Shown: piece after piece, positions 1 to 64,000 of the stretch
How positions within the stretch are numbered: position 1 is the stretch's first letter
Layout: the number at the start of each line of letters is the position of its first letter
IMG/VR virus record: IMGVR_UViG_3300005613_000027
Coordinates: 1 to 64,000 of that record
DNA: 64,000 bases
Origin: a virus
Direction: 5' to 3' (one strand)
Made by a program: the position numbers and the translations under genes
Notes under the pieces: model-generated
What the model saw: the letters and a program-made list of their open reading frames with translations, nothing else
What the model was told of the DNA's origin: nothing
Databases searched by the model: none

Positions 1-815
1 ATGTAAGCATCTAACGCCTCATCATCTTCTATGACTAATTCAGGGGGTCTATCTTCTGGAAGCATTTCATAAACACTTTGGTAAAAATTAGACCAATAAG
101 ATAAATTCAACATATCATTATTGTATTCACACGCCGGAACTCCAAATAAAGAGTCCGATGTTTTTTGACTGGCTATATATCTTATTCGCCATAAGTTACT
201 TCTAGCTATATATCTGATAATAGTACTATCAATACCAGCAATAAATGTTAAAAACTTAATTAAAATTTTATCTTTTAAAACTAAATCAGTTTCTTTTAAT
301 AAATCATCATAAGACTTCCAAAATAATTCTTTTTTATCATAATCATATGTGCAAGAAGCACATAAAAACGTCGTCTTGTCTTCCTGAGCTTTATTTTCAG
401 CAGCCATTAAAAGCTTGGAAGATTTTTTCATTCTTAATTCATTGATTTCTTTTTTTAAATTACCTATAACTCCTTTTATTCTATCTTGATGTGCTCTAAC
501 TACTGTAGTTTTAGCTAACAAAACTTCTTGGCCTTCTAATTGAGATTCTAATTTATCAATCTTCTTTTGGTCTTCCTCAGTAAATATGTTGCGATCTTTT
601 ATTAACTTTTCCAAATCTTCTGTCGACAACATGCCGCTGTTTATAGCATCATCATAAGAACTATCATAAATAAGATTGGCTCTAAGCATGACCGTATTGT
701 TAGGTTGTCTAAATTCAATACAAAAATTCTTAGAGCCATTAGTAATATACACTAATTCACGGCCAGTAAATATCTTATACAGATATCTCTCTAACTGCTC
801 ATAAGTGATATCCAT
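1..815 (-). CDS. Partial CDS (runs off window start), putative tail assembly chaperone-like protein, paralog of 818..1582
   Basis: Not in ORF track. ATG at 815, open to position 1 (MDITYEQLERYLYKIFTGRELV...). Segment LRANLIYDSSYDDAINSGMLSTEDLEKLIKDRNIF resembles IRGADWHYSKTYTKCLMEGITTSAEMMDILMRRGII of the neighbour. Lies downstream of the tail tube gene. Confidence 0.6.
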   Translation of the reverse strand, partial: MDITYEQLERYLYKIFTGRELVYITNGSKNFCIEFRQPNNTVMLRANLIYDSSYDDAINSGMLSTEDLEKLIKDRNIFTEEDQKKIDKLESQLEGQEVLLAKTTVVRAHQDRIKGVIGNLKKEINELRMKKSSKLLMAAENKAQEDKTTFLCASCTYDYDKKELFWKSYDDLLKETDLVLKDKILIKFLTFIAGIDSTIIRYIARSNLWRIRYIASQKTSDSLFGVPACEYNNDMLNLSYWSNFYQSVYEMLPEDRPPELVIEDDEALDAY

Positions 816-817
816 TT

Positions 818-1582
818 TTAACTATCTTCTTTTTTAGTAGTAGGCGCTTTTTTCGCAGGCGCTTTCTTTTTCGCAGGTGTCTTTTTCTTAGTAGCTTTAG
901 TCTTAGCTTTTTCTACTTCTTCTTCTTCTTTTGCCAAAGCTTCGACAGCTTTTATAGCTTCTTCTGCTTTCTTTAATATATCAGCCTCTACTTCTCTCAT
1001 AGCCTGGGCTTCTGGTGTCTGCTCAAGAAAATTTGAGTCAAGCCCTTGCAAAAACAACATAACTTCAAATCTAGCTCTTACGGCCAGTGCTTGGCTTTTA
1101 CCGCCCAAATACTTATCATAAGAACTCCAAACTCTTGTGTCGGTTTCATCCTTAATCATACAAGCCGTTAAGTATTCTAATCTTGCATCGTCTGATATCT
1201 GCTCACAAGTATTATTCATGGGACCATTTAATCTTTGATTCCACTGAAATAATTCTTCCCTTGCTTGAGCAACTTCAATAGCAAGTGTTCTTTTCTCTTC
1301 TGAAGAACCAGCGTTGTTAAGTGCTGTTATTTTATCATTTAGATTGTTAGTTAATTCTTGTGCACGCTGTTCAAACTCAGGACCTATAATACCTCTCCGC
1401 ATTAAAATATCCATCATTTCAGCGCTTGTAGTAATCCCTTCCATCAAGCATTTAGTATACGTTTTACTATAATGCCAATCTGCACCTCTAATATCTTCAG
1501 CAGCAGGGGCAGCTATATAATAAACACTTTCTTCATCTGGCCCAAAAAAACTTCGTCTGTCATCTTTTTTTTCTTCTACCAT
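818..1582 (-). CDS. Putative tail assembly chaperone-like protein with Lys/Ala/Pro-rich C-terminal tail
   Basis: 254 aa, GGAGG RBS, position after tail tube; C-terminus KKKTPAKKKAPAKKAPTTKK. Confidence 0.5.
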   Translation of the reverse strand: MVEEKKDDRRSFFGPDEESVYYIAAPAAEDIRGADWHYSKTYTKCLMEGITTSAEMMDILMRRGIIGPEFEQRAQELTNNLNDKITALNNAGSSEEKRTLAIEVAQAREELFQWNQRLNGPMNNTCEQISDDARLEYLTACMIKDETDTRVWSSYDKYLGGKSQALAVRARFEVMLFLQGLDSNFLEQTPEAQAMREVEADILKKAEEAIKAVEALAKEEEEVEKAKTKATKKKTPAKKKAPAKKAPTTKKEDS

Positions 1583-1617
1583 AGTAACGATCCTCCTCCG
1601 TTGCCTTCTCTATTTAT

Positions 1618-1866
1618 TTATCGCTGAGGAATCTCAACAATGTCCTCAGCAGTAGCCTTATATTCCACATCATAATGATCTAGTCTCTTTTTAATAGTTC
1701 TTATACAATTATTACCTACTCTAAGAATTTTTGATCTAAGAACTTTATAAGTATCTGGGGTAGGGCATGCTACTTGCGCATAGTCAAGAACGGACTCGAA
1801 CATTCTTGTTACTTCTTCTTCCACCACTTTATTTAATTTTTCCTTACTTTTTTCTTTAACTACCAT
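1618..1866 (-). CDS. Hypothetical phage protein
   Basis: Start revised from 1896 to ATG 1866 (MVVKEKS) because GGGAGGAG RBS precedes it. Confidence 0.6.
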   Translation of the reverse strand: MVVKEKSKEKLNKVVEEEVTRMFESVLDYAQVACPTPDTYKVLRSKILRVGNNCIRTIKKRLDHYDVEYKATAEDIVEIPQR

Positions 1867-1896
1867 AGCCTCTAACTCCTCCCATAAAAATTTCAT

Positions 1897-1927
1897 AGAT
1901 GGGTGGCATTATTAGTGCCACCCATCT
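1897..1927 (-). terminator. Strong hairpin after tail tube gene (terminator or mRNA-stabilising stem)
   Basis: 12-bp perfect stem AGATGGGTGGCA/TGCCACCCATCT; U-tract is weak and displaced. Confidence 0.6.
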
Positions 1928-1941
1928 TCCTTCTAATCCTA

Positions 1942-3543
1942 TTATCCGTTTCTTCTAATTTTAAAATCTGTGGTAATATGATCGATATCAAAATCACCTT
2001 TTACAACATACAAGTCATTAGTAGACCTGAAACCAAAGGTTTGTGTCATATTAGCACCCATATCCAGCGTAGCACCTTCATCAGTGATCTTTAAATGTTC
2101 AACAACAATGGTTTTAAGAGCACGTTCCTGCTCTCCAGCACCCACATACACGGCTTCTGTACCATTATTCCAGTAACTTTGACCGACTAAAGTAGAATCA
2201 GAAGCAACAGTTCTAAGAGCTCCAGTTCCACCAGCTTCTTCGTCGGTTTGAGCATAAACTTTGACCACTAACTTCAGATCTTCAGATCTCATTAAATCAG
2301 CAAGATCGATATCATCCAAAGTATTATTTTCAAATGCTGTTAATTGGTCAGCAACCTTAGACCAGTTCTCAAGATCACCTGCTGTGGTATCAACCGTTAC
2401 CGTAATAGGAATCGGCAATGTCAGCGGACGATCATATGGACTAAGATGTCCTAATTCAGCAAGAGCTTCACGAGTAAGATCTGCTGTAATAGTGCAACCT
2501 GTTAGTCTCCAAGCAATGTCCCAATCGGCATCGTTAGGACCAACAATATAAACTTCTACCTGCCCCTGTCTAAGAGCACCCAGAAAATCAGGCCTGTCTG
2601 CATCTGCTAATGCTGTAAAATACGTGTCAGATGAGCCACTACCATAAGCATCAGCAGCATAAGCTACCTCAACTACATCACCAACCGCAAAACTTGATCC
2701 AGTTGGAAACCATAGTCTGTGAGGACCACCTGCAGCATCATAACCGAAGTCACTTGCAAGCGCAACACCTACTGTAGCTGATACTTCAATATTAGTAACT
2801 TCAGTAGCAGAAGTATCATACCAAGTTGCTGCTGGTGCACCATCATCATTTTTTCTCAAAAATGCTAGCTTACCAGTAGACAGTGTAGGAATAGCAACAC
2901 CAGACGCAATAGTTAGATCAACATATCCTGCTGTAATATCATCTGAATCTAGTGTATAACTGTCAAAGTTTACAAATTTTGCAGCATTCAGCAACCACAT
3001 CTTATTGTCCGTCTCAGCTCCGTAGTTCTCAGTGGCGTTAGCGCCAGTAGTATAACCAAACTCCAAACTATTGACGTAAACTTCATCTAAGAACAACGTC
3101 TGATCAATATTATTTGCCAACGTTCCTAATGAGCATTCGTCTTGAACAGGAGCCCAAATAGTAACACCCGGCAAGTTACCACACACAATAGCAAAGTCAG
3201 CTAGTGCCACACCATGCAGGTATGGGCCGACTTCAGCAAGCTGTGTACCACTAACAACAACTAAATTACCATTAGTAGAAGTAGCAGTAATATCCATGGC
3301 TTTTTTAGCAGGTGATAATTGAGCTAAAGTTGCGAGCGTGCGGACATCACCAAAATCATTGGTGTTTATTGTTACCGCCACCGCAGGAACATCGTCAACA
3401 ACATCGATAATATCTAAGTGTCCAAGTTCAAAGATGTCTTCAGACGTAAAAGTCGTAGTGCTTCCCAAGGATTGTACTCTGTAAAGTACTTCGCCATTGC
3501 ACCATACAGATTGACTCGCATAAATTATTCTATTTCTAGCCAT
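1942..3543 (-). CDS. Major tail (tube) protein
   Basis: 533 aa. MARNRIIYASQSV...RVQSLGSTTTFTSEDIFELGHL and a second copy RLTGCTITADLTREALAELGHL (tandem tube-like domains). Follows head-tail joining genes; strong RBS, own promoter and downstream hairpin. Confidence 0.65.
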   Translation of the reverse strand: MARNRIIYASQSVWCNGEVLYRVQSLGSTTTFTSEDIFELGHLDIIDVVDDVPAVAVTINTNDFGDVRTLATLAQLSPAKKAMDITATSTNGNLVVVSGTQLAEVGPYLHGVALADFAIVCGNLPGVTIWAPVQDECSLGTLANNIDQTLFLDEVYVNSLEFGYTTGANATENYGAETDNKMWLLNAAKFVNFDSYTLDSDDITAGYVDLTIASGVAIPTLSTGKLAFLRKNDDGAPAATWYDTSATEVTNIEVSATVGVALASDFGYDAAGGPHRLWFPTGSSFAVGDVVEVAYAADAYGSGSSDTYFTALADADRPDFLGALRQGQVEVYIVGPNDADWDIAWRLTGCTITADLTREALAELGHLSPYDRPLTLPIPITVTVDTTAGDLENWSKVADQLTAFENNTLDDIDLADLMRSEDLKLVVKVYAQTDEEAGGTGALRTVASDSTLVGQSYWNNGTEAVYVGAGEQERALKTIVVEHLKITDEGATLDMGANMTQTFGFRSTNDLYVVKGDFDIDHITTDFKIRRNG

Positions 3544-3672
3544 AATCTTTCAATCCTCCTATTTATACGTTTTCAATAAATACCAGGTTGGTATTAAATC
3601 AATCCTTATTATTATCAACAAACTGAGGCTAGTTTGGCGATAATAAACCATTCCCTTTTCAAAAGTATATTC

Positions 3673-3692
3673 CTCTATTATTACAGAGGTTA
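3673..3692 (-). promoter_or_regulatory. Candidate phage-specific promoter TAACC-N10-TAGAG
   Basis: Same motif at five intergenic sites, each just after an upstream stop codon. Confidence 0.55.
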
Positions 3693-3700
3693 GTTAAATA

Positions 3701-4639
3701 TTACACTTCAGTATATGTAACTAAATCAAAACTTATTTTAGATCTATAAGCATTTAGATCGCTTAACATAACTTCATCCCTTGCTCTAGTCATAATTAAT
3801 GGTAAATTAACATGCCTAGCTGTTACATTCTCAAACTGCATATAACCTACATATCCTTTTATACCGCTTCTATCAAATAAAGTGGTTAGTTTATTCATGT
3901 TTTCTTTTCTTCCATACCAAGTACCATCATAATCTAAAATTGTTCCTAATGGAAAATCAAATAATATATAACTTCTCAAATATAATCCATCATAAAGTGT
4001 TTCCACTAAATCATTTCTTTCAGCGGTATTAGATGCAAATACATGTATATCAACCTTTCTTGTAATTTTTTTACCAGGGCCTAATTGATACCCAGTCTTG
4101 TCAGTACCATGAATATCTACAACAACAACAGGTGGATCGGCTGCTTCAATGGCTGCCCATTCATCAACTAAACTTACATAATGCCAGTAATAATCAACAG
4201 ATGTAGGCGTCACAGTACCTGAAGTTATTACTCTTCCATCTAAATAATCTATCATATATTCACTATCACTAATACCACTTCCTAAAGGATCGTATACAGT
4301 TATCCTATCAGACTGCTCAGGCGTACCTGTAATTGTTGTACCATCAGCCCTTGTACCCACTACTGTTGCAAAAGGTTCACATCTATTATCAACACTTGAA
4401 ACTGAATCAAGATACGCCCACCCTCTACCTCTTTCTGTAGGGGTCGGAACCATATCTGTTAATGCCACATATACATAACTATCATAACTGTTTGTAGTAC
4501 TATTCCAAGAAGACAATTCTTCTGAAAATTCTAAAGGGATACCCTCTTCTATCTCAATAAAATTACACAGAACCACTTCTTTAAGATAATAATATAAACT
4601 TAAGTCTTCTTTTCTAAAACTTTTCATTTCATAGCTCAT
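3701..4639 (-). CDS. Putative tail terminator/tail completion protein
   Basis: 312 aa immediately upstream of tail tube; PPVVVVD...GYQLG...VDIHVFASNTAERNDLVETL pattern. Confidence 0.5.
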   Translation of the reverse strand: MSYEMKSFRKEDLSLYYYLKEVVLCNFIEIEEGIPLEFSEELSSWNSTTNSYDSYVYVALTDMVPTPTERGRGWAYLDSVSSVDNRCEPFATVVGTRADGTTITGTPEQSDRITVYDPLGSGISDSEYMIDYLDGRVITSGTVTPTSVDYYWHYVSLVDEWAAIEAADPPVVVVDIHGTDKTGYQLGPGKKITRKVDIHVFASNTAERNDLVETLYDGLYLRSYILFDFPLGTILDYDGTWYGRKENMNKLTTLFDRSGIKGYVGYMQFENVTARHVNLPLIMTRARDEVMLSDLNAYRSKISFDLVTYTEV

Positions 4640-5280
4640 TATACTGACCTCTTATATCTTTTAATTGCTGTTTTAGTTGCTGTTTTAACCCATCTATCAA
4701 AATTATCTTTTACCCAACCTATTCCCTCGTCTAATATACGAATAGGAGGAGTATTAGAAAAAGGATATCTAGTTAAATAATTTCTTCTGCCAAATACTCT
4801 TAATTCTGCTGATCTTACATTTGCATCATACCTCATTAAATATATTATTTCTTTTTTAGGCACACTTGTATCTAAAGGTTCTCTACTTATAATTTTTTTA
4901 CCAAACATTTTTTCATAATCATCAAGAGACACCTCGACATAAACACCAGCAGTTCCTTCTAAAATTTGTTCAATAACTCTCATTTTACTACCACTAAAAT
5001 CAAAAGTATCCATGTCTGGCACCACAAACCTATATCCACCCTTAACTTCTTCAATATATTCAAAACTATTTAATCTTTGTATAAATTCATCTCTATATTT
5101 TGGAAGTAAAGGGTTCGTTTTACTTTTCCTATTACGAACCACCAATTCAGTATCATAAGTAATCATTATAACATCCTTTACTTCCTCAACACCTTGTTCA
5201 AATTCCTTATATAATTCTTCTTTTACCATAGAATCATATAACTTTATTGTTTTAACTACTGATCCGTGTAAATTTTTCAC
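4639..5280 (-). CDS. Putative neck/head-tail joining protein
   Basis: 213 aa, gene order, basic C-terminus. Confidence 0.4.
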   Translation of the reverse strand: MKNLHGSVVKTIKLYDSMVKEELYKEFEQGVEEVKDVIMITYDTELVVRNRKSKTNPLLPKYRDEFIQRLNSFEYIEEVKGGYRFVVPDMDTFDFSGSKMRVIEQILEGTAGVYVEVSLDDYEKMFGKKIISREPLDTSVPKKEIIYLMRYDANVRSAELRVFGRRNYLTRYPFSNTPPIRILDEGIGWVKDNFDRWVKTATKTAIKRYKRSV

Positions 5281-5281
5281 T

Positions 5282-5854
5282 TTATGTATATTCCTTAACT
5301 ATTTCATCAGTAGAAACCTTAGGCTTCTCAGTCGTAAATGCTGTTATTATTAACACAGACTGATTACCAAGCCCTCTCAATATAGGAGGTCTAGACACTT
5401 TACAATCAACACCATCAACAACTAAATAATCACAATCTTTAAACGTATCAAAATATTTTGGATGAGCTTTTAACTGAACAATAGTAGATCCTTCTGTACC
5501 AGCAGGAGTATAAACCATTTGATTACCAGTACCACGAGCATTTGGGTCCCAAATTACTAAACAATCCACCCATCTTTTCCGTTTAGTTTCTATATAACCT
5601 TTACCCTTACATATGGGACAACGGCCCCTTAAAAAATATTTATATTTAGTAATATCATTTTTAGCTTGGGCCTCAGCTGGAGTCCATTTACATTTGCCTG
5701 TTGAGCTGGCTGTCATTTTATCATAATAACAGTTTGGACATTCACTTTTGATAGGCTGTCTGTAAACAAGAACCTTACGGCTAAGACCCTTAATTACATC
5801 TCGGATCGACTTTCTAAATTTTCGCTTTGTTTTAGGTCTTATTCTGCTTCTCAT
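5282..5854 (-). CDS. Putative head closure protein with CxxC zinc motifs
   Basis: 190 aa; CPNC, CPIC; position after adaptor. Confidence 0.45.
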   Translation of the reverse strand: MRSRIRPKTKRKFRKSIRDVIKGLSRKVLVYRQPIKSECPNCYYDKMTASSTGKCKWTPAEAQAKNDITKYKYFLRGRCPICKGKGYIETKRKRWVDCLVIWDPNARGTGNQMVYTPAGTEGSTIVQLKAHPKYFDTFKDCDYLVVDGVDCKVSRPPILRGLGNQSVLIITAFTTEKPKVSTDEIVKEYT

Positions 5855-5878
5855 TGTTCAGCTCCTACTGGTCGCTAA

Positions 5879-6829
5879 TTAATCTATTAATACTCCTTCT
5901 ATCCCAGTTAATATTAATGATTGTGTTAACTTATCTAATCTCCTTTGTAAATTATCTAATAACGCTCTTCTTGTTTCAAGACCTGGACTTGGATCATATC
6001 TTGATCCTTCATCCGCTATCCTTGCCCCATCCTCACCACTATCATGCCATACTTCTAAATACAACAACTCTATAGCAGTTTGAAGCATGTATGCTTCAGA
6101 AGTGGCTGTAATTGTAGTTAATCCTACTGGAGGCGGACAATTATCATACGCCTCCATTATTTGTCTGTCAGACCAACGGAATGTATAATACCATATATCA
6201 ACACCATATTCTATACCGCCGGACCAAGTTGTAATGGCTATGTCTTCATCAAATATCAAAAATCTGTAACCATTTATAGTCGGATCTGTGTTATCATTCA
6301 TAGATCGTCCTGCCATAGTTACCATTACAGGATAGCCTTTTTCATCCAACTCATAGGTTTTATTATCAAAATGAATAGAGGACGCCGCTTCTTCTCCATA
6401 TTCTCTACGCAGTCCAAGTGGATCACCTATTAATCTCCTAATTCTATCTATAATAAGTTGATCTGCTGTTCCATATGCTATTTCAGGTGGAAATAGCGGA
6501 TTATAAAACAAATCACCGGGCTCTCCCAATACAGGATCTGACCAACCACTATATGTACCTGTACCATAATTTACATATCTTGAAATATACCAGCTTGTTG
6601 ACAATCCATTATCATCGTAAATTGAATAATTGGTAACACCCTCATCCAGAAGTATAGGATGGCCATCCACAACAGGTAGACCAGCACCAGGAAGTAAATT
6701 ATAAGGACCGCCAGCACCACTTAAAGTTGCTGGTAAACTAGTAGTATCAGATCTAGCAACTTCTATGTAATCATATATTATTTTAACTGTATTTACATCG
6801 CTTACCGTAAACGATAATTTAACACCCAT
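5879..6829 (-). CDS. Putative head-tail adaptor protein
   Basis: 316 aa; IDRIRRLIGD motif typical of adaptors; gene order. Confidence 0.5.
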   Translation of the reverse strand: MGVKLSFTVSDVNTVKIIYDYIEVARSDTTSLPATLSGAGGPYNLLPGAGLPVVDGHPILLDEGVTNYSIYDDNGLSTSWYISRYVNYGTGTYSGWSDPVLGEPGDLFYNPLFPPEIAYGTADQLIIDRIRRLIGDPLGLRREYGEEAASSIHFDNKTYELDEKGYPVMVTMAGRSMNDNTDPTINGYRFLIFDEDIAITTWSGGIEYGVDIWYYTFRWSDRQIMEAYDNCPPPVGLTTITATSEAYMLQTAIELLYLEVWHDSGEDGARIADEGSRYDPSPGLETRRALLDNLQRRLDKLTQSLILTGIEGVLID

Positions 6830-6830
6830 T

Positions 6831-7517
6831 TTACACCTCCATTAAACCTTTGTCTTCGTATTCATCATGATATCTACATTTATATCCCTTATGATGGTTT
6901 CGTTTCTTTTTAGCACATTTAACCAAATGTGAAGCACATAAATTATATTTTCTACAAAAATCCCGTATTCCTTTTATTACAAACTCATTACCATTTAAAT
7001 CTGTTATAACATATTTTTTAGATGTTGGATTATCTGGTCCAAAAACCCTAAAAAATACATGATCAGAGCCCTTCGGAATATTAGTAAGTTGCTTCGTCCT
7101 GGCTTCATAAGAAAGCTTTCTTCCTTTATTAGCATTAGAAATTTTTTTACGGGTTTCTATACTTACCTTCCTACCCAAAGCTTTTTTAGCTATTTTCATT
7201 TTTGTTTTTTTAGACAGTTTACGGCCAAATGAACCATTACCGCCGTATGATAAATTATAACCACCGTTGCTAAAAGAATTATATTGTTTAACATAATGAA
7301 ATTCCATTTCATCTAATTCTTCTTTAGAATCACAATGTTCTAAGATTTCCCAATCAAAATTTTCTTTGCTATATTTTTTTATAGCTCTTCTAAAATAATA
7401 ATCAACAGTTGAATTTTCATGTCTGTATCTTCGCTTAGACAATTTTTCAACAGTTTGACCTATGTAAATTTTTCCATTAACCTTATTAACCGCTTTATAT
7501 ATTATACCAAAATTCAT
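6831..7517 (-). CDS. Free-standing GIY-YIG homing endonuclease with NUMOD3 repeats
   Basis: GIIY...NKVNGKIYIGQT, conserved E and GYN, repeated (S)xETRxKIS motifs. Confidence 0.9.
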   Translation of the reverse strand: MNFGIIYKAVNKVNGKIYIGQTVEKLSKRRYRHENSTVDYYFRRAIKKYSKENFDWEILEHCDSKEELDEMEFHYVKQYNSFSNGGYNLSYGGNGSFGRKLSKKTKMKIAKKALGRKVSIETRKKISNANKGRKLSYEARTKQLTNIPKGSDHVFFRVFGPDNPTSKKYVITDLNGNEFVIKGIRDFCRKYNLCASHLVKCAKKKRNHHKGYKCRYHDEYEDKGLMEV

Positions 7518-7526
7518 AATATCTCC

Positions 7527-9833
7527 TTATAAATTAATTGGTTTGGGATATAGAACTGGCGATGTTTCAGCTCCCCTTCCTTTCATACTGGGTCTTAAAT
7601 CAATATCTACAGCTTTTTTACTAGGCGTTCCTGGAAATTCATCCGGTTTAACAGACGGCTCCAATGGTTTAGCCGTTAATTTTCTCCCGCCCACTTCAGT
7701 ACCATACATATCGTAGCCAGCTATTGGAACTGTTGTACCTACAGTCAACGCTATATCATCTAAATATAAACCCATACTACCATTAGATTCGAATTCTAAT
7801 GTATCTACTCTATTATAATTTATCAAATCAAATCTACTTAATGGTATAATAGCTCTTTGCCATGTATTAAACATAGACATATCAATATAGTCACCTAATG
7901 AAACAGCATCACTCCATCCACCAGGAGAACCCAATGAATGAAATTTAAGATTCATTTCTTTACCAGATGCCCAACTTCTCATATTCGCCCAAACTATAAG
8001 CATATCGTATTCCGATATATTATCTCCATGTTGATTGGAAAACCAAATCTTATCATTCTTTTTCAACCCAGTAGCATCCAAACCATTTGTTCCTGTATGC
8101 ATAGAACCAGCTGTTTCGGTTCCACTCTTACTATGACCCCAATCTCCGCCCTCATCTAAAACCCCAGTCCCATTCCAAATTATATTTGTACAAACACCAG
8201 AAACAACAGTCTCAGGACAAACTTCATCTATGTATAGTATTTCATTGTCGCTTGTAGTAGCACCAGTTCCGTGAACATATCCTGTTATATTATACCACCC
8301 AACATCCGTAAAACATATTGTTTTATCTTGTTGTTCTACTCCTGTTGGGGTTGTCCATATAGTTGACCAAGGACCTGTTTGAGATATACCAGAAGCTATT
8401 GTCCAATTATATCCAGTCACAGAACCGTCACTAGACGTTCCAACAACATATAGATCATAATAACAATCTACTGGGGTCACTGTTACAGTTGTAGCAAATA
8501 CCACATCTTCCTCTACACATGTCTGTTGAGTATCCCACCCATCAGACCAATTAGCACACAACTTTACTTGACAATTAGGACTTGTTGGTATATGTTGTAA
8601 CTCATAACTATATGTTTTATCTAAATAGTCTGTAGTAACACCATCATCAGTCCAGGTCCAATCATATTCAGCACAATCTGGTAAACCTAATCCTACTCTA
8701 CTTGTATTTGTTGAAGTATTTACAAATTTTACACCACTTGTAACAGTAGCTTGCGCGGGCACTTGATCGAAACTTACAGTAGGACCAGTAAATATACCTT
8801 GGTTGAAATCCTCGTCGTAATTAATAGTTTGCATACTAAAACCATCATAATAATGAATTACAATTTCAACATTGTGAACTCCTGGATTTGTAAATGCTCC
8901 AGAATTACCGCTCTGGCTGCACCAATCCGTCCCAATACCATCTGTATGTGGCACTGTGGCTGACTTGGCTAATCCAGTAGTAGTAGTATCAGTACTACCG
9001 TACCCTCCTGAATCATGTATAACCCAGTCTATAGTTGTTATTGTATTATCTACATCAGTTCCTGTCCATTCAAATGTCACAACTTCATTAGGATCAGGTA
9101 CAGCTGGCGTCATGGTTATATCAGCTGTTGGTGCTTTCCATTTAATCTGTATTTGTTTAGTACCTGTCACTGTTGCTCCACACTCATCTTCTATTACAAT
9201 ATCAACATCATATATACCAGCAGCAGTCCATGTATGAGATGCTGTACCTGCACCTGGGATATCCAAAGTACTGCTGGTATCTCCCCAATAATAGTCACTA
9301 TTATTGACTTTGTTTATACTGAATATTGTCTGACCGTATCTTGTGTACCAATGATACATAGTAGTACTGGACCAGGTCCAATTATGAATATCATTACTAC
9401 TGTTTGTAGTTCCATAACTTACACCAACCCAACCATTAGCTGTTAATGTCCAAATTAAATTGGGTATTATATTAGATTTCACTTGTGTGGGATTTGTATA
9501 AGTATCCGCAGAAGTCATTGTAATTTCAAATGCGCCCCACTCTTGTAATATAGAACAATTTGCTGTTCTATCACTTCCACCTTTCCAAAATACTATAACA
9601 ATTATATCACCTGCAGCAGCAGTACCAGTTTGCGACAACCAATCAGCGTCTCCAAGATTTATATTATAATACCCCGCAGACCCGCCAGTTTCAACGGTTC
9701 GCACATTATTCCATGTAGATGGTGAGGAACTACCATTAACTTTATAGAAAAATCCCTGGTAGCTAACAGTACCATTAGCTAAAGTGCCATTTTCTTCACT
9801 TACGAACCCGTCAAAAGTTTTGTTCAAACTCAT
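7527..9833 (-). CDS. Virion structural protein with PKD/Ig-like repeats and carbohydrate-binding-like domain
   Basis: 768 aa Thr/Gly-rich; YYWGD...SHTWTAAGIYDV PKD signature; WQRAIIPLSRF...LYLDDIAL. Confidence 0.65.
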   Translation of the reverse strand: MSLNKTFDGFVSEENGTLANGTVSYQGFFYKVNGSSSPSTWNNVRTVETGGSAGYYNINLGDADWLSQTGTAAAGDIIVIVFWKGGSDRTANCSILQEWGAFEITMTSADTYTNPTQVKSNIIPNLIWTLTANGWVGVSYGTTNSSNDIHNWTWSSTTMYHWYTRYGQTIFSINKVNNSDYYWGDTSSTLDIPGAGTASHTWTAAGIYDVDIVIEDECGATVTGTKQIQIKWKAPTADITMTPAVPDPNEVVTFEWTGTDVDNTITTIDWVIHDSGGYGSTDTTTTGLAKSATVPHTDGIGTDWCSQSGNSGAFTNPGVHNVEIVIHYYDGFSMQTINYDEDFNQGIFTGPTVSFDQVPAQATVTSGVKFVNTSTNTSRVGLGLPDCAEYDWTWTDDGVTTDYLDKTYSYELQHIPTSPNCQVKLCANWSDGWDTQQTCVEEDVVFATTVTVTPVDCYYDLYVVGTSSDGSVTGYNWTIASGISQTGPWSTIWTTPTGVEQQDKTICFTDVGWYNITGYVHGTGATTSDNEILYIDEVCPETVVSGVCTNIIWNGTGVLDEGGDWGHSKSGTETAGSMHTGTNGLDATGLKKNDKIWFSNQHGDNISEYDMLIVWANMRSWASGKEMNLKFHSLGSPGGWSDAVSLGDYIDMSMFNTWQRAIIPLSRFDLINYNRVDTLEFESNGSMGLYLDDIALTVGTTVPIAGYDMYGTEVGGRKLTAKPLEPSVKPDEFPGTPSKKAVDIDLRPSMKGRGAETSPVLYPKPINL

Positions 9834-10601
9834 TTATACACATACCTCCTGAGCTAAAGATCCAGTTGAACATTCATCTTTATGCCCATATTTATAATGG
9901 CATTCTTCACAACAAGCAACTCCATAATCTGGATCTAATGCGAAAAAAGGTTCTAATTTCTTTGGCTTAATATGATGCGCATCAGTAGCTTTTTTACCAC
10001 AATACTCACATTCATAATTTACTCTTTGTAACACTTCTTTCCTCCAAATATATAATTCACCATTTGTATATTCATGAGATTTTTTAAAACCTCTTGGATA
10101 TTTTGATTGTCCATATATTTCACAATTATACTTACACACATCCGAACAATATAAATAACACTGCCCGTGTTTTTCTTTATTTAAAGCACGAGATCTATAT
10201 TTAACAGCATCCCTAGTAGGCATAAACCATTTTTTACATTTTTTACATTTTACTTGTAATAATTTTATTCCACCTTCAAAAATATATCTTACTTCCTCAA
10301 CCCAATCAATTTGATGTGCGAAAGTATCAAACAACGGTAGATTTCTTTGTACAACTCCTATATGCCTTTTCTTCTGTGACTCGCTCATTTTAATTCTAGT
10401 CTCAACTGAAGGAATTTTTCCAGTTTGAAAATGTTTAGAACGACAAGATTTAGAACAAAACTCACCTTTATTATCAGATCTACTTAAATAAGAATCATTA
10501 CACCATTTACAATTATTCATATAAACATATTTTTGGCGGCGATAATACCAATTACCATTTTTATACTTTAATTTATTCAAATTATCCCAACAAATTTTCA
10601 T
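9834..10601 (-). CDS. Free-standing HNH homing endonuclease (MKICWDNL family)
   Basis: CEYCG...AHHIKP...CCEECH; NUMOD3; start revised to ATG 10601 overlapping upstream TAA. Confidence 0.85.
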   Translation of the reverse strand: MKICWDNLNKLKYKNGNWYYRRQKYVYMNNCKWCNDSYLSRSDNKGEFCSKSCRSKHFQTGKIPSVETRIKMSESQKKRHIGVVQRNLPLFDTFAHQIDWVEEVRYIFEGGIKLLQVKCKKCKKWFMPTRDAVKYRSRALNKEKHGQCYLYCSDVCKYNCEIYGQSKYPRGFKKSHEYTNGELYIWRKEVLQRVNYECEYCGKKATDAHHIKPKKLEPFFALDPDYGVACCEECHYKYGHKDECSTGSLAQEVCV

Positions 10602-11050
10602 TATGGTTGACCCCATGTGATAACATAAGGGGCAGACCCCCCAATTATTTTAATCCAAAAACCTGATATCTCTCTATGCACACCATCATCATACATAAGT
10701 TGCCAATTATGAATACTTGATGTCGGTGTAGATCCTACAACATAACTATAAAACGCTTGTACATCACCAAGATATGTGTTTGCTACCTCCACTACTCCAG
10801 CTCCGTATAAATCAGTTATTTGGTCTAATACATAATTCTCAAACTTTGCTACTGTAGTATCATCGTGCACATGTTGATGTGTTGTAGAATTCCAGTAGCC
10901 GTGCTCGACGGGAATGGCTGCAAGTTGCCAACCAAATTCTAATTGAATGGAGCCACTACCTATACCACTACATATCGTACCTGACTCAACGCACGGTACT
11001 GTAAAGAAATCATATCCAACAGTAGAGGTATAACGAAGATCCATTCCCAT
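10601..11050 (-). CDS. Putative virion structural protein
   Basis: 149 aa within structural cluster; SG motifs. Confidence 0.55.
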   Translation of the reverse strand: MGMDLRYTSTVGYDFFTVPCVESGTICSGIGSGSIQLEFGWQLAAIPVEHGYWNSTTHQHVHDDTTVAKFENYVLDQITDLYGAGVVEVANTYLGDVQAFYSYVVGSTPTSSIHNWQLMYDDGVHREISGFWIKIIGGSAPYVITWGQP

Positions 11051-11580
11051 TAGTAAGCACCTCCCATACGAAATGGTAGATCATCAGTTATACTTCTGTA
11101 GTGGGCATACACCACACCACTTGTTGTGGTGCCACTCCAATCACTATCAGTGTCCCCTTTAAGTATTGTAATTATATAATCAGTTTTATTCAATCCAACA
11201 TTCCTTGCTATTTGTGAAGCGTTAGCTGTAGCATTCGTTCTCAACACTTCTTCGACACTAACATTATAGTGTCTATTTTGTTTCACTAAATCATAAATAT
11301 TTTCTGGGTTAACTATTATTTCTTCAGTACTTGAATAAAAACCAATAGATGTAGCGTAGCAAACATATTCGCCTGGCGTGTTTATGGTTAATGATTTCCT
11401 ATATATACCAGACTCCGTAGTCGACTCTGGTAGAACACCATTTAATGGTGGAGATAGGGCAGTATCATTTACATCTCTCACATCATAATAAACAGTTCTG
11501 CCTGAAGCATTTAGCCCTGTATCTTCATCCCACAATGCAACCGTAATTATAAAAGATTCGCCTATATTGACACGAATCAT
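11050..11580 (-). CDS. Putative virion structural protein (Ig-like)
   Basis: 176 aa; GIYRKSLTINTPGEYVCY beta pattern. Confidence 0.55.
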   Translation of the reverse strand: MIRVNIGESFIITVALWDEDTGLNASGRTVYYDVRDVNDTALSPPLNGVLPESTTESGIYRKSLTINTPGEYVCYATSIGFYSSTEEIIVNPENIYDLVKQNRHYNVSVEEVLRTNATANASQIARNVGLNKTDYIITILKGDTDSDWSGTTTSGVVYAHYRSITDDLPFRMGGAY

Positions 11581-11582
11581 CT

Positions 11583-12440
11583 TTAACCTCCACTACCACA
11601 GACAACACTAGACAAAATATAAGCAGCACATTCGTCTTTATGTCCATATTTATTATGACATTTTTTACAACAAGCAATTCCATAATCCGGGTCTAAGGCG
11701 AAAAAAGGTTCTAATTTCTTAGGTTTAATGTGATGAGCGTTCTCCGCATTTTCACCACAATATTCACATTCATAGTTGGCTCTTCTAAATACCTCATCTC
11801 TCCATACTTTGTATTCATTATCAGTATAGTATTTGTCTTGTTTATATCCTTTTGGATATTTTTTCTGATTAAAAAGCTCACAGGAAACTCTACAACCATC
11901 AGAACAATAGAATCTACATCCACCACCCTTTTTATTATTCAATACTCTTATTCTTCTATGAACTGAAGAAGTGGTTGGTGTAAACCATTTTCCGCATTTA
12001 GTACATTTTATCTGTAGTATTCTCAATCCATTTTCGATTATACATTTAGTTTCCTCAGCCCACTCTAATTGTACATTATAAGTATCATACAAAGGAATAT
12101 TTTTTTCTTTAACCCCGCCTTTCCAACGATGACTTTTTTCACCTGATTGCCTTTGAACAATTTGCTTTATATGCTCATCAGACAATTTTCTGCCCTTTAA
12201 AGAATTAGACAATTTTGTTAAAGTTTGTTTAGATTTAACTATCCCTTTGCTATAATTATTTCCAAACTTAGTAGTATCATAACATTCACCAGTACAAAAC
12301 TTAGCATCTTTATGTGGCGACAAGAATGGTTCATTACACACTTCACATGTGTCTATTTCCCAAATGGTTTGTAATCCTTTTCTTAGATTACCTCTATTAG
12401 ATAAATAAACTCCTTCTAAATTGTCCCAACAAATCTTCAT
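11583..12440 (-). CDS. Free-standing HNH homing endonuclease (MKICWDNL family)
   Basis: CEYCG...AHHIKPKKLEPFFALDPDYGIACCKKCH, near-identical C-terminus to 9834..10601. Confidence 0.85.
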   Translation of the reverse strand: MKICWDNLEGVYLSNRGNLRKGLQTIWEIDTCEVCNEPFLSPHKDAKFCTGECYDTTKFGNNYSKGIVKSKQTLTKLSNSLKGRKLSDEHIKQIVQRQSGEKSHRWKGGVKEKNIPLYDTYNVQLEWAEETKCIIENGLRILQIKCTKCGKWFTPTTSSVHRRIRVLNNKKGGGCRFYCSDGCRVSCELFNQKKYPKGYKQDKYYTDNEYKVWRDEVFRRANYECEYCGENAENAHHIKPKKLEPFFALDPDYGIACCKKCHNKYGHKDECAAYILSSVVCGSGG

Positions 12441-12450
12441 ATTTAATCCT

Positions 12451-12849
12451 TTATGCTTGATCTAACGTCATAAATGGTGGAAGTGGAATAGATATCCATC
12501 CACTGTCTGAATCACCGTATACCAAAGTAAAAGACCCATAATCTTCGTTCAAATATAAATATTGATTCTCACCATTTAGTTTTTCTGAACCGCCCGAAAT
12601 TGTCGCAGCATTAGTTCCACAGTAACCACCTTTATCTACAAAGGTTGTTCTTTGACCCTCTTCAGGATTATCATACATAGTAATAATAAAAACACTTCCA
12701 GTAGTATCTACAAATATATTTTGTCCGCCACTTACTACTGTATGAGTACCAGTCACTGTAACCCATGCTATCAAAGCAGCAAATTCTGTCTCAGACAAAA
12801 CATCTTCATCTCTAAACTGACTTTCTCTTAGTCTACTGCGTGCCATCAC
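12451..12849 (-). CDS. Small fibre/baseplate-like structural protein
   Basis: DTTGSVFIITMYDNPEEGQRTTFVDKGG...LVY pattern common in phage fibre domains. Confidence 0.45.
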   Translation of the reverse strand: MMARSRLRESQFRDEDVLSETEFAALIAWVTVTGTHTVVSGGQNIFVDTTGSVFIITMYDNPEEGQRTTFVDKGGYCGTNAATISGGSEKLNGENQYLYLNEDYGSFTLVYGDSDSGWISIPLPPFMTLDQA

Positions 12850-12857
12850 ATTATCTC

Positions 12858-13409
12858 CTATTTAGGCCAAACCGAATAAAATTCTTCTGACTCTAAAAAA
12901 TCATCCGGTAATATAAAATTATCACTTATTGAATCTCTTACAGGATAACCAAAACAAAAATCTACAAACTCTGTACAATAAAAAAGATCTGGCGAATCAG
13001 AATCAAAATCATAATCATATCCTACATCTTTATCTAATTGCGTCCAAGCGTTCTTTATAGCAGCCTGAATTATTGTTGAGTCTTTTGACCTCAACACATC
13101 AATATTATCACATCTCATAAATGTAAGAATATCTTCTTTACAAATACCACTTCCTAAAACATGAATAATTTGATCATCTCCAACATATATCGCCGCGTGA
13201 GTAAAATATCCAGGTATCATTAAACCACTTAAATAGTGATCATATCTTCTTAAAAATACATCGCCTGGCTCAATAGTATTTAAAATTTCTCGTTGATGTT
13301 CGCCTTTAATCTTGTAAGCTGTATGACCAGTAAGTATAAAAAACGGATATTTATACACTTTAACATTCCCAAACCAACTTGTAAATGCTGATTTAAATTT
13401 ATACCACAT
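12858..13409 (-). CDS. Permuted papain-like NlpC/P60 enzyme (YiiX/YebB-like)
   Basis: PGDVFL...PGYFTHAAIYVG...GYDYDF...FYCTEFV: His before Cys. Confidence 0.85.
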   Translation of the reverse strand: MWYKFKSAFTSWFGNVKVYKYPFFILTGHTAYKIKGEHQREILNTIEPGDVFLRRYDHYLSGLMIPGYFTHAAIYVGDDQIIHVLGSGICKEDILTFMRCDNIDVLRSKDSTIIQAAIKNAWTQLDKDVGYDYDFDSDSPDLFYCTEFVDFCFGYPVRDSISDNFILPDDFLESEEFYSVWPK

Positions 13410-13410
13410 T

Positions 13411-14091
13411 TTATACCCCCATTAATTTAAACTCATTATTTTTATAAATCACGTAAGTCTTACTATGAATCCAATCCCCACAATTAATATATAAACAATC
13501 ATCTATATCTTCTATTTTGGGCAAATGAGTATGTCCTACAACAATATATTTATACTTATGCCCATATTTTTCCACTAAACTATGCTCGATATCAAAAACT
13601 AAATTCTTATAATAATCTTTATCTCTCTTATTTGCTATAGAATAAAATAACTCCCTAAAAAATGCTTTTATATTTATACCAAACCTTTCTAATACCCAAT
13701 GTATTGGTGAAAATACTCTGGTAAGCCATGAGTATTTAGTAATCATAGAATCAAACCCATCTCCATGAACTACTATACCTGCTTCATCTCCAATATAAAA
13801 CTCATACTCCATTAAAACTTGTTTACCAGGAAAAATACTTTCTAGACTTTGAAGTGAAGGGTCATGATTTCCTTTTATAATAACCACATTATCTAACTTA
13901 TTTATTACATCTATTATTCTTGAATACTTACTAACTATATATTCTATACTTTCTTCCCAAACATCTATAATATCACCTACTATAAAAATTAAATCATAGT
14001 CCCCTTTTAAAATAGAAATAATTCTTTCAACATCCTCAAAAAGAGGGCTTCCTAAATGTAAATCGGACATAAACAAAAATTTATGTTTCAA
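13411..14091 (-). CDS. Calcineurin-like metallophosphoesterase (LpxH-like)
   Basis: SDLHLG, GDIID, GNHD, HGD, GHTH, NCGDW motifs; TTG start. Confidence 0.85.
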   Translation of the reverse strand: MKHKFLFMSDLHLGSPLFEDVERIISILKGDYDLIFIVGDIIDVWEESIEYIVSKYSRIIDVINKLDNVVIIKGNHDPSLQSLESIFPGKQVLMEYEFYIGDEAGIVVHGDGFDSMITKYSWLTRVFSPIHWVLERFGINIKAFFRELFYSIANKRDKDYYKNLVFDIEHSLVEKYGHKYKYIVVGHTHLPKIEDIDDCLYINCGDWIHSKTYVIYKNNEFKLMGV

Positions 14092-14115
14092 TTTTACACC
14101 CCCTTTTTATTAAAT

Positions 14116-15096
14116 TTATATACTTCTCTTTCTATGTAAACACATAATACAAGCTACTGACCAGTTATGATCTTGAGATGTTGTAATATTAGTCTCTCCT
14201 ATCATTTTTAATCTCATCCCATGGCCCATTTGATCAGTATCAGATGAATTTAATGCTATAAATCCACTTTCTAATAGTGGTATTTTATTAATAAATCTTG
14301 CAAAAACAACTTCTGTAGAAAACATATTGTATCTTCCATTCCCTGTAGGAGCTGCTGTTATATTTTCATATCTTTTTGTAGAGGTGTTCCAATCAGCATC
14401 CCAAAACGCAGTAGAAGGATTATCTAAATCATCATTAGGCATATAAATTAATCCGCCTGAATGTGTAGTTATATCAGATGTAATTTCTATTGTACCATCA
14501 CCCGCTGCAGGAATAATCATATATCCACCATATAAATTATAATATGTACCAGACGAAGTAGTAATGGCTGTTGTTCTTGGCACCATATCTAATGTAAGAA
14601 GATCAACATGTCCATCCTTCCATGTTAAATATCCTTCATGAAGCCATGTTTCATTTTCTACTATGTTAAAGTCTACATATTGCACAAGTGGTTCTGTCTG
14701 ATCTATTTTATAATCAAAAGACAAACCCGCGCCGCCGCCAACATTAGTAACATCTTCTGGGTCATCACCTACACCTATCCACATAATACGAGTTCCTAAT
14801 TTACGAGAAGTTTGATGCACACGCAATTTACCTGATCTATCACGTTGCTCCTCTTGTATAGGAATATCCCATGCCCATTTAAGGGCAATAAGTTTTGTTA
14901 AATCCTTTTCACCATCATTTAATATTAAGTTTTCTTCATCTATATGATAAGGAATATCAGATTTAGAAATTTCGAACCTAGTAAAGTTTTCTAATAAATC
15001 AACCTGACCATCTAATGGGATTTCTAATTTTTTACCATTAGGCCCTATATAAATAGATAAATTTTCTACTGTATTATTTTTTGCCAACATTATCAT
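14116..15096 (-). CDS. Putative virion structural protein
   Basis: 326 aa; N-terminus shares LILNDGxKDLT with 17963..18691. Confidence 0.55.
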   Translation of the reverse strand: MIMLAKNNTVENLSIYIGPNGKKLEIPLDGQVDLLENFTRFEISKSDIPYHIDEENLILNDGEKDLTKLIALKWAWDIPIQEEQRDRSGKLRVHQTSRKLGTRIMWIGVGDDPEDVTNVGGGAGLSFDYKIDQTEPLVQYVDFNIVENETWLHEGYLTWKDGHVDLLTLDMVPRTTAITTSSGTYYNLYGGYMIIPAAGDGTIEITSDITTHSGGLIYMPNDDLDNPSTAFWDADWNTSTKRYENITAAPTGNGRYNMFSTEVVFARFINKIPLLESGFIALNSSDTDQMGHGMRLKMIGETNITTSQDHNWSVACIMCLHRKRSI

Positions 15097-15098
15097 AA

Positions 15099-17960
15099 TT
15101 ATTCAACTCCTATTAACATATTTATTTCTTTAACAGACTCTGATTCAGAACCATAATGTCTAACACTATTTGAAATCCTTATTTCATCATAATAACCTTC
15201 AAAATAATAATTTCTACAATGTGTTGATGCTATATATATATCATCTTTATTATTATTCCAAACATTTTGAAAATCTGTTGTTAATTCTTCATACCCAGCT
15301 TCTACACCATCCACATAAACCTTTATATAATCAACATCTATTGTTACAGAAAAATGATGCCATTCGTTGGTTTTAAAACTATTGGTGGCTGTAGTTATAG
15401 TTCTAAAAGAAGAAGCACCATAATACTTAACTTCAATCTTTTGTTCATACAGTTTCCACCATATCTGCAAAGCTCCCTCAGTATAACTACTGTTACCTTT
15501 TTGAAATATTACAGAATCATCACAGTAAGGTCTTATCCAACCTTCCACTGTTAAAACCGAAGTTTCATAAAATGAATTATGATTCAATCTTAACCAGTCA
15601 TTTTTACTATTATTCATTTTAATAGAATTAGTTCCAAACTTAACATAATCAGTTTCTATAGTACACATAGACCCAGTAGTTTGCATCATAGCATTTTGAA
15701 TAATACTCGATGAATCATAAACCACATTACCATCTGTTTCATCTAAATGCCACAACCCCAATGTATCATTATCATTAGTAAAAGGTATGGTTGAAGGTGT
15801 AAAATTACTTTCATATCTTCTTGTAGAGGAAATACGAAGTTCATCTATTTTACCATTAAAATGATAAGTATGATAATAAACATAACTATCATAATTACTA
15901 GTTAAACCGGCGCCTAAAATAAATGGTTCTCTATTACCATTTAAACCCTGTGTCCACGAAGCATCCGATGACTTAAGTACACCATTTAAAAATACTTTAA
16001 TACCACCTGTACCAAGCACCACTGCTAAATGATACCAAACCCCTGGTGTAATATTAGGATCAAATTGAATTTCTTTACTGGTATAAGTATTTTGAGATCT
16101 AACATAAATATCATCATAAACCAATCCAATTGTAAGATGACCCCCTGTATCATACCCACTACTGTCTTTAGAAAATAAATGCTGTGTGTTATATATATCA
16201 TCAGCTTTGAACCAAAACTCCACAGTAACATCTTGTATATCATAATCCTTATGATGTAAAAATTCTACATAATCAGATGAACCATTAAAATTAACACACC
16301 TATCAAACTTACCATCATAATTCAAATCAGCACCTTGGCGACGGCCGGGCATCCCGAAACATGTTGTAGATGAATTAGTAACATGCCTATAAACTTCATC
16401 ATCACCATCAAAATGCGCCAAGAAGAGTGTGTTAGAATCTGAAATATAAGAATTATCAATATCACTAAGTAATACCCCACTATATGTTACCATTTGTGCA
16501 GTTAGTATATCCCCAGCAATATATGGGACAGACATAGAGGTATCATACCCTTTTATGCCAGAAGAAAGCGTTAAAGTATACACCACGGCGTTGTTTTTCA
16601 AAATATTATAGTTATTAGAATTAATACAATCTGTTAAAACACTAACTTCTTCTATTTTACCATCGACAGGCATTACATAACCCAAAGTAGAGCCGCCAAC
16701 TACTTTTAACATAGTAGTAGCAGGCAAATCATCATCAGAACTATCACCAAAAGAAATATATTTTATACCGCCAGAAGTATTAATATCATTTATACTAACA
16801 CCATCTTGTGTATCAAATCTCTTTTCTGCATCATTCCAATAAGCAATATAATTATTAGTAGGTGAATATTCTCTAGTAGCTAATGCCTGGAGCGAACCTG
16901 ATATACCTGCAGTGAATATGTCGTATACCTCATCAAAAACTAAGAAAGCATTTGTAAGAGTTCCTCTATCAATTTCTATACCGGCCTGATTTTTTGATAC
17001 CCCGGCACCAAGTTCTCCTTTATTTACAACTATAACATTGTCTTCTACTTCCATTATTTCTGTATTAGCTATAAATTCAGTACCACTAACAACTAAATCA
17101 CCATCAATAACTAGATTTCCTGTAACATGTCTTGAACCATCAATAGGTAAATATTGTGGGTGGTCGTCATCATCCAGTCCTGTTAATCCACCATGATCTA
17201 ATAAATCATCTACTTCAGTCTCCGTGTAATATCTATCATCTAATTGACCACCATCTAACAAAGTTTTAGTATAATACCGCGCATCGCCACGAGCATCGGT
17301 GTGATATTGTGTATGATCATCATCACCTAAACCAGTAAGCCCTCCGTGATCTAATGTTAACCCGTCTAATTGATCCTGAAGTGTTCCAGAAATAGTATTT
17401 ATCTCATCTTCAGTATAATATCTATCATCATGTATATGATCTAAATCAGATTTTCCATCTATATTATCCTGTAAAGAACCACTTATTGTGTCAACTTCTG
17501 GGGTAGTATAAAAATCTAAATTATCTATATAATCTTGAAGTGTGCCGGATAGTGTAACAAGATCTTGGTACCTAATAATATATGAAGGTATTTGAGAATC
17601 ATCTAATTGACCTATATGATCTCCACCATATAAATTATGCGGTTCTGGATCTATTGCTACCTTTAATCTATTCTGAGAATCTACCTCTGTAATTTGATCA
17701 ATGTCTTCATCAACTAACCTCACATTTCCAGGCAATACCAAAGGTGTGCCTGTATGAGCAGCTATTACACCGCTTAAAGTAGTTTGTTCAGCACCAGACA
17801 ATGCGGCCTTAAACCATATATCACAGTCATCGGCTTCTTTGGCAATATAATCTAACGCCACAGTAATAGTAGATACTTGAATATCTTCAGTTAAACGACC
17901 AGCATCTACTATACCATTTAAAGTATCATCGTTTATTGAAAATGTATACTTAATACTCAT
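15099..17960 (-). CDS. Tail fibre/receptor-binding protein with two LamG (ConA-like) domains
   Basis: TVEFWFK...WYHLAVV...FNGKIDELRIS occurs twice; DHGGLTGLxDDDHxQY and HDDRYYTE repeats; start revised to ATG 17960 behind GGGGGGT RBS. Confidence 0.75.
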   Translation of the reverse strand: MSIKYTFSINDDTLNGIVDAGRLTEDIQVSTITVALDYIAKEADDCDIWFKAALSGAEQTTLSGVIAAHTGTPLVLPGNVRLVDEDIDQITEVDSQNRLKVAIDPEPHNLYGGDHIGQLDDSQIPSYIIRYQDLVTLSGTLQDYIDNLDFYTTPEVDTISGSLQDNIDGKSDLDHIHDDRYYTEDEINTISGTLQDQLDGLTLDHGGLTGLGDDDHTQYHTDARGDARYYTKTLLDGGQLDDRYYTETEVDDLLDHGGLTGLDDDDHPQYLPIDGSRHVTGNLVIDGDLVVSGTEFIANTEIMEVEDNVIVVNKGELGAGVSKNQAGIEIDRGTLTNAFLVFDEVYDIFTAGISGSLQALATREYSPTNNYIAYWNDAEKRFDTQDGVSINDINTSGGIKYISFGDSSDDDLPATTMLKVVGGSTLGYVMPVDGKIEEVSVLTDCINSNNYNILKNNAVVYTLTLSSGIKGYDTSMSVPYIAGDILTAQMVTYSGVLLSDIDNSYISDSNTLFLAHFDGDDEVYRHVTNSSTTCFGMPGRRQGADLNYDGKFDRCVNFNGSSDYVEFLHHKDYDIQDVTVEFWFKADDIYNTQHLFSKDSSGYDTGGHLTIGLVYDDIYVRSQNTYTSKEIQFDPNITPGVWYHLAVVLGTGGIKVFLNGVLKSSDASWTQGLNGNREPFILGAGLTSNYDSYVYYHTYHFNGKIDELRISSTRRYESNFTPSTIPFTNDNDTLGLWHLDETDGNVVYDSSSIIQNAMMQTTGSMCTIETDYVKFGTNSIKMNNSKNDWLRLNHNSFYETSVLTVEGWIRPYCDDSVIFQKGNSSYTEGALQIWWKLYEQKIEVKYYGASSFRTITTATNSFKTNEWHHFSVTIDVDYIKVYVDGVEAGYEELTTDFQNVWNNNKDDIYIASTHCRNYYFEGYYDEIRISNSVRHYGSESESVKEINMLIGVE

Positions 17961-17962
17961 TT

Positions 17963-18691
17963 TTATACCCCCCAAAGTTCTAAACGGGCTCGTCTTATTT
18001 TAGATTCAGCTCCAGTTTTAGAACCACAATAATCTAAATCTATATAATGATTTCCAGCAATCAAAGTTTCTCGCTTAAAACCAGACACAGGGGACCAACT
18101 GGAAATATTGTCAGGTTGTTCTATATGTTCCATTAAATCAGTTGTATCATCCATTTGAACTCTTGCCTTAAATTGAAAACTACCATGTTTATACTGCCAT
18201 TCATAATACCATTTTATAATATAATCCCCCGGCGGAATAACTCCACTAGTTAACCTAAGCTTTTGTGTATAAATTGTATTTGTAGTAGATGACTCACCTT
18301 CACTAGAATCATATTTTATAATTGACACAATACCTGGAGTACCGCTTAAAGTTGCCCATTCTGTTCCAGATACAGTAGATTTTAAATAACTTCCATCTTC
18401 ATAATCATCAGGTGTATCCTCCATCTTAATAAGATGGTCTGGTAATTCATAAAATGTAGGCACACTAGAAATATCAAAAGACTCTTCCATAGTTAAATCT
18501 TTAGTACCATCATTTAGTACTAATAATCCACCAGAAATAGCTGTCTTTAAATCTAGCGAATAGTCTATATCATCGAGTGAAAAATATTCTCTTAAATCCC
18601 TCTGAGAATAAGCATCTATATATATACCAGACAAATCAGGTATTTGTATTCCACTAGATGTAATATTTTTTACATAAACATTCTTTGCCAT
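17963..18691 (-). CDS. Putative fibre-associated structural protein
   Basis: 242 aa; DTPDDYEDGSYLKSTVSGTEW module shared with 18692 protein. Confidence 0.55.
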   Translation of the reverse strand: MAKNVYVKNITSSGIQIPDLSGIYIDAYSQRDLREYFSLDDIDYSLDLKTAISGGLLVLNDGTKDLTMEESFDISSVPTFYELPDHLIKMEDTPDDYEDGSYLKSTVSGTEWATLSGTPGIVSIIKYDSSEGESSTTNTIYTQKLRLTSGVIPPGDYIIKWYYEWQYKHGSFQFKARVQMDDTTDLMEHIEQPDNISSWSPVSGFKRETLIAGNHYIDLDYCGSKTGAESKIRRARLELWGV

Positions 18692-20251
18692 TTATTCTTC
18701 ATACCTCCATCTTACTTCTAACGTAGTAAATGGATTTCTTATTTTAGTATCAACATTATCAACATACATTTTCAATCTAGTGCCTATATCCACAGGTATA
18801 TTAGCTCTCATATTTACATATTCCCAATCAGTATGATTAAAAGTAAATAAATCAGTAGTATCATTTCTAATTCTAAATAGTTTATCGCTACAAAATACCT
18901 CTTCTGCTGCTGAAATTATTGCTGTAATAGTGGCAGGTCTAGGAATTAAATAATGTGCATACATATGTCTTAAATCACCTATAGACATATAAAGACCATC
19001 AATAACACCTTGATATGTAAATAAATAATTATGAACTGTAAGGCTTAACCATTCATCTCTATCAGGATCATAATAGAAAAATTCATTATAATTAGCATTA
19101 TACCATAAGTTAGAATCAGTGGGCGGGGTGGTACCAGTAGAAGTGGTACCAACAATAGCGGGAGCAAACTCTAGGCCGGAGCCATCTTCTTTTATCCTCA
19201 CATATTTTGGATCTGTGTAATCTACAACATCGTAGGATTCCGGTGTATCTATTAACTCTATAAATGTGTCCGCCCCACTTATAGTTACTATTCCACTTGA
19301 AGTGTTTTCAACATAATTAAACCCATGAAAATCAATAACCTCAAATGGAGAACCACTAACAGTAACACCCTCTTTATATACGTTTATAGTGGAACCAGAG
19401 CCTGGAGGTCCTTGCACACCTTGAACGCCCTGCTCACCCTGAGGACCTGTTTCTCCTTGAATACCCTGATCTCCCTGCTCACCTTTAATACCTCTTGGCC
19501 CTTTAAAACTAAAAAAGGTTATACTGGAACCATATTGTATAAGTGTAGAAGGATTTGATACAGTTTGGCACCTTAACCTATACTTATATCCAGAAATTAC
19601 ATCAAGTATAAACGGGTTAGTGGCGGCCGTACTATATTCATCATCAGACCTAGTATAACCATAAGAATATGAACCTGTTATAGTAGTCCACACAGACCCA
19701 TTATACTCTTCAAGCCAACATTTAAGGGTATCCCTTACACCTGAATCCAAACTACCTACTACTTTATAACTACAAAATAAATACTCTGTAGAATTTATAG
19801 TAATTTCATCAGATGCCAGAGAAAAATTATTAGCACCAGTTTTATTATCAGAATTAAACCTAATTTGATCAATATTCACTGTCGAAGCTGTAGTATTTAC
19901 GGTTTGACCGCCAGTAGAATCAATTGCTTCAAAATAAGTTTCTGTTGCATTTATTAACCCACTCACAGTAGCCCATTCAGTTCCTGAATAAGTAGACTGC
20001 AAAAGTGAACCAACCTCATAGTTATTGGGTGTGTCAATCAACCCTATAAGTGTGTCAATAAGACCTTTAGTATCTAAATAACGTTTTGTTATAAGATGGC
20101 CTGGCTCTGTAGGATCTACACCGCTAATAACAGTAGTGATAGTCATTTCATCTCTACTGTCATCCCAATATAGTTCAGCATCATCATTAGTACCAAATAT
20201 GGCTTTCTGATAATCTTTGAATTCTATACCTTTACCGGAAAATTTTGCGAT
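18692..20251 (-). CDS. Collagen-repeat fibre protein; probable non-AUG (ATC) start
   Basis: Gly-X-Y run. The frame extends 35 codons upstream of ATG 20146 as xAKFSGKGIEFKDYQKAIFGTNDDAELYWDD, matching the N-terminus of 20402..21412. Confidence 0.65.
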   Translation of the reverse strand: MAKFSGKGIEFKDYQKAIFGTNDDAELYWDDSRDEMTITTVISGVDPTEPGHLITKRYLDTKGLIDTLIGLIDTPNNYEVGSLLQSTYSGTEWATVSGLINATETYFEAIDSTGGQTVNTTASTVNIDQIRFNSDNKTGANNFSLASDEITINSTEYLFCSYKVVGSLDSGVRDTLKCWLEEYNGSVWTTITGSYSYGYTRSDDEYSTAATNPFILDVISGYKYRLRCQTVSNPSTLIQYGSSITFFSFKGPRGIKGEQGDQGIQGETGPQGEQGVQGVQGPPGSGSTINVYKEGVTVSGSPFEVIDFHGFNYVENTSSGIVTISGADTFIELIDTPESYDVVDYTDPKYVRIKEDGSGLEFAPAIVGTTSTGTTPPTDSNLWYNANYNEFFYYDPDRDEWLSLTVHNYLFTYQGVIDGLYMSIGDLRHMYAHYLIPRPATITAIISAAEEVFCSDKLFRIRNDTTDLFTFNHTDWEYVNMRANIPVDIGTRLKMYVDNVDTKIRNPFTTLEVRWRYEE

Positions 20252-20253
20252 TT

Positions 20254-20382
20254 TTATACCCCCATTAAAAACTGATACAATTGAGCGTGTATATTAGTTT
20301 TCTTGCCCTATTTACTACCTGCGTATCTAATAACTTCTAATCTGCCGAAACTATGCCCCACTAAATCTATTCTCTTATCCAT
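20254..20382 (-). pseudogene. Internally deleted homing endonuclease relic
   Basis: MDKRIDLVGHSFGRLEVIRYAGSK*GKKTNIHAQLYQFLMGV*: typical HEG N-terminal DLxGxxFGRLxVI joined in frame to an HNH-like C-terminal tail, with in-frame TAG at 20308-20310. Confidence 0.6.
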
Positions 20383-20401
20383 TTAAAATCTCCATCATAT
20401 T

Positions 20402-21412
20402 TTAATCTTCTAACAAACTCCAATGCAGTACATAATTAGCGCTATCCATGTCACCCATAAAGGTTACATCAAAACCACTGGTAGTTGTAGCAGAAACTAT
20501 ATATGCATAAATAGATGGAGGTGAATCTGTAGTATTAGCCATAGTAGCATTCACTGTATAATTAGTGTGCCCTATATCAGCAAAAGAAACAGACACAAAA
20601 GAAGCACCGTTAGCAATTGCTTGTCTGCCTTTTTTACTTATACTTCCTTGATCAACATACCATTTAGTAGCAAGATGGTAGTCTAATGTAGGATCAATAC
20701 CAGAAACAGTAGCAGTAAAACCCCTATCTGCATTAGTAGGTACATACTGTAAATGATCATCGTCATCTAAACCAGTAAGATTACCATGATCCACTATAGT
20801 ACCAAGTCTTACCCAATCAGTGCCATTAAAAACATAAACAACATCTTCATCCTCTACCCAAGTAGCAAAACCCTCGTTAGATTCTATAATATCCCATGAT
20901 GTACCATTCCATTCAGCAATATTATCTTCTTCACCTGCCCAAGTACCACTTGCTGTAGCAGAAATAAGATATCTGTCTCCTATGGAAGGACCGCCTGGTG
21001 GGTCATTAATTATATCTAAAACAGAATCTTGCCAATCTAAAACTGAAACCTGGCTATCAACATATTGTTTTGTAGTTAAATGGTAAGGCTCTGTGGGTGT
21101 GACACCAGAAACAGTAGCAGTAAAACCCCTTACACCTGTTCTAGGAACATACTGTAAATGGTCATCATCTTCTAATCCTATAAGTTGATCGTGCTCATAG
21201 GGAATAGTACCGCTTAAGGTGTCAATCTCATCATCTACATACCATTTAGTAGTTAATTGATAATCTTGAACAGGGTCAACACCACTAATAGTAGTATCTA
21301 ATCTTAGCTCCTGAGCTACATCATCCCACCATATATGAGAATCAAGATCAGTACCAAAAATAATCCTCTGGCCATCTGCAAGAAATAATTCTTTACCCTT
21401 AAATTTAGCCAT
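20402..21412 (-). CDS. Fibre-like structural protein with DUF2793-like domain
   Basis: PPGGPSIGDRYLI...GTWAG...IAEWNG..W...EG; repeated ISGVDP...LTTKWYVD and GLDDDDHLQY units. Confidence 0.65.
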   Translation of the reverse strand: MAKFKGKELFLADGQRIIFGTDLDSHIWWDDVAQELRLDTTISGVDPVQDYQLTTKWYVDDEIDTLSGTIPYEHDQLIGLEDDDHLQYVPRTGVRGFTATVSGVTPTEPYHLTTKQYVDSQVSVLDWQDSVLDIINDPPGGPSIGDRYLISATASGTWAGEEDNIAEWNGTSWDIIESNEGFATWVEDEDVVYVFNGTDWVRLGTIVDHGNLTGLDDDDHLQYVPTNADRGFTATVSGIDPTLDYHLATKWYVDQGSISKKGRQAIANGASFVSVSFADIGHTNYTVNATMANTTDSPPSIYAYIVSATTTSGFDVTFMGDMDSANYVLHWSLLED

Positions 21413-21430
21413 TTTAATTATTTCTCCTTT

Positions 21431-21967
21431 TTATAAATTTACGTCTCCTATATAAAATCCAGGATCAAATCTTATGACATCTTTAGAGATTGCCATACCA
21501 ACAGGTTGAACCCAAGAACCTTCTACAGGTTTAACCTTTGTTAAAGCGCCTTCAATAGTGGAAACATATATTATGTCTCCAGGTGTCCATGCCCATGAAC
21601 CTCTCCTAACAATCCCTTTCCATAAGATTTCTTTGGTACCCGTATCCTCTTCTAAGGCCAATGCCATACAGGGCATTTTTACAGTGCCTCTTTCTGCTGA
21701 ACATTGAGCCCATCTTCCTTTTTTATTCATGTATAATGGACAACCAAACCCAGTATCATTATCCACTACTTTCATGAATGAAGTTTCACCGCTCCAGCCA
21801 ATAACATAACCGTGTAAAACATCTTGTTTGGGTTTAGTGTTATATACTATACTATAACTACCTACCCGTAGAGCCCCTTCTAATACTGGGTCAGTCTTGA
21901 GAAGATAACTCTCAGACATTCTCTCAAGCAACTCTAATACATATTCTAATACTTCATTATCTGACAA
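21431..21967 (-). CDS. Putative decoration/fibre protein
   Basis: WTPGDIIYVS...GALT...P...VQPVG.A cement-like motif. Confidence 0.5.
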   Translation of the reverse strand: MSDNEVLEYVLELLERMSESYLLKTDPVLEGALRVGSYSIVYNTKPKQDVLHGYVIGWSGETSFMKVVDNDTGFGCPLYMNKKGRWAQCSAERGTVKMPCMALALEEDTGTKEILWKGIVRRGSWAWTPGDIIYVSTIEGALTKVKPVEGSWVQPVGMAISKDVIRFDPGFYIGDVNL

Positions 21968-21982
21968 AATCCTTCTCCTTTA

Positions 21983-22516
21983 CTACAAACTCGTAGCCGT
22001 CCATTCCAAATAATAATTATTTGAATCTATAGTGCCCGAAAACTCAATAATGAAACCAGTAGTAGCCTTAAAACTAATAATAGAAGGATATATAGATGGT
22101 TCCGTGTCTATTACATTACTTATATCATAATTTACAACATAATTTGTATTTGGAAATGGATTAGCAAAAGTAACATACTTACTTGAAATTCCATTAGCAA
22201 GCGATGTTCTTCCTTTTTCATCTGCATCAACACAAGTATCATACTCATAATTAGCTCTTAATTTATCACCTGGGTAAGGGGCTATTTCTGTAAAAGTTAT
22301 TTCATTAGGCCCAGACTCAATAAAATCATAAGGACTGTGTAAAGATTGACCGTTCCACATTACCGTTATACTACCAGATAAATAATCATTAGGAGTATAA
22401 AACACTTTATTAGAGTTGTCTAAAGTGCCGCTCAATGTTTCAGCAATACCTACACATTTTCCCCTAGTAGTTATAACTGAATCTTGTATTGTTCTGCGTT
22501 TTTTTAAAACAATCAT
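21983..22516 (-). CDS. Putative virion structural protein
   Basis: C-terminal KGR..LANG...VTF...F.I.F.G..DS.NY.L.W domain shared with 20402..21412. Confidence 0.55.
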   Translation of the reverse strand: MIVLKKRRTIQDSVITTRGKCVGIAETLSGTLDNSNKVFYTPNDYLSGSITVMWNGQSLHSPYDFIESGPNEITFTEIAPYPGDKLRANYEYDTCVDADEKGRTSLANGISSKYVTFANPFPNTNYVVNYDISNVIDTEPSIYPSIISFKATTGFIIEFSGTIDSNNYYLEWTATSL

Positions 22517-22544
22517 TTCTATTCAAACCCCTGTTTTTAGGCAT

Positions 22545-22658
22545 AAAAAAAGGCCAAGAATTACACAAACAGCTCCGGGGTCGACTTTTTCATCCACACC
22601 GTCGCTGTGTTTACAGTGTAATTCTTAGCCATATCAACCCGTCCTTAGTTTGTGATAT
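22545..22658 (-). ncRNA. Structured intergenic RNA ending in a U-tract (terminator/attenuator candidate)
   Basis: 15-bp stem 22552-22566/22616-22630 with a G-U pair, inner stem, U7 tail, upstream hairpin. Confidence 0.5.
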
Positions 22659-22663
22659 TATCG

Positions 22664-23050
22664 CTAGGAATCGTCTTCGTTGTCCTGTACCGTATCCTCT
22701 TGCTCATCTGGAGTTCTTAATGCTTCCAAATCTGCTTGTTCTTGTTTGAACCTAGCTTCTTCTTCTCTAGCATCCTTTAACTTAGCCATCGTTTCACGTC
22801 TTGCAACGTCTCTTTCAGCAGCAGCAATCATATTGCTGACTAAATCCATTATAATTTTTTCATTAAGCTTAAGTTGTGCTATTTCTCCTTGTAGTACGTT
22901 AAGTTGTTTAGTTTTCTTTTCAATATCAACTCTGAACCTTTCTACTAAAGCAACTATAAAACCAACTTCTTCCTTACTTATTACTTTCCTTTGTTCGGCA
23001 TTCATTATAGTATGCCGTAATTTATTGCGCTGTGCTCTATCCTCTAACAT
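22664..23050 (-). CDS. Coiled-coil hypothetical protein
   Basis: 128 aa, GAGGAG RBS. Confidence 0.6.
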   Translation of the reverse strand: MLEDRAQRNKLRHTIMNAEQRKVISKEEVGFIVALVERFRVDIEKKTKQLNVLQGEIAQLKLNEKIIMDLVSNMIAAAERDVARRETMAKLKDAREEEARFKQEQADLEALRTPDEQEDTVQDNEDDS

Positions 23051-23083
23051 CTACCTTTTCCTCCTCAAATTAATTGTATTAAA

Positions 23084-23117
23084 TCCAGGGGTATACGTTA
23101 GTACGCATACCCCTGGA
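23084..23117 (-). terminator. Hairpin (terminator-like)
   Basis: TCCAGGGGTAT...ATACCCCTGGA stem just after 23141..23545. Confidence 0.55.
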
Positions 23118-23140
23118 AGCCTTGTAGCTATATATTTTAA

Positions 23141-23545
23141 TTAAGTAACGACGTATGGATTCCAAATTCCGTCACTACTTTGAACATACATATTAAATCT
23201 ATAAGTACCAGGACCAGTATAACTTGACGCTGAAGTAATCATAGCAGCAGTAATAATGTGTTCAAATTCAACGTCAGCAATAACATATCCTGTGAACATC
23301 AAATCACCCGTATAAACTCCAGTTCCACCCATTTCAATTCTATAATTACCATCTATATTGCTAGTCCATCTTACAACTACCGAATCAAAACCATCTGCAG
23401 TATAAACAGTTTCAAGAGACGCATCCTGTACCAATTCAGAGACTATACCAAACAGGAAATTTACATTTTGCCCAGTTGGGGCTACATAACTTCCTTCAAA
23501 AGTAAAATTAACAGCATCGCCCGCTGGCGGTGTATAAATTGTCAT
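23141..23545 (-). CDS. Putative structural protein
   Basis: 134 aa; tandem YxxPxGxxVNFxF N-terminal repeat. Confidence 0.55.
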   Translation of the reverse strand: MTIYTPPAGDAVNFTFEGSYVAPTGQNVNFLFGIVSELVQDASLETVYTADGFDSVVVRWTSNIDGNYRIEMGGTGVYTGDLMFTGYVIADVEFEHIITAAMITSASSYTGPGTYRFNMYVQSSDGIWNPYVVT

Positions 23546-23555
23546 AATTTCCTCC

Positions 23556-25964
23556 TTAAGTCCTTATCACATACGTAATATTGTCATCTTGGTACAGGTC
23601 CATATGAAATGTTATTCCTGATGTACTAGTTTCAGCGTAATCTCTATCCGCATTAACACCAGCAGATCCTGTGCTAGCAGCTAAAAGTTGACCATTATGG
23701 TATACATCCATATTTTGACCTTCTTTACCGCCAGCAGACACTGGTGTATAGGTGGCACTACCTGGTAATGGGTGTTCGACTCCAGCAGAAAGATCTGACG
23801 ACAAAGCTTCTAAATATTTGTCACCAGATGTGCTGGAAATAGCATCATTATTGTCTTTAATAGCTTGATCCAAAGCATCTAGAGAAGAGGTGATTGTTTC
23901 TCCATCAGTAATATAATTATCTTCTGTATAAGTCCTGTTACCAATCTTATCATTAATATTATCTAAAGCCTGCTTCAAATTATCAGTGGACTCAACCATC
24001 CAATAATTTCCAGTATTACTCCAACTTGGTCCAACAACATCATCGCCGCCGCCAGTAAAAGCCCACAGGTTAACCATATCATCTACTAATTCCGCATCAC
24101 CTTCCCAACGACTAACGAAATCTGTCCTCATCCATTCCCATTCTTCCACTTCACTTAAAAGCCTTCTGCGTGGAAAAACCATCGTAATGTTTGCAGGATC
24201 AGAGGCTGTCCATGTATAAGGAGCATCATTCACATAAAATCTTACATATACATCATAATTATCTCCGGTACCACCAAAATCAGCACCATCATAAAATTTA
24301 GCATATATAATATTAGAAGTACCTGAAGCAGTAAACTCTGCTCCAGTATCAGTATTGATTAAGTCAATAACACATACGTTATCGGTACCTCCCTCATCAT
24401 AATAACTACCATTATTAGTAGTGCTTGAAAAAATACACAACCCACGTGTATCTGTAGTATTTGCATATCCTACATTAGTATTATATAGAAAACCAGTATC
24501 AGTAGTCGAAATATCAAAACCAACACCTGAATTAGTGGCCTCTACAGCATTAATAATAGTTTTTGCATCTAAAGTATTACCTGAGAAATTATAAAGAGTA
24601 CCTTCTTTATCCGTACCAGTATCAGACGGATCAGTATATGTTTGTAAAGCATCGTACCAATTCCACGTGCCAGTCCCTCCTTTTAAATCATGTAAAATAG
24701 TTCTAATTACATTCATATCATGCTCTAAAACATCATCAGCACTAGCATCATCAGTAGAACCACTAGGTTCGGCCACTGCCTGTGTAGTAGTTCCAGAAAC
24801 AGTGTCATCATATGTTGCCGATCTCCTAATTTGTTCATATTGAGTTAACAAACTTCTTTGCAAACTAGGTGGTGTAGCATAACACGTAGTAATTTGATCA
24901 GGACTAGTGGCAAGGCTATCCACTGTCGCTTCATAAGTCGCAACACCAATACTTGTCAAATTAAGCGTAGCAGTAGCATAACCATTAGCATCAGTATTCA
25001 CCGGATTAGCACTAAAATTACCTATATTATCGCCAGCAATTCCAGAAAAAGTTACGGGAGCAGATTCTACACCCTCACCATTAGTATCAGTGACTAAAAC
25101 TTTCAACGTAATAGCGCTTCCGTTATATCCAGCTGTAATAGAGTCATTTGTAAACTCTATTTTATTTAAAGTTGCAAATCCATAGGTAGAAAATTTAGTA
25201 ACATCGAAGGTTAACTTCTTTGTGCCTTCAGTCCAAACAAAATTATCTAATCTACCTGCATCCTCAACCGAAAGTTCAGTTTTGGCAGTACCATCATATT
25301 GTGTTAAAGATGTGTATTCACCATCAACCAACATTGTAATAAACGGTTTAGCAGTTGTTGTAAAAGTTTTTTCAACTGACACAAATCCAGTATCATCATA
25401 TTCAATGAGTTTCCAAATCTGACTTCCAGATACCGCAGTTAAAGTATTACCTGTCATCTGGATACCAGTGAAATCCCTATCATGAAATCTGAGCTGCTTA
25501 ACATTTGCTTTAGCAAACGTTAAATCTATATCATTAGTAGAATCTCTTAAAGTATTAGTTTCATCATTACCGTCATTAAGGGCAACCCATGACAAAGATT
25601 CTTGTTTTGTAGGCGCTGTCCAACTAAATTTAATACCACTAGCTGTAATGACCCCAGATTCTACTTGACTAGCATCTCTAAATCTAGCATACAAATATTG
25701 AATATCACTTTCGGTAGTATCCAAATCAATACTTACAGTTCCACTAGCCGGTAATACATTCCAAGAAGCAGATCCTTCAGTAGGAAAATCAGCGTAGCCC
25801 CATAACTTATATTCCGTATAAGTAAGGTCATCGGGGGCAGATAAACCAACATTAACTGCCTCACCATGAGCATACCAATCTGCATCATCAGAGTTTTGCA
25901 CACTAATAAGGCCTGAAGCTGGCATTGACGTAGCAATGTCTAAATACATATAATTAGTAGCCAT
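23556..25964 (-). CDS. Large virion protein: Ig-like (Big-1-like) domain plus C-terminal half paralogous to 25991..27301
   Basis: VTDTNGEGVESAPVTF...TDANGYATATL; RSLLTQYEQIRRSATYDD. Confidence 0.65.
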   Translation of the reverse strand: MATNYMYLDIATSMPASGLISVQNSDDADWYAHGEAVNVGLSAPDDLTYTEYKLWGYADFPTEGSASWNVLPASGTVSIDLDTTESDIQYLYARFRDASQVESGVITASGIKFSWTAPTKQESLSWVALNDGNDETNTLRDSTNDIDLTFAKANVKQLRFHDRDFTGIQMTGNTLTAVSGSQIWKLIEYDDTGFVSVEKTFTTTAKPFITMLVDGEYTSLTQYDGTAKTELSVEDAGRLDNFVWTEGTKKLTFDVTKFSTYGFATLNKIEFTNDSITAGYNGSAITLKVLVTDTNGEGVESAPVTFSGIAGDNIGNFSANPVNTDANGYATATLNLTSIGVATYEATVDSLATSPDQITTCYATPPSLQRSLLTQYEQIRRSATYDDTVSGTTTQAVAEPSGSTDDASADDVLEHDMNVIRTILHDLKGGTGTWNWYDALQTYTDPSDTGTDKEGTLYNFSGNTLDAKTIINAVEATNSGVGFDISTTDTGFLYNTNVGYANTTDTRGLCIFSSTTNNGSYYDEGGTDNVCVIDLINTDTGAEFTASGTSNIIYAKFYDGADFGGTGDNYDVYVRFYVNDAPYTWTASDPANITMVFPRRRLLSEVEEWEWMRTDFVSRWEGDAELVDDMVNLWAFTGGGDDVVGPSWSNTGNYWMVESTDNLKQALDNINDKIGNRTYTEDNYITDGETITSSLDALDQAIKDNNDAISSTSGDKYLEALSSDLSAGVEHPLPGSATYTPVSAGGKEGQNMDVYHNGQLLAASTGSAGVNADRDYAETSTSGITFHMDLYQDDNITYVIRT

Positions 25965-25990
25965 AGCTTATATACTCCCCTTATTTTATA

Positions 25991-27301
25991 TTAAGTTCGA
26001 ACTACGTAAGTTATATTCCTACCTATCTGAACATTAAATCTAAATGTGATACCAGAAGCAGTAGTTTCTCCGTAATCTCTATCTGCATTAGCTCCATTAG
26101 CACCAGTATCCGCAGCAAGTAATTGACCATCTATATAAACATCCATATTTTTACCTTCTTGGCCTGGGGTAGAATTAGGTGTATAACCACCACCAGCTGT
26201 GATAGCAGCAGGTAGTGTATGTAAAGTATTAACTGTAATCGGAGCAGCAACAGACTCTACATACTTATCTCCAGCAGAAGAGGTAATAGCATCAGCATTG
26301 TCTTTAATAGCTTGATCCAAGGCATCTAGAGAAGTGGTGATTGTTTCTCCATCAGTAAGATAGTTATCTTCCGTATAACTTCTGTCGCCAACACCATCAT
26401 TTATATCATCTATAGCAGTTTTCAAATCACTAGGATCACCATCTAATAGATAATAAGAACCAGTATTGGTCCATGGACCAGCATCGCTGTCACCATCAGA
26501 AGCGCCAGTAAATGACCATAAGTTAGAAATATCTTCTACAAGCTCAACATCGCCTTCCCAAGAGCTTACGAAGTCAGTTCTTAACCATTCCCATTCTTGC
26601 ATCTCTGATAATATCTTACGTTGAGGATATACAAACTTAACCGCTGTAGGTGCAGGATCTACTGTGCTCAAATCAGTTTCAACATCGTTAGCAAAAAATT
26701 TCACATATACGTCAGTTCCATCACCGGAACCAGCGTAATCAGCACCATCATAAAATTTAGCATATATAATGTTTCCACTACCATCTTGCATTTCAGCATC
26801 TTGAGTTACATCAAGAACATCGATACGGCATACGTTATCATTCCCACCTTCATCATAGTAAGTACCACTATTTGTGACACTTAAGAAAATAGGTAAACCA
26901 CGCGTATCCGTAGTATCCGCATAACCAGTAGTAATAGTTCTCAATAAACCTGTGCTAGTACCAGAAACAGTATAACCCGCTCCAGCAACACCGTCATCAG
27001 TAACGGCTAATATAATAGTATTAGCATCAAGTGTGTTTCCAGAAAAATTATAAAGTGTAGCAGATTTATCAGCCACAGTATTAGATGGATCGGTATATGT
27101 CTCTAAAGCATCATACCAATTCCAAGAACCACTACCACCCTTTAAATCATGAATAAGGGTTCTGATTACATTCATATCCTCTTCAAGAGAACCAGACACT
27201 GTAGGCTCAGCGACAGCAGACGTGTTAACACCAGCAACAGCGTCATCGTAAGTTGCTGAACGTCTAATCTGTTCTAATTGTCTTAGTAAACTTCTAGCCA
27301 T
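25991..27301 (-). CDS. Virion structural/decoration protein
   Basis: 436 aa acidic, Thr/Gly-rich, close to capsid gene. Confidence 0.6.
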   Translation of the reverse strand: MARSLLRQLEQIRRSATYDDAVAGVNTSAVAEPTVSGSLEEDMNVIRTLIHDLKGGSGSWNWYDALETYTDPSNTVADKSATLYNFSGNTLDANTIILAVTDDGVAGAGYTVSGTSTGLLRTITTGYADTTDTRGLPIFLSVTNSGTYYDEGGNDNVCRIDVLDVTQDAEMQDGSGNIIYAKFYDGADYAGSGDGTDVYVKFFANDVETDLSTVDPAPTAVKFVYPQRKILSEMQEWEWLRTDFVSSWEGDVELVEDISNLWSFTGASDGDSDAGPWTNTGSYYLLDGDPSDLKTAIDDINDGVGDRSYTEDNYLTDGETITTSLDALDQAIKDNADAITSSAGDKYVESVAAPITVNTLHTLPAAITAGGGYTPNSTPGQEGKNMDVYIDGQLLAADTGANGANADRDYGETTASGITFRFNVQIGRNITYVVRT

Positions 27302-27370
27302 AACAAGTCTCCTCCTAAATTGTTTTTTAGAAAATTAACTTTCGTAAATCATAGGAGGCACATTCAAAGT

Positions 27371-27850
27371 TTACCTCCTTTGTGTTTCCAATTCCATAAT
27401 TCTTTTTTTTAGAATACGACAAAGGCTGTCTTTACCAGATCTAGGTGTAGCTTCTGACAAGGAATACTTCAAAAGCTTAACATCTACAACATCTGGTATA
27501 ACCTCTCTCGCTTGTCTAACAGATAAATTAACAACTTCCTCTATACCCATATTCTTGGGATTTATCTTTGTTATATCTATTCGCCTTTCCTCAATTTGTG
27601 CAGGTGTTTCTTCCTGTACTTCTATAGCTTCCGCTTTTTCAGCTTCCTCGGCCATTACAATATGCCAATTATCGTTGCCTCGCAACTTAACATTTTTCAA
27701 CCACTCTATAAATTCTTGCCCCTTTTCCAACTCATGTTTCGGGCCATATTGGTCGTACAATTCATCAAGTGGGATCTTTTGGCCGGGGCTAACGGCTCTC
27801 TTCATAGCATGAAGCCACATAGACCCTTTATTAATAAGATGTCCATTCAT
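27371..27850 (-). CDS. Hypothetical protein
   Basis: 159 aa ORF with RBS. Confidence 0.6.
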   Translation of the reverse strand: MNGHLINKGSMWLHAMKRAVSPGQKIPLDELYDQYGPKHELEKGQEFIEWLKNVKLRGNDNWHIVMAEEAEKAEAIEVQEETPAQIEERRIDITKINPKNMGIEEVVNLSVRQAREVIPDVVDVKLLKYSLSEATPRSGKDSLCRILKKRIMELETQRR

Positions 27851-27889
27851 TTATCTTCTCCTTTTCTTTACTATTTCAATCCCCTTGTC

Positions 27890-28225
27890 CTAAAGTGCAT
27901 TCCTATCAAGTCTATCAATTAAATAATGCAGTATATTAGATAATCTGTGTAAAACAATGCCTGCAAAAAAAACATTAAGCATTACATTATTTATAACTAA
28001 CATACAAATAGCTATAAACCACCCTATCCACACCGAAGTACAATAACCGCAGTCAAGTAAATCATGTATGTATTTACAAAATCTGCTCTTCGTTCCCTTT
28101 ACGAAAAAAAACTTCCTAATTGGTCTAAATAATTTAGATTTGGTTATAATCTGTGTTATTGCTTCGGTAAGTATAACTGCAAACAAGATAAGGCCAATAA
28201 CTATCAATACTCTCAACATTTTCAC
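27890..28225 (-). CDS. DUF1360-like membrane protein
   Basis: Hydrophobic helices and LLDCGYCTSVW motif. Confidence 0.65.
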   Translation of the reverse strand: MKMLRVLIVIGLILFAVILTEAITQIITKSKLFRPIRKFFFVKGTKSRFCKYIHDLLDCGYCTSVWIGWFIAICMLVINNVMLNVFFAGIVLHRLSNILHYLIDRLDRNAL

Positions 28226-28238
28226 ACCATAAAAGTCT

Positions 28239-28276
28239 CATCTCACATTACCACACAACAGCAGTAATGTGAGATG
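28239..28276 (-). terminator. Hairpin after major capsid gene
   Basis: 13-bp stem CATCTCACATTAC/GTAATGTGAGATG, short U-run nearby. Confidence 0.6.
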
Positions 28277-28284
28277 TTTATATT

Positions 28285-29181
28285 TTACAGACTTCTGTCA
28301 ATAACTCCCATTCCCAGCATTCTACTGTCTAAACAAGCAAAGCCTATCTCAGCCCAACCAAAGAAACCTTGTTTCTGCATTCTCAACAGAGTTGGATCAT
28401 CATGAGCTTCATAGTCCTTACGGATAGGCATTACAAGAGAATCATTAACACTAAGATCAAATCCCAGAATCTGAGTTTCACCTAATGTGCTGACTGTACC
28501 GTCAGCAGCAGTTACATTAGGATTATCAAGAGTATAATTATTATAGGTATCTACACCATCTGCTAAGAACTTACCATAACTAGATGTACTACCGTTAATG
28601 TTGTACATACCAGTAGCACCTAAATGCTGTATTTCATGGAGTCTAACATTCCAGATGCTTCCCATACCCGCTGCTTGAAAAATCTCACGTCTAGTTACAG
28701 GATCAATATCTGTATCTGTCCACTCACGAATATCTGCAGCATCTTCTGGAGATACATACAGATCGCCGAGTGTTCTACCAGTTCTCTTGAACCCAACAAT
28801 CATTTTGTTAATAAGTTCTTTAGATAGATAACCGGCTCCAGTGGAAGCAGGATTAATCTCGTAAATTGGGGCGGGCCTTGACCCTAAAAGACCTTTACCT
28901 GAAAATGCTGAAGTTGCCGCAGGCATAATAACCCGCCAACCACACTCTTCTTCATAATTAGCGAGATCTTTGGCAGCCCTTGCCGCAGCTCTCTGTGGAA
29001 TATCCACACGAGAATCTCTTGCATAAGTAATTTTCCAATCCGCAGATGCATCAATCGTGAATGTCGGAACATATACTTCTTCTCCGATACCCTCGATGAA
29101 ATTCTGAGCTACATAACTCAGCCCAGGTAATACCCAAACCGGAATTTCAAAATCTTCTGCGATAGGGTAAACCGCTTGTGC
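28285..29181 (-). CDS. Major capsid protein, exon 2
   Basis: Joins in frame to exon 1 (...VERLGPG|AQAVYPIAEDF...), 356 aa spliced; HK97-type features (VYVPTFTIDASADWK, LYVSPE, QGFFGWAEIGF); downstream of scaffold/cement genes. Confidence 0.8.
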   Translation of the reverse strand, partial: AQAVYPIAEDFEIPVWVLPGLSYVAQNFIEGIGEEVYVPTFTIDASADWKITYARDSRVDIPQRAAARAAKDLANYEEECGWRVIMPAATSAFSGKGLLGSRPAPIYEINPASTGAGYLSKELINKMIVGFKRTGRTLGDLYVSPEDAADIREWTDTDIDPVTRREIFQAAGMGSIWNVRLHEIQHLGATGMYNINGSTSSYGKFLADGVDTYNNYTLDNPNVTAADGTVSTLGETQILGFDLSVNDSLVMPIRKDYEAHDDPTLLRMQKQGFFGWAEIGFACLDSRMLGMGVIDRSL

Positions 29182-30361
29182 CATTCTGTTACTTGTATGA
29201 CCTGTAAAATTATTACAGGCGGGGGTTTGCGAAAACCCCTCTCACAGATTTCCTGTGAGTTCAGACTATGTCTTAATCTTCGTTAGAAGATTCCTCTCGT
29301 TTAGTCGTTGAGGTGTCTTTAACATTGTATTTAACTTTTTCTTTTTTCATAAGTTCGTATAATTCAATAGATTCTTCAGAATATGGTCTTGTGTTTTTAC
29401 CAATACGCGATTTACAAAAAGAGTGTAACAATTCACATTCAAATGTTTTACCTCTCACTTTATTCTTTAAAAACTCAACTAGTTTATAACACGCGTCCAA
29501 ATTTTCAATCTCAATCTCATTAATAACAAAACGCCTGTTTCTACCGTGCTTTCTGCCTTTTGGTCGTTCTCTAATGCTATATTTAATATTATACATTTTT
29601 AATGTTTCAACAACATTATTCAGTATGCATTTATTAGTAGTAGTAAATGATATATACGGTTTGTATCTAAAATTACCATTTCTACGCTTTATTCTTTTTA
29701 TAGCAAAACAACCATCACCATCGGCTAAACCAGCAAGCCAGTATAAAGAATTATTTCTAAATCCGTAGTCTATTAAATTACATTGAACATTGAAGTTATT
29801 TACGATACTAGTAAATCTTAAAGAATAAGCGTCATAACTGCTTTTTTTACCTTCATTAATTATTTTATCAAGTCTGTATCTACAAAACTCAGAAAGTGTT
29901 ATAAGTTGGTTTCTTTTACCAACTAAACTATTAAGAATTATGTCAGCCAAACTAATTACTTTACCCAATCTTCTAACAGAAATCTGGGTAGATAATTTTC
30001 TAAAGTTTCTACTACCACCCTCTATTCGTGTTCTATCACTAACATAAATATGATGATTTATATTGAACTCACTCAACACTATATGTGTATGTGTTACTAT
30101 ATCATCATTGGCGCTATATATAGTTACTTTAGGTTGTAAGGACACATTTCTTTTAGTCTTATTTTTGCTCAAATTAATACTACCATCTGAATCTATAAGA
30201 CCCGATAACCAATCAATGTCTTCAATGTTAAAGTTCCCTGCGTAATTGCCCATTGTAATCCTCCTTATTTTTACCATATTAGTAAAGTAGGCTTTAGGGG
30301 TTCTTAGCAAATAGAAAGGTTCTCATATAAATATCACTATTTATACGGGGCACAAAATTTT
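29182..30361 (-). mobile_element. Group I intron (1180 nt) in major capsid gene
   Basis: 5' exon ends in U, intron ends in G. IGS UUGUGCCC pairs with exon 1 GGGU (P1) and exon 2 GCACAA (P10). R element CCUCAACGACUAAACG and S element AAGACAUAGUCUGA form P7. P9 hairpins at about 29200-29260. Confidence 0.9.
29273..30253 (-). CDS. Intron-encoded double-motif LAGLIDADG homing endonuclease
   Basis: WLSGLIDSDGS and WLAGLADGDGC; start revised to ATG 30253 behind AAGGAGG. Confidence 0.9.
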   Translation of the reverse strand: MGNYAGNFNIEDIDWLSGLIDSDGSINLSKNKTKRNVSLQPKVTIYSANDDIVTHTHIVLSEFNINHHIYVSDRTRIEGGSRNFRKLSTQISVRRLGKVISLADIILNSLVGKRNQLITLSEFCRYRLDKIINEGKKSSYDAYSLRFTSIVNNFNVQCNLIDYGFRNNSLYWLAGLADGDGCFAIKRIKRRNGNFRYKPYISFTTTNKCILNNVVETLKMYNIKYSIRERPKGRKHGRNRRFVINEIEIENLDACYKLVEFLKNKVRGKTFECELLHSFCKSRIGKNTRPYSEESIELYELMKKEKVKYNVKDTSTTKREESSNED

Positions 30362-30535
30362 ACCCGGACCAAGCCGTTCCACCGCGAAAAGTTTTCGCAT
30401 AATCGATTCCAATTCAAGTTTCTGCAGGATCGGAGTTGTCAATGCAGCTGCAAAAGCTCTATAAGCTGCAAGCCCTTCAGGTGTCTGAATTTCAGCAGTT
30501 GCCCTGAAAAGCTCCATCATTTCTTGTCTATCCAT
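30362..30535 (-). CDS. Major capsid protein, exon 1 (58 codons)
   Basis: Strong GGAGGAG RBS; ends at the group I 5' splice site. Confidence 0.8.
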
Positions 30536-30594
30536 AATAACAACTCCTCCTATATTATTAGTTTCGGAAGCACTATTCGTGCTTTAATCCGTAT

Positions 30595-31257
30595 TTATAT
30601 CAAAAGTTTAATTCTAATTGGATAAAGTGTAGTATTATTCACATTGGCACTACATTTAGCAGCACTAACGCCTTTAACAGCACGTGCTACAGCTGTAGGG
30701 GTAACATTAGGTAAATATTGACCATCAACAGTATCATCACCAGCAGGACTTCCGCTGTTGGTAATCATAGAATCCATAGTGGCAGCAACACGAAAGTTGT
30801 CGCCAGGATTAATGGCTGCACAAACTGCTGTACCACCTGATTTACTGCCAGTAAATTCACTGGTATAATGTACAGTGTCCCAAATACCTAAGTGAGCAAC
30901 ACCGAGAGGTGCTTCTTTAGTACCATTAATACTACCAGCACTATACGAAGGCTGAGCAATAACATCGCTTGAACCCAGGTCGCCGGGCATCATGAATCCA
31001 GCCGGGTGTACCTGGTGGTATCCCGACTTAACTTTTTGCATAGAAAACCCAAAAGCAATTCTTTCTTCTGCATCAGTTGGTTCATTAGTATGAGAACCAT
31101 ACGCCTTCACGATTGCCTCTTGATTAGTAGCACTATTATCCAAATACAACACTGCACCAGCATAACACAGTACTCCGCCAACACCAGTAGCGTCAGCAGT
31201 CTGAGCCGCATAACTGCAGAATTGATTTTCTACAACAGGATGTCTAGGTATAAACAT
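30595..31257 (-). CDS. Putative capsid decoration/cement protein
   Basis: 220 aa, between scaffold and capsid genes. Confidence 0.5.
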   Translation of the reverse strand: MFIPRHPVVENQFCSYAAQTADATGVGGVLCYAGAVLYLDNSATNQEAIVKAYGSHTNEPTDAEERIAFGFSMQKVKSGYHQVHPAGFMMPGDLGSSDVIAQPSYSAGSINGTKEAPLGVAHLGIWDTVHYTSEFTGSKSGGTAVCAAINPGDNFRVAATMDSMITNSGSPAGDDTVDGQYLPNVTPTAVARAVKGVSAAKCSANVNNTTLYPIRIKLLI

Positions 31258-31271
31258 ATCCTCTCTCCTCC

Positions 31272-32012
31272 TTAATTACTCTTTTCTTCTTGATTAGTCA
31301 TTAAACTCGCCATTGCTTTACCCATTTCATTATATTTCGCAACCAGGTCCTTATCAGGGAAAATTTCCATGTTAAGTGCTGCCTGGATAGCCTGGCCTGG
31401 GTCTATGTTAGCAGGCGGGGTGTCAGAGCCATCTTCTTCTGCATCTTCAGCTTCAGCATCTTCAGCTTCAGCAGCAGCGGCATCTTCTTGTTCTTGTTTC
31501 TCTCTCGCAGCCTTTTCTTCATCAGTTTCACCATCTTTGGCTTTTGAAAGTTCCGCAATCACAGCTTCCCTAATTGACACCAACTCATCTTTATAAGACG
31601 CAAATTCATCATCAGACATCTCTCTGACTTTAGTAGATTGGGCTTCTTTATCAGACACAATACCAGCTTCTTCAAGCTCACGCATTCTGAGTTCAGCAGC
31701 TCTATCTTTCTTAATTTCTTCCAAAGCTTTCTCCGACTCTTCCAACTTTTGGTTAGCTTCTTCAATCTTTTCTTGAGCCGCCTCAAGCTCAGTCTGTAGA
31801 TTGTTAGCCTTGTCTTCAGATTCAGTAAGCTTCTCTTCGAAATCTTCAACTTCACTGTTCTTTGCTTCAAGAGCAGATGTTAATTCTTCAATTGTAGTAG
31901 CTGATCTGCTTAAAGCATCTTCAGTTTGTCTCCGAATTTCGACTTCTTCTTTCTCAGAAAATATTTTAGCCACTACAGCTTCAACATCTTTCCTTAATTT
32001 GTCATCCATCAA
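31272..32012 (-). CDS. Putative scaffolding protein
   Basis: Acidic long coiled-coil upstream of capsid gene. Confidence 0.6.
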   Translation of the reverse strand: MMDDKLRKDVEAVVAKIFSEKEEVEIRRQTEDALSRSATTIEELTSALEAKNSEVEDFEEKLTESEDKANNLQTELEAAQEKIEEANQKLEESEKALEEIKKDRAAELRMRELEEAGIVSDKEAQSTKVREMSDDEFASYKDELVSIREAVIAELSKAKDGETDEEKAAREKQEQEDAAAAEAEDAEAEDAEEDGSDTPPANIDPGQAIQAALNMEIFPDKDLVAKYNEMGKAMASLMTNQEEKSN

Positions 32013-32139
32013 AAATACCTCCTATATGTTCTTTTCCATATAAAGAAATATTACCAACCTGAGTACTCTTATTAAGTACTTTTTTATTTAATTCCTTTTC
32101 CTGAAACTTAATTACTTGTTAAATCTTATTTGTTAAATC

Positions 32140-32577
32140 TTAAGGATAATTTGCTCTTATATTACTTGAGCTCCAAGTACTACAATAAATACCTTCAATA
32201 ACTGGATCAGATGCGCCCAACATGAATTTCACATCAACGCGTGATGAACCATCGTTAGCACCAGCATTAGCTACTGTAAGTGAAATTACATTAGTAGTAG
32301 TATTCTTACTAACGTAAAAACTACCAGCGTTATACGCAGGAGTTACTTGAACATTAGCATACGTAGCTAAATCCATTCCATGGAATTTAACACCACTTAC
32401 TAATGTCATAGCTGTAACACCAGATGCTACTGTAAATTCTTGGCCCCAAACAAAAGGATGGGCATGGTTGTTACCCATGTTTCTCCAGATAACCTTAAGA
32501 TTATCGTCGCCATTAATCCTAGTAAGTTTTGGGGTACTTCTTAAAAACCCTACTTGTGCTTGCCCTAATTGTGGCAT
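32140..32577 (-). CDS. Putative head structural protein
   Basis: 145 aa in head module. Confidence 0.5.
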   Translation of the reverse strand: MPQLGQAQVGFLRSTPKLTRINGDDNLKVIWRNMGNNHAHPFVWGQEFTVASGVTAMTLVSGVKFHGMDLATYANVQVTPAYNAGSFYVSKNTTTNVISLTVANAGANDGSSRVDVKFMLGASDPVIEGIYCSTWSSSNIRANYP

Positions 32578-32631
32578 AATTAATTCCTCCTTTTACGATT
32601 ATTATTTTCACTGGCTCGTGTCAACCAGCTG

Positions 32632-33738
32632 TTAAAGCAACTTTTTTAATCTGTCTAACTTCTCTCTCCGTCTATCAGTACTAGCTCTTTGTTTCATATA
32701 ATCCTGTGCACATTCCGCAGCAGCCACACTAATTTGATTTCTTAGGCATTTCGGATCAGTGGTATCCCTAGAAAAAGAGGTACAGCTTTTTTCATACAAC
32801 GTACACCAGTCTGTATGTATGACCTTACTCGATTCATCTTTAAATGTATTATCATACACTTCTTTTTTATAATTGACACAAATACCTACTGTATCATTAT
32901 ATTGTAACTCACTCTCTTCAGAATTAAGTGTATCTGTATTATCAGAGGTTACATTAATATCAGCCATTTCTTCATTCTCCTCTTCTAATTTGTCGTAATC
33001 CAAAATAATTACATCATCTGTGTCAACCTTATTATCTTTTTCATTGGCTGTCTCCAAAACAATTGATGGTGGATTGGCTGGCTTCTTGACAAAACCACAA
33101 CCAGAAAATGTAATGTCCCTTAAAACCCTGTCTATTTTACCAGTAGCAATTTCTTTAGTATTTTTAAGGACCTTAGCAATCTTTCCATATACAGAATTAT
33201 CATCATGTGCTAATCCTAAAGCTTCTGCTTCCGGCTTGCTCAAAATCAATTCACCTATTTTTACATCATAATTTCTAAAATAAGCTTCCATACTTACAGA
33301 CCATTTTCCTGCTGCAACCTCTCTAGCTAAATCTGGAAATCTATTTTTATACACAATACCAGCAATAGCTATATGAACTTCTTGCGCATCCAAACTTCCC
33401 ATTTCCATAGACGCAAGATCTTCAAGTTTCACTCTATTACTATCCTTATCCGTAAATACACGATCATAAATATGTCCAACTATTTCATCTTCACTGTGTT
33501 CCAAATCCATAGCCTTATTAACAATCGTTCCCTCTGCCTTCACCAACTCTGACGGAAGAAAATAAGCATGATTTAAGTTGGCCCCAGAAGAAACAAATAT
33601 AGCAGAAAAATACTGTAGATCTATCTGTTTTTCTCCTTCTTTTGGCAACGCTATAACAGAAGCCGCTTCTTTAAGCTCTACTGTTTCATCATGCAATTCT
33701 ATTTTGGCTCTTAAGTATACAGGTTTATATTTCTCCAC
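32632..33738 (-). CDS. Putative prohead (maturation) protease
   Basis: N..F...EL, DLEH...IVGH, WSVSME, FSGCGFVKKPANP motifs; downstream of portal; GTG start. Confidence 0.7.
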   Translation of the reverse strand: MEKYKPVYLRAKIELHDETVELKEAASVIALPKEGEKQIDLQYFSAIFVSSGANLNHAYFLPSELVKAEGTIVNKAMDLEHSEDEIVGHIYDRVFTDKDSNRVKLEDLASMEMGSLDAQEVHIAIAGIVYKNRFPDLAREVAAGKWSVSMEAYFRNYDVKIGELILSKPEAEALGLAHDDNSVYGKIAKVLKNTKEIATGKIDRVLRDITFSGCGFVKKPANPPSIVLETANEKDNKVDTDDVIILDYDKLEEENEEMADINVTSDNTDTLNSEESELQYNDTVGICVNYKKEVYDNTFKDESSKVIHTDWCTLYEKSCTSFSRDTTDPKCLRNQISVAAAECAQDYMKQRASTDRRREKLDRLKKLL

Positions 33739-33753
33739 GTCAAATCCTCCTTA

Positions 33754-33810
33754 TTAAGTCCTTTTTTTTCTTTCTTTGCCTCTACGATAACTTTGTTTAC
33801 GTCTTGCCAT
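33754..33810 (-). CDS. 18-aa Arg/Lys-rich micropeptide MARRKQSYRRGKERKKRT
   Basis: Perfect AAGGAGGT RBS directly after the promoter motif; stop is followed by the next gene's RBS. Confidence 0.55.
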   Translation of the reverse strand: MARRKQSYRRGKERKKRT

Positions 33811-33822
33811 AAGTAATAACCT

Positions 33823-33842
33823 CCTTATTATATTAACGGTTA
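33823..33842 (-). promoter_or_regulatory. Candidate promoter TAACC-N10-TAAGG
   Basis: Repeated motif; heads the protease-scaffold-capsid genes. Confidence 0.55.
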
Positions 33843-33844
33843 GT

Positions 33845-35662
33845 TTATTCTTGCAATCTTGCCAATTCTAATTGACGCTTAAATTCTATAAACTGTTCAT
33901 CAGTCATTTCTTTAGCAATCTCGGCAACCGTTTTTGGCTTAGCTGTTTTAGGTTTTGGTTTTGTGTCAACTGTCCGTTTTTTAGCAGGCTGACCTTTAGG
34001 TCTTCCTGATGATGGTGTCCCTATAGGCGCTCGTTGAGTAGGCTGTACGGCAGGCCCCATTTTAGCTTGTTGCCAAGGAGAACCTAAAATACCAAATGTG
34101 CCATCATCCACTAATGGAAATTCTTCTTTCATGTTCATAAGCTCTGTAGGGTAGTCAAAACCAAGAGCCTCATGAGCAGTGCGATAACTCAACATTCTAC
34201 GATCTACAAGTTGTGATATTGTATTCATGTATAATATAACATCCTGTAATATTCCCTCATCCCACCTAATTTTAGGAAAACGATCAAAACCCGCAGCTTC
34301 AGCAATCTGTCTATATTCATTATATATCCAACGTGTGACTTGTCTACGAGCATAATTTATTTCTTCCATCAGACCTTTAACCACTAAACCAGCTTCAGCC
34401 ACATTTAAATCAGATATACCATCTATCAAAGCTCTAGACATAGCCAAACCACCAGTTAAGTCTTCATTGACTTGTTGATATTTTTCTTGGCCTAATATAG
34501 CCTCAATTTCAGGTGATACTACCTTTTCAATTTGTAAAGTATGATTCCACACAACATCGAAAGATTTGCTTGAAGTGTTAAACAATTGAGCTACAGCCTC
34601 TAATTCCCCTTGAGTAGTAACTGGATATTCATCTGAACCTATGGTTACCTTTAGAATATAATTAGAAATACCATCCAATGTACTTAAATCCGCTTCTTTA
34701 AGAGATTTCTTATACTCTATTGTGTCAAATACCCTAGTAGCTCTTGGTTTTGCATACCTTTCGTAAGGCATTTTTCTATAAGTTATTGTACCAACCAATC
34801 TAGGATCAAGCTTATATTCCTGGCCTGATTTAGCTGCTTGCTTCAAATCACTAGGCAGAGCTTTTATCAAAAGTTTTTCTTCTTCTGTTAACTCTCCAGT
34901 AGCTTTTTGTAGCATAGCAGTTAATTCGGGCGGGGGTCTTAATGCAACAGCAACTTTATCAAACAATAAGTTACCTACAACATTAACCAGTTGAGGATTT
35001 AAAATAGTATAAGATACTGGTAAATGGCCTTTTGACCATATATTCTTTTTAGCCGCTTTTTCAGCTTCTTTCTTTAACATTTCTCCAGTAGCTTTAGATT
35101 TTTTTGTAGGTTTTTTCATTTTCTGCCCTGGAACGGGTGATAGGTGGGATACTCTAGGTTCGTATTTTGCTAACACTTTATATGTAACAACATGGCCAAT
35201 TTTGAAAAAATCTAAATAAAGCCACTCCAACATTTCAGCCATGTTTACATCAAAACACCAAGTGTCAAAAAATTGTTTTATATTTTCATCATCTATATCA
35301 TTCTCAAAACCTTTTGTTGCTAAAGAAGCTAATATATTTACTACAGTTCCAACTAATGGATCTGTATAATAATACCTATCTGCTCTTCTAAACAACTCTT
35401 GTGGTGATTCATCATATGGATCTCTCTTAGCCAAATCAAGAAAAGTCCTATCCACCGCATCTCTTGTAATAGTAGCTGCTTTTTCTCTAAAATGTCTTGG
35501 AACAACAGCACCCTGTTCAAGAAATGCTAATGATTTTTTCGTTGGATCTAAATAGAAAGTAGATTGTCCGGTTTTCTCATTCACTTCTATATTTCTTATA
35601 CCCACATCAGGATATTCCTTTCTTAATGTGGCTGTAACCTTTTTTATTGTATTATCATCCAT
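33845..35662 (-). CDS. Portal protein
   Basis: 605 aa between terminase and protease; YYTDPLVGTVVN, PKIRWDE, LVDRRMLSYRT portal-like motifs. Confidence 0.75.
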   Translation of the reverse strand: MDDNTIKKVTATLRKEYPDVGIRNIEVNEKTGQSTFYLDPTKKSLAFLEQGAVVPRHFREKAATITRDAVDRTFLDLAKRDPYDESPQELFRRADRYYYTDPLVGTVVNILASLATKGFENDIDDENIKQFFDTWCFDVNMAEMLEWLYLDFFKIGHVVTYKVLAKYEPRVSHLSPVPGQKMKKPTKKSKATGEMLKKEAEKAAKKNIWSKGHLPVSYTILNPQLVNVVGNLLFDKVAVALRPPPELTAMLQKATGELTEEEKLLIKALPSDLKQAAKSGQEYKLDPRLVGTITYRKMPYERYAKPRATRVFDTIEYKKSLKEADLSTLDGISNYILKVTIGSDEYPVTTQGELEAVAQLFNTSSKSFDVVWNHTLQIEKVVSPEIEAILGQEKYQQVNEDLTGGLAMSRALIDGISDLNVAEAGLVVKGLMEEINYARRQVTRWIYNEYRQIAEAAGFDRFPKIRWDEGILQDVILYMNTISQLVDRRMLSYRTAHEALGFDYPTELMNMKEEFPLVDDGTFGILGSPWQQAKMGPAVQPTQRAPIGTPSSGRPKGQPAKKRTVDTKPKPKTAKPKTVAEIAKEMTDEQFIEFKRQLELARLQE

Positions 35663-35672
35663 GTAAGTCTCC

Positions 35673-35864
35673 TTATATTAATACTGCCCCTGCTGTACCA
35701 GACACAGTACCTCCGTATTCTGTAGTATATTCAGCAGCAGCTTTTACTTTTACATAATCTGGTCGGCCAATTTTTTCTTCCACTGTTGGCTGATTACCAG
35801 ACCATGTAGTAGCCCATATATTAGCTCGATACTTCGACTTATCCTCTAAATAGCTTTCAGCCAT
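35673..35864 (-). CDS. Small hypothetical (possibly virion) protein
   Basis: 63 aa with TWSG and TVSGT motifs. Confidence 0.55.
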   Translation of the reverse strand: MAESYLEDKSKYRANIWATTWSGNQPTVEEKIGRPDYVKVKAAAEYTTEYGGTVSGTAGAVLI

Positions 35865-35867
35865 TGT

Positions 35868-36734
35868 TCATTCTCCTTTATGAGTATTAGTTCTCCTATA
35901 TAGAATTGCTTGATACCAAGCCGTGTGCCATTCTCTATCTTTATTTGCGCGCGAATTGCAAGATGTGCATAAAGTTATTAAATTCTCCGGCCCACAATTC
36001 TTTTTGTTGTAATCAATGTGGTGTACACACAATCTATATATATTTCCAAAACAATCTGGATTTAAACATTTGTTACCGTCTCTTTCTTTTATGTAATCTT
36101 TGAATTCTTTGAAAGACCATTCGTGACAGTAGGGTTCACAGGAAATACCACCTTTCCAGTTTGGGTGGTTTTTGCCAGACATATTCACCACTTTACAAGA
36201 AGGACAACGTCTGTTTTGTTGCCAATGCCCCCACACCATACTGTGTTTATGCCCTTTGGGACACTCATATCTAAGTTTAGTTTGGCTATTTTTATAGATT
36301 TTAGATAGTAACTTATATCCTTCTTTCTCAAATTCTCTTTTAATAAATTTAATATTTAATTTTCTATTACCGCTACAATGAGAACATCTATTATTGTTGT
36401 GCATCCAATTATGCCATGAAATTTTATGCAGATGGCCGTTTTCACAAACATATTCTAATTTTTTATAATTATTCTTATATTTGTTTGTTAAAAGAATACA
36501 ATTTTCTTTTTCAAATTCTTTCCGAATAAAATCAACAGTTAATTTTACATTTCCAGCACAATAAGGACATCTATATCCGGCACGCCAATCATTCCATCTT
36601 ATAGAATGTTTATGTCCATTAGAACAAATGTAATCTACTTTTTTATGAGCATTAATATATTCTTTGTTTAATAATCTATATCCTTCTTTTTCAAATTGTT
36701 TTTTCACAAATTCTATAGTTAATCTTTTAGACAT
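35868..36734 (-). CDS. HNH homing endonuclease with repeated zinc-ribbon modules
   Basis: Three YxCxxGH...W..W...RCxxC repeats; VHHIDYNK...NLITLCTSCN; likely start MSKRLT. Confidence 0.85.
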   Translation of the reverse strand: MSKRLTIEFVKKQFEKEGYRLLNKEYINAHKKVDYICSNGHKHSIRWNDWRAGYRCPYCAGNVKLTVDFIRKEFEKENCILLTNKYKNNYKKLEYVCENGHLHKISWHNWMHNNNRCSHCSGNRKLNIKFIKREFEKEGYKLLSKIYKNSQTKLRYECPKGHKHSMVWGHWQQNRRCPSCKVVNMSGKNHPNWKGGISCEPYCHEWSFKEFKDYIKERDGNKCLNPDCFGNIYRLCVHHIDYNKKNCGPENLITLCTSCNSRANKDREWHTAWYQAILYRRTNTHKGE

Positions 36735-36744
36735 AACTTTTTCC

Positions 36745-37695
36745 TTAGAAAGGCACTGAAAACGAAACACCATATGACATTTCACCTTCAGTATCCCAGG
36801 CCATAGTAGGACCTAAAAACATGTTCTCTACTAATGGAACTATATTACCAAAATTCCATTGTACTGGTGTAAATCCAAAAACAGCCTCAGAACTATCGTT
36901 TTTATTAGCTATACCTATGGAGGGTATGATAAATCTCCAGTCCATGTCTCTTTTGGTTTTACCGTAAGACATCACACTTAAATCCAACGATGGTGCAAAA
37001 ACTTCACTTGTAAACATTGCTTGGAACGCCAATCTTGGATTCCAGAAGAAAAAATGTCTTTCGGTTATTGGATTTTTAGCCCATTCTATACTATTAATTT
37101 TGACAGGATATTTATTACCTTTTGTTTCTTTCATTTGATTATTCGTTATATTAAGTTCTACATATCTGGCATATTTACCAGATGGCTGTTCTGTTTCAAT
37201 AATATATGTTTCAAATTTTATAGGATAAGTTCCTGTTTTCCATAACTTCTCAGGATCATCTTGATTAGGATGAAACATGGCCCACGCTATAGGAAACTTA
37301 GTGCCATCAGACGCTGTAGCATAAATCTTTTTGAAATGATGGTCTGTCTTTTTTCCTGTGAGATACACATGAGATGATGTTCTATTAAGAAGATCTCTTG
37401 TCTGTTTAAGTTCGGCTTCTATTCTTGCTATCTCATCAATCTTTTCATTCCTCTTACGCACTTCCGCCAAAATCTTACTGTTAGAATCCTCTAACTTTTC
37501 TTTTAATTCCTGAACTTGTCTTTTGCTTGCTTCGAACTCCACACGCCAAGCGTTATCTGTTATTTGTACAATCTGTGGGGCTGGAGGTATAGGTGGTTTT
37601 AGCATTTCTAATATGTATTCAAATTTATTATATAAAAATCCTACTACTATTATTATTATTACTACTTTTACTATACCTAGAACTTTATCAAACAT
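36745..37695 (-). CDS. Membrane-anchored coiled-coil protein with beta-rich C-terminus (spanin-like candidate)
   Basis: N-terminal TM, coiled-coil, ends YGVSFSVPF; start revised to MFDKVLG. Confidence 0.45.
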   Translation of the reverse strand: MFDKVLGIVKVVIIIIVVGFLYNKFEYILEMLKPPIPPAPQIVQITDNAWRVEFEASKRQVQELKEKLEDSNSKILAEVRKRNEKIDEIARIEAELKQTRDLLNRTSSHVYLTGKKTDHHFKKIYATASDGTKFPIAWAMFHPNQDDPEKLWKTGTYPIKFETYIIETEQPSGKYARYVELNITNNQMKETKGNKYPVKINSIEWAKNPITERHFFFWNPRLAFQAMFTSEVFAPSLDLSVMSYGKTKRDMDWRFIIPSIGIANKNDSSEAVFGFTPVQWNFGNIVPLVENMFLGPTMAWDTEGEMSYGVSFSVPF

Positions 37696-37774
37696 ATGTT
37701 TTATACCCATTATTTTTATGATGCTCATTATGACATTCAACACACAAAGTCATCCCGTTCTCCAAATCAAATAA
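37688..37774 (-). pseudogene. C-terminal fragment of disrupted HNH endonuclease
   Basis: LFDLENGMTLCVECHNEHHKNNGYKTYV* begins exactly after the TnpB right end. Confidence 0.7.
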
Positions 37775-37815
37775 TGAACTACCACGAAACTAAAGATTTC
37801 GTGGTTTCCTGCTTC
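37775..37815 (-). mobile_element. IS200/IS605-type right end / omegaRNA 3' hairpin
   Basis: GAAGCAGGAA-ACCACGAAA-TCTTTAG-TTTCGTGGT-AGTTCA overlapping the tnpB stop. Confidence 0.75.
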
Positions 37816-38963
37816 AATGGAAAACTATAGTCTTCCTCCACAGGCATGAATTCGGGTTGTCCCATCCCTATTTTTTTTATATTATTACTTGCTAATATAT
37901 CCCTATCATGAGTTGTATTGCAGTTAGAGCAAGTCCATTCTCTATCACTAAGTTTCAATTTATGATTGATTTCCCCGCAAGAACATAACTTACTGCTTGG
38001 TTCATATTGACCAATTTGTATGAAGTTCTTGCCATACCAGTCACACTTGTACTTGATCATAGAAACAAACTCACCCCAACCTACATCACTGATTGATTGA
38101 GATAACCACCTATTTTGTTGCATTCCCTTTATATCAAGGGTTTCCATAACAAGGGTGTTCGTTTGGTTATCACGAACTAAGGTAGTAGAAACCTTGTGGT
38201 GGAAATCTTTTCTTGCATTAGTTACTTGTTCATATTTACGAGCAAGTTTAACTTTTGCTTTTTGTCTGTTATTGCTTCCTTTCTGTTTTCTTGCTAGGTT
38301 GCGTTGACTTCGTTTGAGTGCTTTCAACTTATGTTTCAAGTAACGAGGATTATCTATCTTTTCTCCTTTACTTGTAGTAAGAAAGTGAGATATTCCAAGA
38401 TCTATTCCAATAGTAGTATCTCCACTCATTGGTGCTTTAGTTGGTAACTCTTGTCCATCTTCAACTAAAATAGAGATATAATATTTACCAGTTGGAGTTC
38501 TACTTATCGTACAAGTTTTCATTTCTCCATCAAACTTACGATGAGCATCAAACCTCAAGTTTTTAATTTTTGGAACTTGTATTGTTTTTGTTTCGAAATC
38601 TATTTTAGTTGTAGAAGAAGGAGGGATCTCAAATGATTGGTTTGAATTATGTTTAGATTTGAACTTAGGGAAACCTTTCTTTTCACGAAAGAATCTAACA
38701 TATGCCATATCTAAGTGGATCAAACTTGCTTGTAATGTTTGAGAATTAACTTCAGATAACCAATTGGTTTCTTCTTGTTTTTTCATTAGTGGAAGTTGTT
38801 TCTGAATATCAAACCTACTTAGTGTTTTCTTTTCTTGTTCATAGATCTTAATTTTTTGACCAAGTGCGTAGTTATAGATAAAACGAGAACAACCTAAGTG
38901 TTTTTCAATTAACACTCGTTGTTCCTCGTTTGGGAATAATCTATATTTGTATGCTTTTAACAT
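37779..38963 (-). CDS. tnpB: RNA-guided endonuclease TnpB (solo, no tnpA in window)
   Basis: MLKAYKYRLFP HTH; RuvC motifs IGIDLG, VMETL, HDRD; zinc ribbon CSCG/CSNC; catalytic D-E-D intact. Confidence 0.95.
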   Translation of the reverse strand: MLKAYKYRLFPNEEQRVLIEKHLGCSRFIYNYALGQKIKIYEQEKKTLSRFDIQKQLPLMKKQEETNWLSEVNSQTLQASLIHLDMAYVRFFREKKGFPKFKSKHNSNQSFEIPPSSTTKIDFETKTIQVPKIKNLRFDAHRKFDGEMKTCTISRTPTGKYYISILVEDGQELPTKAPMSGDTTIGIDLGISHFLTTSKGEKIDNPRYLKHKLKALKRSQRNLARKQKGSNNRQKAKVKLARKYEQVTNARKDFHHKVSTTLVRDNQTNTLVMETLDIKGMQQNRWLSQSISDVGWGEFVSMIKYKCDWYGKNFIQIGQYEPSSKLCSCGEINHKLKLSDREWTCSNCNTTHDRDILASNNIKKIGMGQPEFMPVEEDYSFPLKQETTKSLVSW

Positions 38964-38984
38964 TCCTATTGTTTCCTTACATCT

Positions 38985-39134
38985 CTATTTATAATAATTA
39001 TCTATATATTTATATTTATGTGTTCCCTTCTGTAAAGTTTCTCTACCTTTTCTCTCATAGTAAAAAACCTTTAACCAAAATCCACTATTTACATCATAAA
39101 TTAAATCATCCAAATTATCCCAACAAATTTTCAT
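38985..39134 (-). pseudogene. N-terminal fragment (49 aa) of an MKICWDNL-family HNH endonuclease
   Basis: MKICWDNLDDLIYDVNSGFW...KYKYIDNYYK*; same start as the two intact HNH genes, TAATG coupling. Confidence 0.75.
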
Positions 39135-39439
39135 TATCTATCCGTATCCAATACTTCTTCATAGTTACCATTACCATTTTCGGTCAATTTAGTTCTTGTA
39201 TATATCCTTCCTAAAGCAATAGTTACATATCCACCTCCTAGGAAACCTAATCCAACTGCTGGAGATATTTTGGAAACCCACTGCGTTTCAGTCCATTTAC
39301 CGTCAAAAATTCCGTATATAACAGGAATATAAAGCAATATAAGTATTTGATATTTTACAGAAGCAAAATTTCTGAACACCTTCATTCCTAATAAGGACCA
39401 GAATTTCTTTGAAAAAAATGTAATCTTACCCTCCGTCAT
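39134..39439 (-). CDS. Small membrane protein (holin-like candidate)
   Basis: Two hydrophobic segments; start revised to MTEGK behind GGAGGTG. Confidence 0.45.
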   Translation of the reverse strand: MTEGKITFFSKKFWSLLGMKVFRNFASVKYQILILLYIPVIYGIFDGKWTETQWVSKISPAVGLGFLGGGYVTIALGRIYTRTKLTENGNGNYEEVLDTDR

Positions 39440-39463
39440 AATATCACCTCCATTAATAAACAA

Positions 39464-39483
39464 CTCTATTAGTAAGAAGGTTA
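39464..39483 (-). promoter_or_regulatory. Candidate promoter TAACC-N10-TAGAG
   Basis: Repeated motif. Confidence 0.55.
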
Positions 39484-39488
39484 CATTA

Positions 39489-41240
39489 TTACTTTATTTT
39501 CTTTTTCAACACAGCGGCACTTAAATTACGACCAGACGTCCCAACTATAAGAGGTCCCTGAGCATGTTGTAATGCATCTAAAGGATTCCATGTGCTGTTA
39601 ACATTATGAGTTCGCATCATACCGCCTTTAGTAAACAGAATAGGATCACCTTCTTCTTCTAATTCTTTCTCAACCATTCTGGCCCCATATCCAGCGAGTA
39701 TTAACGCTGAATATAAGTCTTTCTTCTGTCCTTTTTTAGGAGTATCAAAATGCAGAAGCCCGCTTGCTGTTTGAGTAACAATTATACTCAACATCTGGGC
39801 TTTAAGTTTCTGTATATTCTCATAAACAATAGCAAACCTATCGTCTGGAGAAACTGGTGGTTCTGGAAATCTTAATCTTTTTTCTTCTAATAAAGATAGT
39901 GTAATGAAATTAGCATCAGAAATCCAGGCCGGATTAAAATTAATCATTTCCAATATATGCAAACCTTTTATATGAAGCTTATCCTTATCAGTCCTGTCAA
40001 TCATTGGTTCATGGCCATTATACCCATCTTCTAATAAATCCATTATAGCTTTTCCGCCACCACCTTTATCTATAAATATTCTTATTATATTATACATTTT
40101 ATATAAATGTTGAATGGCCGTTGTAAGTCCTTGTGTAGTTTTATCTTTTAATTCTAATACATTTACTACCTTATTAATAACTCCTAACTTAATGACTACA
40201 GCACCACAACTTGCTTCCCCGCCCTGATTAGGGTCTACACCTAAAACATATTGAGCTTCTGGATCGCCCCTCAATTCTATGTTAAATCCACTGTCAATAG
40301 TACACCCCTCTAACAATGATGCTTTAAAAAACCCTTCGGAATCTGAAATCATTGCTGCTTCATATTCCATTTTGAATTCATAGCTTGACATAGTACGCTT
40401 TGCTTCAATTATACTATCCTCTACCAGAAACCCCTCTGGCATAAACCAGTAAGGAACTTGATAAACAACATGCCTACAAGTTTCTGGAGGTTCCCTATCC
40501 ATCATATCCCAATGATCTTTCATTCGTCTCCACATATGATTGAATTTAAAAAACCCAGACGATGTCATAACCATTTTATTTACCGATTCTTCTTCAAAAT
40601 CATCTTCCGTAGCCAAACCTTCTGCTATAAGCTTCTTTTGATGTTCTATTCTTCTTACCTTTTCCATAGGCTCTAATGCAACAGCCGCAAATGGCCTAAC
40701 TACTAAATCCAACACCTTGTCTGGTACCTGGGCAAGCTCGTCTATACATATCAAATAAAAACGGGACCCCCTAATCTTGGCCCCGTCAACACCTAATGGT
40801 AAAGCTTCTATGTAAGAACCACTCATACCACCAACAGCTTTAAACTTTAAGAAACACGTATCAGTACCCCTAGTAGGCTTCTTTTCTACAGCCTCGCGTA
40901 TTAAAGCAGATTTGCTATATAACTTTTCAACTTCTGAAAACATCATTTTTGACTGGCGAAAAGTAGGTGCAATTAATCCTACCCTATATCCTGGATAAAG
41001 TAAACAATACAAAACAGCTAACAATCCCTGCATATACGTCTTTCCACATCCACGGCCCATTACAGCAATAACATAATTCTTTATCCACATATCATTAAAA
41101 ACTAGTCTTTGTATAGGAGCCAAATCAGACCTACATAAATCAAATGCTGCTATTGTGGGGTTGTCTCTATAAAATTGGATAAGTTCTACACCTTGTTCAA
41201 ACACCATATCCATGTGCCTCTTGGTCTTTCGTTTGGCCAC
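39489..41240 (-). CDS. terL: Terminase large subunit
   Basis: Walker A GRGCGKT, IRGSRF + Walker B ICIDE, MEYEA, nuclease LGVDP...IDKGGGG...KKDLYSA. Confidence 0.9.
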   Translation of the reverse strand: MAKRKTKRHMDMVFEQGVELIQFYRDNPTIAAFDLCRSDLAPIQRLVFNDMWIKNYVIAVMGRGCGKTYMQGLLAVLYCLLYPGYRVGLIAPTFRQSKMMFSEVEKLYSKSALIREAVEKKPTRGTDTCFLKFKAVGGMSGSYIEALPLGVDGAKIRGSRFYLICIDELAQVPDKVLDLVVRPFAAVALEPMEKVRRIEHQKKLIAEGLATEDDFEEESVNKMVMTSSGFFKFNHMWRRMKDHWDMMDREPPETCRHVVYQVPYWFMPEGFLVEDSIIEAKRTMSSYEFKMEYEAAMISDSEGFFKASLLEGCTIDSGFNIELRGDPEAQYVLGVDPNQGGEASCGAVVIKLGVINKVVNVLELKDKTTQGLTTAIQHLYKMYNIIRIFIDKGGGGKAIMDLLEDGYNGHEPMIDRTDKDKLHIKGLHILEMINFNPAWISDANFITLSLLEEKRLRFPEPPVSPDDRFAIVYENIQKLKAQMLSIIVTQTASGLLHFDTPKKGQKKDLYSALILAGYGARMVEKELEEEGDPILFTKGGMMRTHNVNSTWNPLDALQHAQGPLIVGTSGRNLSAAVLKKKIK

Positions 41241-41771
41241 TTAAAAAAATTCCTCCTTATCTGACACTTTAACATCTAAATCATACCTGTTACCTTGAAA
41301 TTTATTAAATTGTTTGGCTGCTTCAGTCTCTTCTTCTTTATTGAATATGGCCTTGTTTAACATATCTTCCTTTTTTTTCTTATCAAATGCTACAGCTAGG
41401 TCTATAATAGAAAATCCCTTATACTCATGTGGATTTATTCTATCTTTTCTTCTACTTAACAAGTTATCTTTTATTTTATCGTTTTGCTTTCTTAATTTTT
41501 CTATAGCAGTAGAAGCATCTATCTGTTTATCTGGACTACCTTTACTGGTTTTAAGAAGCCGTATCTCCAAAACCCTGTTCATAGCCAAACTCATAACATC
41601 ATCCATATCACTAGAAGTTAAATCCTCTTTATCAAAATCTTTCATATAAATGTCCACCAATGATTCATATATTTTCTTTTCATCATCCTCAAATATATCA
41701 TCTATAGGAATTACTTCCTTTAGCATCTCTTTTGCTTTTGGTGGGTTCTTAGGTCTACCGACAGATTTCAC
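41241..41771 (-). CDS. Putative terminase small subunit
   Basis: Abuts terL upstream; GRPK N-terminus, helical. Confidence 0.55.
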   Translation of the reverse strand: MKSVGRPKNPPKAKEMLKEVIPIDDIFEDDEKKIYESLVDIYMKDFDKEDLTSSDMDDVMSLAMNRVLEIRLLKTSKGSPDKQIDASTAIEKLRKQNDKIKDNLLSRRKDRINPHEYKGFSIIDLAVAFDKKKKEDMLNKAIFNKEEETEAAKQFNKFQGNRYDLDVKVSDKEEFF

Positions 41772-41782
41772 AAGCCCTCCTA

Positions 41783-42217
41783 TTATGTTAAATCATCAAA
41801 TAAAGTTTCTGGATCTAACCCATGCATCTCACAAAATTCTTTAAACAAAAGCAGTGTTTCGGGGGTCAATACGTGACCAAAATATTCTATATTATTACCG
41901 AAAGATATTTCCATTCTTCTTGCGCTTCTCATTGATCTATTAGTCAATACATCGTCTAAATCATCTAATTCTTCCCTCACCTGGTTAAGCCAACCACACA
42001 TACTGTCATCGTTTAATCTGCAATATGTATTTTCTATCTCTTCTGAAAGTGGATTCAATCTCCTAAAATATAATATTAGTGATTTAGAGATTTTATCTTT
42101 TGTTTCCTGTCTATGGCTCTGTCCAGTTTTAGATTTACTTATAGCTTGTTTACTCTTTTCACTTAATTTAAATCCAATAGGACGACCACGTTTCTTTTTG
42201 TCTCCATTACCAGACAC
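41783..42217 (-). CDS. NUMOD3-like DNA-binding protein
   Basis: KLSEKSKQAISKSKTGQSHRQETKDKISKS; no nuclease motif seen. Confidence 0.55.
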   Translation of the reverse strand: MSGNGDKKKRGRPIGFKLSEKSKQAISKSKTGQSHRQETKDKISKSLILYFRRLNPLSEEIENTYCRLNDDSMCGWLNQVREELDDLDDVLTNRSMRSARRMEISFGNNIEYFGHVLTPETLLLFKEFCEMHGLDPETLFDDLT

Positions 42218-42220
42218 CCA

Positions 42221-42484
42221 CTACACCTCCTCCACACTGACGTATTTTTTACACTCAGTGCATATCATTCCTATTGTGTTTATAGGAACAGACGCTATGT
42301 GACCACAATCTTTACATTCTACGTTATTATGTCTTTTTGGTTTACTTGGTTTAGAAAATGTAAAGGGCAAATTACCATGGTCATCTACAAACTTACTTTC
42401 TCTGTGAATTCGTTCATTATGTTTTTTTACACCCTTTTCAGGTTCCCATCTTCTCTTAGTTACACCTGGATCTAATACCGCCAT
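42221..42484 (-). CDS. Zinc-ribbon protein
   Basis: CKDC...CTEC. Confidence 0.6.
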   Translation of the reverse strand: MAVLDPGVTKRRWEPEKGVKKHNERIHRESKFVDDHGNLPFTFSKPSKPKRHNNVECKDCGHIASVPINTIGMICTECKKYVSVEEV

Positions 42485-43922
42485 TCCTTTTCTCCTTATT
42501 CTTGTTGTATTTTAAGTTGCCACAATCCCAGATCCTATTCCATCCCTGTAAAACCCTATTTTCCCATTCAGTAAGTGTTTGGTCATCATTATTGTTTTTT
42601 CTTAAATTAAATCTATGAATTCTTTTATATTTATTTCTGTCACTAAAATACCAATAATTTGGGGGTGTAATGGAATTTAGGTTAAACCCTAATTTTATAT
42701 ATAAATCACCAACTGACCATCTCCGATCAGCATAAGAAAATATTTCTGACCAATCATAATTTCTCTCAAAATATTTTAATAGTTTTGATGCGCCGCCAAC
42801 TACTTGATAATTTATTTTAGAACAAAATCTGTTTAATTCCCAAACACTAATTAAAGAATTCTTGGCTCCTTTAGAAATAGATGGTTTTGAAAATGTCATG
42901 GCAGAAACCATTTCTTCTTTATAAAAAAGACCTAATTTAACACTAGAACCATTATAACCCTGTAAATGATTTTCATTAAAAAAACTAGCTGCATCATTAG
43001 TACTTATTTCTCTGATAGAACAATTTCTGGCATAAACAATATTCGTATTATTCTCACCTAATATGCTTAACAACCTAGATAACACAATGTCTTTATTAAA
43101 CAAAAATTCATCTTCAAATATAGTAACAAGCCTATATCCAATCTCCTTACATCTAACTAGTTTATTTAAATGATATACACTATCTTTACCAAATAACTCT
43201 GAGTGCCACCTAATACCACAATACTCAATAGCTAATTTTTTACTTGGTATTACAATATCAAGTTCATAGGGTGGTATTAGTGTTTTATCATTAATAAATA
43301 AATCAGATTGTGTAACTACATTATTTAGAAACACAGCTAAAGTTTTTTCTACTCTTGATGTATTATTACTACATTTTTTACATCTACTATTATTAGTAAA
43401 CCAGTTAAACCAACTAGATATATACACATGTCCATTAGGACATAATAACTTTATTCTACTCCTAGAACTTTTATATTCACCTTCAATATATTTATACCCC
43501 TCTAACTCAACATGTTTTATAAAGACATCTAAATAATTATCCTTACATTTATTTGACACACAAAAAACACATTTATTTTTCTTCCTAGACCACGCACTCC
43601 AAATTACACTATTAATACCACCACATTTATCACATTTATAATATATCTTTTGTTTACTACTTTTATATTCATTTGTCAATAATGTAAACCCCTCACTATT
43701 AACTATATTACGCACATCATTTATATTAGAAAAACGATTAAATGCACATAATTTACATCTCTGACCCACCAACCATTTTTCTAAAGATATTTCTCCTTTA
43801 TGCCCAGCTGGACAAATATACTTCAATTTTTGTTTAGTGTTTATATAATAAGTAGTTAAAAGAATATAATTATTTTTATTAAAAACTTCTTTTACAAAAT
43901 TTATATCATATTTTCTATTCAA
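42456..43922 (-). CDS. Hef-like (PD-(D/E)XK) homing endonuclease with zinc-ribbon repeats
   Basis: ELDIVIP..KLAIEYCGIRWHS...IFEDE; C-terminal WELNRFC...GGASKL...SYADRRW...IWDCG domain. Confidence 0.8.
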   Translation of the reverse strand: MNRKYDINFVKEVFNKNNYILLTTYYINTKQKLKYICPAGHKGEISLEKWLVGQRCKLCAFNRFSNINDVRNIVNSEGFTLLTNEYKSSKQKIYYKCDKCGGINSVIWSAWSRKKNKCVFCVSNKCKDNYLDVFIKHVELEGYKYIEGEYKSSRSRIKLLCPNGHVYISSWFNWFTNNSRCKKCSNNTSRVEKTLAVFLNNVVTQSDLFINDKTLIPPYELDIVIPSKKLAIEYCGIRWHSELFGKDSVYHLNKLVRCKEIGYRLVTIFEDEFLFNKDIVLSRLLSILGENNTNIVYARNCSIREISTNDAASFFNENHLQGYNGSSVKLGLFYKEEMVSAMTFSKPSISKGAKNSLISVWELNRFCSKINYQVVGGASKLLKYFERNYDWSEIFSYADRRWSVGDLYIKLGFNLNSITPPNYWYFSDRNKYKRIHRFNLRKNNNDDQTLTEWENRVLQGWNRIWDCGNLKYNKNKEKRNGGIRSRCN

Positions 43923-43924
43923 CC

Positions 43925-44485
43925 TTATCTCCTATAATCTACTTCTACACAACGTTTGGATGCTATGTAGTCTGACACATACACACACAACTCTTCAGGT
44001 GTATATTTAGATAAATCTTTCTTCCATTTTCCGTAAGACCATAATCCATAATGATATCCTACCATATTTTTAATTGCCTTATAGTCCTCATCATCCAAAA
44101 GCATAGTAGCTTCCTGTACCTCTATAACCAACTGAGCACCTAAATCTGGATGATTCTTAGTAGTATGCCCTGTCTTTTTCAATCCTTGTTTCCTCAAATC
44201 ATGAATTATACAAGCGCTTAAAATTAGATCTCTGCTGGTCTCACAACCAAGCCCCCTACACAACTCATACGCCAAAGTAAACACTTTCTTAGTGTGTAAT
44301 ATAGTACCATCAGGCCCTAACTCACTAATGGGATGATATTTTCCACTAGATGATGCAGGACAATCAGTAAAGAAATAATCAGGCGCATTTATCACACATA
44401 ACTTTGTAAATTCTCTTATATCATCGTCAAATATTAACTCTAATTCTGCCGCGAAAATTGCGGCTTTTTCTTCAATAGAAACCAT
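43925..44485 (-). CDS. HD-domain phosphohydrolase
   Basis: PASSSGKYHP...GTILHT...IHD...H...HYG...SDY. Confidence 0.8.
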   Translation of the reverse strand: MVSIEEKAAIFAAELELIFDDDIREFTKLCVINAPDYFFTDCPASSSGKYHPISELGPDGTILHTKKVFTLAYELCRGLGCETSRDLILSACIIHDLRKQGLKKTGHTTKNHPDLGAQLVIEVQEATMLLDDEDYKAIKNMVGYHYGLWSYGKWKKDLSKYTPEELCVYVSDYIASKRCVEVDYRR

Positions 44486-44505
44486 TAATTCTCTCCTTTT
44501 CCATT

Positions 44506-44736
44506 CTAACGTGGTTTTAAACTTAAATCCTCTTTATATAAATTAGCCCTTTCAACTCTTATAGATTGGTGGTTTGGGTTATATCCAGCTTGTGGATATC
44601 TACCACCTCTATAACTACGTGGATATTGTTCAAAATCCATGAACTTAGACCTTTCAGATACAATTCTAGCTACAGTATATCCTTTTTGATGTCTAACCCA
44701 GTAAGGTTCTCTATAATCACTTTCAGAAAGTGGCAT
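44506..44736 (-). CDS. Hypothetical protein
   Basis: 76 aa, translationally coupled. Confidence 0.55.
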   Translation of the reverse strand: MPLSESDYREPYWVRHQKGYTVARIVSERSKFMDFEQYPRSYRGGRYPQAGYNPNHQSIRVERANLYKEDLSLKPR

Positions 44737-45089
44737 TACTCATCTCCTTCACTAATTTTTTTAAGACTTTTAAGATAGGTAATATCATACTCACCTCTTA
44801 AAAATTTTGAAACACATTTTAAATTATCAACCCATCTATTCAAATCCTCTTCTATAGCGGACGCCCTAACTCTAAATAAAATAGTGTTACTATACTCTTT
44901 TATGTCTATATTATCTAAATCTACATCCACTCTAAATTCCACACTAGATAAAATATTAATCCATTTTAAAAAAGTATCCTTTTCTTCTGTATTAACACTG
45001 AACTCAAAAACTATCTTATTTGTAGATCTTAACAAATCAAATTGTATTAGACTTTCATTAAATTCAGACTTAAACATTTTATACACCAC
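44736..45089 (-). CDS. Hypothetical protein
   Basis: 117 aa ORF. Confidence 0.55.
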   Translation of the reverse strand: MVYKMFKSEFNESLIQFDLLRSTNKIVFEFSVNTEEKDTFLKWINILSSVEFRVDVDLDNIDIKEYSNTILFRVRASAIEEDLNRWVDNLKCVSKFLRGEYDITYLKSLKKISEGDE

Positions 45090-45158
45090 CTTTTCCTTGT
45101 CTTATTTATAATTTTATCCTAAAATAAACTATTTAGGCACACATTTTTTTCTTTTTGT

Positions 45159-45473
45159 TCAATAGCGCTGGCCTGGCGGACATTTAGGAGCAGAATCTTC
45201 AGCATCTCTCGCCAAATATTCTGCATACTCCTCCTCTCTACCCTCAACAACTTTACCAGTAGTTATTTCGCTGGCTTTTATTGTTCCCATTAAATCCATA
45301 GCAAAAGAAGGAATACTGTCTCCCTCCCACTCAACAGTTATATTCATATAAGTTTTATCCGCTATCTTTGATACCATTCTAGCAGAATTATAATTATCCC
45401 CGCTTTTTGTTATACTAGTATATACGATGGTACCAATGTCTATCTTTATATCTAATGTTTTTTTACTAGCCAT
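45159..45473 (-). CDS. Hypothetical protein
   Basis: 104 aa, GGAGG RBS. Confidence 0.6.
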   Translation of the reverse strand: MASKKTLDIKIDIGTIVYTSITKSGDNYNSARMVSKIADKTYMNITVEWEGDSIPSFAMDLMGTIKASEITTGKVVEGREEEYAEYLARDAEDSAPKCPPGQRY

Positions 45474-45500
45474 TGTTATTCCTCCTTTTAATTTTATTTA

Positions 45501-45731
45501 TTAAGGTGACGGTGGCTCTGCTATAAGAGCTGCATTATAAGCATCTATATCTTCTTGAGTCATATCCCCCTGCATAAGCGGAGTACCACTAGCTGGGTCA
45601 TTAGCAGGCATAGTGTCTTCAGGACCATACCAACAAATCCAATCTCCATCAAATACAATACCAGTAGCATATCCATCGGCTGGCGCGGACTGCCCTGGTG
45701 TTAATTTGAACTTTCTATAAACATTAGCCAT
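45501..45731 (-). CDS. Small hypothetical protein
   Basis: Start revised to MANVYRK behind GGAGG. Confidence 0.55.
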   Translation of the reverse strand: MANVYRKFKLTPGQSAPADGYATGIVFDGDWICWYGPEDTMPANDPASGTPLMQGDMTQEDIDAYNAALIAEPPSP

Positions 45732-45732
45732 A

Positions 45733-46383
45733 TTATCCTCCTGAAATTTTAAAATTTGCAAGATGTTTGCCAACTAAAAATCTAGCTACATCTTTAGCAG
45801 TCTCTTTTAATTCTTTTAATGTCCATTGATTATTCACTGTAAAATCTACTCTGTGCCCATCATCTAAATCAGTTTCTGATATATGTTGTTTATTATGTGT
45901 GGCTTTATCTTCTTCTCTCTCAACTCTTACATGATAACCACCTCTATCCACAACAGCATCAACTTCATTTACATGACGTAAATCAGTAATTATAACATTT
46001 TTATATTCTTTATCTTCAATAACTCTAAATAAGCGGTCTATCCAAAAATCATAATTTATTGTTCTGAAAAACTGACCGTAATTCTGCATTATCTCACGGG
46101 GTGTCCAATACTTAGGACGGGTTGGTAACTCACCTTTACCAAGACCTTCACAAAATGGTATTATGTGGTGTACCCTTTTATATCTCTCATCCTCAACTTC
46201 TTTCTCATCGCCCCAAAGCTGTTCGTAAGATAAATCAAAATCCTTTTGAACTTTTAACTTTAATTCATGAGCATATGCCATAAGAACATATGCCTGACCT
46301 GTTTGTATTTGTAATTCTCTTGCCAACATTTCTGCAAATGTATCTTTCCCAGACCTTGCCTTACCACTTACCCCGATTAACAT
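45733..46383 (-). CDS. Deoxynucleoside monophosphate kinase
   Basis: GKARSGKDT P-loop, TPREIMQ.YG, IITDLRH.NE, HISE. Confidence 0.85.
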   Translation of the reverse strand: MLIGVSGKARSGKDTFAEMLARELQIQTGQAYVLMAYAHELKLKVQKDFDLSYEQLWGDEKEVEDERYKRVHHIIPFCEGLGKGELPTRPKYWTPREIMQNYGQFFRTINYDFWIDRLFRVIEDKEYKNVIITDLRHVNEVDAVVDRGGYHVRVEREEDKATHNKQHISETDLDDGHRVDFTVNNQWTLKELKETAKDVARFLVGKHLANFKISGG

Positions 46384-46441
46384 TTTAAACCCTCCCCCTG
46401 AACACCTTTAACAACTTTGTATACTTTATCATAAACTCCTA

Positions 46442-46702
46442 TCAAACTTTAAATTTTTTTATATTCCTTTTTAATTCAGAATCATACCTTTTTATCTTCT
46501 CGATTATATTTTTAACAGCCTTCTGCTCCCTGGTTAAAATTTCCGTTGCACGCTCTGTTGTTATATCTCTCTTTATTTCTACAAATTTAACAACATATTC
46601 TTTACACTTAGGCTCTTCTTCCTTTACACACTTCTTTCTATTCTCCTCACAAAAACACTCTACATCTAATCCATCAAATTTGACCCACAGTTTTTTAATC
46701 AA
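46442..46702 (-). CDS. Hypothetical protein
   Basis: 86 aa. Confidence 0.5.
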   Translation of the reverse strand: MIKKLWVKFDGLDVECFCEENRKKCVKEEEPKCKEYVVKFVEIKRDITTERATEILTREQKAVKNIIEKIKRYDSELKRNIKKFKV

Positions 46703-47096
46703 CGTTTATACTCCAATCGTTTATATTTATAACCCTATTAAGCAACATATATTCTTCAATTAACTTAGTTCTTTGCTCCATTAAATTAAAAATATCTAAT
46801 GTATTTCTAGGATTACTTATCAAACTTGCCATTGTTTCTATTTTCTCTAAAACTGTAGTCCTCAATTCAACAGCAGTGGAAATAGACACTTTAGTAGTAC
46901 CTATCTCTACTTCAACATCATTATTAGCTCTATTTATAGCTATAGAATACTTTTGAATTTTATCCTGTAATATAAATATCTTATTTATAATATCATTTAC
47001 ATTACCATGAACATCTTTATCTAATAAATAGTTCTCAAGCTCTTTAATTTCTGTTTTCAATATTTTATTTCTTAATATTAATTCTCCTAATAACAT
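46695..47096 (-). CDS. Hypothetical coiled-coil protein
   Basis: 133 aa, AAGGAG RBS. Confidence 0.55.
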   Translation of the reverse strand: MLLGELILRNKILKTEIKELENYLLDKDVHGNVNDIINKIFILQDKIQKYSIAINRANNDVEVEIGTTKVSISTAVELRTTVLEKIETMASLISNPRNTLDIFNLMEQRTKLIEEYMLLNRVININDWSINVD

Positions 47097-47111
47097 TTAA
47101 ATCTCCTTGTA

Positions 47112-48033
47112 AAATGTAGTTGTTCATCAAGGAACTCGGATAGAGCCCCGGCCTGCTTTTAGTCTAGTGCTGTGGAGCAATTACCACAGAATTTCAAATA
47201 TGAACGCCATCTCCTACCACAAGTAGGGCATTGAATTTTTACCCTAGTAGCTACTGCTTTTCTCACAGGTCTAACTTTACCACTCTTTTTAACAGTACCC
47301 TTCAACCTAATAATTATAGTAGAAGAACTGCTTTCCAGCGGGCCGACATCACCATAGTGAAAATCTTGTCTGACTTTGGACCCCTTCACAGTTATCACCT
47401 CGTCTGGCTTTGGGGTAGGAACATTACATGACACAGTAGTAGACGATTTCATACACCCTTTCACCTGATGGAAATTAGCCATGGTATATGTTGTTTGCGA
47501 AGGTCCGCCTTTACTATCTCCAAAAGTAAAATCATTTAAAGTATAATCAGGACTAAACCCCTCATCATAATTATAAACCACCCAAGGAGTAACTTGAGTA
47601 GTTTGCTCATACCAAAATTCTACTTCAACCATACCGTCATCAATTCTGTCTCCACGAAATCTTGCAATTTCCTTAGTCTTCTTAATAACTCTAAACTTAT
47701 GGGTAGCTCTAAGTCCTTTAAGAAAACCTTTTAATTCTCTCTGGGATTTACCAGGAACTATATACCTGTGACCGCCCATTACATCTTGTCCATCAACAGA
47801 AATTCTGGCTACCGCCGTTCGAGAATCTTTGTTTTTTAACAAAATAGAATATTCAGAACCAGGTGGTAATCTTACGACACCGCCTCGTTCTCTCATTATT
47901 CTACCTTTATGTTTTATTACTGCTATAAAATTATTCTTGTACACCATTCTATTTCCTCCCTTTTTACAGGCCTCCAGCCAAGGCCTCGTTTTATTTTTAA
48001 GCTGGATAGGATTTATGATGAACAACTACATTT
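47112..48033. repeat. 18-bp perfect inverted repeat (47112-47129 / 48016-48033) enclosing one gene
   Basis: AAATGTAGTTGTTCATCA and TGATGAACAACTACATTT. Confidence 0.9.
47159..47947 (-). CDS. Hypothetical phage protein with C-terminal zinc ribbon
   Basis: Start revised to MVYKNNF behind GGGAGG; LPPGSEYSILLKN...VDGQDV; CPTCG...CGNC. Confidence 0.7.
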   Translation of the reverse strand: MVYKNNFIAVIKHKGRIMRERGGVVRLPPGSEYSILLKNKDSRTAVARISVDGQDVMGGHRYIVPGKSQRELKGFLKGLRATHKFRVIKKTKEIARFRGDRIDDGMVEVEFWYEQTTQVTPWVVYNYDEGFSPDYTLNDFTFGDSKGGPSQTTYTMANFHQVKGCMKSSTTVSCNVPTPKPDEVITVKGSKVRQDFHYGDVGPLESSSSTIIIRLKGTVKKSGKVRPVRKAVATRVKIQCPTCGRRWRSYLKFCGNCSTALD

Positions 48034-48036
48034 AGT

Positions 48037-48255
48037 TTATTCTTCTATTAATACTTCTTTGGCTTGCATGCCTTTTTCTTCCTTTTTAAGAACAAAAGAC
48101 ACCTTCTGCCCAGCTTTTAACGTTTTAAAGCCTTCCATATCAATGCTACTGAAATGAACAAAATACTCTTCATTCTCAATATCATCTCTGGTTACAAATC
48201 CGTAACCTCTTTCATTACTAAACCATTTAACTTCTCCAAATACTCTACTCATCAT
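48037..48255 (-). CDS. Cold-shock domain protein
   Basis: GEVKWF...RGYGFV (RNP1), FVHFS (RNP2), GFKTL..GQKVSF. Confidence 0.92.
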   Translation of the reverse strand: MMSRVFGEVKWFSNERGYGFVTRDDIENEEYFVHFSSIDMEGFKTLKAGQKVSFVLKKEEKGMQAKEVLIEE

Positions 48256-48270
48256 TCTAAATTCCTCCGA

Positions 48271-48459
48271 TTATTCTTCTTTTTTCTCTTCTGTTTTATT
48301 GCCCGGCAGAAGGGGCTTCAAAGCAGCTTTAATTGCAGTTAAAATTATATCATCGTAAGGTGTAGGTGTTATGGCCACAACTTTATCGGCCACAAGTAAA
48401 ATTAGTAAAACTAATTCCCAATTTTGTATAACCCACGTCAAAACAGTAACATTATCCAT
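48271..48459 (-). CDS. Small membrane protein (holin-like)
   Basis: Hydrophobic segment plus ITPTPYDD motif, next to endolysin candidate. Confidence 0.5.
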   Translation of the reverse strand: MDNVTVLTWVIQNWELVLLILLVADKVVAITPTPYDDIILTAIKAALKPLLPGNKTEEKKEE

Positions 48460-48468
48460 GTTTCCTCC

Positions 48469-48957
48469 TTAAACGTCGTATAAACTCTTTAGGTAATTTA
48501 AAGACACCTCTTCATAACTATGTTTCTCATCCTTTAATTTTAACTTCTTAATATTCCCGCCTTCTCTGTAAGCCACGTGAATCCATCCATCTGGAAAATA
48601 TTCTGCAATGACTGCGCGATATTCCAGCCCACTACAAATAAATTCCACGACATCAATTAATTTAGTTTTCGGATCTATCGGCTCTATATCAGCAGCCTGC
48701 CCTCTTGCGTGATTCGAATTCTTATTGCTACCCACCGCTTCACACAATTCCACACTCCTAAAACCACTTGTAATCCTAATTCTGCCAAACTCATTTCTTA
48801 CAGGCTGTAATATATTTACAGCCAGCTTTTCTATACATTCCCACTCTTCATCAGTAGGTTCGTTTTTTATACCTTTCCTCAAAGCAGTCTGAGATCTTAC
48901 AAACTCCTTATAACTAAAGCTTTCTGCGCCAGGTATTTTATCATTTAATTTTCTCAT
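48469..48957 (-). CDS. Peptidase M15A (Zn D-Ala-D-Ala peptidase), endolysin candidate
   Basis: ITSGFRS...SNHARGQAADI...WIHV. Confidence 0.85.
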   Translation of the reverse strand: MRKLNDKIPGAESFSYKEFVRSQTALRKGIKNEPTDEEWECIEKLAVNILQPVRNEFGRIRITSGFRSVELCEAVGSNKNSNHARGQAADIEPIDPKTKLIDVVEFICSGLEYRAVIAEYFPDGWIHVAYREGGNIKKLKLKDEKHSYEEVSLNYLKSLYDV

Positions 48958-48967
48958 TAATTATCTC

Positions 48968-49966
48968 CTATAGCTGTGACGCTAAAAGACATCCGTGCGC
49001 AACAGCGGTCATTGGATCTTCCGCTTCTCTCACTTCACTTATTTCTAATGGAAAATTCACAGTTTTTAAACTTTCTTTTATTTTCCTAGTAAACCCTTTA
49101 GCCCTAGCTAAACCACCTGAAACAATTATTGGCACTGGGTCTCTGAAAATAGGTAGCTCCTTTTCTCTTCTACCAAGTTCATACACAATATTTTGTAAAG
49201 TGTAAGTAATAACTGAATTGTAATACACAGCAACAGCTTCCATAATCTGATTACTCGGTTTGAATAAATCTACACCTGCTTCTTTTTCTAACTGCACCAA
49301 ACTAGGAGAAACATCCAATGCCTCACCTACAGATTGGTCTATGAAATCTCCTGCTTTAGTCATACTAAATTCAATTAAAGGATCTCCTTGGTGGATTACA
49401 GCCACATTACACATCCCAGCTCCATAAGAAAGACATATACCAGTAAGCCCGTCTTCAAGTAGCTCGGACAATGCTATGGCAAAACCCTCATTGATTGGTG
49501 ACGCCACATACCCCATTTCATTTAAATACATGTTCATAATTTCTGTGTGGTACACAATATTAAAAACTGCATCTATCGGTTTAGCAGGCACTGAATAAAT
49601 AACCACATCACCCTTATTACCATTACCTAGTAAACTTTTTATAATTAGTTTAAGCATAGGTAATGAGGCTTTCTCTTTGGGTGATATAATGCCTTTTTTT
49701 AATGGACGCCTTGCTACATCATTTCTTTCTATAGCAATCTCAAGGGCATCTTCACCCACCACTGTAAAAGCGCCATCAGAATTGGTTATGAAATTACAAC
49801 CTCGTTTTTCTAATGACAATCTAATACTATTTTTGTTTACTTCTGATTTAGGCACTATCGTATAGAAAGCATCCCTTTCCATTTTGAAAACCACTTTATC
49901 GTCGGCATCAAGCATTCCTGCTACCAACATATTTGTACCTATATCTAAACCTTTACTTCCAGACAT
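48968..49966 (-). CDS. Actin-like ATPase (MreB/MamK/volactin-like)
   Basis: Phosphate-1 GLDIGT, connect NEGFA, phosphate-2 YGAGMCN, KE, adenosine VSGG, AVAHG. Confidence 0.8.
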   Translation of the reverse strand: MSGSKGLDIGTNMLVAGMLDADDKVVFKMERDAFYTIVPKSEVNKNSIRLSLEKRGCNFITNSDGAFTVVGEDALEIAIERNDVARRPLKKGIISPKEKASLPMLKLIIKSLLGNGNKGDVVIYSVPAKPIDAVFNIVYHTEIMNMYLNEMGYVASPINEGFAIALSELLEDGLTGICLSYGAGMCNVAVIHQGDPLIEFSMTKAGDFIDQSVGEALDVSPSLVQLEKEAGVDLFKPSNQIMEAVAVYYNSVITYTLQNIVYELGRREKELPIFRDPVPIIVSGGLARAKGFTRKIKESLKTVNFPLEISEVREAEDPMTAVAHGCLLASQL

Positions 49967-49984
49967 AATTCTTCCTCCTTTTTC

Positions 49985-51337
49985 TTATCCATTCGCCTTA
50001 GGAAGTTTACCCATCAAACTTCTTAATCTCTCTACCTTACTCTGTACTTCGACCTCTGACTCTGATTTTTCTTCCTTTATATTTATATGCGATTCTAAAC
50101 CTTCACCAGCATCCTTCTTCAAAGGATCAATAAACGTAGTTTCCATCTTAGGCCTATTAGTTTCCAGTTCAAGTTGAGCTTCTGCGTTCGAAAGAGCGAA
50201 CGTTAAATCTTCAATCTTTCTAGTCTGTTTCTTCAATAAAGCAGTAACATCCTCATCAGTTTTGAATTTAACTTTCTCTTTTAATGTTCTGATCTCACCT
50301 TTTTTCTTTTCTATCTCAAGCTTAAATTTATTTATCTCTTTATTGTGCCGCGCGTTAATTTTATCCTTTTCTGATGCCATCATTGCTAATTCAGCTTTCA
50401 GCTTCTTTGGTTCTTCTGATTTAGAACTGCTTTCCAATTTCTCATATTTTTGCTTTAATTCATTTAATTCGGAAGTTATTTTAGACAACTCTTTTTCTGC
50501 TACATTCCTTTTTTCTCTTGATTCATCCAACTTTTTTTGTAAAACATCGGCTTTATCTTCTAACTCCTTATAATCGAAACTACCTACTTTTGAAGCCATT
50601 TTTGTTAATTCAGTTTGTAATTTAACCTGTTGTTTCTTAGAATCATCTAATTTTTTCTGTAATTCTTTGGACCCTTTTATCTTGGCGCCACGTTTAAATT
50701 CTGTAAACTTATTTACCAACTCAACTCTATTATGCTCGGTATCTGATAATTGTTGTTCAAGCGTCGCCTTTTCAGATTTAATATTATTTAGCTGTGCTTC
50801 TAATTCAGTTTTTTCAGATTCCAAAATTCCTATTTGATCTTGAGCCTCATTTTTTCTAACTCTCATGTTCTTTACTTCATTGACTAATCTGTCTTCATTA
50901 GCTTGTAAAGAACTTACTCTATCTTTAAATTCTAATTTTTTAGATTTAGCCTCTTCTAATTCTTTTTGAAGACCTACTTGATATATCTCTAAATTTTTTA
51001 TTTGCTCTAAAAGATCACTTTCATTCTTTTTCAAAGCATCTGTAGCAACACGTAATTCTTTAATCTCCTGTTTATTACCTTCCTGTACTTCTTTTACAGC
51101 AGAAGCTACGGCCCGTCTAATTTCGTCATCGACTTGCTCACCAGTATACTCTGCCTCAGACACTTTCTTAAGAGCTAATTCTTCGGTTAACCGTCTAACT
51201 TCCTCCCTTAAATACACAACTAACTCTGATGTTTGAGTTGCCATTGTTTTCTGGCGTCTCTGTAAATCCCTTGGCCCGCCGCTAAGTAATTTTCTACCGT
51301 CAGGCTTTTGAAATTCTTTATCATATTTCATTACCAC
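49985..51337 (-). CDS. Long coiled-coil protein
   Basis: About 350 aa of heptad-rich E/K/L sequence. Confidence 0.7.
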   Translation of the reverse strand: MVMKYDKEFQKPDGRKLLSGGPRDLQRRQKTMATQTSELVVYLREEVRRLTEELALKKVSEAEYTGEQVDDEIRRAVASAVKEVQEGNKQEIKELRVATDALKKNESDLLEQIKNLEIYQVGLQKELEEAKSKKLEFKDRVSSLQANEDRLVNEVKNMRVRKNEAQDQIGILESEKTELEAQLNNIKSEKATLEQQLSDTEHNRVELVNKFTEFKRGAKIKGSKELQKKLDDSKKQQVKLQTELTKMASKVGSFDYKELEDKADVLQKKLDESREKRNVAEKELSKITSELNELKQKYEKLESSSKSEEPKKLKAELAMMASEKDKINARHNKEINKFKLEIEKKKGEIRTLKEKVKFKTDEDVTALLKKQTRKIEDLTFALSNAEAQLELETNRPKMETTFIDPLKKDAGEGLESHINIKEEKSESEVEVQSKVERLRSLMGKLPKANG

Positions 51338-51352
51338 AACGAAATTCCTCCT

Positions 51353-51943
51353 TTACTCCCTCTTGTACTCCACACTATCTATAAGACCATATTCCTTCGC
51401 CTCTTCTGGCGTCATATAAAAATCACGTTCCATATCGATCTTTATTTTCTCTAGGTCTTGACCAGTTTTTTCGGCATAATGCTCTGCCATTTTAGCATGT
51501 AATCTTGTTACCTGTTTGTATGTAACTTTTAAATCACCATATTTACCGCTAACTCCGCCGGATAATTCGTGTATCATAATGTTAGCATTAGGTAACGCAT
51601 ATCTTTTTTCTTTAGTTCCAGCACACAAAATAAAACTACCAGCACTTGCTATAGTTCCATATCCAACAGTAATAATATCTGGTTTAATATACTGCATTGT
51701 ATCATATATAGCATACATAGCATCAATCTCACCACCACGCGAATTGACATACATACAAATATCTTTATCTGGATCATCTGCTTCTAAAAATAAAAGCTGA
51801 GCCACAATACTATCAGCCATATCAGGCTTAAATTCTCCGCTCAGAAAGATTATTCTATCTTTCAACATCCTTGAATATAAATCATAAACCTTCTCTTGAT
51901 TATTTTCCCCTTTTTCTATAACTAACGGTATTCTATAAGACAT
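51353..51943 (-). CDS. clpP: ATP-dependent Clp protease proteolytic subunit
   Basis: YDLYSRMLKDRIIFL, AQLLFLEA, ASAGS (Ser), IMIHE (His), ERDFYM (Asp). Confidence 0.93.
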   Translation of the reverse strand: MSYRIPLVIEKGENNQEKVYDLYSRMLKDRIIFLSGEFKPDMADSIVAQLLFLEADDPDKDICMYVNSRGGEIDAMYAIYDTMQYIKPDIITVGYGTIASAGSFILCAGTKEKRYALPNANIMIHELSGGVSGKYGDLKVTYKQVTRLHAKMAEHYAEKTGQDLEKIKIDMERDFYMTPEEAKEYGLIDSVEYKRE

Positions 51944-51959
51944 AATTCTTCTCCTTTTC

Positions 51960-51978
51960 CTCTATTATTATATGGTTA
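51960..51978 (-). promoter_or_regulatory. Candidate promoter TAACC-N9-TAGAG
   Basis: Repeated motif, spacer one nt shorter. Confidence 0.45.
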
Positions 51979-51983
51979 CATTA

Positions 51984-52781
51984 TTAAGCGTTGGCTGTTC
52001 CAGTCATACTGCTACGAGCAACCGTTACATCACCAAAGTCAGTTGCGTTACCTGGAGTTGAAATCGTAATATAATCTATAACATTAGTAGCACCACTAGA
52101 TCCACTACCGCCGCCAAATGTTCCTCTATCATTGGTGCCATTAGAAGCTGGGCCGCCAGTATGCCTTATTCCAGTTAAATCACCAAAGTCAGTCGCATCT
52201 CCTAAAGATGATATTGTGATGTAATCCATAACATCAATTTTAACAGTTGTGTTGCCTCCTGCAAATACACCTCTATTATTTGTCGTATTTGATGTTGCCA
52301 TTAAATAATCACGCGCTACTGTCATATCACCAAAATCATTCGCATCTCCAGTAGATGATATGGTTATGTAGTCTATAACATTCGTACCAGCATTACCCTT
52401 ACCGTGCCACACAGCTCTATCATTAGCGCCGTTTGATGTTGCAGCTGGATATGATTTAGTTGTTGTTAAATCTCCAAAATCAGTAGCATCCCCAGTAGAT
52501 GATATGGTTATGTAGTCTATAACATTACTTGTGCCTGTGCCACCAGCAAACACACCTCTGTCTCCAGGAGGTACAACATAAGAAATAGGTGACACACTAC
52601 CAAATCCTAATACTTCTCCAACACTATCTCTTGCAATAACTGTCTTGGTGCCTGATTCCAAACTATCAACCTCATATACGCCAACAGATTCTTCCGTATT
52701 GGATTCTACAGTCCAATCACTTTCTTTAATTATAATAACTCGTGAAGCATTTTCTAAAGTTCCTGAAATTTTATATGGCAT
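51984..52781 (-). CDS. MPYKISG-family protein with DYITISSTGDATDFGD repeats
   Basis: Shared ~70-aa N-domain plus four ~45-aa propeller-like repeats. Confidence 0.7.
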   Translation of the reverse strand: MPYKISGTLENASRVIIIKESDWTVESNTEESVGVYEVDSLESGTKTVIARDSVGEVLGFGSVSPISYVVPPGDRGVFAGGTGTSNVIDYITISSTGDATDFGDLTTTKSYPAATSNGANDRAVWHGKGNAGTNVIDYITISSTGDANDFGDMTVARDYLMATSNTTNNRGVFAGGNTTVKIDVMDYITISSLGDATDFGDLTGIRHTGGPASNGTNDRGTFGGGSGSSGATNVIDYITISTPGNATDFGDVTVARSSMTGTANA

Positions 52782-52793
52782 TATTTTATCCTC

Positions 52794-53408
52794 CTAAAGA
52801 ATCCATCCTATTTGCCACTCATTTACAATCTTTTTGTAACCAACATTCTTCATAAAATCATTTACATAAGCACCCTTACCTATTTGCTCGTTCATATTAT
52901 CATCAACCAAAACTATTGCGCCAGATTTTAATTTTCCTAAAATTGCACATAATTCTTTAATGTGATGAAGCATTGATGGGTGTGCTGTTTGGGTGTTGCT
53001 CATAACTATGTCATATGAATCTAAATACACTAAATCTATATCTTTATCATAATCAAAATTCCATAAAAACTCTACACTATCTCCGTTGTGCACCTTTACT
53101 TTAGAACTTGTTATTTTTTCACACTTCTCACAAGCATCTTTGTTTATGTCTACAGTAAAAACCACACCATCGTAGTAGTTTACAAAATCATCAAATAACA
53201 AAGTGCTGTGCCCATCTCCTTCTATTGTGACTGCCCTGTAACAACCTGTTTCTACTATTGTGTAGAAATCCTGTCGTTTGAACTCTAACAACTCCATAAT
53301 CTTTCTAAAAGTTCTCTGTCTGGCTGCCAAACGCGGTCCATATTTATTATCAAATAAATCTAAAAATGAACTACTACTCTTAAATTCCTCTTTCGTAAAT
53401 CTATGCAT
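52794..53408 (-). CDS. Class I SAM-dependent methyltransferase
   Basis: IVETG, TVDI, GDSVEFL, DLVYLDS, LVDDN. Confidence 0.75.
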   Translation of the reverse strand: MHRFTKEEFKSSSSFLDLFDNKYGPRLAARQRTFRKIMELLEFKRQDFYTIVETGCYRAVTIEGDGHSTLLFDDFVNYYDGVVFTVDINKDACEKCEKITSSKVKVHNGDSVEFLWNFDYDKDIDLVYLDSYDIVMSNTQTAHPSMLHHIKELCAILGKLKSGAIVLVDDNMNEQIGKGAYVNDFMKNVGYKKIVNEWQIGWIL

Positions 53409-54417
53409 TTACCCTTTCCTTTAATTCTTCATGAACATTATCAAAAGGCGGTTCCCATATACCAACTGTGTCTTGTCTAAATAATTTTACACTATCATAC
53501 CAGGGTGAATCTGTTCCAGGGAGTGCCCATGTATAGTAAGGTAAAATAGGTATTACTATCCAAGTGGGTTTCCCCATAGCAGCTGCTAAATGAGCTACTG
53601 AAGTACAAGAACTAATAATTAAATCCATATTTCCTATTGCTCCTGCTGTATCCTCCCAATCATTCAAATACTTGTCTAATGGAATAATATGATCTGGATA
53701 ACCCTTATTCCAATCCTTCTGTAAACTGTATGCTTGTATATTATCTACATTTACAGCATCAAACATTAACTTTTCTGGAAACAATCTAAACTGTTCGTGC
53801 TCGAAAGTTGGATTCCCTGACCAACGAACACCTACTTTTAGTTTAGGACTATTTACTACTAACCTAAACTTATCTATCGCTTCCTGACTCGCTGAGAGAT
53901 ATGTCTCTCCTGATAATGTTTCATATGTGGTACCCAATATATAAGGGGTACTCATTGATGGTGCCCAATAATCGTGGTACATCGCTAGTGCTGCTTTATA
54001 ATCTACTACAGCAGATGCGTAAGGTATTCTAGCAAACATTGATTTTAAACCATCACTGCACGCTACAGTTACTCTCCCACCACGTTCGCTTAATTCTTTT
54101 GCAAATCGCACATATACCATCTCGTCGCCGAAACCGGCTTCCATTGTGAATAATATATGCTCTCCGTTTAATTCCCTTCCATCATAAATGGGTTTATTAG
54201 TTCCTATATGTAAATTTCCCCAAATCTCTTCCCATCTACCTCTATTCATCAATTCAAAACCGTTATGAAGATCGCCACGCATCATCAAATACCACCCGCG
54301 ATTGAATGCCGATCTATTACAGTTGGGTCTCTCTTTTTCAAGTTGTTTACATATTTCCCATCCTCTTTCGAAATTTCCTTCTAATCCTACCTTTAATTGT
54401 TCATCTAATAAATCCAT
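53401..54417 (-). CDS. TPR / GT9-like glycosyltransferase
   Basis: EAGFGD, KVGVRWSGNP, YSLQK, DTAGAI..MDLIISSCTSVAHLAAAMGKPTW, SPWY.SVKLFRQ. Confidence 0.8.
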   Translation of the reverse strand: MDLLDEQLKVGLEGNFERGWEICKQLEKERPNCNRSAFNRGWYLMMRGDLHNGFELMNRGRWEEIWGNLHIGTNKPIYDGRELNGEHILFTMEAGFGDEMVYVRFAKELSERGGRVTVACSDGLKSMFARIPYASAVVDYKAALAMYHDYWAPSMSTPYILGTTYETLSGETYLSASQEAIDKFRLVVNSPKLKVGVRWSGNPTFEHEQFRLFPEKLMFDAVNVDNIQAYSLQKDWNKGYPDHIIPLDKYLNDWEDTAGAIGNMDLIISSCTSVAHLAAAMGKPTWIVIPILPYYTWALPGTDSPWYDSVKLFRQDTVGIWEPPFDNVHEELKERVNA

Positions 54418-54427
54418 TTAATTCTCC

Positions 54428-55742
54428 TTAATAAGACTTTAATGCCATCATATAAGATACACCAGCCTCTACACTAGTCCAATCTGTGTCAGAACCAATT
54501 TGTACTGGTGAAGAACGATATGTTTGATCTCCTTGAGCTAATTGACCATCACCGTTAGCCCCCCAAGCCCAGAGAGTTCCATCTGTCTTAATTGCCACCA
54601 TGTTAGAACTTCTCACTGAAATGCTATTCCAATCAGTTAAAACTCCTACCTGAACCGGAGAAGAAAGTTTCGTTTGATGACCTAATCCTAACTGTCCTTG
54701 TGTATTATAACCCCAGGTCCAGAGAGTTCCATCTGTTTTAATCGCCCCAGTAGCCCCTCCATTCATAGAAAGCTCACTCCAATCAGTTCCAGAGCCAACT
54801 TGTACTGGTGAGGAATAACTAGTAACATTATTCTGTCCTAATTGTCCTTCACTATTACTACCCCAAACCCAAAGAGTTCCGTTTGATCTTATTCCACCAG
54901 AATTTAAACCACCTGCTTCTATCTTTACCCAATCAGTTAAGGCTCCTACCTGAACTGGAGACGAGCGATCAACTATGTCTCCTAATGCCAATCCACCAGC
55001 ACTATTATTACCCCACATCCATAGAGTTCCATCTGTTTTAATTGTAGCTACGACACCGTTATCAGTACTAATATAATCCCAATCCGTTAAAGCTCCTATT
55101 TGAACTGGAGATGACCGCTGTACTGTGTCTCCTACACCCAACTGCCCATCAGTGTTATAACCCCAGGACCAAAGAGTCCCATCGGTCTTTTGTGCTATAT
55201 TGAAATAATCACCACCGGCTGTATCACTCCAATCAGTTAGAGAGCCAACTTGTGCTGGTGAAGAACGCCGGTCAATATCACCTAATCCTAACTGACCGTA
55301 CTCATTATAACCCCAGGTCCAGAGAGTTCCATCTGTTTTGATAACTGCTGAATGCATACCTACATGTGTATTTAGTATTTCCCAATCAGTCAAAGCCCCT
55401 ACTTGTACTGGTGAAGATCGTGGTGTTATATCTCCCAATCCTAATGTACCGTGTATATTCCAGCCCCATACCCATAATTCTTTTCCGGCGGGTATATATA
55501 GTATTGGAGTAATGTTTCCATATGACAGTATTTCAATATAGTATTGGAGTAATGTTTCCATATGACAGTATTTCATCTTCATTGGATTCAGCCACAACCA
55601 TCTTTGTTCCATCAACAAGATCTAACACCTCATAAGCACCTGAACCAGATATTACTGTATTAGATTCAATGCTCCAGTCACTCTCTTTTAAAACCATTAT
55701 ACGAGCAGTATCGTTTTTTGTTCCAGAAATTTTGTAAGGCAT
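54428..55742 (-). pseudogene. MPYKISG-family RCC1/BLIP-II propeller gene frameshifted by a 40-bp tandem duplication
   Basis: ORFs 55533..55742 and 54428..55618 fuse into one 425-codon frame if one repeat copy is removed. Confidence 0.75.
55496..55575. repeat. Perfect 40-bp tandem duplication
   Basis: ATATAGTATTGGAGTAATGTTTCCATATGACAGTATTTCA x2. Confidence 0.95.
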
Positions 55743-56544
55743 TATCTTCCTCCTTATTTAAATATTTTCTTACTAAAGAAAAAGCAGTATGAGGATTAAC
55801 CCCGTACTGCTCTAAATACTCATGTGTACCAACATTTAGTTTACCTGTCATCTCCACGTCTCTTACTGCGTGAAGAAACGCTGTTTTCACATGTTCTTCA
55901 ATCTCAGATTTTTCCATATCAAGCTCATCCCAAACCTCAGGTATGTTGTAAGATTCTCTAATCTCATCGTATGCCTCTTGATACATTCCTATTTCTTTTA
56001 ACGCTCCTTCTATGTATATATTAGAATCACTGACATCAGCAGCGAGCTTCTGAATCCTAATATCCAACTCTTGAAGTTTAAAATCGAGTTCAGTTACATC
56101 TCCTTCTTCCTTAGCTTCTTCAATATCAACTATATCACTAACTAACTTCTGTCTTTTATATAAATATCTGTCTAGTTTTACTCTATTCTGACGAAGCTTA
56201 AAAATGTTTTCTTTCAATGCGCTACGCTTTCTTTCAATTTTAGCTAAACATTGCTTCATTCTCCTATAGGGTGATTGTGCAATCATATGCAGCGACATAA
56301 GTTTACCAGTCGCTTGAGAGTTCTGTTTACCGAACGCTCTAGTTGCTCTGTTTATTTCTGGCATTCTTGAAGCCACCAATGCCAATTTTTCTTCATCAAA
56401 TGTTTTAAAATCAATTAAGTCTTTCGCATTAGGATCGGCACCCCGTGTAGAAATCTGCATAAACACATTATCTTTATCAATCAATTCTTCTACCTTTAGT
56501 GCCAAGTCTCTAATCTCATTTGTAGTTGTTAAATCTTTAGTCAT
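55678..56544 (-). CDS. Coiled-coil hypothetical protein
   Basis: 288 aa; last ~20 codons overlap the MPYKISG gene. Confidence 0.65.
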   Translation of the reverse strand: MTKDLTTTNEIRDLALKVEELIDKDNVFMQISTRGADPNAKDLIDFKTFDEEKLALVASRMPEINRATRAFGKQNSQATGKLMSLHMIAQSPYRRMKQCLAKIERKRSALKENIFKLRQNRVKLDRYLYKRQKLVSDIVDIEEAKEEGDVTELDFKLQELDIRIQKLAADVSDSNIYIEGALKEIGMYQEAYDEIRESYNIPEVWDELDMEKSEIEEHVKTAFLHAVRDVEMTGKLNVGTHEYLEQYGVNPHTAFSLVRKYLNKEEDNALQNFWNKKRYCSYNGFKRE

Positions 56545-56546
56545 AT

Positions 56547-56777
56547 TTATAACTCCCTTTGTATAAAATCATTAATTATATTACTTAATGTCTCTAGATC
56601 TTCGTCAGCAACAACATTTTCTTCCCAAATTTGCATAATTCCAGAAGCAATATTATTCCAAACAACCATAATAGGAACGCCGTTCCAAACCGTGGTCACG
56701 AATGTCTGAAGACCTGTTGAATTTTTTATCTGCATCAACTGCTGTGCCATATACAAGTTAATATATGTTATTGCCAA
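56547..56777 (-). CDS. Hypothetical protein
   Basis: 76 aa, TTG start, GAGGTG RBS. Confidence 0.5.
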   Translation of the reverse strand: MAITYINLYMAQQLMQIKNSTGLQTFVTTVWNGVPIMVVWNNIASGIMQIWEENVVADEDLETLSNIINDFIQREL

Positions 56778-56920
56778 ACGCTACACCTCTAGACCTTTTT
56801 TCTGATTTGGGAAATCTTTGTAAATAAACTTTAGTTTAGTTACTTTTATATATTCTTAAAACCTTTTATATTATATATTCTTGGTTCAGAAAAACTGACT
56901 TCAGTTTAACTGAACTCACT

Positions 56921-57382
56921 TTACATAAACTTTTCTAAGATAATTTCACCTTTTTGTTTAGCGAAATGTGTAAATACATATAAGTATTCATAAAAATGTG
57001 GTTCCCCACTATGAGTTCCAAATTCATAAGCCCAAACTCTCTTACCATGTAAAATTTCGGGTTGTTTTACTATAAATCCTTTTTCTTCGAGTGATCTTAT
57101 AGTGCTGGATACCCCACCCACACTTTTAAGTTCAAGAGTGTCTGCTATATTTTGTAGACTCCAACGCGCTACTAATTTATTTTTACCTATGAAATATTTT
57201 CTATATAAATAATTACAAAATTCATTTCTCATTTCCCCACGTAAAATCCAAGAACATAAATATAACCAAACTTTTCCTTCTGTGGATGTAAGCCATTTTA
57301 GAAATTTACCATCTCTTAAAAATCTCAAAGGTATTGGAAAATGTTGTTCTCTTTTTTGCCCTTTAAAATCATCTTGTTTCAT
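56921..57382 (-). CDS. Winged-HTH protein (replication initiator-like)
   Basis: LTSTEGKVWLYL...SLQNIADTL...VSSTIRSLEEKGFI. Confidence 0.6.
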   Translation of the reverse strand: MKQDDFKGQKREQHFPIPLRFLRDGKFLKWLTSTEGKVWLYLCSWILRGEMRNEFCNYLYRKYFIGKNKLVARWSLQNIADTLELKSVGGVSSTIRSLEEKGFIVKQPEILHGKRVWAYEFGTHSGEPHFYEYLYVFTHFAKQKGEIILEKFM

Positions 57383-57403
57383 CGCCTATCTCCTTCCCCT
57401 TTT

Positions 57404-57431
57404 AATATAACCATTAAATCTTATTTGTCAA
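57404..57431 (-). promoter_or_regulatory. Sigma70-like promoter TTGACA-N16-TATATT
   Basis: Consensus -35 and near-consensus -10 upstream of the HTH gene. Confidence 0.6.
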
Positions 57432-57457
57432 GTCCTTTTCTTAAAAAATTAAACATT

Positions 57458-58756
57458 TTATTTGTAAGCAAGCATATGGTTTTCACCTGCTACAGTTTGA
57501 CCTACTACCCAATCAGTCAAAGCTCCTACTTGTACAGGAGAAGATCTGTGGTTAGTATCTCCTATACCTAATTCACCTTGGTTATTCCATCCCCAACCCC
57601 ACAAAGTACTGTCTGTTTTGATTGCATAGACAGAAACACCTCCACTATTAGCAATAGGCGCTAGCCAATCCGTTAAAGCTCCTACTTGTGTTGGAGATGA
57701 GCGTCGTGTTAAATCACCTTGACCTAATATCCCAAAACCAGCCCCGCCCCAAGACCACAATGTTCCATTTGTTTTGGTACCAAAACTAGCTGCAACAGCA
57801 CAACTTATATAATTCCAATTAGTATCAGAACCTACTTGTACTGGAGACGATCTGTGAATTTCATCCCCCAAACCCAAACAACCGCCGCCATTTCCACCTA
57901 CTGCCCATAATTGACCATTAGTTTTTATAAACATACCGTATCTAGCTCCAGCAGCTATTTTACTATAATTATTTCCAACTAGAACTGGAGATGAGTAACC
58001 TGTTATATTATTCTGACCTAATTGACCTAAATAATTTTGTCCCCAACCATAGAGAAGATTTACATTTGTTAAAGCGTATGTAAATCCAGGACCAAGAGCC
58101 AAACTTTGCCAATAAGTTTCAGATCCTACTTGCACTGGAGAAGAGCGATGTGTAACATCTTCTAAACCTAATTGCCCATAAGTATTATCTCCCCAAGCCC
58201 AAATTGTTCCGTCTGTCTTGATTCCAACAGTAAAATCATTACCACAAGCTACATCTAACCAATTAGTATCAGACCCTATTTGAACTGGCGAAGAGCGCCT
58301 AAAAGGATCGGTTTCACCATTACCTAATTGACCGCTGCCATTATAACCCCAAGCCCATAATTCACCATCACTTGTAACTACCATAGTATGACATTCACCA
58401 CCAGCTAATTCACTTGAGCTTCTGTCAAAACCAACCTGTACTGGAGACGAGCGCGGTATAACATCTTCTAAACCTAACTGTCCTTGTATATTATAACCCC
58501 AAGTCCACAAAGGATTAGGTATTATATATTCAGTAGGATTTATGGTATGTCCTTGAACCCACCCATCACGCACTCTACGACCAAGAACAAGCTTCTCTGT
58601 ATTTGTTAAACCTGTCAACTCATAATCTCTGTATCCAGATGCTCCCGAAGTACCAGAAAAAACAGTATTGTCTTCTATTGTATAATCATTTTTATCTATT
58701 ACAATAACTCTACATGTATGATTGTGACTTATAAATCCTGATATCTTATATGGCAT
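57458..58756 (-). CDS. MPYKISG-family RCC1/BLIP-II beta-propeller protein
   Basis: Seven LWxWGxNxxGQLG...RSSPVQVG repeats. Confidence 0.8.
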   Translation of the reverse strand: MPYKISGFISHNHTCRVIVIDKNDYTIEDNTVFSGTSGASGYRDYELTGLTNTEKLVLGRRVRDGWVQGHTINPTEYIIPNPLWTWGYNIQGQLGLEDVIPRSSPVQVGFDRSSSELAGGECHTMVVTSDGELWAWGYNGSGQLGNGETDPFRRSSPVQIGSDTNWLDVACGNDFTVGIKTDGTIWAWGDNTYGQLGLEDVTHRSSPVQVGSETYWQSLALGPGFTYALTNVNLLYGWGQNYLGQLGQNNITGYSSPVLVGNNYSKIAAGARYGMFIKTNGQLWAVGGNGGGCLGLGDEIHRSSPVQVGSDTNWNYISCAVAASFGTKTNGTLWSWGGAGFGILGQGDLTRRSSPTQVGALTDWLAPIANSGGVSVYAIKTDSTLWGWGWNNQGELGIGDTNHRSSPVQVGALTDWVVGQTVAGENHMLAYK

Positions 58757-59510
58757 TTTTACTCTCCTTTGTAGTTAATATTATATGATTTTTTTCTGTA
58801 ACGGCAACAGTGTGTTCAAACTGTGCTACACAACTTCCGTCTTTTGTTCTTGCATCCCAACAACCATTTGGATGTATTACTTCATAACTACCAGCTGAAA
58901 TGATGGGTTCTATTGCAATAACCATTCCCTCTTTTAACATTATACCTTCATTTGCTTTTCCATAATTAAATACACTAGGCTCTTCATGTAGGTCTCTACC
59001 TATACCATGACCAGTATAAGCCCGTACAGGGTTAAATGAGGCCGCCTCAGCGGTTATTTGAATGGTGTTTGATATATCACCTATTCTGTTTCCAGGAATT
59101 GCTTTTTCAATAGCTTTATTTAAACACCTCTCGGTAATTCGCATAAGATTTGCTTTTTTTAAAGAAATTTTTCCCACCCCCGCAGTAAATGCAGCGTCGC
59201 CACACCAACCATTATAAATAGCGCCATAATCTATAGTTATAATATCACCTTCTTCTAGTCTTCTTTCACTAGGAAATCCATGAACTATTTGATCGTTTAC
59301 AGAAGCACAAATTGTAAATGGATATCCATTATAACCAAGAAATGCTGGTTTTGCTTTGTGTAAACGTGTTAGTTCATTTGCAAAATGGTTCAAACTTAAA
59401 GTTGTAACACCAACATCTATAGAATGTTTTAATTCATTTAACACATCTGCTACTATCCAACAAGCATCTTTAATTCTTTTTATTTCTTCTTTAGTTTTAA
59501 GTATTATCAC
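58746..59510 (-). CDS. map: Methionine aminopeptidase type I
   Basis: SVN..IVHG.P, IDYG...GDAA, GHGIG..LHEEP, AIEP, AQFEHT metal ligands. Confidence 0.95.
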   Translation of the reverse strand: MIILKTKEEIKRIKDACWIVADVLNELKHSIDVGVTTLSLNHFANELTRLHKAKPAFLGYNGYPFTICASVNDQIVHGFPSERRLEEGDIITIDYGAIYNGWCGDAAFTAGVGKISLKKANLMRITERCLNKAIEKAIPGNRIGDISNTIQITAEAASFNPVRAYTGHGIGRDLHEEPSVFNYGKANEGIMLKEGMVIAIEPIISAGSYEVIHPNGCWDARTKDGSCVAQFEHTVAVTEKNHIILTTKESKNAI

Positions 59511-59513
59511 TCT

Positions 59514-59726
59514 TTAGCCTCCACGTTGTTTATATGCTCTTTGGACAGCTTCCTCAGTTTTTTCACCTTCTATTTTTTTGGCTTTTTTAAGCCTTTTAAT
59601 TTGTGCATTAATCATATCTGCATTTCTTCCTGGAAGTAATTCCATTAATTCTTTTATCGTTGCATTTTCATAATTATTTGCTAATGTTTGTTTTTCAGTA
59701 TAAGTCCACCTTCTCCTTCGAGCCAT
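59514..59726 (-). CDS. Small Myb/SANT-like HTH protein
   Basis: RRWTYTE...L.ELLPGR. Confidence 0.5.
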   Translation of the reverse strand: MARRRRWTYTEKQTLANNYENATIKELMELLPGRNADMINAQIKRLKKAKKIEGEKTEEAVQRAYKQRGG

Positions 59727-59752
59727 AATTCACACCTCCCCCTGTAATTTTA

Positions 59753-60268
59753 TTATTTTAAAGCCGAAACGTGATACTGACCACCAGTAATACTACTCCA
59801 ATCAGTTAGAGAGCCAACTTGAACAGGTGAAGAATAATTTGTTTGGTTACCTAAACCTAGTTGACCGCTGCCATTATAACCCCAAGACCAAAGAGTTTTA
59901 TCAGTTTTGGTTGTCATAGTGTGAAATTCACCACAAGCAATATTTTCCCAAGCAGTCAAGGCCCCAACTTGTACTGGTGAAGAGCGGGCGGTTATATCTT
60001 CTTGACCTAATTCACCATAGTCATTACGCCCCCACATCCAAATTTCTAAACCAGGCGGCGCATAAAATTCTGATGTAACATTTCCAAACCCAAGCATCTC
60101 TCCTTCAGCAGACCTTGCTACTACAGTCTTGGTTCCAACTTCAAGACCTGTTATTTCATAACTACCTGAGCCAGATATAACTGTATTATCTTCAACAGAC
60201 CAATCTGATTCTTTGACAGTTATAATTCTAGCGGTTTCTGATTTAGTTCCTGATATTTTATAAGGCAT
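59753..60268 (-). CDS. MPYKISG-family protein with only two RCC1 repeats
   Basis: Shared N-domain plus two SSPVQVG repeats. Confidence 0.7.
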   Translation of the reverse strand: MPYKISGTKSETARIITVKESDWSVEDNTVISGSGSYEITGLEVGTKTVVARSAEGEMLGFGNVTSEFYAPPGLEIWMWGRNDYGELGQEDITARSSPVQVGALTAWENIACGEFHTMTTKTDKTLWSWGYNGSGQLGLGNQTNYSSPVQVGSLTDWSSITGGQYHVSALK

Positions 60269-60448
60269 TTATTCCTCCAATTGATCATCTAAGTAATCTT
60301 CCATAGATGATTTAACTTTTGCTCTTTTTGTAAACTCTTTCATTAATTCTAAAATCTCTTTATCAACAGATCCTTCCTCCATTAATTTATTAATACCATT
60401 CAAAATATCTTTTTTTCTTTGCTTCCAAATATCATCATAGTTAGCCAT
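60269..60448 (-). CDS. Hypothetical 59-aa protein (not in ORF track)
   Basis: MANYDDIWKQRKK...LDDQLEE*, GAGGTG RBS, stop abuts next ATG. Confidence 0.6.
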   Translation of the reverse strand: MANYDDIWKQRKKDILNGINKLMEEGSVDKEILELMKEFTKRAKVKSSMEDYLDDQLEE

Positions 60449-60526
60449 AATACACCTCTCCGATAATTATTTTTTAACTTTCCTATTTATATATTTAGCG
60501 GATGTCTCCGCACTATTAACTATGAT

Positions 60527-60868
60527 TTATTCTTCATAACACATTGGGCATCTATAAAAAAATATAATACTCTCCCAAGGTGGATAATATTTACAAGCTC
60601 TGCTTTTCATTAACCATTGAGAACTGTTACATGTTAAACAATAAAATAATAACCAGTCTTCTTCATACAATGCCGTTGCGCATTCTTCACATATTGGTAT
60701 TTCTAATAAAATTTCTGGCCAATCTCCCCTCATATCTCCTAAATGTTGACATAAATAATCAACTGCCTGTGGGGGTTTTACGTCTTTTCCGTGATTTAAG
60801 TGACATTTTTCGTTTACCAGGGCCGCCGCTGCCGTTATTTCGTGCAATAATCTGTCGAACTGTTCCAT
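60527..60868 (-). CDS. Cys-rich hypothetical protein
   Basis: CEEC, CLTC, CPMC; GAGGAG RBS. Confidence 0.6.
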   Translation of the reverse strand: MEQFDRLLHEITAAAALVNEKCHLNHGKDVKPPQAVDYLCQHLGDMRGDWPEILLEIPICEECATALYEEDWLLFYCLTCNSSQWLMKSRACKYYPPWESIIFFYRCPMCYEE

Positions 60869-60990
60869 TTATTTTCTCCTCAGCCACTTTTCTTCTTATC
60901 CTATTTAACTGATCAAACTGTTTACCAAAAAATTTACTTTTTTCTTCTAAATATACCAGATCATCAGTTTTTTCCCACATTTTTCCCCTT

Positions 60991-61272
60991 TCACGGTGGA
61001 TCTTCCTTTAAATCTTTACTGACCCACTTTTTTGCTTGGTTTAATGTACAAATTTTTGATTTTTCCGATTCTCTAACTATCCAATGGATCTCTCCATTGA
61101 TGTATATTCTATGCAATAAAATACCATAAATATTATTAGGTATCCGATCTAATACACTTTCTGTTATTGGATACCAAAAACGATTTTTGCTCGTAAGAAT
61201 TTCTTTAGAATTTTCTAGTTTCTTTCCTTCCATGTTGTAAATACCATATCTTTTATGTATGGTTTTTTTCAT
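60991..61272 (-). CDS. Hypothetical protein
   Basis: 93 aa. Confidence 0.5.
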   Translation of the reverse strand: MKKTIHKRYGIYNMEGKKLENSKEILTSKNRFWYPITESVLDRIPNNIYGILLHRIYINGEIHWIVRESEKSKICTLNQAKKWVSKDLKEDPP

Positions 61273-61302
61273 AGTTATTAGACATTAGTTGTTATTTAAC
61301 GT

Positions 61303-62367
61303 TTATCCTAATCCACCATGCCCATTGGAACAGGCTGCCAAACCCTCACTTCTAGTCAGAGTTAAATCACCAAAATCGGCCGCACTGCCAGTGGTAGCTA
61401 TTGTAACATAATCCATAACATTAGTATTAGAACATCCTGCAAAAACTGCTCTAGTATTATTTGAACACCCAGCAACGTAACTTCTATCAGTAGTTAATTC
61501 ACCAAAATTAGTTGCACTTCCTGGTGTGGCTATAGTAATATATTGAATATCACTGTATCCTGCGTGTGCTCCACCAGCAAACAACCCTCTGGTAGATGAC
61601 GATGCTGCACCATTATGCCGTCTTTCCGCTATAGTACCAAAACTAGTAGCATTACCAGTTGTTGCTATTGTAACATATTCTGTGTATCCTTGTGAATCCC
61701 AAGTAGTTCCGAGATTAAATACTGCCCTAGTTGGTGAGGACACCCCATCTCCATATGAACCGCTATGAAGTAAATCTCCAAAAGTACTAGCATCGCCTGT
61801 GGTAGCAATTGTTATATATTCAATAGCATTTCTAGGTGAATCATGCCCTGCAGCAAACAATCCTCTAGTAGAATTACTTGCTCCTTTACACCCATAGTAA
61901 TGAGTTATAGATAAATTTCCAAAACTGGAAGCATTGCTTGGTGTAGAGATAGTTACGTGCTCCATTGCTCTACAAGATTCCCCAGAGCCCCCGCCAAAAA
62001 CAGCTCTTTCTGTAGAAGACACTGCACCAAAGCCAAATCTTGCTAATATCAAATCGCCAAAGTCAGTAGCGTCCCCAGTTGAGGTAATATTTATATATTC
62101 TATTATATTAACACTGGAATACCCTCCGGCAAACAATCCCCTGTCACCAGGAGGTGGCATATATGAAATAGGATCTACATATCCATAAGATATTGCCTCA
62201 CCTGCTGTTGTTCTTGAAATAACCGATTTGTAGCCAGAATTTAAACCTGTAATTTCAAAACTACCTGATCCTGATACTACTGTATTGGATTCTATAGACC
62301 AATCACTCTCATTAACAACAATTATTCTTGCTGTTTCACTTTTAGTTCCTGATATTTTATATGGTAT
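61303..62367 (-). CDS. MPYKISG-family protein with YITIATTG.A..FG repeats; probable ATA start
   Basis: Frame extends 69 codons upstream of 62160 as (ATA)PYKISGTKSETARIIVVNESDWSIES... Confidence 0.7.
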   Translation of the reverse strand: MPYKISGTKSETARIIVVNESDWSIESNTVVSGSGSFEITGLNSGYKSVISRTTAGEAISYGYVDPISYMPPPGDRGLFAGGYSSVNIIEYINITSTGDATDFGDLILARFGFGAVSSTERAVFGGGSGESCRAMEHVTISTPSNASSFGNLSITHYYGCKGASNSTRGLFAAGHDSPRNAIEYITIATTGDASTFGDLLHSGSYGDGVSSPTRAVFNLGTTWDSQGYTEYVTIATTGNATSFGTIAERRHNGAASSSTRGLFAGGAHAGYSDIQYITIATPGSATNFGELTTDRSYVAGCSNNTRAVFAGCSNTNVMDYVTIATTGSAADFGDLTLTRSEGLAACSNGHGGLG

Positions 62368-62807
62368 TATTTTTTACTCCTTTTCTCTTTTTGTTGACGG
62401 GCTAAAAAATCTGTTATTGTATGCGTGCCGTCCTCAATCTCTTCTAATTTTTTTGTATTAACAGTGCCCATACCATTACCCCTAAGGACACACATAACTA
62501 ATTGTTGTAATACCTCTTTAATAGTTTTTACTTCTCTAATTTGTTCTAATATTCTTGACGCAGCTGAAGCTTTCGTCTCTTGTGAAACCGTAACAAGATC
62601 GACTAGTTCCTCGTGGTATTCTTGAAATCTTGCTGCTGCTTCCCTTCTATCTTTCCGTTGTAACTTTATTAAATATATTATAAAAAACCCTTCAAATATA
62701 GCCACTGCCCATCCTCCGTAAATTTTACAGAATTCTCCTATCGCGTTTAGATAATCTATATCTAAAACTGGATGTGGTGCAGCCATTTTTTTATTTCTCC
62801 TTTCCAC
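62367..62807 (-). CDS. Single-TM plus coiled-coil membrane protein (holin-like candidate)
   Basis: YGGWAVAIFEGFFIIYLI TM followed by charged helix. Confidence 0.45.
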   Translation of the reverse strand: MERRNKKMAAPHPVLDIDYLNAIGEFCKIYGGWAVAIFEGFFIIYLIKLQRKDRREAAARFQEYHEELVDLVTVSQETKASAASRILEQIREVKTIKEVLQQLVMCVLRGNGMGTVNTKKLEEIEDGTHTITDFLARQQKEKRSKK

Positions 62808-62829
62808 AAAATTTAGAGAACAGCTGTTC

Positions 62830-62849
62830 CCTTAACTTTAATATGGTTA
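62830..62849 (-). promoter_or_regulatory. Candidate promoter TAACC-N10-TAAGG
   Basis: Repeated motif. Confidence 0.5.
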
Positions 62850-62854
62850 GTTTA

Positions 62855-63418
62855 TTATCTTTTACATATTGGAGCAGTTAAAATCATAGTACCACCAGTT
62901 CTTCCATTTTTAAACTTATGCCTTACTATACCGATACCCAACTCTATCATGTCTGTGTTTAACATTCTACCATCAGGAAGTCTTGCCATTCTGGCTCCAC
63001 AAGTCGGATGAATCCAATACTCCCATTTTTTCATTCTCTGATGTCTTTTTATAGCTATTTTCCAATAGTTAACTATATCTTCTATTACCTGTAATTTATC
63101 TTCGTATGATAATCTTTTATAATTACAATGACCCATGACATGTTTAGTAATCTGGTCTCTATTAGGTGGTATAAAGGTGTCTAGAACTTTAGGATATGGT
63201 ACTCTATGCTCCCTTATCCACTTTTCTATATTCTCTTTATAAACCCTACCATCTTTTTTTATAATAAAATGTGTCGCTGTTTGTTTTTTGACAAAACCAA
63301 GTATATAACGAGCATCTGGTGCTGACTGCCCGTCAATTGCTGCAGCTATAGATTGCGTACCAAATACAATTGCTAATCCAAACATTAAAATAAATATGTA
63401 ATTCAATAATTTTTTCAT
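62855..63418 (-). CDS. Secreted hypothetical protein
   Basis: Signal peptide MKKLLNYIFILMFGLAIVFG...AAA. Confidence 0.6.
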   Translation of the reverse strand: MKKLLNYIFILMFGLAIVFGTQSIAAAIDGQSAPDARYILGFVKKQTATHFIIKKDGRVYKENIEKWIREHRVPYPKVLDTFIPPNRDQITKHVMGHCNYKRLSYEDKLQVIEDIVNYWKIAIKRHQRMKKWEYWIHPTCGARMARLPDGRMLNTDMIELGIGIVRHKFKNGRTGGTMILTAPICKR

Positions 63419-63744
63419 TCTAATCCCTCACGTCTTAGTATATCAAGTAATAACAATTCTACTACCAATCTAGATGCAATTATACCTGTCATTTTGGTCA
63501 TTAATTCCTCCATATCTAAATAAGTTACATCTCCTGTCCGTGTCATCATTAAATCTAATTCTTCAAAAACTCTATCTATATAATCTTTATATATTTCAAT
63601 AAAATGATCAATCATCTCTTCTAATCGCTCATTAGAAATTTTGGTTTCTAGATTATATGATCTTATATAAGATTTAAATATACTATTAATAGAATCACGT
63701 AATAGTATTTTACGAGTATATTTTAATAAGCTGTCATCAGGCAT
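63415..63744 (-). CDS. Hypothetical protein
   Basis: 109 aa, AGGAGG RBS. Confidence 0.6.
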   Translation of the reverse strand: MPDDSLLKYTRKILLRDSINSIFKSYIRSYNLETKISNERLEEMIDHFIEIYKDYIDRVFEELDLMMTRTGDVTYLDMEELMTKMTGIIASRLVVELLLLDILRREGLE

Positions 63745-63752
63745 GTTTCCTC

Positions 63753-63998
63753 CTATCCAGAGGCAGTAGTTCCTATAATTATGGATTTATACTCATCACT
63801 AATGTCTTGTGTAGGATGTATATAAAGATCTAGAAAAAGCACATCATAAACATCTTGATTGTTTATGGAGTATCCCGCTTCTAGTAATTCTTGTTCTGTT
63901 AAATCCACTGCATTCTCGGGTGATCCAGCTAAAGCAATAGCTCGACCATTGTCCCCTGCAAGCAATTCAAATTCTATATCAAATACGGTTGGCGCACC
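63753..63998 (-). CDS. 3' part of a CDS entering from beyond the window
   Basis: Frame is open to the window end; ends GTTASG. Confidence 0.55.
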   Translation of the reverse strand, partial: GAPTVFDIEFELLAGDNGRAIALAGSPENAVDLTEQELLEAGYSINNQDVYDVLFLDLYIHPTQDISDEYKSIIIGTTASG

Positions 63999-64000
63999 AT

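Follow-up and report, generated by a model that had tools for sequence, protein, structure and literature searches.

A tnpB gene lies between two pieces of an HNH homing-endonuclease gene in the phage DNA analysed here, a window of 64,000 nt that opens the 87-kb IMG/VR record IMGVR_UViG_3300005613_000027. This raises the question of whether an RNA-guided nuclease has displaced a protein-guided one and can spread at its expense, or whether the arrangement is the trace of an ordinary transposon insertion. Features bearing on the question are listed in Table 1.

Table 1. Features of the tnpB locus (positions are those of the window).
Feature	Position	Strand	Evidence
Downstream neighbour gene, 316 aa (MFDKVLGIV...)	36745..37695	minus	Starts in fact at the 37695 ATG
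HNH C-terminal fragment, LFDLENGMTLCVECHNEHHKNNGYKTYV and stop, 28 codons	37688..37774	minus	His-Me finger, second half
Predicted 16-nt guide-encoding flank, TATTTGATTTGGAGAA	37758..37773	minus	About 16 nt flanking the right end
Alternative guide register, TTATTTGATTTGGAGA	37759..37774	minus	Start given in the original prediction
omegaRNA scaffold and right end (predicted), overlapping the tnpB 3' end	37774..37924, 5' limit approximate	minus	Covariation, folding, dS
Right-end subterminal hairpin, ACCACGAAATCTTTAGTTTCGTGGT, then AGTTCA(T)	37781..37805	minus	Common to right ends of relatives
tnpB, 394 aa, RuvC nuclease, D188/E274/D355	37779..38963	minus	Pfam, alignment with ISDra2 TnpB
Transposon-internal 36-nt remnant 5' of tnpB	38964..38999	minus	Comparison with L092
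HNH homing-endonuclease N-terminal fragment, codons 1-45 (MKICWDNL...KYKYID)	39000..39134	minus	Same as P0126 residues 1-45
Holin-like small membrane protein gene, 109 aa, upstream neighbour	39134..39463	minus	Homologues at the same junction

Upstream of tnpB, a 49-codon ORF (38985..39134, minus strand) opens with MKICWDNL, as originally described, like the HNH genes at 10601 and 12440: these are the first eight residues of the HNH gene at 11583..12440, and the HNH gene at 9834..10616 has them at an internal ATG at 10601. This ORF shares its frame with the tnpB ATG across a single TAG, as had been stated, but only its codons 1-45 are of HNH origin; residues 1-45 of P0126, a protein of 209 aa, match them with 100% identity, and the related phage L086 has at this junction an HNH gene whose start is 53% identical. 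Beyond the tnpB right end, 87 nt encode the predicted HNH C-terminal motif, which is 59% identical to the L086 HNH C-terminus, a Pfam HNH match of 28.6 bits; its stop codon overlaps the start of the next gene. The His-Me finger is not intact, only its second half (N..LC..CH..HH) being left in the window. The expected loss of the middle of the gene is borne out, as the CxxC and HH part present in the L086 protein is missing from the window and also from the sister locus L092. On these alignments, the interrupted gene is a free-standing NUMOD3-HNH homing endonuclease gene, inactivated without its CxxC/HH catalytic core, and tnpB occupies the former site of this core of a mobile HNH gene.

The same junction is polymorphic in related phages. 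The TAA stop codon of the upstream holin-like gene overlaps the HNH ATG (TAATG), and holin-like homologues precede the junction in L082, L085, L086 and L087; the downstream 316-aa gene is 83% identical to its L082 counterpart, which comes immediately after the holin-like gene. In L082 and L085 nothing lies at the junction; in L086 it is filled by a whole NUMOD3-HNH gene of ~283 codons, frameshifted at a G7 run; the HNH gene is thus present in L086 and the window and absent from L082 and L085, between conserved flanking genes. The L086 gene joins both fragments, as the proposed history of an interrupted allele demands, and it takes the place of the HNH paralogs within the window as the closest relative. 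All relatives of the L086 HNH C-terminal half in viral contigs are more distant than L086 itself. NUMOD3 and HNH domains, overlapping start and stop codons between conserved genes, and presence or absence among close relatives are shared with free-standing phage homing genes (T4 Seg/Mob type; NUMOD3-HNH class), from which the window gene differs in being inactivated.

The TnpB protein matches the Pfam families OrfB_IS605 (1e-28), Cas12f1-like_TNB (7e-20) and HTH_OrfB_IS605 (2e-18), all above the curated cut-offs, and is a clear homologue of ISDra2 TnpB (structures 8EXA and 8H1J, E 2e-72), with the catalytic residues aligned. As predicted, the RuvC D-E-D residues are intact: in the alignment to 8BF8/8EXA, D188 (GIDLG), E274 (VMETLD) and D355 (HDRD) fall on the ISDra2 D191/E278/D361 triad. 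A dN/dS of 0.14 against the relative L093 (82% identical) indicates that TnpB is under purifying selection, the window and L092 genes being too alike to demonstrate selection since the loss of the left end (see below). The low dN/dS may date from a phase in which the tnpB element was still mobile. In the annotated phage collection, tnpB has distant matches only and no near one. Near-identical tnpB pieces (~99%) occur in soil and sediment sequencing runs of different studies; the matches are contig fragments, no run spans the whole stretch, and no RNA run is listed.

The tnpB 3' end overlaps a candidate omegaRNA scaffold. Compensatory changes are seen in 11 of its 18 predicted pairs in an alignment of 20 members, the folding z-score is -3.35, and dS in the last 60 tnpB codons is half that of the rest. 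An Rfam search of the locus gave chance matches only, with no omegaRNA family and no group I intron at E <= 1. From their sequences, TnpB and the omegaRNA region look functional. An identical hairpin and AGTTCA end is found at 8 further loci with unrelated flanks, and the hairpin with AGTTCA(T) is common to 23 other distinct right ends among relatives, beyond which the flanks diverge. Homology to the 82%-identical element L093 breaks off at 37775/37774, and the right end probably terminates in AGTTCAT.

For TnpB, the ~16 nt next to the right end serve as guide, and the TAM is the same motif as the transposition target (PMC8612924). Because the guide is always the right flank in IS200/IS605 elements, the predicted guide here is HNH coding sequence; its identity is automatic from the biology of the family (PMC8612924), and is no sign of a weapon aimed at HNH genes. 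The original prediction placed the guide in the flank past the right end; its start at 37774 should probably be moved by one base, to 37773. The register TATTTGATTTGGAGAA is more likely than one starting at 37774, because of the subfamily-linked base after AGTTCA and the uninterrupted allele in which TTTAA is followed by TGTTTGATTTGGAG (see below).

In related elements, the left-end signature consists of a CAAGAA foot, a hairpin with a TCTTTAG loop, and ATGAATTG, and is found in L093, L174, L179 and 16 other elements. It does not occur within 173 nt 5' of tnpB in the window or L092, and a search with the L093 left-end pattern matched only L174. As originally noted, a left-end hairpin and tnpA are both absent nearby. 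The 19 independent left-end flanks have TTTAA (12), TTTAT (4) or TTTAG (3) located 9-14 nt before the CAAGAA foot. TTGAC was considered as the TAM and ruled out, since these 19 left ends place it inside the left end of L093 and L174, the shared flank being TTTAD.

The 49-codon ORF ends inside the 36-nt remnant 5' of tnpB, which supplies its last four codons and TAG as well as the ribosome-binding site of tnpB; the deletion junction is at 38999/39000. The remnant weakly resembles the stretch 5' of L093 tnpB and the left part of the short element L174, with scores reached by 22 and 32 of 500 shuffles, respectively. The 36-70 nt before tnpB were also considered as decayed HNH sequence, but they align to HNH no better than shuffles do, and this reading was dropped. 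The 39-nt stretch shared upstream of tnpB is found in no other viral contig.

Comparison with L092 orders the deletions. From 38999 downstream, the L092 and window sequences are 100% identical, over 3085 nt; upstream they differ, L092 having 70 nt instead of 36 nt before tnpB and still carrying an HNH middle that is absent from the window. P0126, whose residues 1-45 match the window fragment, ends in ...SIRKSIEYKE like L092, and this sister form retains 209 HNH codons. Relative to L092, another 526 nt are deleted from the window, among them HNH codons 46-209, and AA microhomology marks the junction.

The insertion of a tnpB-only IS200/IS605 (IS1341-like) element followed by later deletions is very probably the origin of the arrangement, as judged from these comparisons. 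The element would have inserted 3' of TTTAA or TTTAT inside the HNH catalytic His-Me motif. A first deletion would then have removed the transposon left end (hairpin and cleavage site) with ~124 nt of the HNH core, giving the L092/P0126 form, and the 526-nt deletion would have followed in the window lineage only. The proposed takeover of the HNH locus by TnpB is thus replaced by a standard TAM-directed insertion and at least two nested deletions, the first of which left 209 HNH codons in place.

The remaining tnpB element is inferred to be unable to transpose, its left end being gone and no intact TnpA being encoded in the phage record. In this 87-kb record, which is itself a fragment (CheckV 32%), the sole match to PF01797, the Y1 (HUH) transposase family of TnpA, is a 68-aa N-terminal fragment at ~70.5 kb. 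Beyond the window, the record contains a truncated tnpA next to IscB and a second complete tnpB element. A complete IS with left end and tnpA elsewhere had been named as a sign of ordinary random insertion; a complete tnpB-only IS with its left end is present, and of tnpA there is a remnant.

An uninterrupted allele in a soil metagenome is identical to the window at 93 of 100 nt (37672..37771, covering the C-terminal fragment and the start of the downstream gene). It reads AATTTAA followed by TGTTTGATTTGGAG, with the family TAM TTTAA precisely where the element inserted, at the place where the original prediction had proposed to read the TAM, 5' of the guide match. Allele and guide differ at one or more positions: at guide position 2, within the TAM-proximal seed, the allele has G instead of A. 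The same soil run also holds a 99%-identical tnpB piece. The L086 allele mismatches the guide at 5 of 16 positions. No viral contig contains the exact 20-nt guide, and neither the viral nor the genome collections yielded an HNH gene with an exact TAM and target; the TAM and guide pattern had 2 viral and 30 genome matches, none of them in HNH genes, which are read as chance or RBS-like sites. In the window and the whole record, guide matches with up to 3 mismatches are at chance level, consistent with the original remark that the window's intact HNH genes do not match the guide.

On this analysis, RNA-guided homing from one phage to another is plausible. TnpB and the omegaRNA would still be made, with a 16-nt guide, TATTTGATTTGGAGAA, taken from the HNH flank of the right end. 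TnpB would cut the uninterrupted allele of a co-infecting relative that carries TTTAA and a matching target, and repair by recombination, with the tnpB-bearing genome as template, would overwrite the HNH core with tnpB, resulting in TnpA-independent, non-restorative homing. The phage's own locus would be spared, its target being preceded by the right end instead of a TAM. The insertion and deletion history combined with retained homing ability is the best explanation overall, held at about even odds; that the tnpB locus homes at present is a tentative reading, more doubtful than probable. Several observations speak against this explanation: the only close uninterrupted allele, that from soil, mismatches the guide in the seed, the L086 allele mismatches it more widely, no exact TAM and target turned up in HNH genes of the collections, no promoter-like site precedes tnpB in the window form, and the window-specific junction is known from one assembly only.

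The locus might instead be an inert relic, in which an ordinary IS insertion disabled a selfish gene that the phage can do without and is being lost by deletion, while tnpB, whose intactness would reflect only the recency of these events, persists by hitchhiking, an explanation that falls somewhat short of an even chance. Two successive deletions erode the locus from its 5' side, and with them the left end and a likely promoter were lost: a TTGACT -35-like box upstream in L092 is deleted from the window form, and a simple consensus scan found no sigma-70-like promoter before the window tnpB. No perfect target was found, other IS200/IS605 debris including the truncated tnpA lies in the phage, and the 100% identity of the window and L092 over 3 kb makes these events too recent for ORF decay. 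However, neither deletion reaches tnpB, and the ribosome-binding site, ORF, omegaRNA region and right end are untouched. The occurrence of ~99% identical tnpB pieces across soil and sediment runs of different studies, and of the TAM-bearing uninterrupted allele in a run with such a piece, also argues against an inert relic.

A further possibility within the homing explanation is that the transposition-dead TnpB/omegaRNA cassette is a self-sufficient RNA-guided homing gene which overwrites the HNH core in co-infecting phages; left-end loss would be favoured because excision is prevented. This is less probable than not. Still less probable, and by far, is a competition weapon without copying, by which TnpB would destroy co-infecting relatives with an intact HNH allele and so exclude them. 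The anatomy would be identical to that of the homing case, and protein homing endonucleases are known to kill competitors too divergent for conversion (PMC13565253), but a weapon with one fixed guide would do little against a selfish gene that is dispensable and polymorphic, and the known relatives either have no such gene (L082, L085) or carry mismatches to the guide (L086, soil allele). An assembly artefact falsely joining the N-terminal fragment 36 nt before tnpB, in a genome that really has the L092/P0126 form, is hardly credible even though the L092-type left side occurs in three independent data sets (L092, P0126 and X1 record 7, which diverges from the window precisely at 38999) and the shorter junction in the window's own record and no other viral contig, because the breakpoints have no assembler-misleading repeat, only AA microhomology typical of real deletions, and the 45 N-terminal codons are perfectly kept.

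Retained homing can be compared with known systems. As in ISDra2, an RNA scaffold would extend over the tnpB 3' end and right end, with the flanking ~16 nt as guide and the insertion motif as TAM; the TAM is TTGAT in ISDra2 (Karvelis 2021, PMC8612924) and TTTAA/T/G in the window's TnpB family. The window element also differs in lacking tnpA and the left end, in residing in a phage rather than a chromosome, and in having CxC as the first pair of the TnpB zinc finger. Among IS1341-type tnpB-only ISs and their short non-autonomous (PATE-like) derivatives, L093 and L174 have the same right end as the window. L093 and L174 have the full architecture of TTTAA, left-end hairpin, (tnpB), right-end hairpin and AGTTCA, whereas the left end is wholly lost from the window copy, which even TnpA provided in trans could not mobilise.

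TnpB-driven homing of IS605 has been described in a preprint (Meers 2023, bioRxiv 10.1101/2023.03.14.532601) and a plasmid gene drive by TnpB is known (PMC11870625); a review covers TnpA-independent spread in plasmids, a proposed phage case and the term 'non-restorative homing' (PMC13565253). The proposed spread shares with IS605 homing its independence of TnpA, cutting of a transposon-free allele and copy-in by recombination. Here, in contrast, the recipient would be the homing endonuclease gene of a co-infecting phage and the donor would be permanently transposition-dead. IStrons (group I intron and TnpB) likewise have a transposase-less TnpB in phage genes and proposed RNA-guided homing, but the window has no Rfam group I intron match, and the sequence upstream of tnpB is too short at 36 nt (70 nt in L092).

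The phage group stacks selfish nucleases densely, with HNH genes, an intein, two TnpBs and IscB, and a TTTAA/T/G TAM is now documented for a large environmental TnpB clade. The concept of RNA-guided homing is itself already published; the locus provides a concrete natural case for TnpA-independent ('non-restorative') TnpB homing between phages, with a donor form, an older sister form, one occupied and two empty junctions, and a TAM-bearing uninterrupted allele in the sequence data. If homing does not occur, the locus would be an ordinary decaying IS insertion. If it does, the plasmid gene-drive result would extend to viruses, and an RNA-guided homing gene would have supplanted a protein-guided one at its own locus.

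The locus lies in an 87-kb uncultured-phage record (G000), in which all genes near tnpB are on the minus strand. The original prediction described this locus accurately. TnpB has all three Pfam TnpB domains and matches ISDra2 TnpB (8EXA/8H1J; E 2e-72); D188, E274 and D355 align with the catalytic triad positions of ISDra2 TnpB.

Features of the tnpB locus and other mobile elements of the record (window coordinates unless marked G000)
Feature	Position	Strand	Remarks
Large terminase	39489..41240	minus	
Holin-like membrane protein, 109 aa	39134..39463	minus	
49-codon ORF	38985..39134	minus	start MKICWDNL
tnpB	37779..38963	minus	
Hairpin, then AGTTCA	37781..37805 (hairpin), at tnpB 3' end	minus	
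87 nt coding for LFDLENGMTLCVECHNEHHKNNGYKTYV*	after AGTTCA in gene order	minus	
316-aa gene	ATG at 37695	minus	start overlaps stop of LFDLENGMTLCVECHNEHHKNNGYKTYV* reading frame
Different HNH gene, 305 aa	35868..36785	minus	CapR-like repeats + HNH; between 316-aa gene and 63-aa gene/portal
Second, divergent TnpB, 415 aa	G000 ~65,632-66,995; L299:333-1580(-)	minus	TTG start; OrfB_IS605 3e-24, TNB 7e-11
IscB-like nuclease, 427 aa, + TnpA fragment	G000 ~70,506-72,240; L260:1498-2948(-)	minus	RRXRR 1e-54, HNH 1e-13 (Pfam), PLMP motif

Related phages were located via their terminases. In L082 (terminase 86% identical to that of the window) and L085, the junction is empty, the 316-aa gene directly following the holin-like gene. 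In L086, a gene of ~283 codons occupies the same junction; it encodes three NUMOD3 motifs plus an HNH domain and is frameshifted at a G7 run. This gene matches the window fragments on both sides of tnpB, with 53% identity to the N-fragment (45 residues) and 59% to the C-fragment (27 residues), indicating that both are parts of one free-standing HNH gene, whose catalytic core (CxxC ... HH) is absent from the window. The interrupted gene is a mobile homing-endonuclease gene. The 305-aa HNH gene marks a second hot spot for homing genes, beside the same 316-aa gene: L085 has an unrelated 280-aa HNH there (L085:9124-9966), and L083, L084 and L088 have none. In the related phage L088, the terminase is a 1010-aa ORF (L088:3879-6911) interrupted in frame, directly behind the Walker A motif, by ~430 aa that bear LAGLIDADG-type motifs (LMGLFIGDGS, LFDTDGG); this insert has no intron match in Rfam and is most likely an intein.

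Over window 38999..35915, metagenome contig L092 shows 100% identity, but its first 151 nt comprise the mid-portion of the HNH gene (...GHPLKGIKRPDFSDKNNPNWLGGVTSKNESIRKSIEYKE*) and then 34 nt that have no counterpart in the window. The 209-aa database protein P0126 is identical to the window N-fragment at residues 1-45 and has precisely the same end as L092; its identity to the L086 gene is 67%. Another divergence from the window exactly at 38999 is found in X1 record 7, a contig from soil with 3 differences in 268 nt. The commoner form thus retains 209 HNH codons; in this sister form (L092:1-120, P0126), the truncated HNH gene has an open 209-aa frame with a zinc-ribbon and NUMOD3, predicted to bind DNA and devoid of a nuclease motif. 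The extra deletion specific to the window spans 526 nt, namely codons 46-209 and the 34 nt; its junction shows AA microhomology and is seen in one assembly. The L092 form also lacks ~124 nt of the HNH core and the entire left-end hairpin. The 36-70 nt preceding tnpB have no significant similarity to HNH, and weakly resemble the sequence immediately before the tnpB start of the relative L093 as well as the left portion of the short element in L174. The first loss, that of the L092 form, may have been one deletion or an aberrant insertion; the locus history is most likely insertion followed by nested deletions.

In complete relatives, TTTAA/T/G is followed at the left end by 9-14 nt and a CAAGAA foot, and then by a hairpin whose loop is TCTTTAG and by ATGAATTG; no part of this signature was found 5' of tnpB in the window. 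The flank motif over 19 independent left flanks is TTTAA (12), TTTAT (four) or TTTAG (three). Because TAM and transposon insertion motif are identical (PMC8612924), TTTAD is taken as the family TAM, which is new here for this TnpB clade. tnpA is absent between the left end and tnpB in L093, which makes the family tnpB-only, IS1341-like.

The closest TnpB compared at the DNA level is that of L093/L094 (82% identity); its homology with the window extends from the start of tnpB as far as 37775/37774, where it ends. The right-end hairpin and AGTTCA are shared by eight other loci from viruses or MAGs whose flanks are unrelated and, in diverged form, by many 50-56%-identical relatives. An alignment of the 3' regions of 20 relatives reveals compensatory changes in 11 of 18 predicted pairs, among them pairs of a stem, GGGATG-GGA-CAACCC, within the tnpB coding region. 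Folding of the 150-nt 3' region gives z = -3.35, and synonymous divergence is halved over the last 60 tnpB codons. The 3' region thus looks like an omegaRNA scaffold; the terminal hairpin may equally serve DNA recognition by TnpA.

Short tnpB-less elements and solo hairpins with the same right end (GGAAACCACGAARTCTTTAGYTTCGTGGTAGTTCA) occur in L172, L173, L174, L175, L176, L177 and L178, from viral contigs and Bacillota and Anaerolineae MAGs. Among them, L174 is a PATE-like unit of ~330 nt with both ends, and L175 contains tandem copies. The second TnpB of G000 is flanked by a left-end-type hairpin upstream (CCAAGAAAA-CCCCG..CGGGG-ATGAATTGAC) and a right-end-type hairpin 3' of the stop (CCTTGGGGCTTGTCCCAAGG-TAAGTCA), which makes this locus a complete, tnpB-only IS within the same phage. 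About 260 nt upstream of iscB lies a hairpin whose loop is TCTTTAG; iscB itself is followed by a 68-aa N-terminal Y1 TnpA fragment, with HUH kept and the Tyr half gone.

The base following AGTTCA is subfamily-linked (T where the foot is GGAAACC, C where it is GAAGCCC), so the window right end probably terminates in AGTTCAT, giving TATTTGATTTGGAGAA (37773..37758) as the predicted guide. X1 record 2, a contig of 589 nt from soil with 7 differences from window 37672..37771, continues beyond the matched stretch, in gene sense, as ...TTGATTAAAGAAAAATTATCTAATTTAATG|TTTGATTTGGAG. It is an uninterrupted allele (...IKEKLSNLMFDLE...) with TTTAA directly before TGTTTGATTTGGAG, thus placing the family TAM exactly at the insertion point; this is consistent with a canonical insertion in an allele of the sequence AAT TTA ATA TTT GAT. 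Between the target of the soil allele and the guide there is at least one mismatch, at position 2; in the L086 allele, 5 of 16 positions are mismatched. No exact target within an HNH gene was found in viral contigs and genome collections, nor a second target in the window or whole record. The soil contig shares its sequencing run with a 99%-identical tnpB piece, and its sequence shows that potential recipient alleles exist. The HNH identity of the guide is automatic and does not point to design.

The cassette would be incapable of transposition. TnpB-omegaRNA would cut uninterrupted alleles carrying TTTAA/T and the matching 16 nt, and repair with the tnpB-bearing genome as template would replace the HNH core. 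The main rival explanation is that the cassette is a recent, inert relic. Retained function is indirectly favored by the intact tnpB ORF and catalytic triad, dN/dS of 0.14 (tnpB versus L093), the unaltered right end and a tnpB ribosome-binding site reached by neither deletion. Against it, the TTGACT -35-like box of L092 is gone in the window form and a simple consensus scan found no promoter-like site before the window tnpB, so that expression would need read-through from the terminase operon; also, window and L092 are too similar to reveal selection after left-end loss.

RNA-guided homing by TnpB is already known: the same logic appears in published work (bioRxiv 10.1101/2023.03.14.532601), and TnpA-independent spread has been shown for plasmids, while a review proposes it for phages (PMC13565253). 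The new aspect is a well-resolved case of nesting, an IS within a homing-endonuclease gene, for which two stages of deletion and an uninterrupted natural allele are seen.

Follow-up and report, generated by a model that had tools for sequence, protein, structure and literature searches.

Gene X of a jumbo phage lies between the two arms of an 18-bp perfect inverted repeat (P1), 886 nt apart. The locus raises the question of whether the 5′ and 3′ untranslated regions (UTRs) of one message fold together around the coding sequence or whether the arms act in DNA. The window, i.e., the whole stretch of 64,000 nt that was analyzed, belongs to IMG/VR record IMGVR_UViG_3300005613_000027, an 87-kb jumbo-phage fragment corresponding to about 32% of the genome. 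An initial annotation of the window proposed a four-way RNA junction of helices P1–P4 that holds X in a loop, and listed a split non-coding RNA (ncRNA) or ribozyme, an excised or circularized mRNA unit, an autoregulatory element, and a mobile cassette as possible interpretations.

Gene X and its family

From the N- to the C-terminus, X comprises an Ig-like β-sandwich, a disordered linker, and a small β domain, and its C-terminal part carries a basic stretch followed by a CxxC...CxxC zinc ribbon. X had been described as a zinc-ribbon gene; the ORF stands as described, and the zinc ribbon is represented by weak, sub-threshold DUF7575/DZR matches alone. The structure model is a generic Ig-like sandwich with PDB matches of Z below 7, and an OB-fold chain is absent among the structure matches listed. 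X has no match to a single-stranded DNA-binding protein (SSB) family in Pfam and PHROGs, no transposase, integrase, or resolvase domain in domain searches, and no resemblance to an enzyme or transporter in family searches. A tail tube was considered because X of phage XacN1 follows the sheath gene, and was rejected; the matches listed are generic Ig-like sandwiches, without a tail-tube, Hcp, or gp19 chain.

Clustering at a 90% identity level divides the protein family into more than 500 clusters, with roughly 275 viral and 500 metagenomic relatives, and its genes usually adjoin the tail sheath gene of jumbo myophages. A blastn search of the isolate phage collection returned no close DNA relatives, and a protein-level search of the isolates returned distant X homologs only, in XacN1, Xoo-sp13, RAS14, CM1, and one uncultured phage. 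The cold-shock gene that had been noted directly upstream of X is confirmed by its domain match (Table 1) and is a syntenic neighbor of X in 21 loci, and the ORF downstream of X has no family match at the curated cut-off.

Table 1. Features of the X locus, in the order of the transcribed strand (coordinates of the window).
Feature	Coordinates	Strand	Remark
Cold-shock-domain gene, 72 aa, upstream of X	48037..48255	(-)	PF00313, 2.4e-22
P1 5′ arm, mRNA AAAUGUAGUUGUUCAUCA	48016..48033	(-)	begins 3 nt past stop codon of cold-shock gene
Spacer UAAAUCCUA, P1 to pseudoknot	48007..48015	(-)	9 nt
S1 5′ strand (S1a) UCCAGCU (P2 5′ strand of initial annotation)	48000..48006	(-)	A2 columns 19-25; 7/7 pairs covary
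A-rich loop L1 UAAAAAUAAAACG	47987..47999	(-)	13 nt, joins S1a to S2a
S2 5′ strand (S2a) AGGCC	47982..47986	(-)	A2 columns 47-51; independently confirmed on A4
S1 3′ strand (S1b) GGCUGGA (P2 3′ strand of initial annotation)	47973..47979	(-)	within S2 hairpin loop
S2 3′ strand (S2b) GGCCU (earlier assigned to P3)	47968..47972	(-)	abuts S1b directly
Shine-Dalgarno (SD) sequence GGGAGG of X	47955..47960	(-)	7 nt after pseudoknot, 7 nt before AUG
ORF X	47159..47947	(-)	262 aa
29-nt 3′-UTR segment	47130..47158	(-)	proposed P3 3′ strand (47150-47156) and P4 hairpin (47131-47149)
P1 3′ arm UGAUGAACAACUACAUUU	47112..47129	(-)	SD of next gene about 4 nt further on
133-aa ORF downstream of X	46695..47096	(-)	syntenic neighbor in 17 loci

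The leader of X and the proposed four-way junction

The leader of X is predicted to form a pseudoknot of two helices, S1 (7 bp) and S2 (5 bp). The hairpin loop of S2 is 9 nt long, and seven of these nine nucleotides pair with the upstream S1a strand, whereas S1a and S2a are connected by an A-rich stretch of 13 nt in the window and about 11–23 nt in relatives. The elements GACUUUAAA, UUAGUC, and AGG/CCU are near-invariant, and so is (AC)UUUAAA at the S1/L1 border in relatives. Among 70 distinct leaders, 97.1% of pseudoknot cells are paired, compared with 74% in shuffles and 26–41% in slid controls. Double changes occur in all 12 pairs of the pseudoknot, amounting to 201 double-change cells vs. 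39.8 in shuffles, and none of 500 shuffles reaches 201. In an independent set, S2 is 99.4% paired and five of five pairs covary. Helix P2 of the initial annotation is accordingly retained as S1 of a covarying pseudoknot.

The covariance model of the leader was built with S1 only and does not encode S2. It has a single match in the 87-kb record (56.9 bits) and matches directly upstream of the ATG in 87 of 87 loci, most of which were used in building the model, and likewise in all 43 loci outside the model-building set for which upstream sequence is available. The model furthermore matches upstream of homologs of 27–30% identity in XacN1 (E 6e-4) and RAS14 (E 1.6e-3), and the leader of Xoo-sp13 gives a weak pseudoknot match. 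The comparison demonstrates a predicted, gene-specific leader pseudoknot that ends 7 nt before the Shine-Dalgarno sequence and is kept over 27–97% protein identity, with a single gene per genome. It is argued from the geometry that S1 and S2 coexist in one pseudoknot; they could also represent alternative states. A cmscan of positions 44000–51000 against Rfam 15, at E up to 1, returned just one chance miRNA match elsewhere in the stretch, in line with the earlier statement that no known family is recognizable, and the leader pseudoknot is regarded as a new structured-RNA family absent from Rfam.

The initial annotation had paired the leader with the 3′ UTR through P3 and had placed the hairpin P4 beside it. 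Complementarity is present in both helices, and P2, P3, and P4 abut; when the two UTRs of the window are joined, their nested MFE fold is the four-way junction, at −53 kcal/mol. This fold favors a compact P1–P4 junction that acts as a split ncRNA, ribozyme, or circularized unit. However, neither helix exceeds chance: a 7-bp run of the P3 kind occurs in 21% of shuffles of the 29-nt segment, and a stability equal to that of P4 in 10%. The segment itself is missing from relatives L087–L090 (71–77% protein identity), where 7–8 nt are found instead. P3 moreover competes with S2, which is 98–99% paired with full covariation, and GGCCU pairs locally with AGGCC in the 70 distinct aligned leaders and in the independent set. 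No Rfam ribozyme family was matched, and nothing points to a split ncRNA, a ribozyme, or a circular RNA. The abutment in the window fold stands, whereas P3 and P4 are window-specific; as a family feature, the four-way junction is already contradicted by the sequences of the relatives, and its reading as a functional unit is extremely unlikely. The motif CUAUCC, common to both halves of the proposed structure, is a single 6-mer.

A long-range helix around the coding sequence

The inverted repeat was found as described, and stems with unrelated arm sequences occupy the same position in relatives; for example, a 48% identical X homolog with other neighboring genes is flanked by an 18-nt repeat of unrelated sequence. 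The arm sequences differ completely from locus to locus, although their position is fixed: in 31 loci, a median of 64 nt (60–71) separates the end of the 5′ arm from the ATG, and a median of 9 nt (6–16) lies between the stop codon and the 3′ arm. In 71 non-redundant loci compared with a permutation null, 31 exceed the 95th percentile and 24 the 99th, and with tighter positional windows these numbers are 37 and 27; when loci are pooled, 42 of 103 non-redundant loci exceed the permutation 95th percentile. P1 is not a chance pairing according to permutation, shuffle, and slide controls. The stem spans a median of 17 nt (range of 11–39 nt) and, taken over all relatives, 10–39 nt, vs. 18 bp in the window; many stems are just 11–15 bp long, and some relatives have an imperfect duplex of up to 25–28 nt. 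The spacer between P1 and the pseudoknot is 3–13 nt long in most P1-bearing relatives. Compensatory change is illustrated by two loci, L091 with the G·U intermediate UUCGCCA/UGGUGAA and L092 with the compensated form, and the arms are identical at 18 of 18 positions between the window and L087/L089, whereas the coding sequences are only 74–78% identical. The comparison of loci establishes P1 as a predicted long-range helix in which the start of the 5′ UTR pairs with the sequence just past the stop codon, and the proposed pairing of the two UTRs around the whole ORF is upheld, with covariation across homologs.

Because the null is cleared in only about 40–50% of loci, P1 is dispensable or replaceable. 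Loci without P1 often carry a local hairpin between a promoter-like motif and the pseudoknot, and many carry a strong terminator-like hairpin after the stop codon. Among the isolate homologs, those whose flanks were inspected show local terminator hairpins and lack a long-range repeat.

The level at which the arms act can be judged from the wobble pairs. G·U exceeds A·C by 29:4 in the pseudoknot and, as a modest bias, by 20:8 in P1 (p = 0.036), and of the two strands, the sense one gives the more stable duplex in 46 loci and the antisense one in 25 (p = 0.007). Since G·U outnumbers A·C, the pairing is considered to act in sense RNA, on the transcribed strand as originally claimed. A role in DNA is very unlikely, whether the arms are taken as terminal inverted repeats that bound a mobile cassette of one gene or as the crossover sites of an invertible segment of the Gin/Cin/Hin type. 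Such a cassette would account for the differing places of the unit, for instance in L010, where it follows the orf86 homolog instead of separating the cold-shock gene from cc133 and the cold-shock/cc133 junction is clean, and for the differing immediate neighbors (52 distinct contexts among 71 loci). Two broad syntenies are nevertheless kept: in one, X lies between the cold-shock gene and cc133, and the other, with the order X–virion protein–tail sheath, is found in 43 of the 71 loci. Furthermore, there is no target-site duplication, the outer bases (ACU... and ...UAC) do not form a direct repeat, the arms lack conserved termini across loci, and the arm sequence occurs just twice in the 87-kb record. 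Domain searches of X and of this record, about 32% of the genome, found no transposase or recombinase, and the record gave no match to resolvase or integrase genes. The wobble bias favors sense RNA. A cassette is likewise disfavored by the position of a conserved promoter-like motif beyond the 5′ arm in many clades and of a terminator beyond the 3′ arm in several, and as an interpretation it is not sustained.

In most clades, the promoter-like motif ends 1–13 nt upstream of the 5′ arm (median of 7 nt before its first paired base), and in several clades a terminator hairpin lies just downstream of the 3′ arm. Judging from this motif, the arms would be situated at the transcript ends. In the window, the promoter motif TATATAGTTAGAACA is not enriched (5 matches vs. 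7.1 expected), and it is sparse in three other contigs; owing to this lack of enrichment, it is regarded as a motif of other clades that cannot be used to place the transcription start in the window. No promoter or terminator was recognized at P1 in the window's clade.

Possible roles of the pseudoknot and P1

The leader pseudoknot and P1 probably constitute an RNA-level cis-acting architecture of one phage mRNA, from which we infer a regulatory mechanism. The pseudoknot would serve as a platform for recognition through which translation initiation is set. It would most likely be a protein-binding operator, perhaps bound by X, the basic zinc-ribbon product of the gene, in the manner of T4 gene 32; a 30S/S1 enhancer is the alternative. 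The T4 gene 32 operator consists of a 5′ pseudoknot, UUAAA elements, and the ribosome-binding site, and the pseudoknot nucleates autogenous repression (PMC535899). The X leader resembles that of T4/RB69 gene 32 in having a gene-specific pseudoknot that precedes the SD sequence of a single phage mRNA, a conserved UUUAAA element, and a zinc-binding motif in the product. It differs in the long A-rich connector between S1a and S2a, with S1b and S2b 0–1 nt apart, and in its distance from the SD sequence, which is about 7 nt here and about 40 nt in gene 32. The proteins would differ as well: gp32 is a single-stranded DNA-binding OB fold, whereas X is modeled as an Ig-like sandwich, ends in a zinc ribbon, and has no SSB match among the families searched and the folds listed. 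We know of no ORF-enclosing stem in gene 32. If the zinc-ribbon protein binds its leader, X would provide a second phage case of gene 32 logic with an unrelated fold. The pseudoknot family combines very strong covariation with a tie to one uncharacterized protein family, and its occurrence in the cultured phages XacN1 and RAS14, and weakly in Xoo-sp13, makes it directly testable.

A compact pseudoknot beside the SD sequence, with its near-invariant elements and A-rich loop kept over so wide a range of protein identity, would also be expected of a small-molecule riboswitch or of a structural enhancer or standby site for 30S or S1 that lacks protein-specific feedback. This explanation is unlikely: no Rfam riboswitch matched at E up to 1, the downstream gene is no recognizable enzyme or transporter, and the restriction to one gene per genome is typical of autogenous operators.

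As part of the preferred cis-acting architecture, P1 may keep the 5′ end of the message double-stranded and protect it from 5′-end-dependent decay, and may tie this protection to a completed 3′ end. The terminating ribosome should open P1, because the 3′ arm begins a median of 9 nt after the stop codon, and would thereby couple the helix to translation. An end-sequestering role fits the observation that loci without P1 often carry a local 5′ hairpin, and many a strong terminator-like hairpin. Base pairing at the 5′ terminus reportedly shields mRNA from RNase E (Bouvet and Belasco 1992 and Emory et al. 1992, both among the references of PMC3997798). The local hairpins at the same spot in loci without P1 are similar to the 5′ stem-loop stabilizers of ompA and papA, whereas in the window and about 40% of relatives the partner strand belongs to the 3′ UTR, at a distance of about 0.9 kb. 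Such natural replacements of P1 by local hairpins offer a ready comparative experiment on communication between the 5′ and 3′ ends of prokaryotic messages. A further proposal, considered distinctly unlikely, is that P1 is a conserved prokaryotic closed-loop device, in which the stop codon is brought beside the pseudoknot and SD sequence and ribosomes that terminate can return to the start site they came from. The helix would be melted by a ribosome at the stop codon and would re-form only once translation ceases, giving an open translated state and a closed protected or processed state. In the window's clade, such a P1 would also set the stop codon of the upstream gene beside the SD sequence of the downstream gene and couple both.

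To our knowledge, very few bacterial or phage mRNAs have a conserved, covarying helix that encloses a whole ORF, and the known cases, icaR and hok, each concern one system. In the X family, by contrast, the same pairing over a long range is achieved by dozens of independent sequences. In the icaR mRNA of Staphylococcus aureus, the ORF is looped out by 5′–3′ UTR pairing, with effects on translation and decay; the 3′ UTR pairs with the SD sequence, blocking it and making an RNase III site (PMC3868564). P1 is similar in being a UTR-to-UTR pairing of a single mRNA with the ORF looped out. It differs in that 55 nt separate its 5′ arm from the SD sequence further downstream, which is left free, and in that the pairing covaries over dozens of loci. 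SD pairing of the icaR type was not found at X, where the conserved 5′ arm lies upstream of the pseudoknot and only the non-conserved P3 approaches the SD sequence. In hok mRNA, the two transcript ends pair with each other (tac/fbi), the 5′ strand being at the very terminus, which locks a conformation of complete transcripts alone (PMC9841398). The UTR-to-UTR pairing of X would resemble this end-to-end arrangement if its arms lie at the transcript ends, as the promoter-like motif suggests. By contrast, hok is a small toxin mRNA under the control of antisense Sok RNA and 3′ trimming, whereas there is no small toxin ORF here, the X ORF being about 790 nt long.

The long-range duplexes that flank a whole functional RNA within a polycistronic transcript, i.e., the processing stems of 16S and 23S rRNA and the RNase III sites of T7, provide another comparison, although P1 encloses an mRNA ORF, many of its stems are below typical substrate length, and cleavage is hypothetical. 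P1 as an RNase III processing stem, which excises a monocistronic X mRNA and leaves paired, exonuclease-resistant ends, is possible, if unlikely. The helix has 18 perfect bp in the window and reaches the longer imperfect duplexes of some relatives, and icaR offers a precedent for an RNase III site made by 5′–3′ UTR pairing (PMC3868564). P1 of the window's clade is wedged between the stop codon of the upstream gene (3 nt) and the SD sequence of the next gene (about 4 nt), with no recognized promoter or terminator. Because the 5′ arm follows the cold-shock gene so closely and no promoter is recognized, it may be internal to a polycistronic RNA in the window, which would favor processing. Stems of 11–15 bp, as in many loci, are nevertheless short for bacterial RNase III, a site of which requires about two helical turns of double-stranded RNA. 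Excision would moreover be unneeded in clades with the promoter-like motif upstream and a terminator hairpin downstream, and no RNase III gene was matched in the 87-kb fragment of about 32% of the genome, although the host enzyme could act. Processing of P1 by RNase III would be compatible with the pseudoknot as an operator.

Genomic setting and the long-range stem P1

The window is made up of the first 64 kb of an 87-kb IMG/VR virus record. This record is ~32% complete (CheckV) and therefore represents a jumbo phage fragment, in which the genes surrounding ORF X, the 262-aa ORF enclosed by the inverted repeat, are all located on the minus strand in the order endolysin, 62-aa ORF, cold-shock-domain gene, X, 133-aa ORF, 86-aa ORF, and dNMP kinase. 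The initial annotation located both the 18-bp perfect inverted repeat and the cold-shock gene correctly. The two repeat arms, separated by 886 nt and forming the putative stem P1, are the only copies in the whole record when up to two mismatches are allowed; the 5′ arm begins 3 nt past the cold-shock gene stop codon, and the Shine–Dalgarno (SD) sequence of the next gene begins ~4 nt past the 3′ arm. The window also contains a 17-nt perfect inverted repeat (TAACCATATCATCTACT), for which two partner copies lie ~28 kb away.

Features of the window and segments of protein X
Feature	Position	Strand	Remarks
Cold-shock-domain gene	48037-48255	-	adjoins X upstream
P1, 5′ arm	48016-48033		
S1, leader helix	48006-48000 / 47979-47973		UCCAGCU/GGCUGGA
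S2, leader helix	47982-47986 / 47968-47972		AGGCC/GGCCU
ORF X	47159-47947	-	262 aa
P1, 3′ arm	47112-47129		
17-nt inverted repeat	24071-24087		
Its partner copies	52350-52366; 52494-52510		
X, N-terminal β-sandwich	residues 1-118		AlphaFold
X, disordered variable linker			AlphaFold; between β-sandwich and small β unit
X, small β unit	residues 181-218		AlphaFold
X, basic stretch, then CxxC...CxxC zinc ribbon			AlphaFold; C-terminal to β unit

The first homolog fetched (48% identity, other neighbours) also has a flanking 18-nt repeat, whose arms match at 16/18 positions and are unrelated in sequence to those of the window. Homologous loci were collected in sets of 80 viral, 8 metagenome, and 80 further viral sequences, and removal of near-duplicates left 71 and then 103 loci. 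For P1, the far 5′ UTR was compared with the 48 nt that follow the stop codon, the best ungapped complement giving the score, and the null consisted of 5′ and 3′ flanks paired from different loci. The score exceeded the 95th percentile of the null in 31 of 71 loci and the 99th in 24; with windows anchored on the leader pseudoknot described below, 37 and 27 of 71 exceeded these thresholds, and in the pooled set 42/103 and 26/103, whereas direct and reversed same-locus controls behaved like the null. In the 31 significant loci, median distances are 64 nt (60-71) from the end of the 5′ arm to the ATG and 9 nt (6-16) from the stop codon to the start of the 3′ arm; a gap of 3-13 nt separates the 5′ arm from helix S1 in most P1-bearing loci. 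Arm sequences diverge widely between loci, and stepwise change is visible in the syntenic clade of the window, from UUCAUCA/UGAUGAA (window) through UUCGCCA/UGGUGAA with G·U (L091) to UUCGCCA/UGGCGAA (L092). This recurrence above the null, at fixed positions and with pairing retained through step-by-step divergence, indicates that P1 is a selected, covarying helix; the proposed pairing of the 5′ and 3′ UTRs around the ORF is thus borne out in homologs, and the observation is real. Furthermore, both arms are identical (18/18) between the window and two homologous loci (L087 and L089) whose coding sequences are 74-78% and leaders 63-66% identical to it, and the pseudoknot between these arms is altered by compensatory substitutions.

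The leader pseudoknot

Alignment of the 68 nt before the ATG in 71 loci was clean and contained two interleaved helices, S1 (7 bp) and S2 (5 bp), of which S1 corresponds to P2 in the initial annotation and is here one half of a covarying pseudoknot. The order is S1a, an A-rich loop (~11-23 nt), S2a, 2 nt, S1b, 0-1 nt, S2b, 5-8 nt, and SD. Alignment cells were paired in 97.1% of cases, vs 74% in shuffles and 26-41% with the partners slid; all 12 pairs had changed on both sides, and double-change cells numbered 201 vs 39.8 in shuffles, a count reached by 0/500 shuffles. A covariance model encoding S1 and not S2 had one match in the 87-kb record (56.9 bits) and matched directly upstream of the ATG in 87/87 loci searched, most of which were model-building loci, as well as in 43/43 loci with upstream sequence outside the building set. 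In the alignment of these independent loci, S2 was 99.4% paired, with double changes in 5/5 pairs. Among cultured jumbo phages, the model matched just upstream of the 27-30% identical homologs of XacN1 at E 6e-4 and of RAS14 at E 1.6e-3; the Xoo-sp13 match was weak (E 0.37). Matches extending from relatives of the window to distant cultured phages indicate that the association of pseudoknot and gene is old and specific. Nothing resembling the pseudoknot was found in Rfam 15, in agreement with the initial annotation, which had recognised no known family, and in disfavour of the ribozyme it had considered. Regarding geometry, S1b and S2b are contiguous and could stack into a single continuous strand. 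The 2-nt linker would run across the deep groove of S1, in the manner of kissing-loop complexes, with both helices bridged by the long A-rich loop; S1 and S2 should therefore be able to coexist.

The four-way junction proposed initially fares differently. The complementarities of P2, P3, and P4 are all present, and the nested minimum-free-energy fold of the joined UTRs is exactly this junction (-53 kcal/mol). However, the P3 3′ strand lies together with the P4 hairpin in a 29-nt segment between stop codon and 3′ arm, where relatives of 71-77% identity with the same arms have only 7-8 nt; a 7-bp P3-like run is reached by 21% of segment shuffles and the P4 stability by 10%, and P3 formation would displace S2. 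Thus, the junction is at most a peculiarity of the allele in the window.

RNA element or mobile cassette

A repeat acting at the DNA level is expected to be symmetric for G·U vs A·C mismatches and for strand stability. Among non-Watson–Crick cells, G·U-type outnumbered A·C-type by 29 to 4 in the pseudoknot and by 20 to 8 in significant P1 stems (p = 0.036), and the sense duplex was more stable than the antisense in 46 loci vs the reverse in 25 (p = 0.007), which upholds the earlier argument that G·U pairs favour RNA over a DNA inversion site. The arms had also been considered the ends of a mobile cassette. In L010 (2007-3759), the X unit, bounded by its arms, has moved as one block to a position two genes further downstream within the same gene block, and the cold-shock gene and 133-aa ORF adjoin there across a clean 8-nt junction without arm remnant; the unit is therefore able to relocate as a block, as is common for phage genes. 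By contrast, no target duplication was seen beside the arms, no transposase or recombinase domain was found in X or the 87-kb record (~32% of the genome), and no further arm copy occurs there. An AGAACA core lies upstream of the leader in 57/103 loci, in many of them as part of a longer motif, ATATATATAG-N-AGAACA; in 22/24 loci having both motif and P1, the motif stops 1-13 nt short of the 5′ arm on its upstream side. A terminator hairpin lies just downstream of the 3′ arm in several loci. The arms therefore lie within the transcription unit, and a cassette is not supported.

The motif in its full form, ATATATATAG-N-AGAACA(A/U)A(U/C), is located ~75-100 nt before the X ATG (L021, L024, L035, L042, L049, L063, L080, and others), its end at a median of 7 nt before the 5′ arm, and some loci (L081, L056, L035) have a further copy between the X unit and the gene that comes next. 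The motif, probably the late promoter of the clade that carries it, is not enriched in the window. Two gene arrangements predominate: that of the window's clade (cold-shock gene, X, 133-aa ORF, 86-aa ORF, dNMP kinase; X near endolysin) and X followed by a virion structural protein (phrog_19418) and tail sheath in 43/71 loci (e.g., L036:4011-6774). In XacN1 (L084) and Xoo-sp13 (L086), X comes immediately after the sheath gene; most phages have X and tail sheath as neighbours in one of these ways.

Proposed mechanism and protein X

X is thus specifically accompanied by two conserved sense-strand RNA elements, each at a conserved distance from SD or stop codon, which comparative sequence evidence supports well as a new cis-regulatory RNA architecture; we infer its mechanism as follows. 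The pseudoknot would serve as a recognition platform controlling initiation, most likely as a protein operator, with an S1/30S enhancer or a riboswitch as alternatives. The closest working analogue of such an operator is T4 gene 32, with its 5′ pseudoknot, UUAAA elements, and RBS (PMC535899). P1 would sequester the 5′ end and tie it to the completed 3′ end; since its 3′ arm is ~9 nt past the stop codon, it should be opened by ribosomes that terminate. Pairing of 5′ and 3′ regions is known in bacteria from icaR (PMC3868564) and hok (PMC9841398), although neither shares the anatomy of the X unit. Because the unit lies within an operon in the clade of the window and no promoter was recognised there, RNase III-type excision has to be taken seriously as an alternative to this role of P1. 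Where P1 is not significant, the promoter-like motif and the pseudoknot are often separated by a local hairpin, and a strong hairpin past the stop codon is present in many of these loci. Local hairpins in place of P1 point to a conserved function in keeping the 5′ end of the message paired, locally or with the 3′ UTR; such pairing is a classic protection from RNase E-dependent decay, according to references in PMC3997798. The distant XacN1 homolog lies between two local terminator-like hairpins (L084:2378-2405 and 3323-3345) with similar stems (GAAAAGGGAGCC and AAAGGGGAGCU) and has no long-range stem.

The X family is large, with unnamed proteins in 503 clusters (E < 1e-3); the contigs that encode them reach 325 kb. 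In the AlphaFold model (mean pLDDT 71.5), the basic tail and zinc ribbon would be compatible with nucleic-acid binding. Among the matches listed for PDB structures, all were generic Ig-like ones (Z < 7); significant matches in BFVD were uncharacterised proteins of giant viruses, nudiviruses, baculoviruses, and iridoviruses, and the family may be common to jumbo phages and large eukaryotic DNA viruses. These matches (E 7e-13 to 1e-3, TM 0.3-0.54) include proteins of Marseillevirus, Yasminevirus, Pithovirus, and nudiviruses, ISKNV ORF098, baculovirus P22.2, WSSV wsv390, and ranavirus ICP-18.
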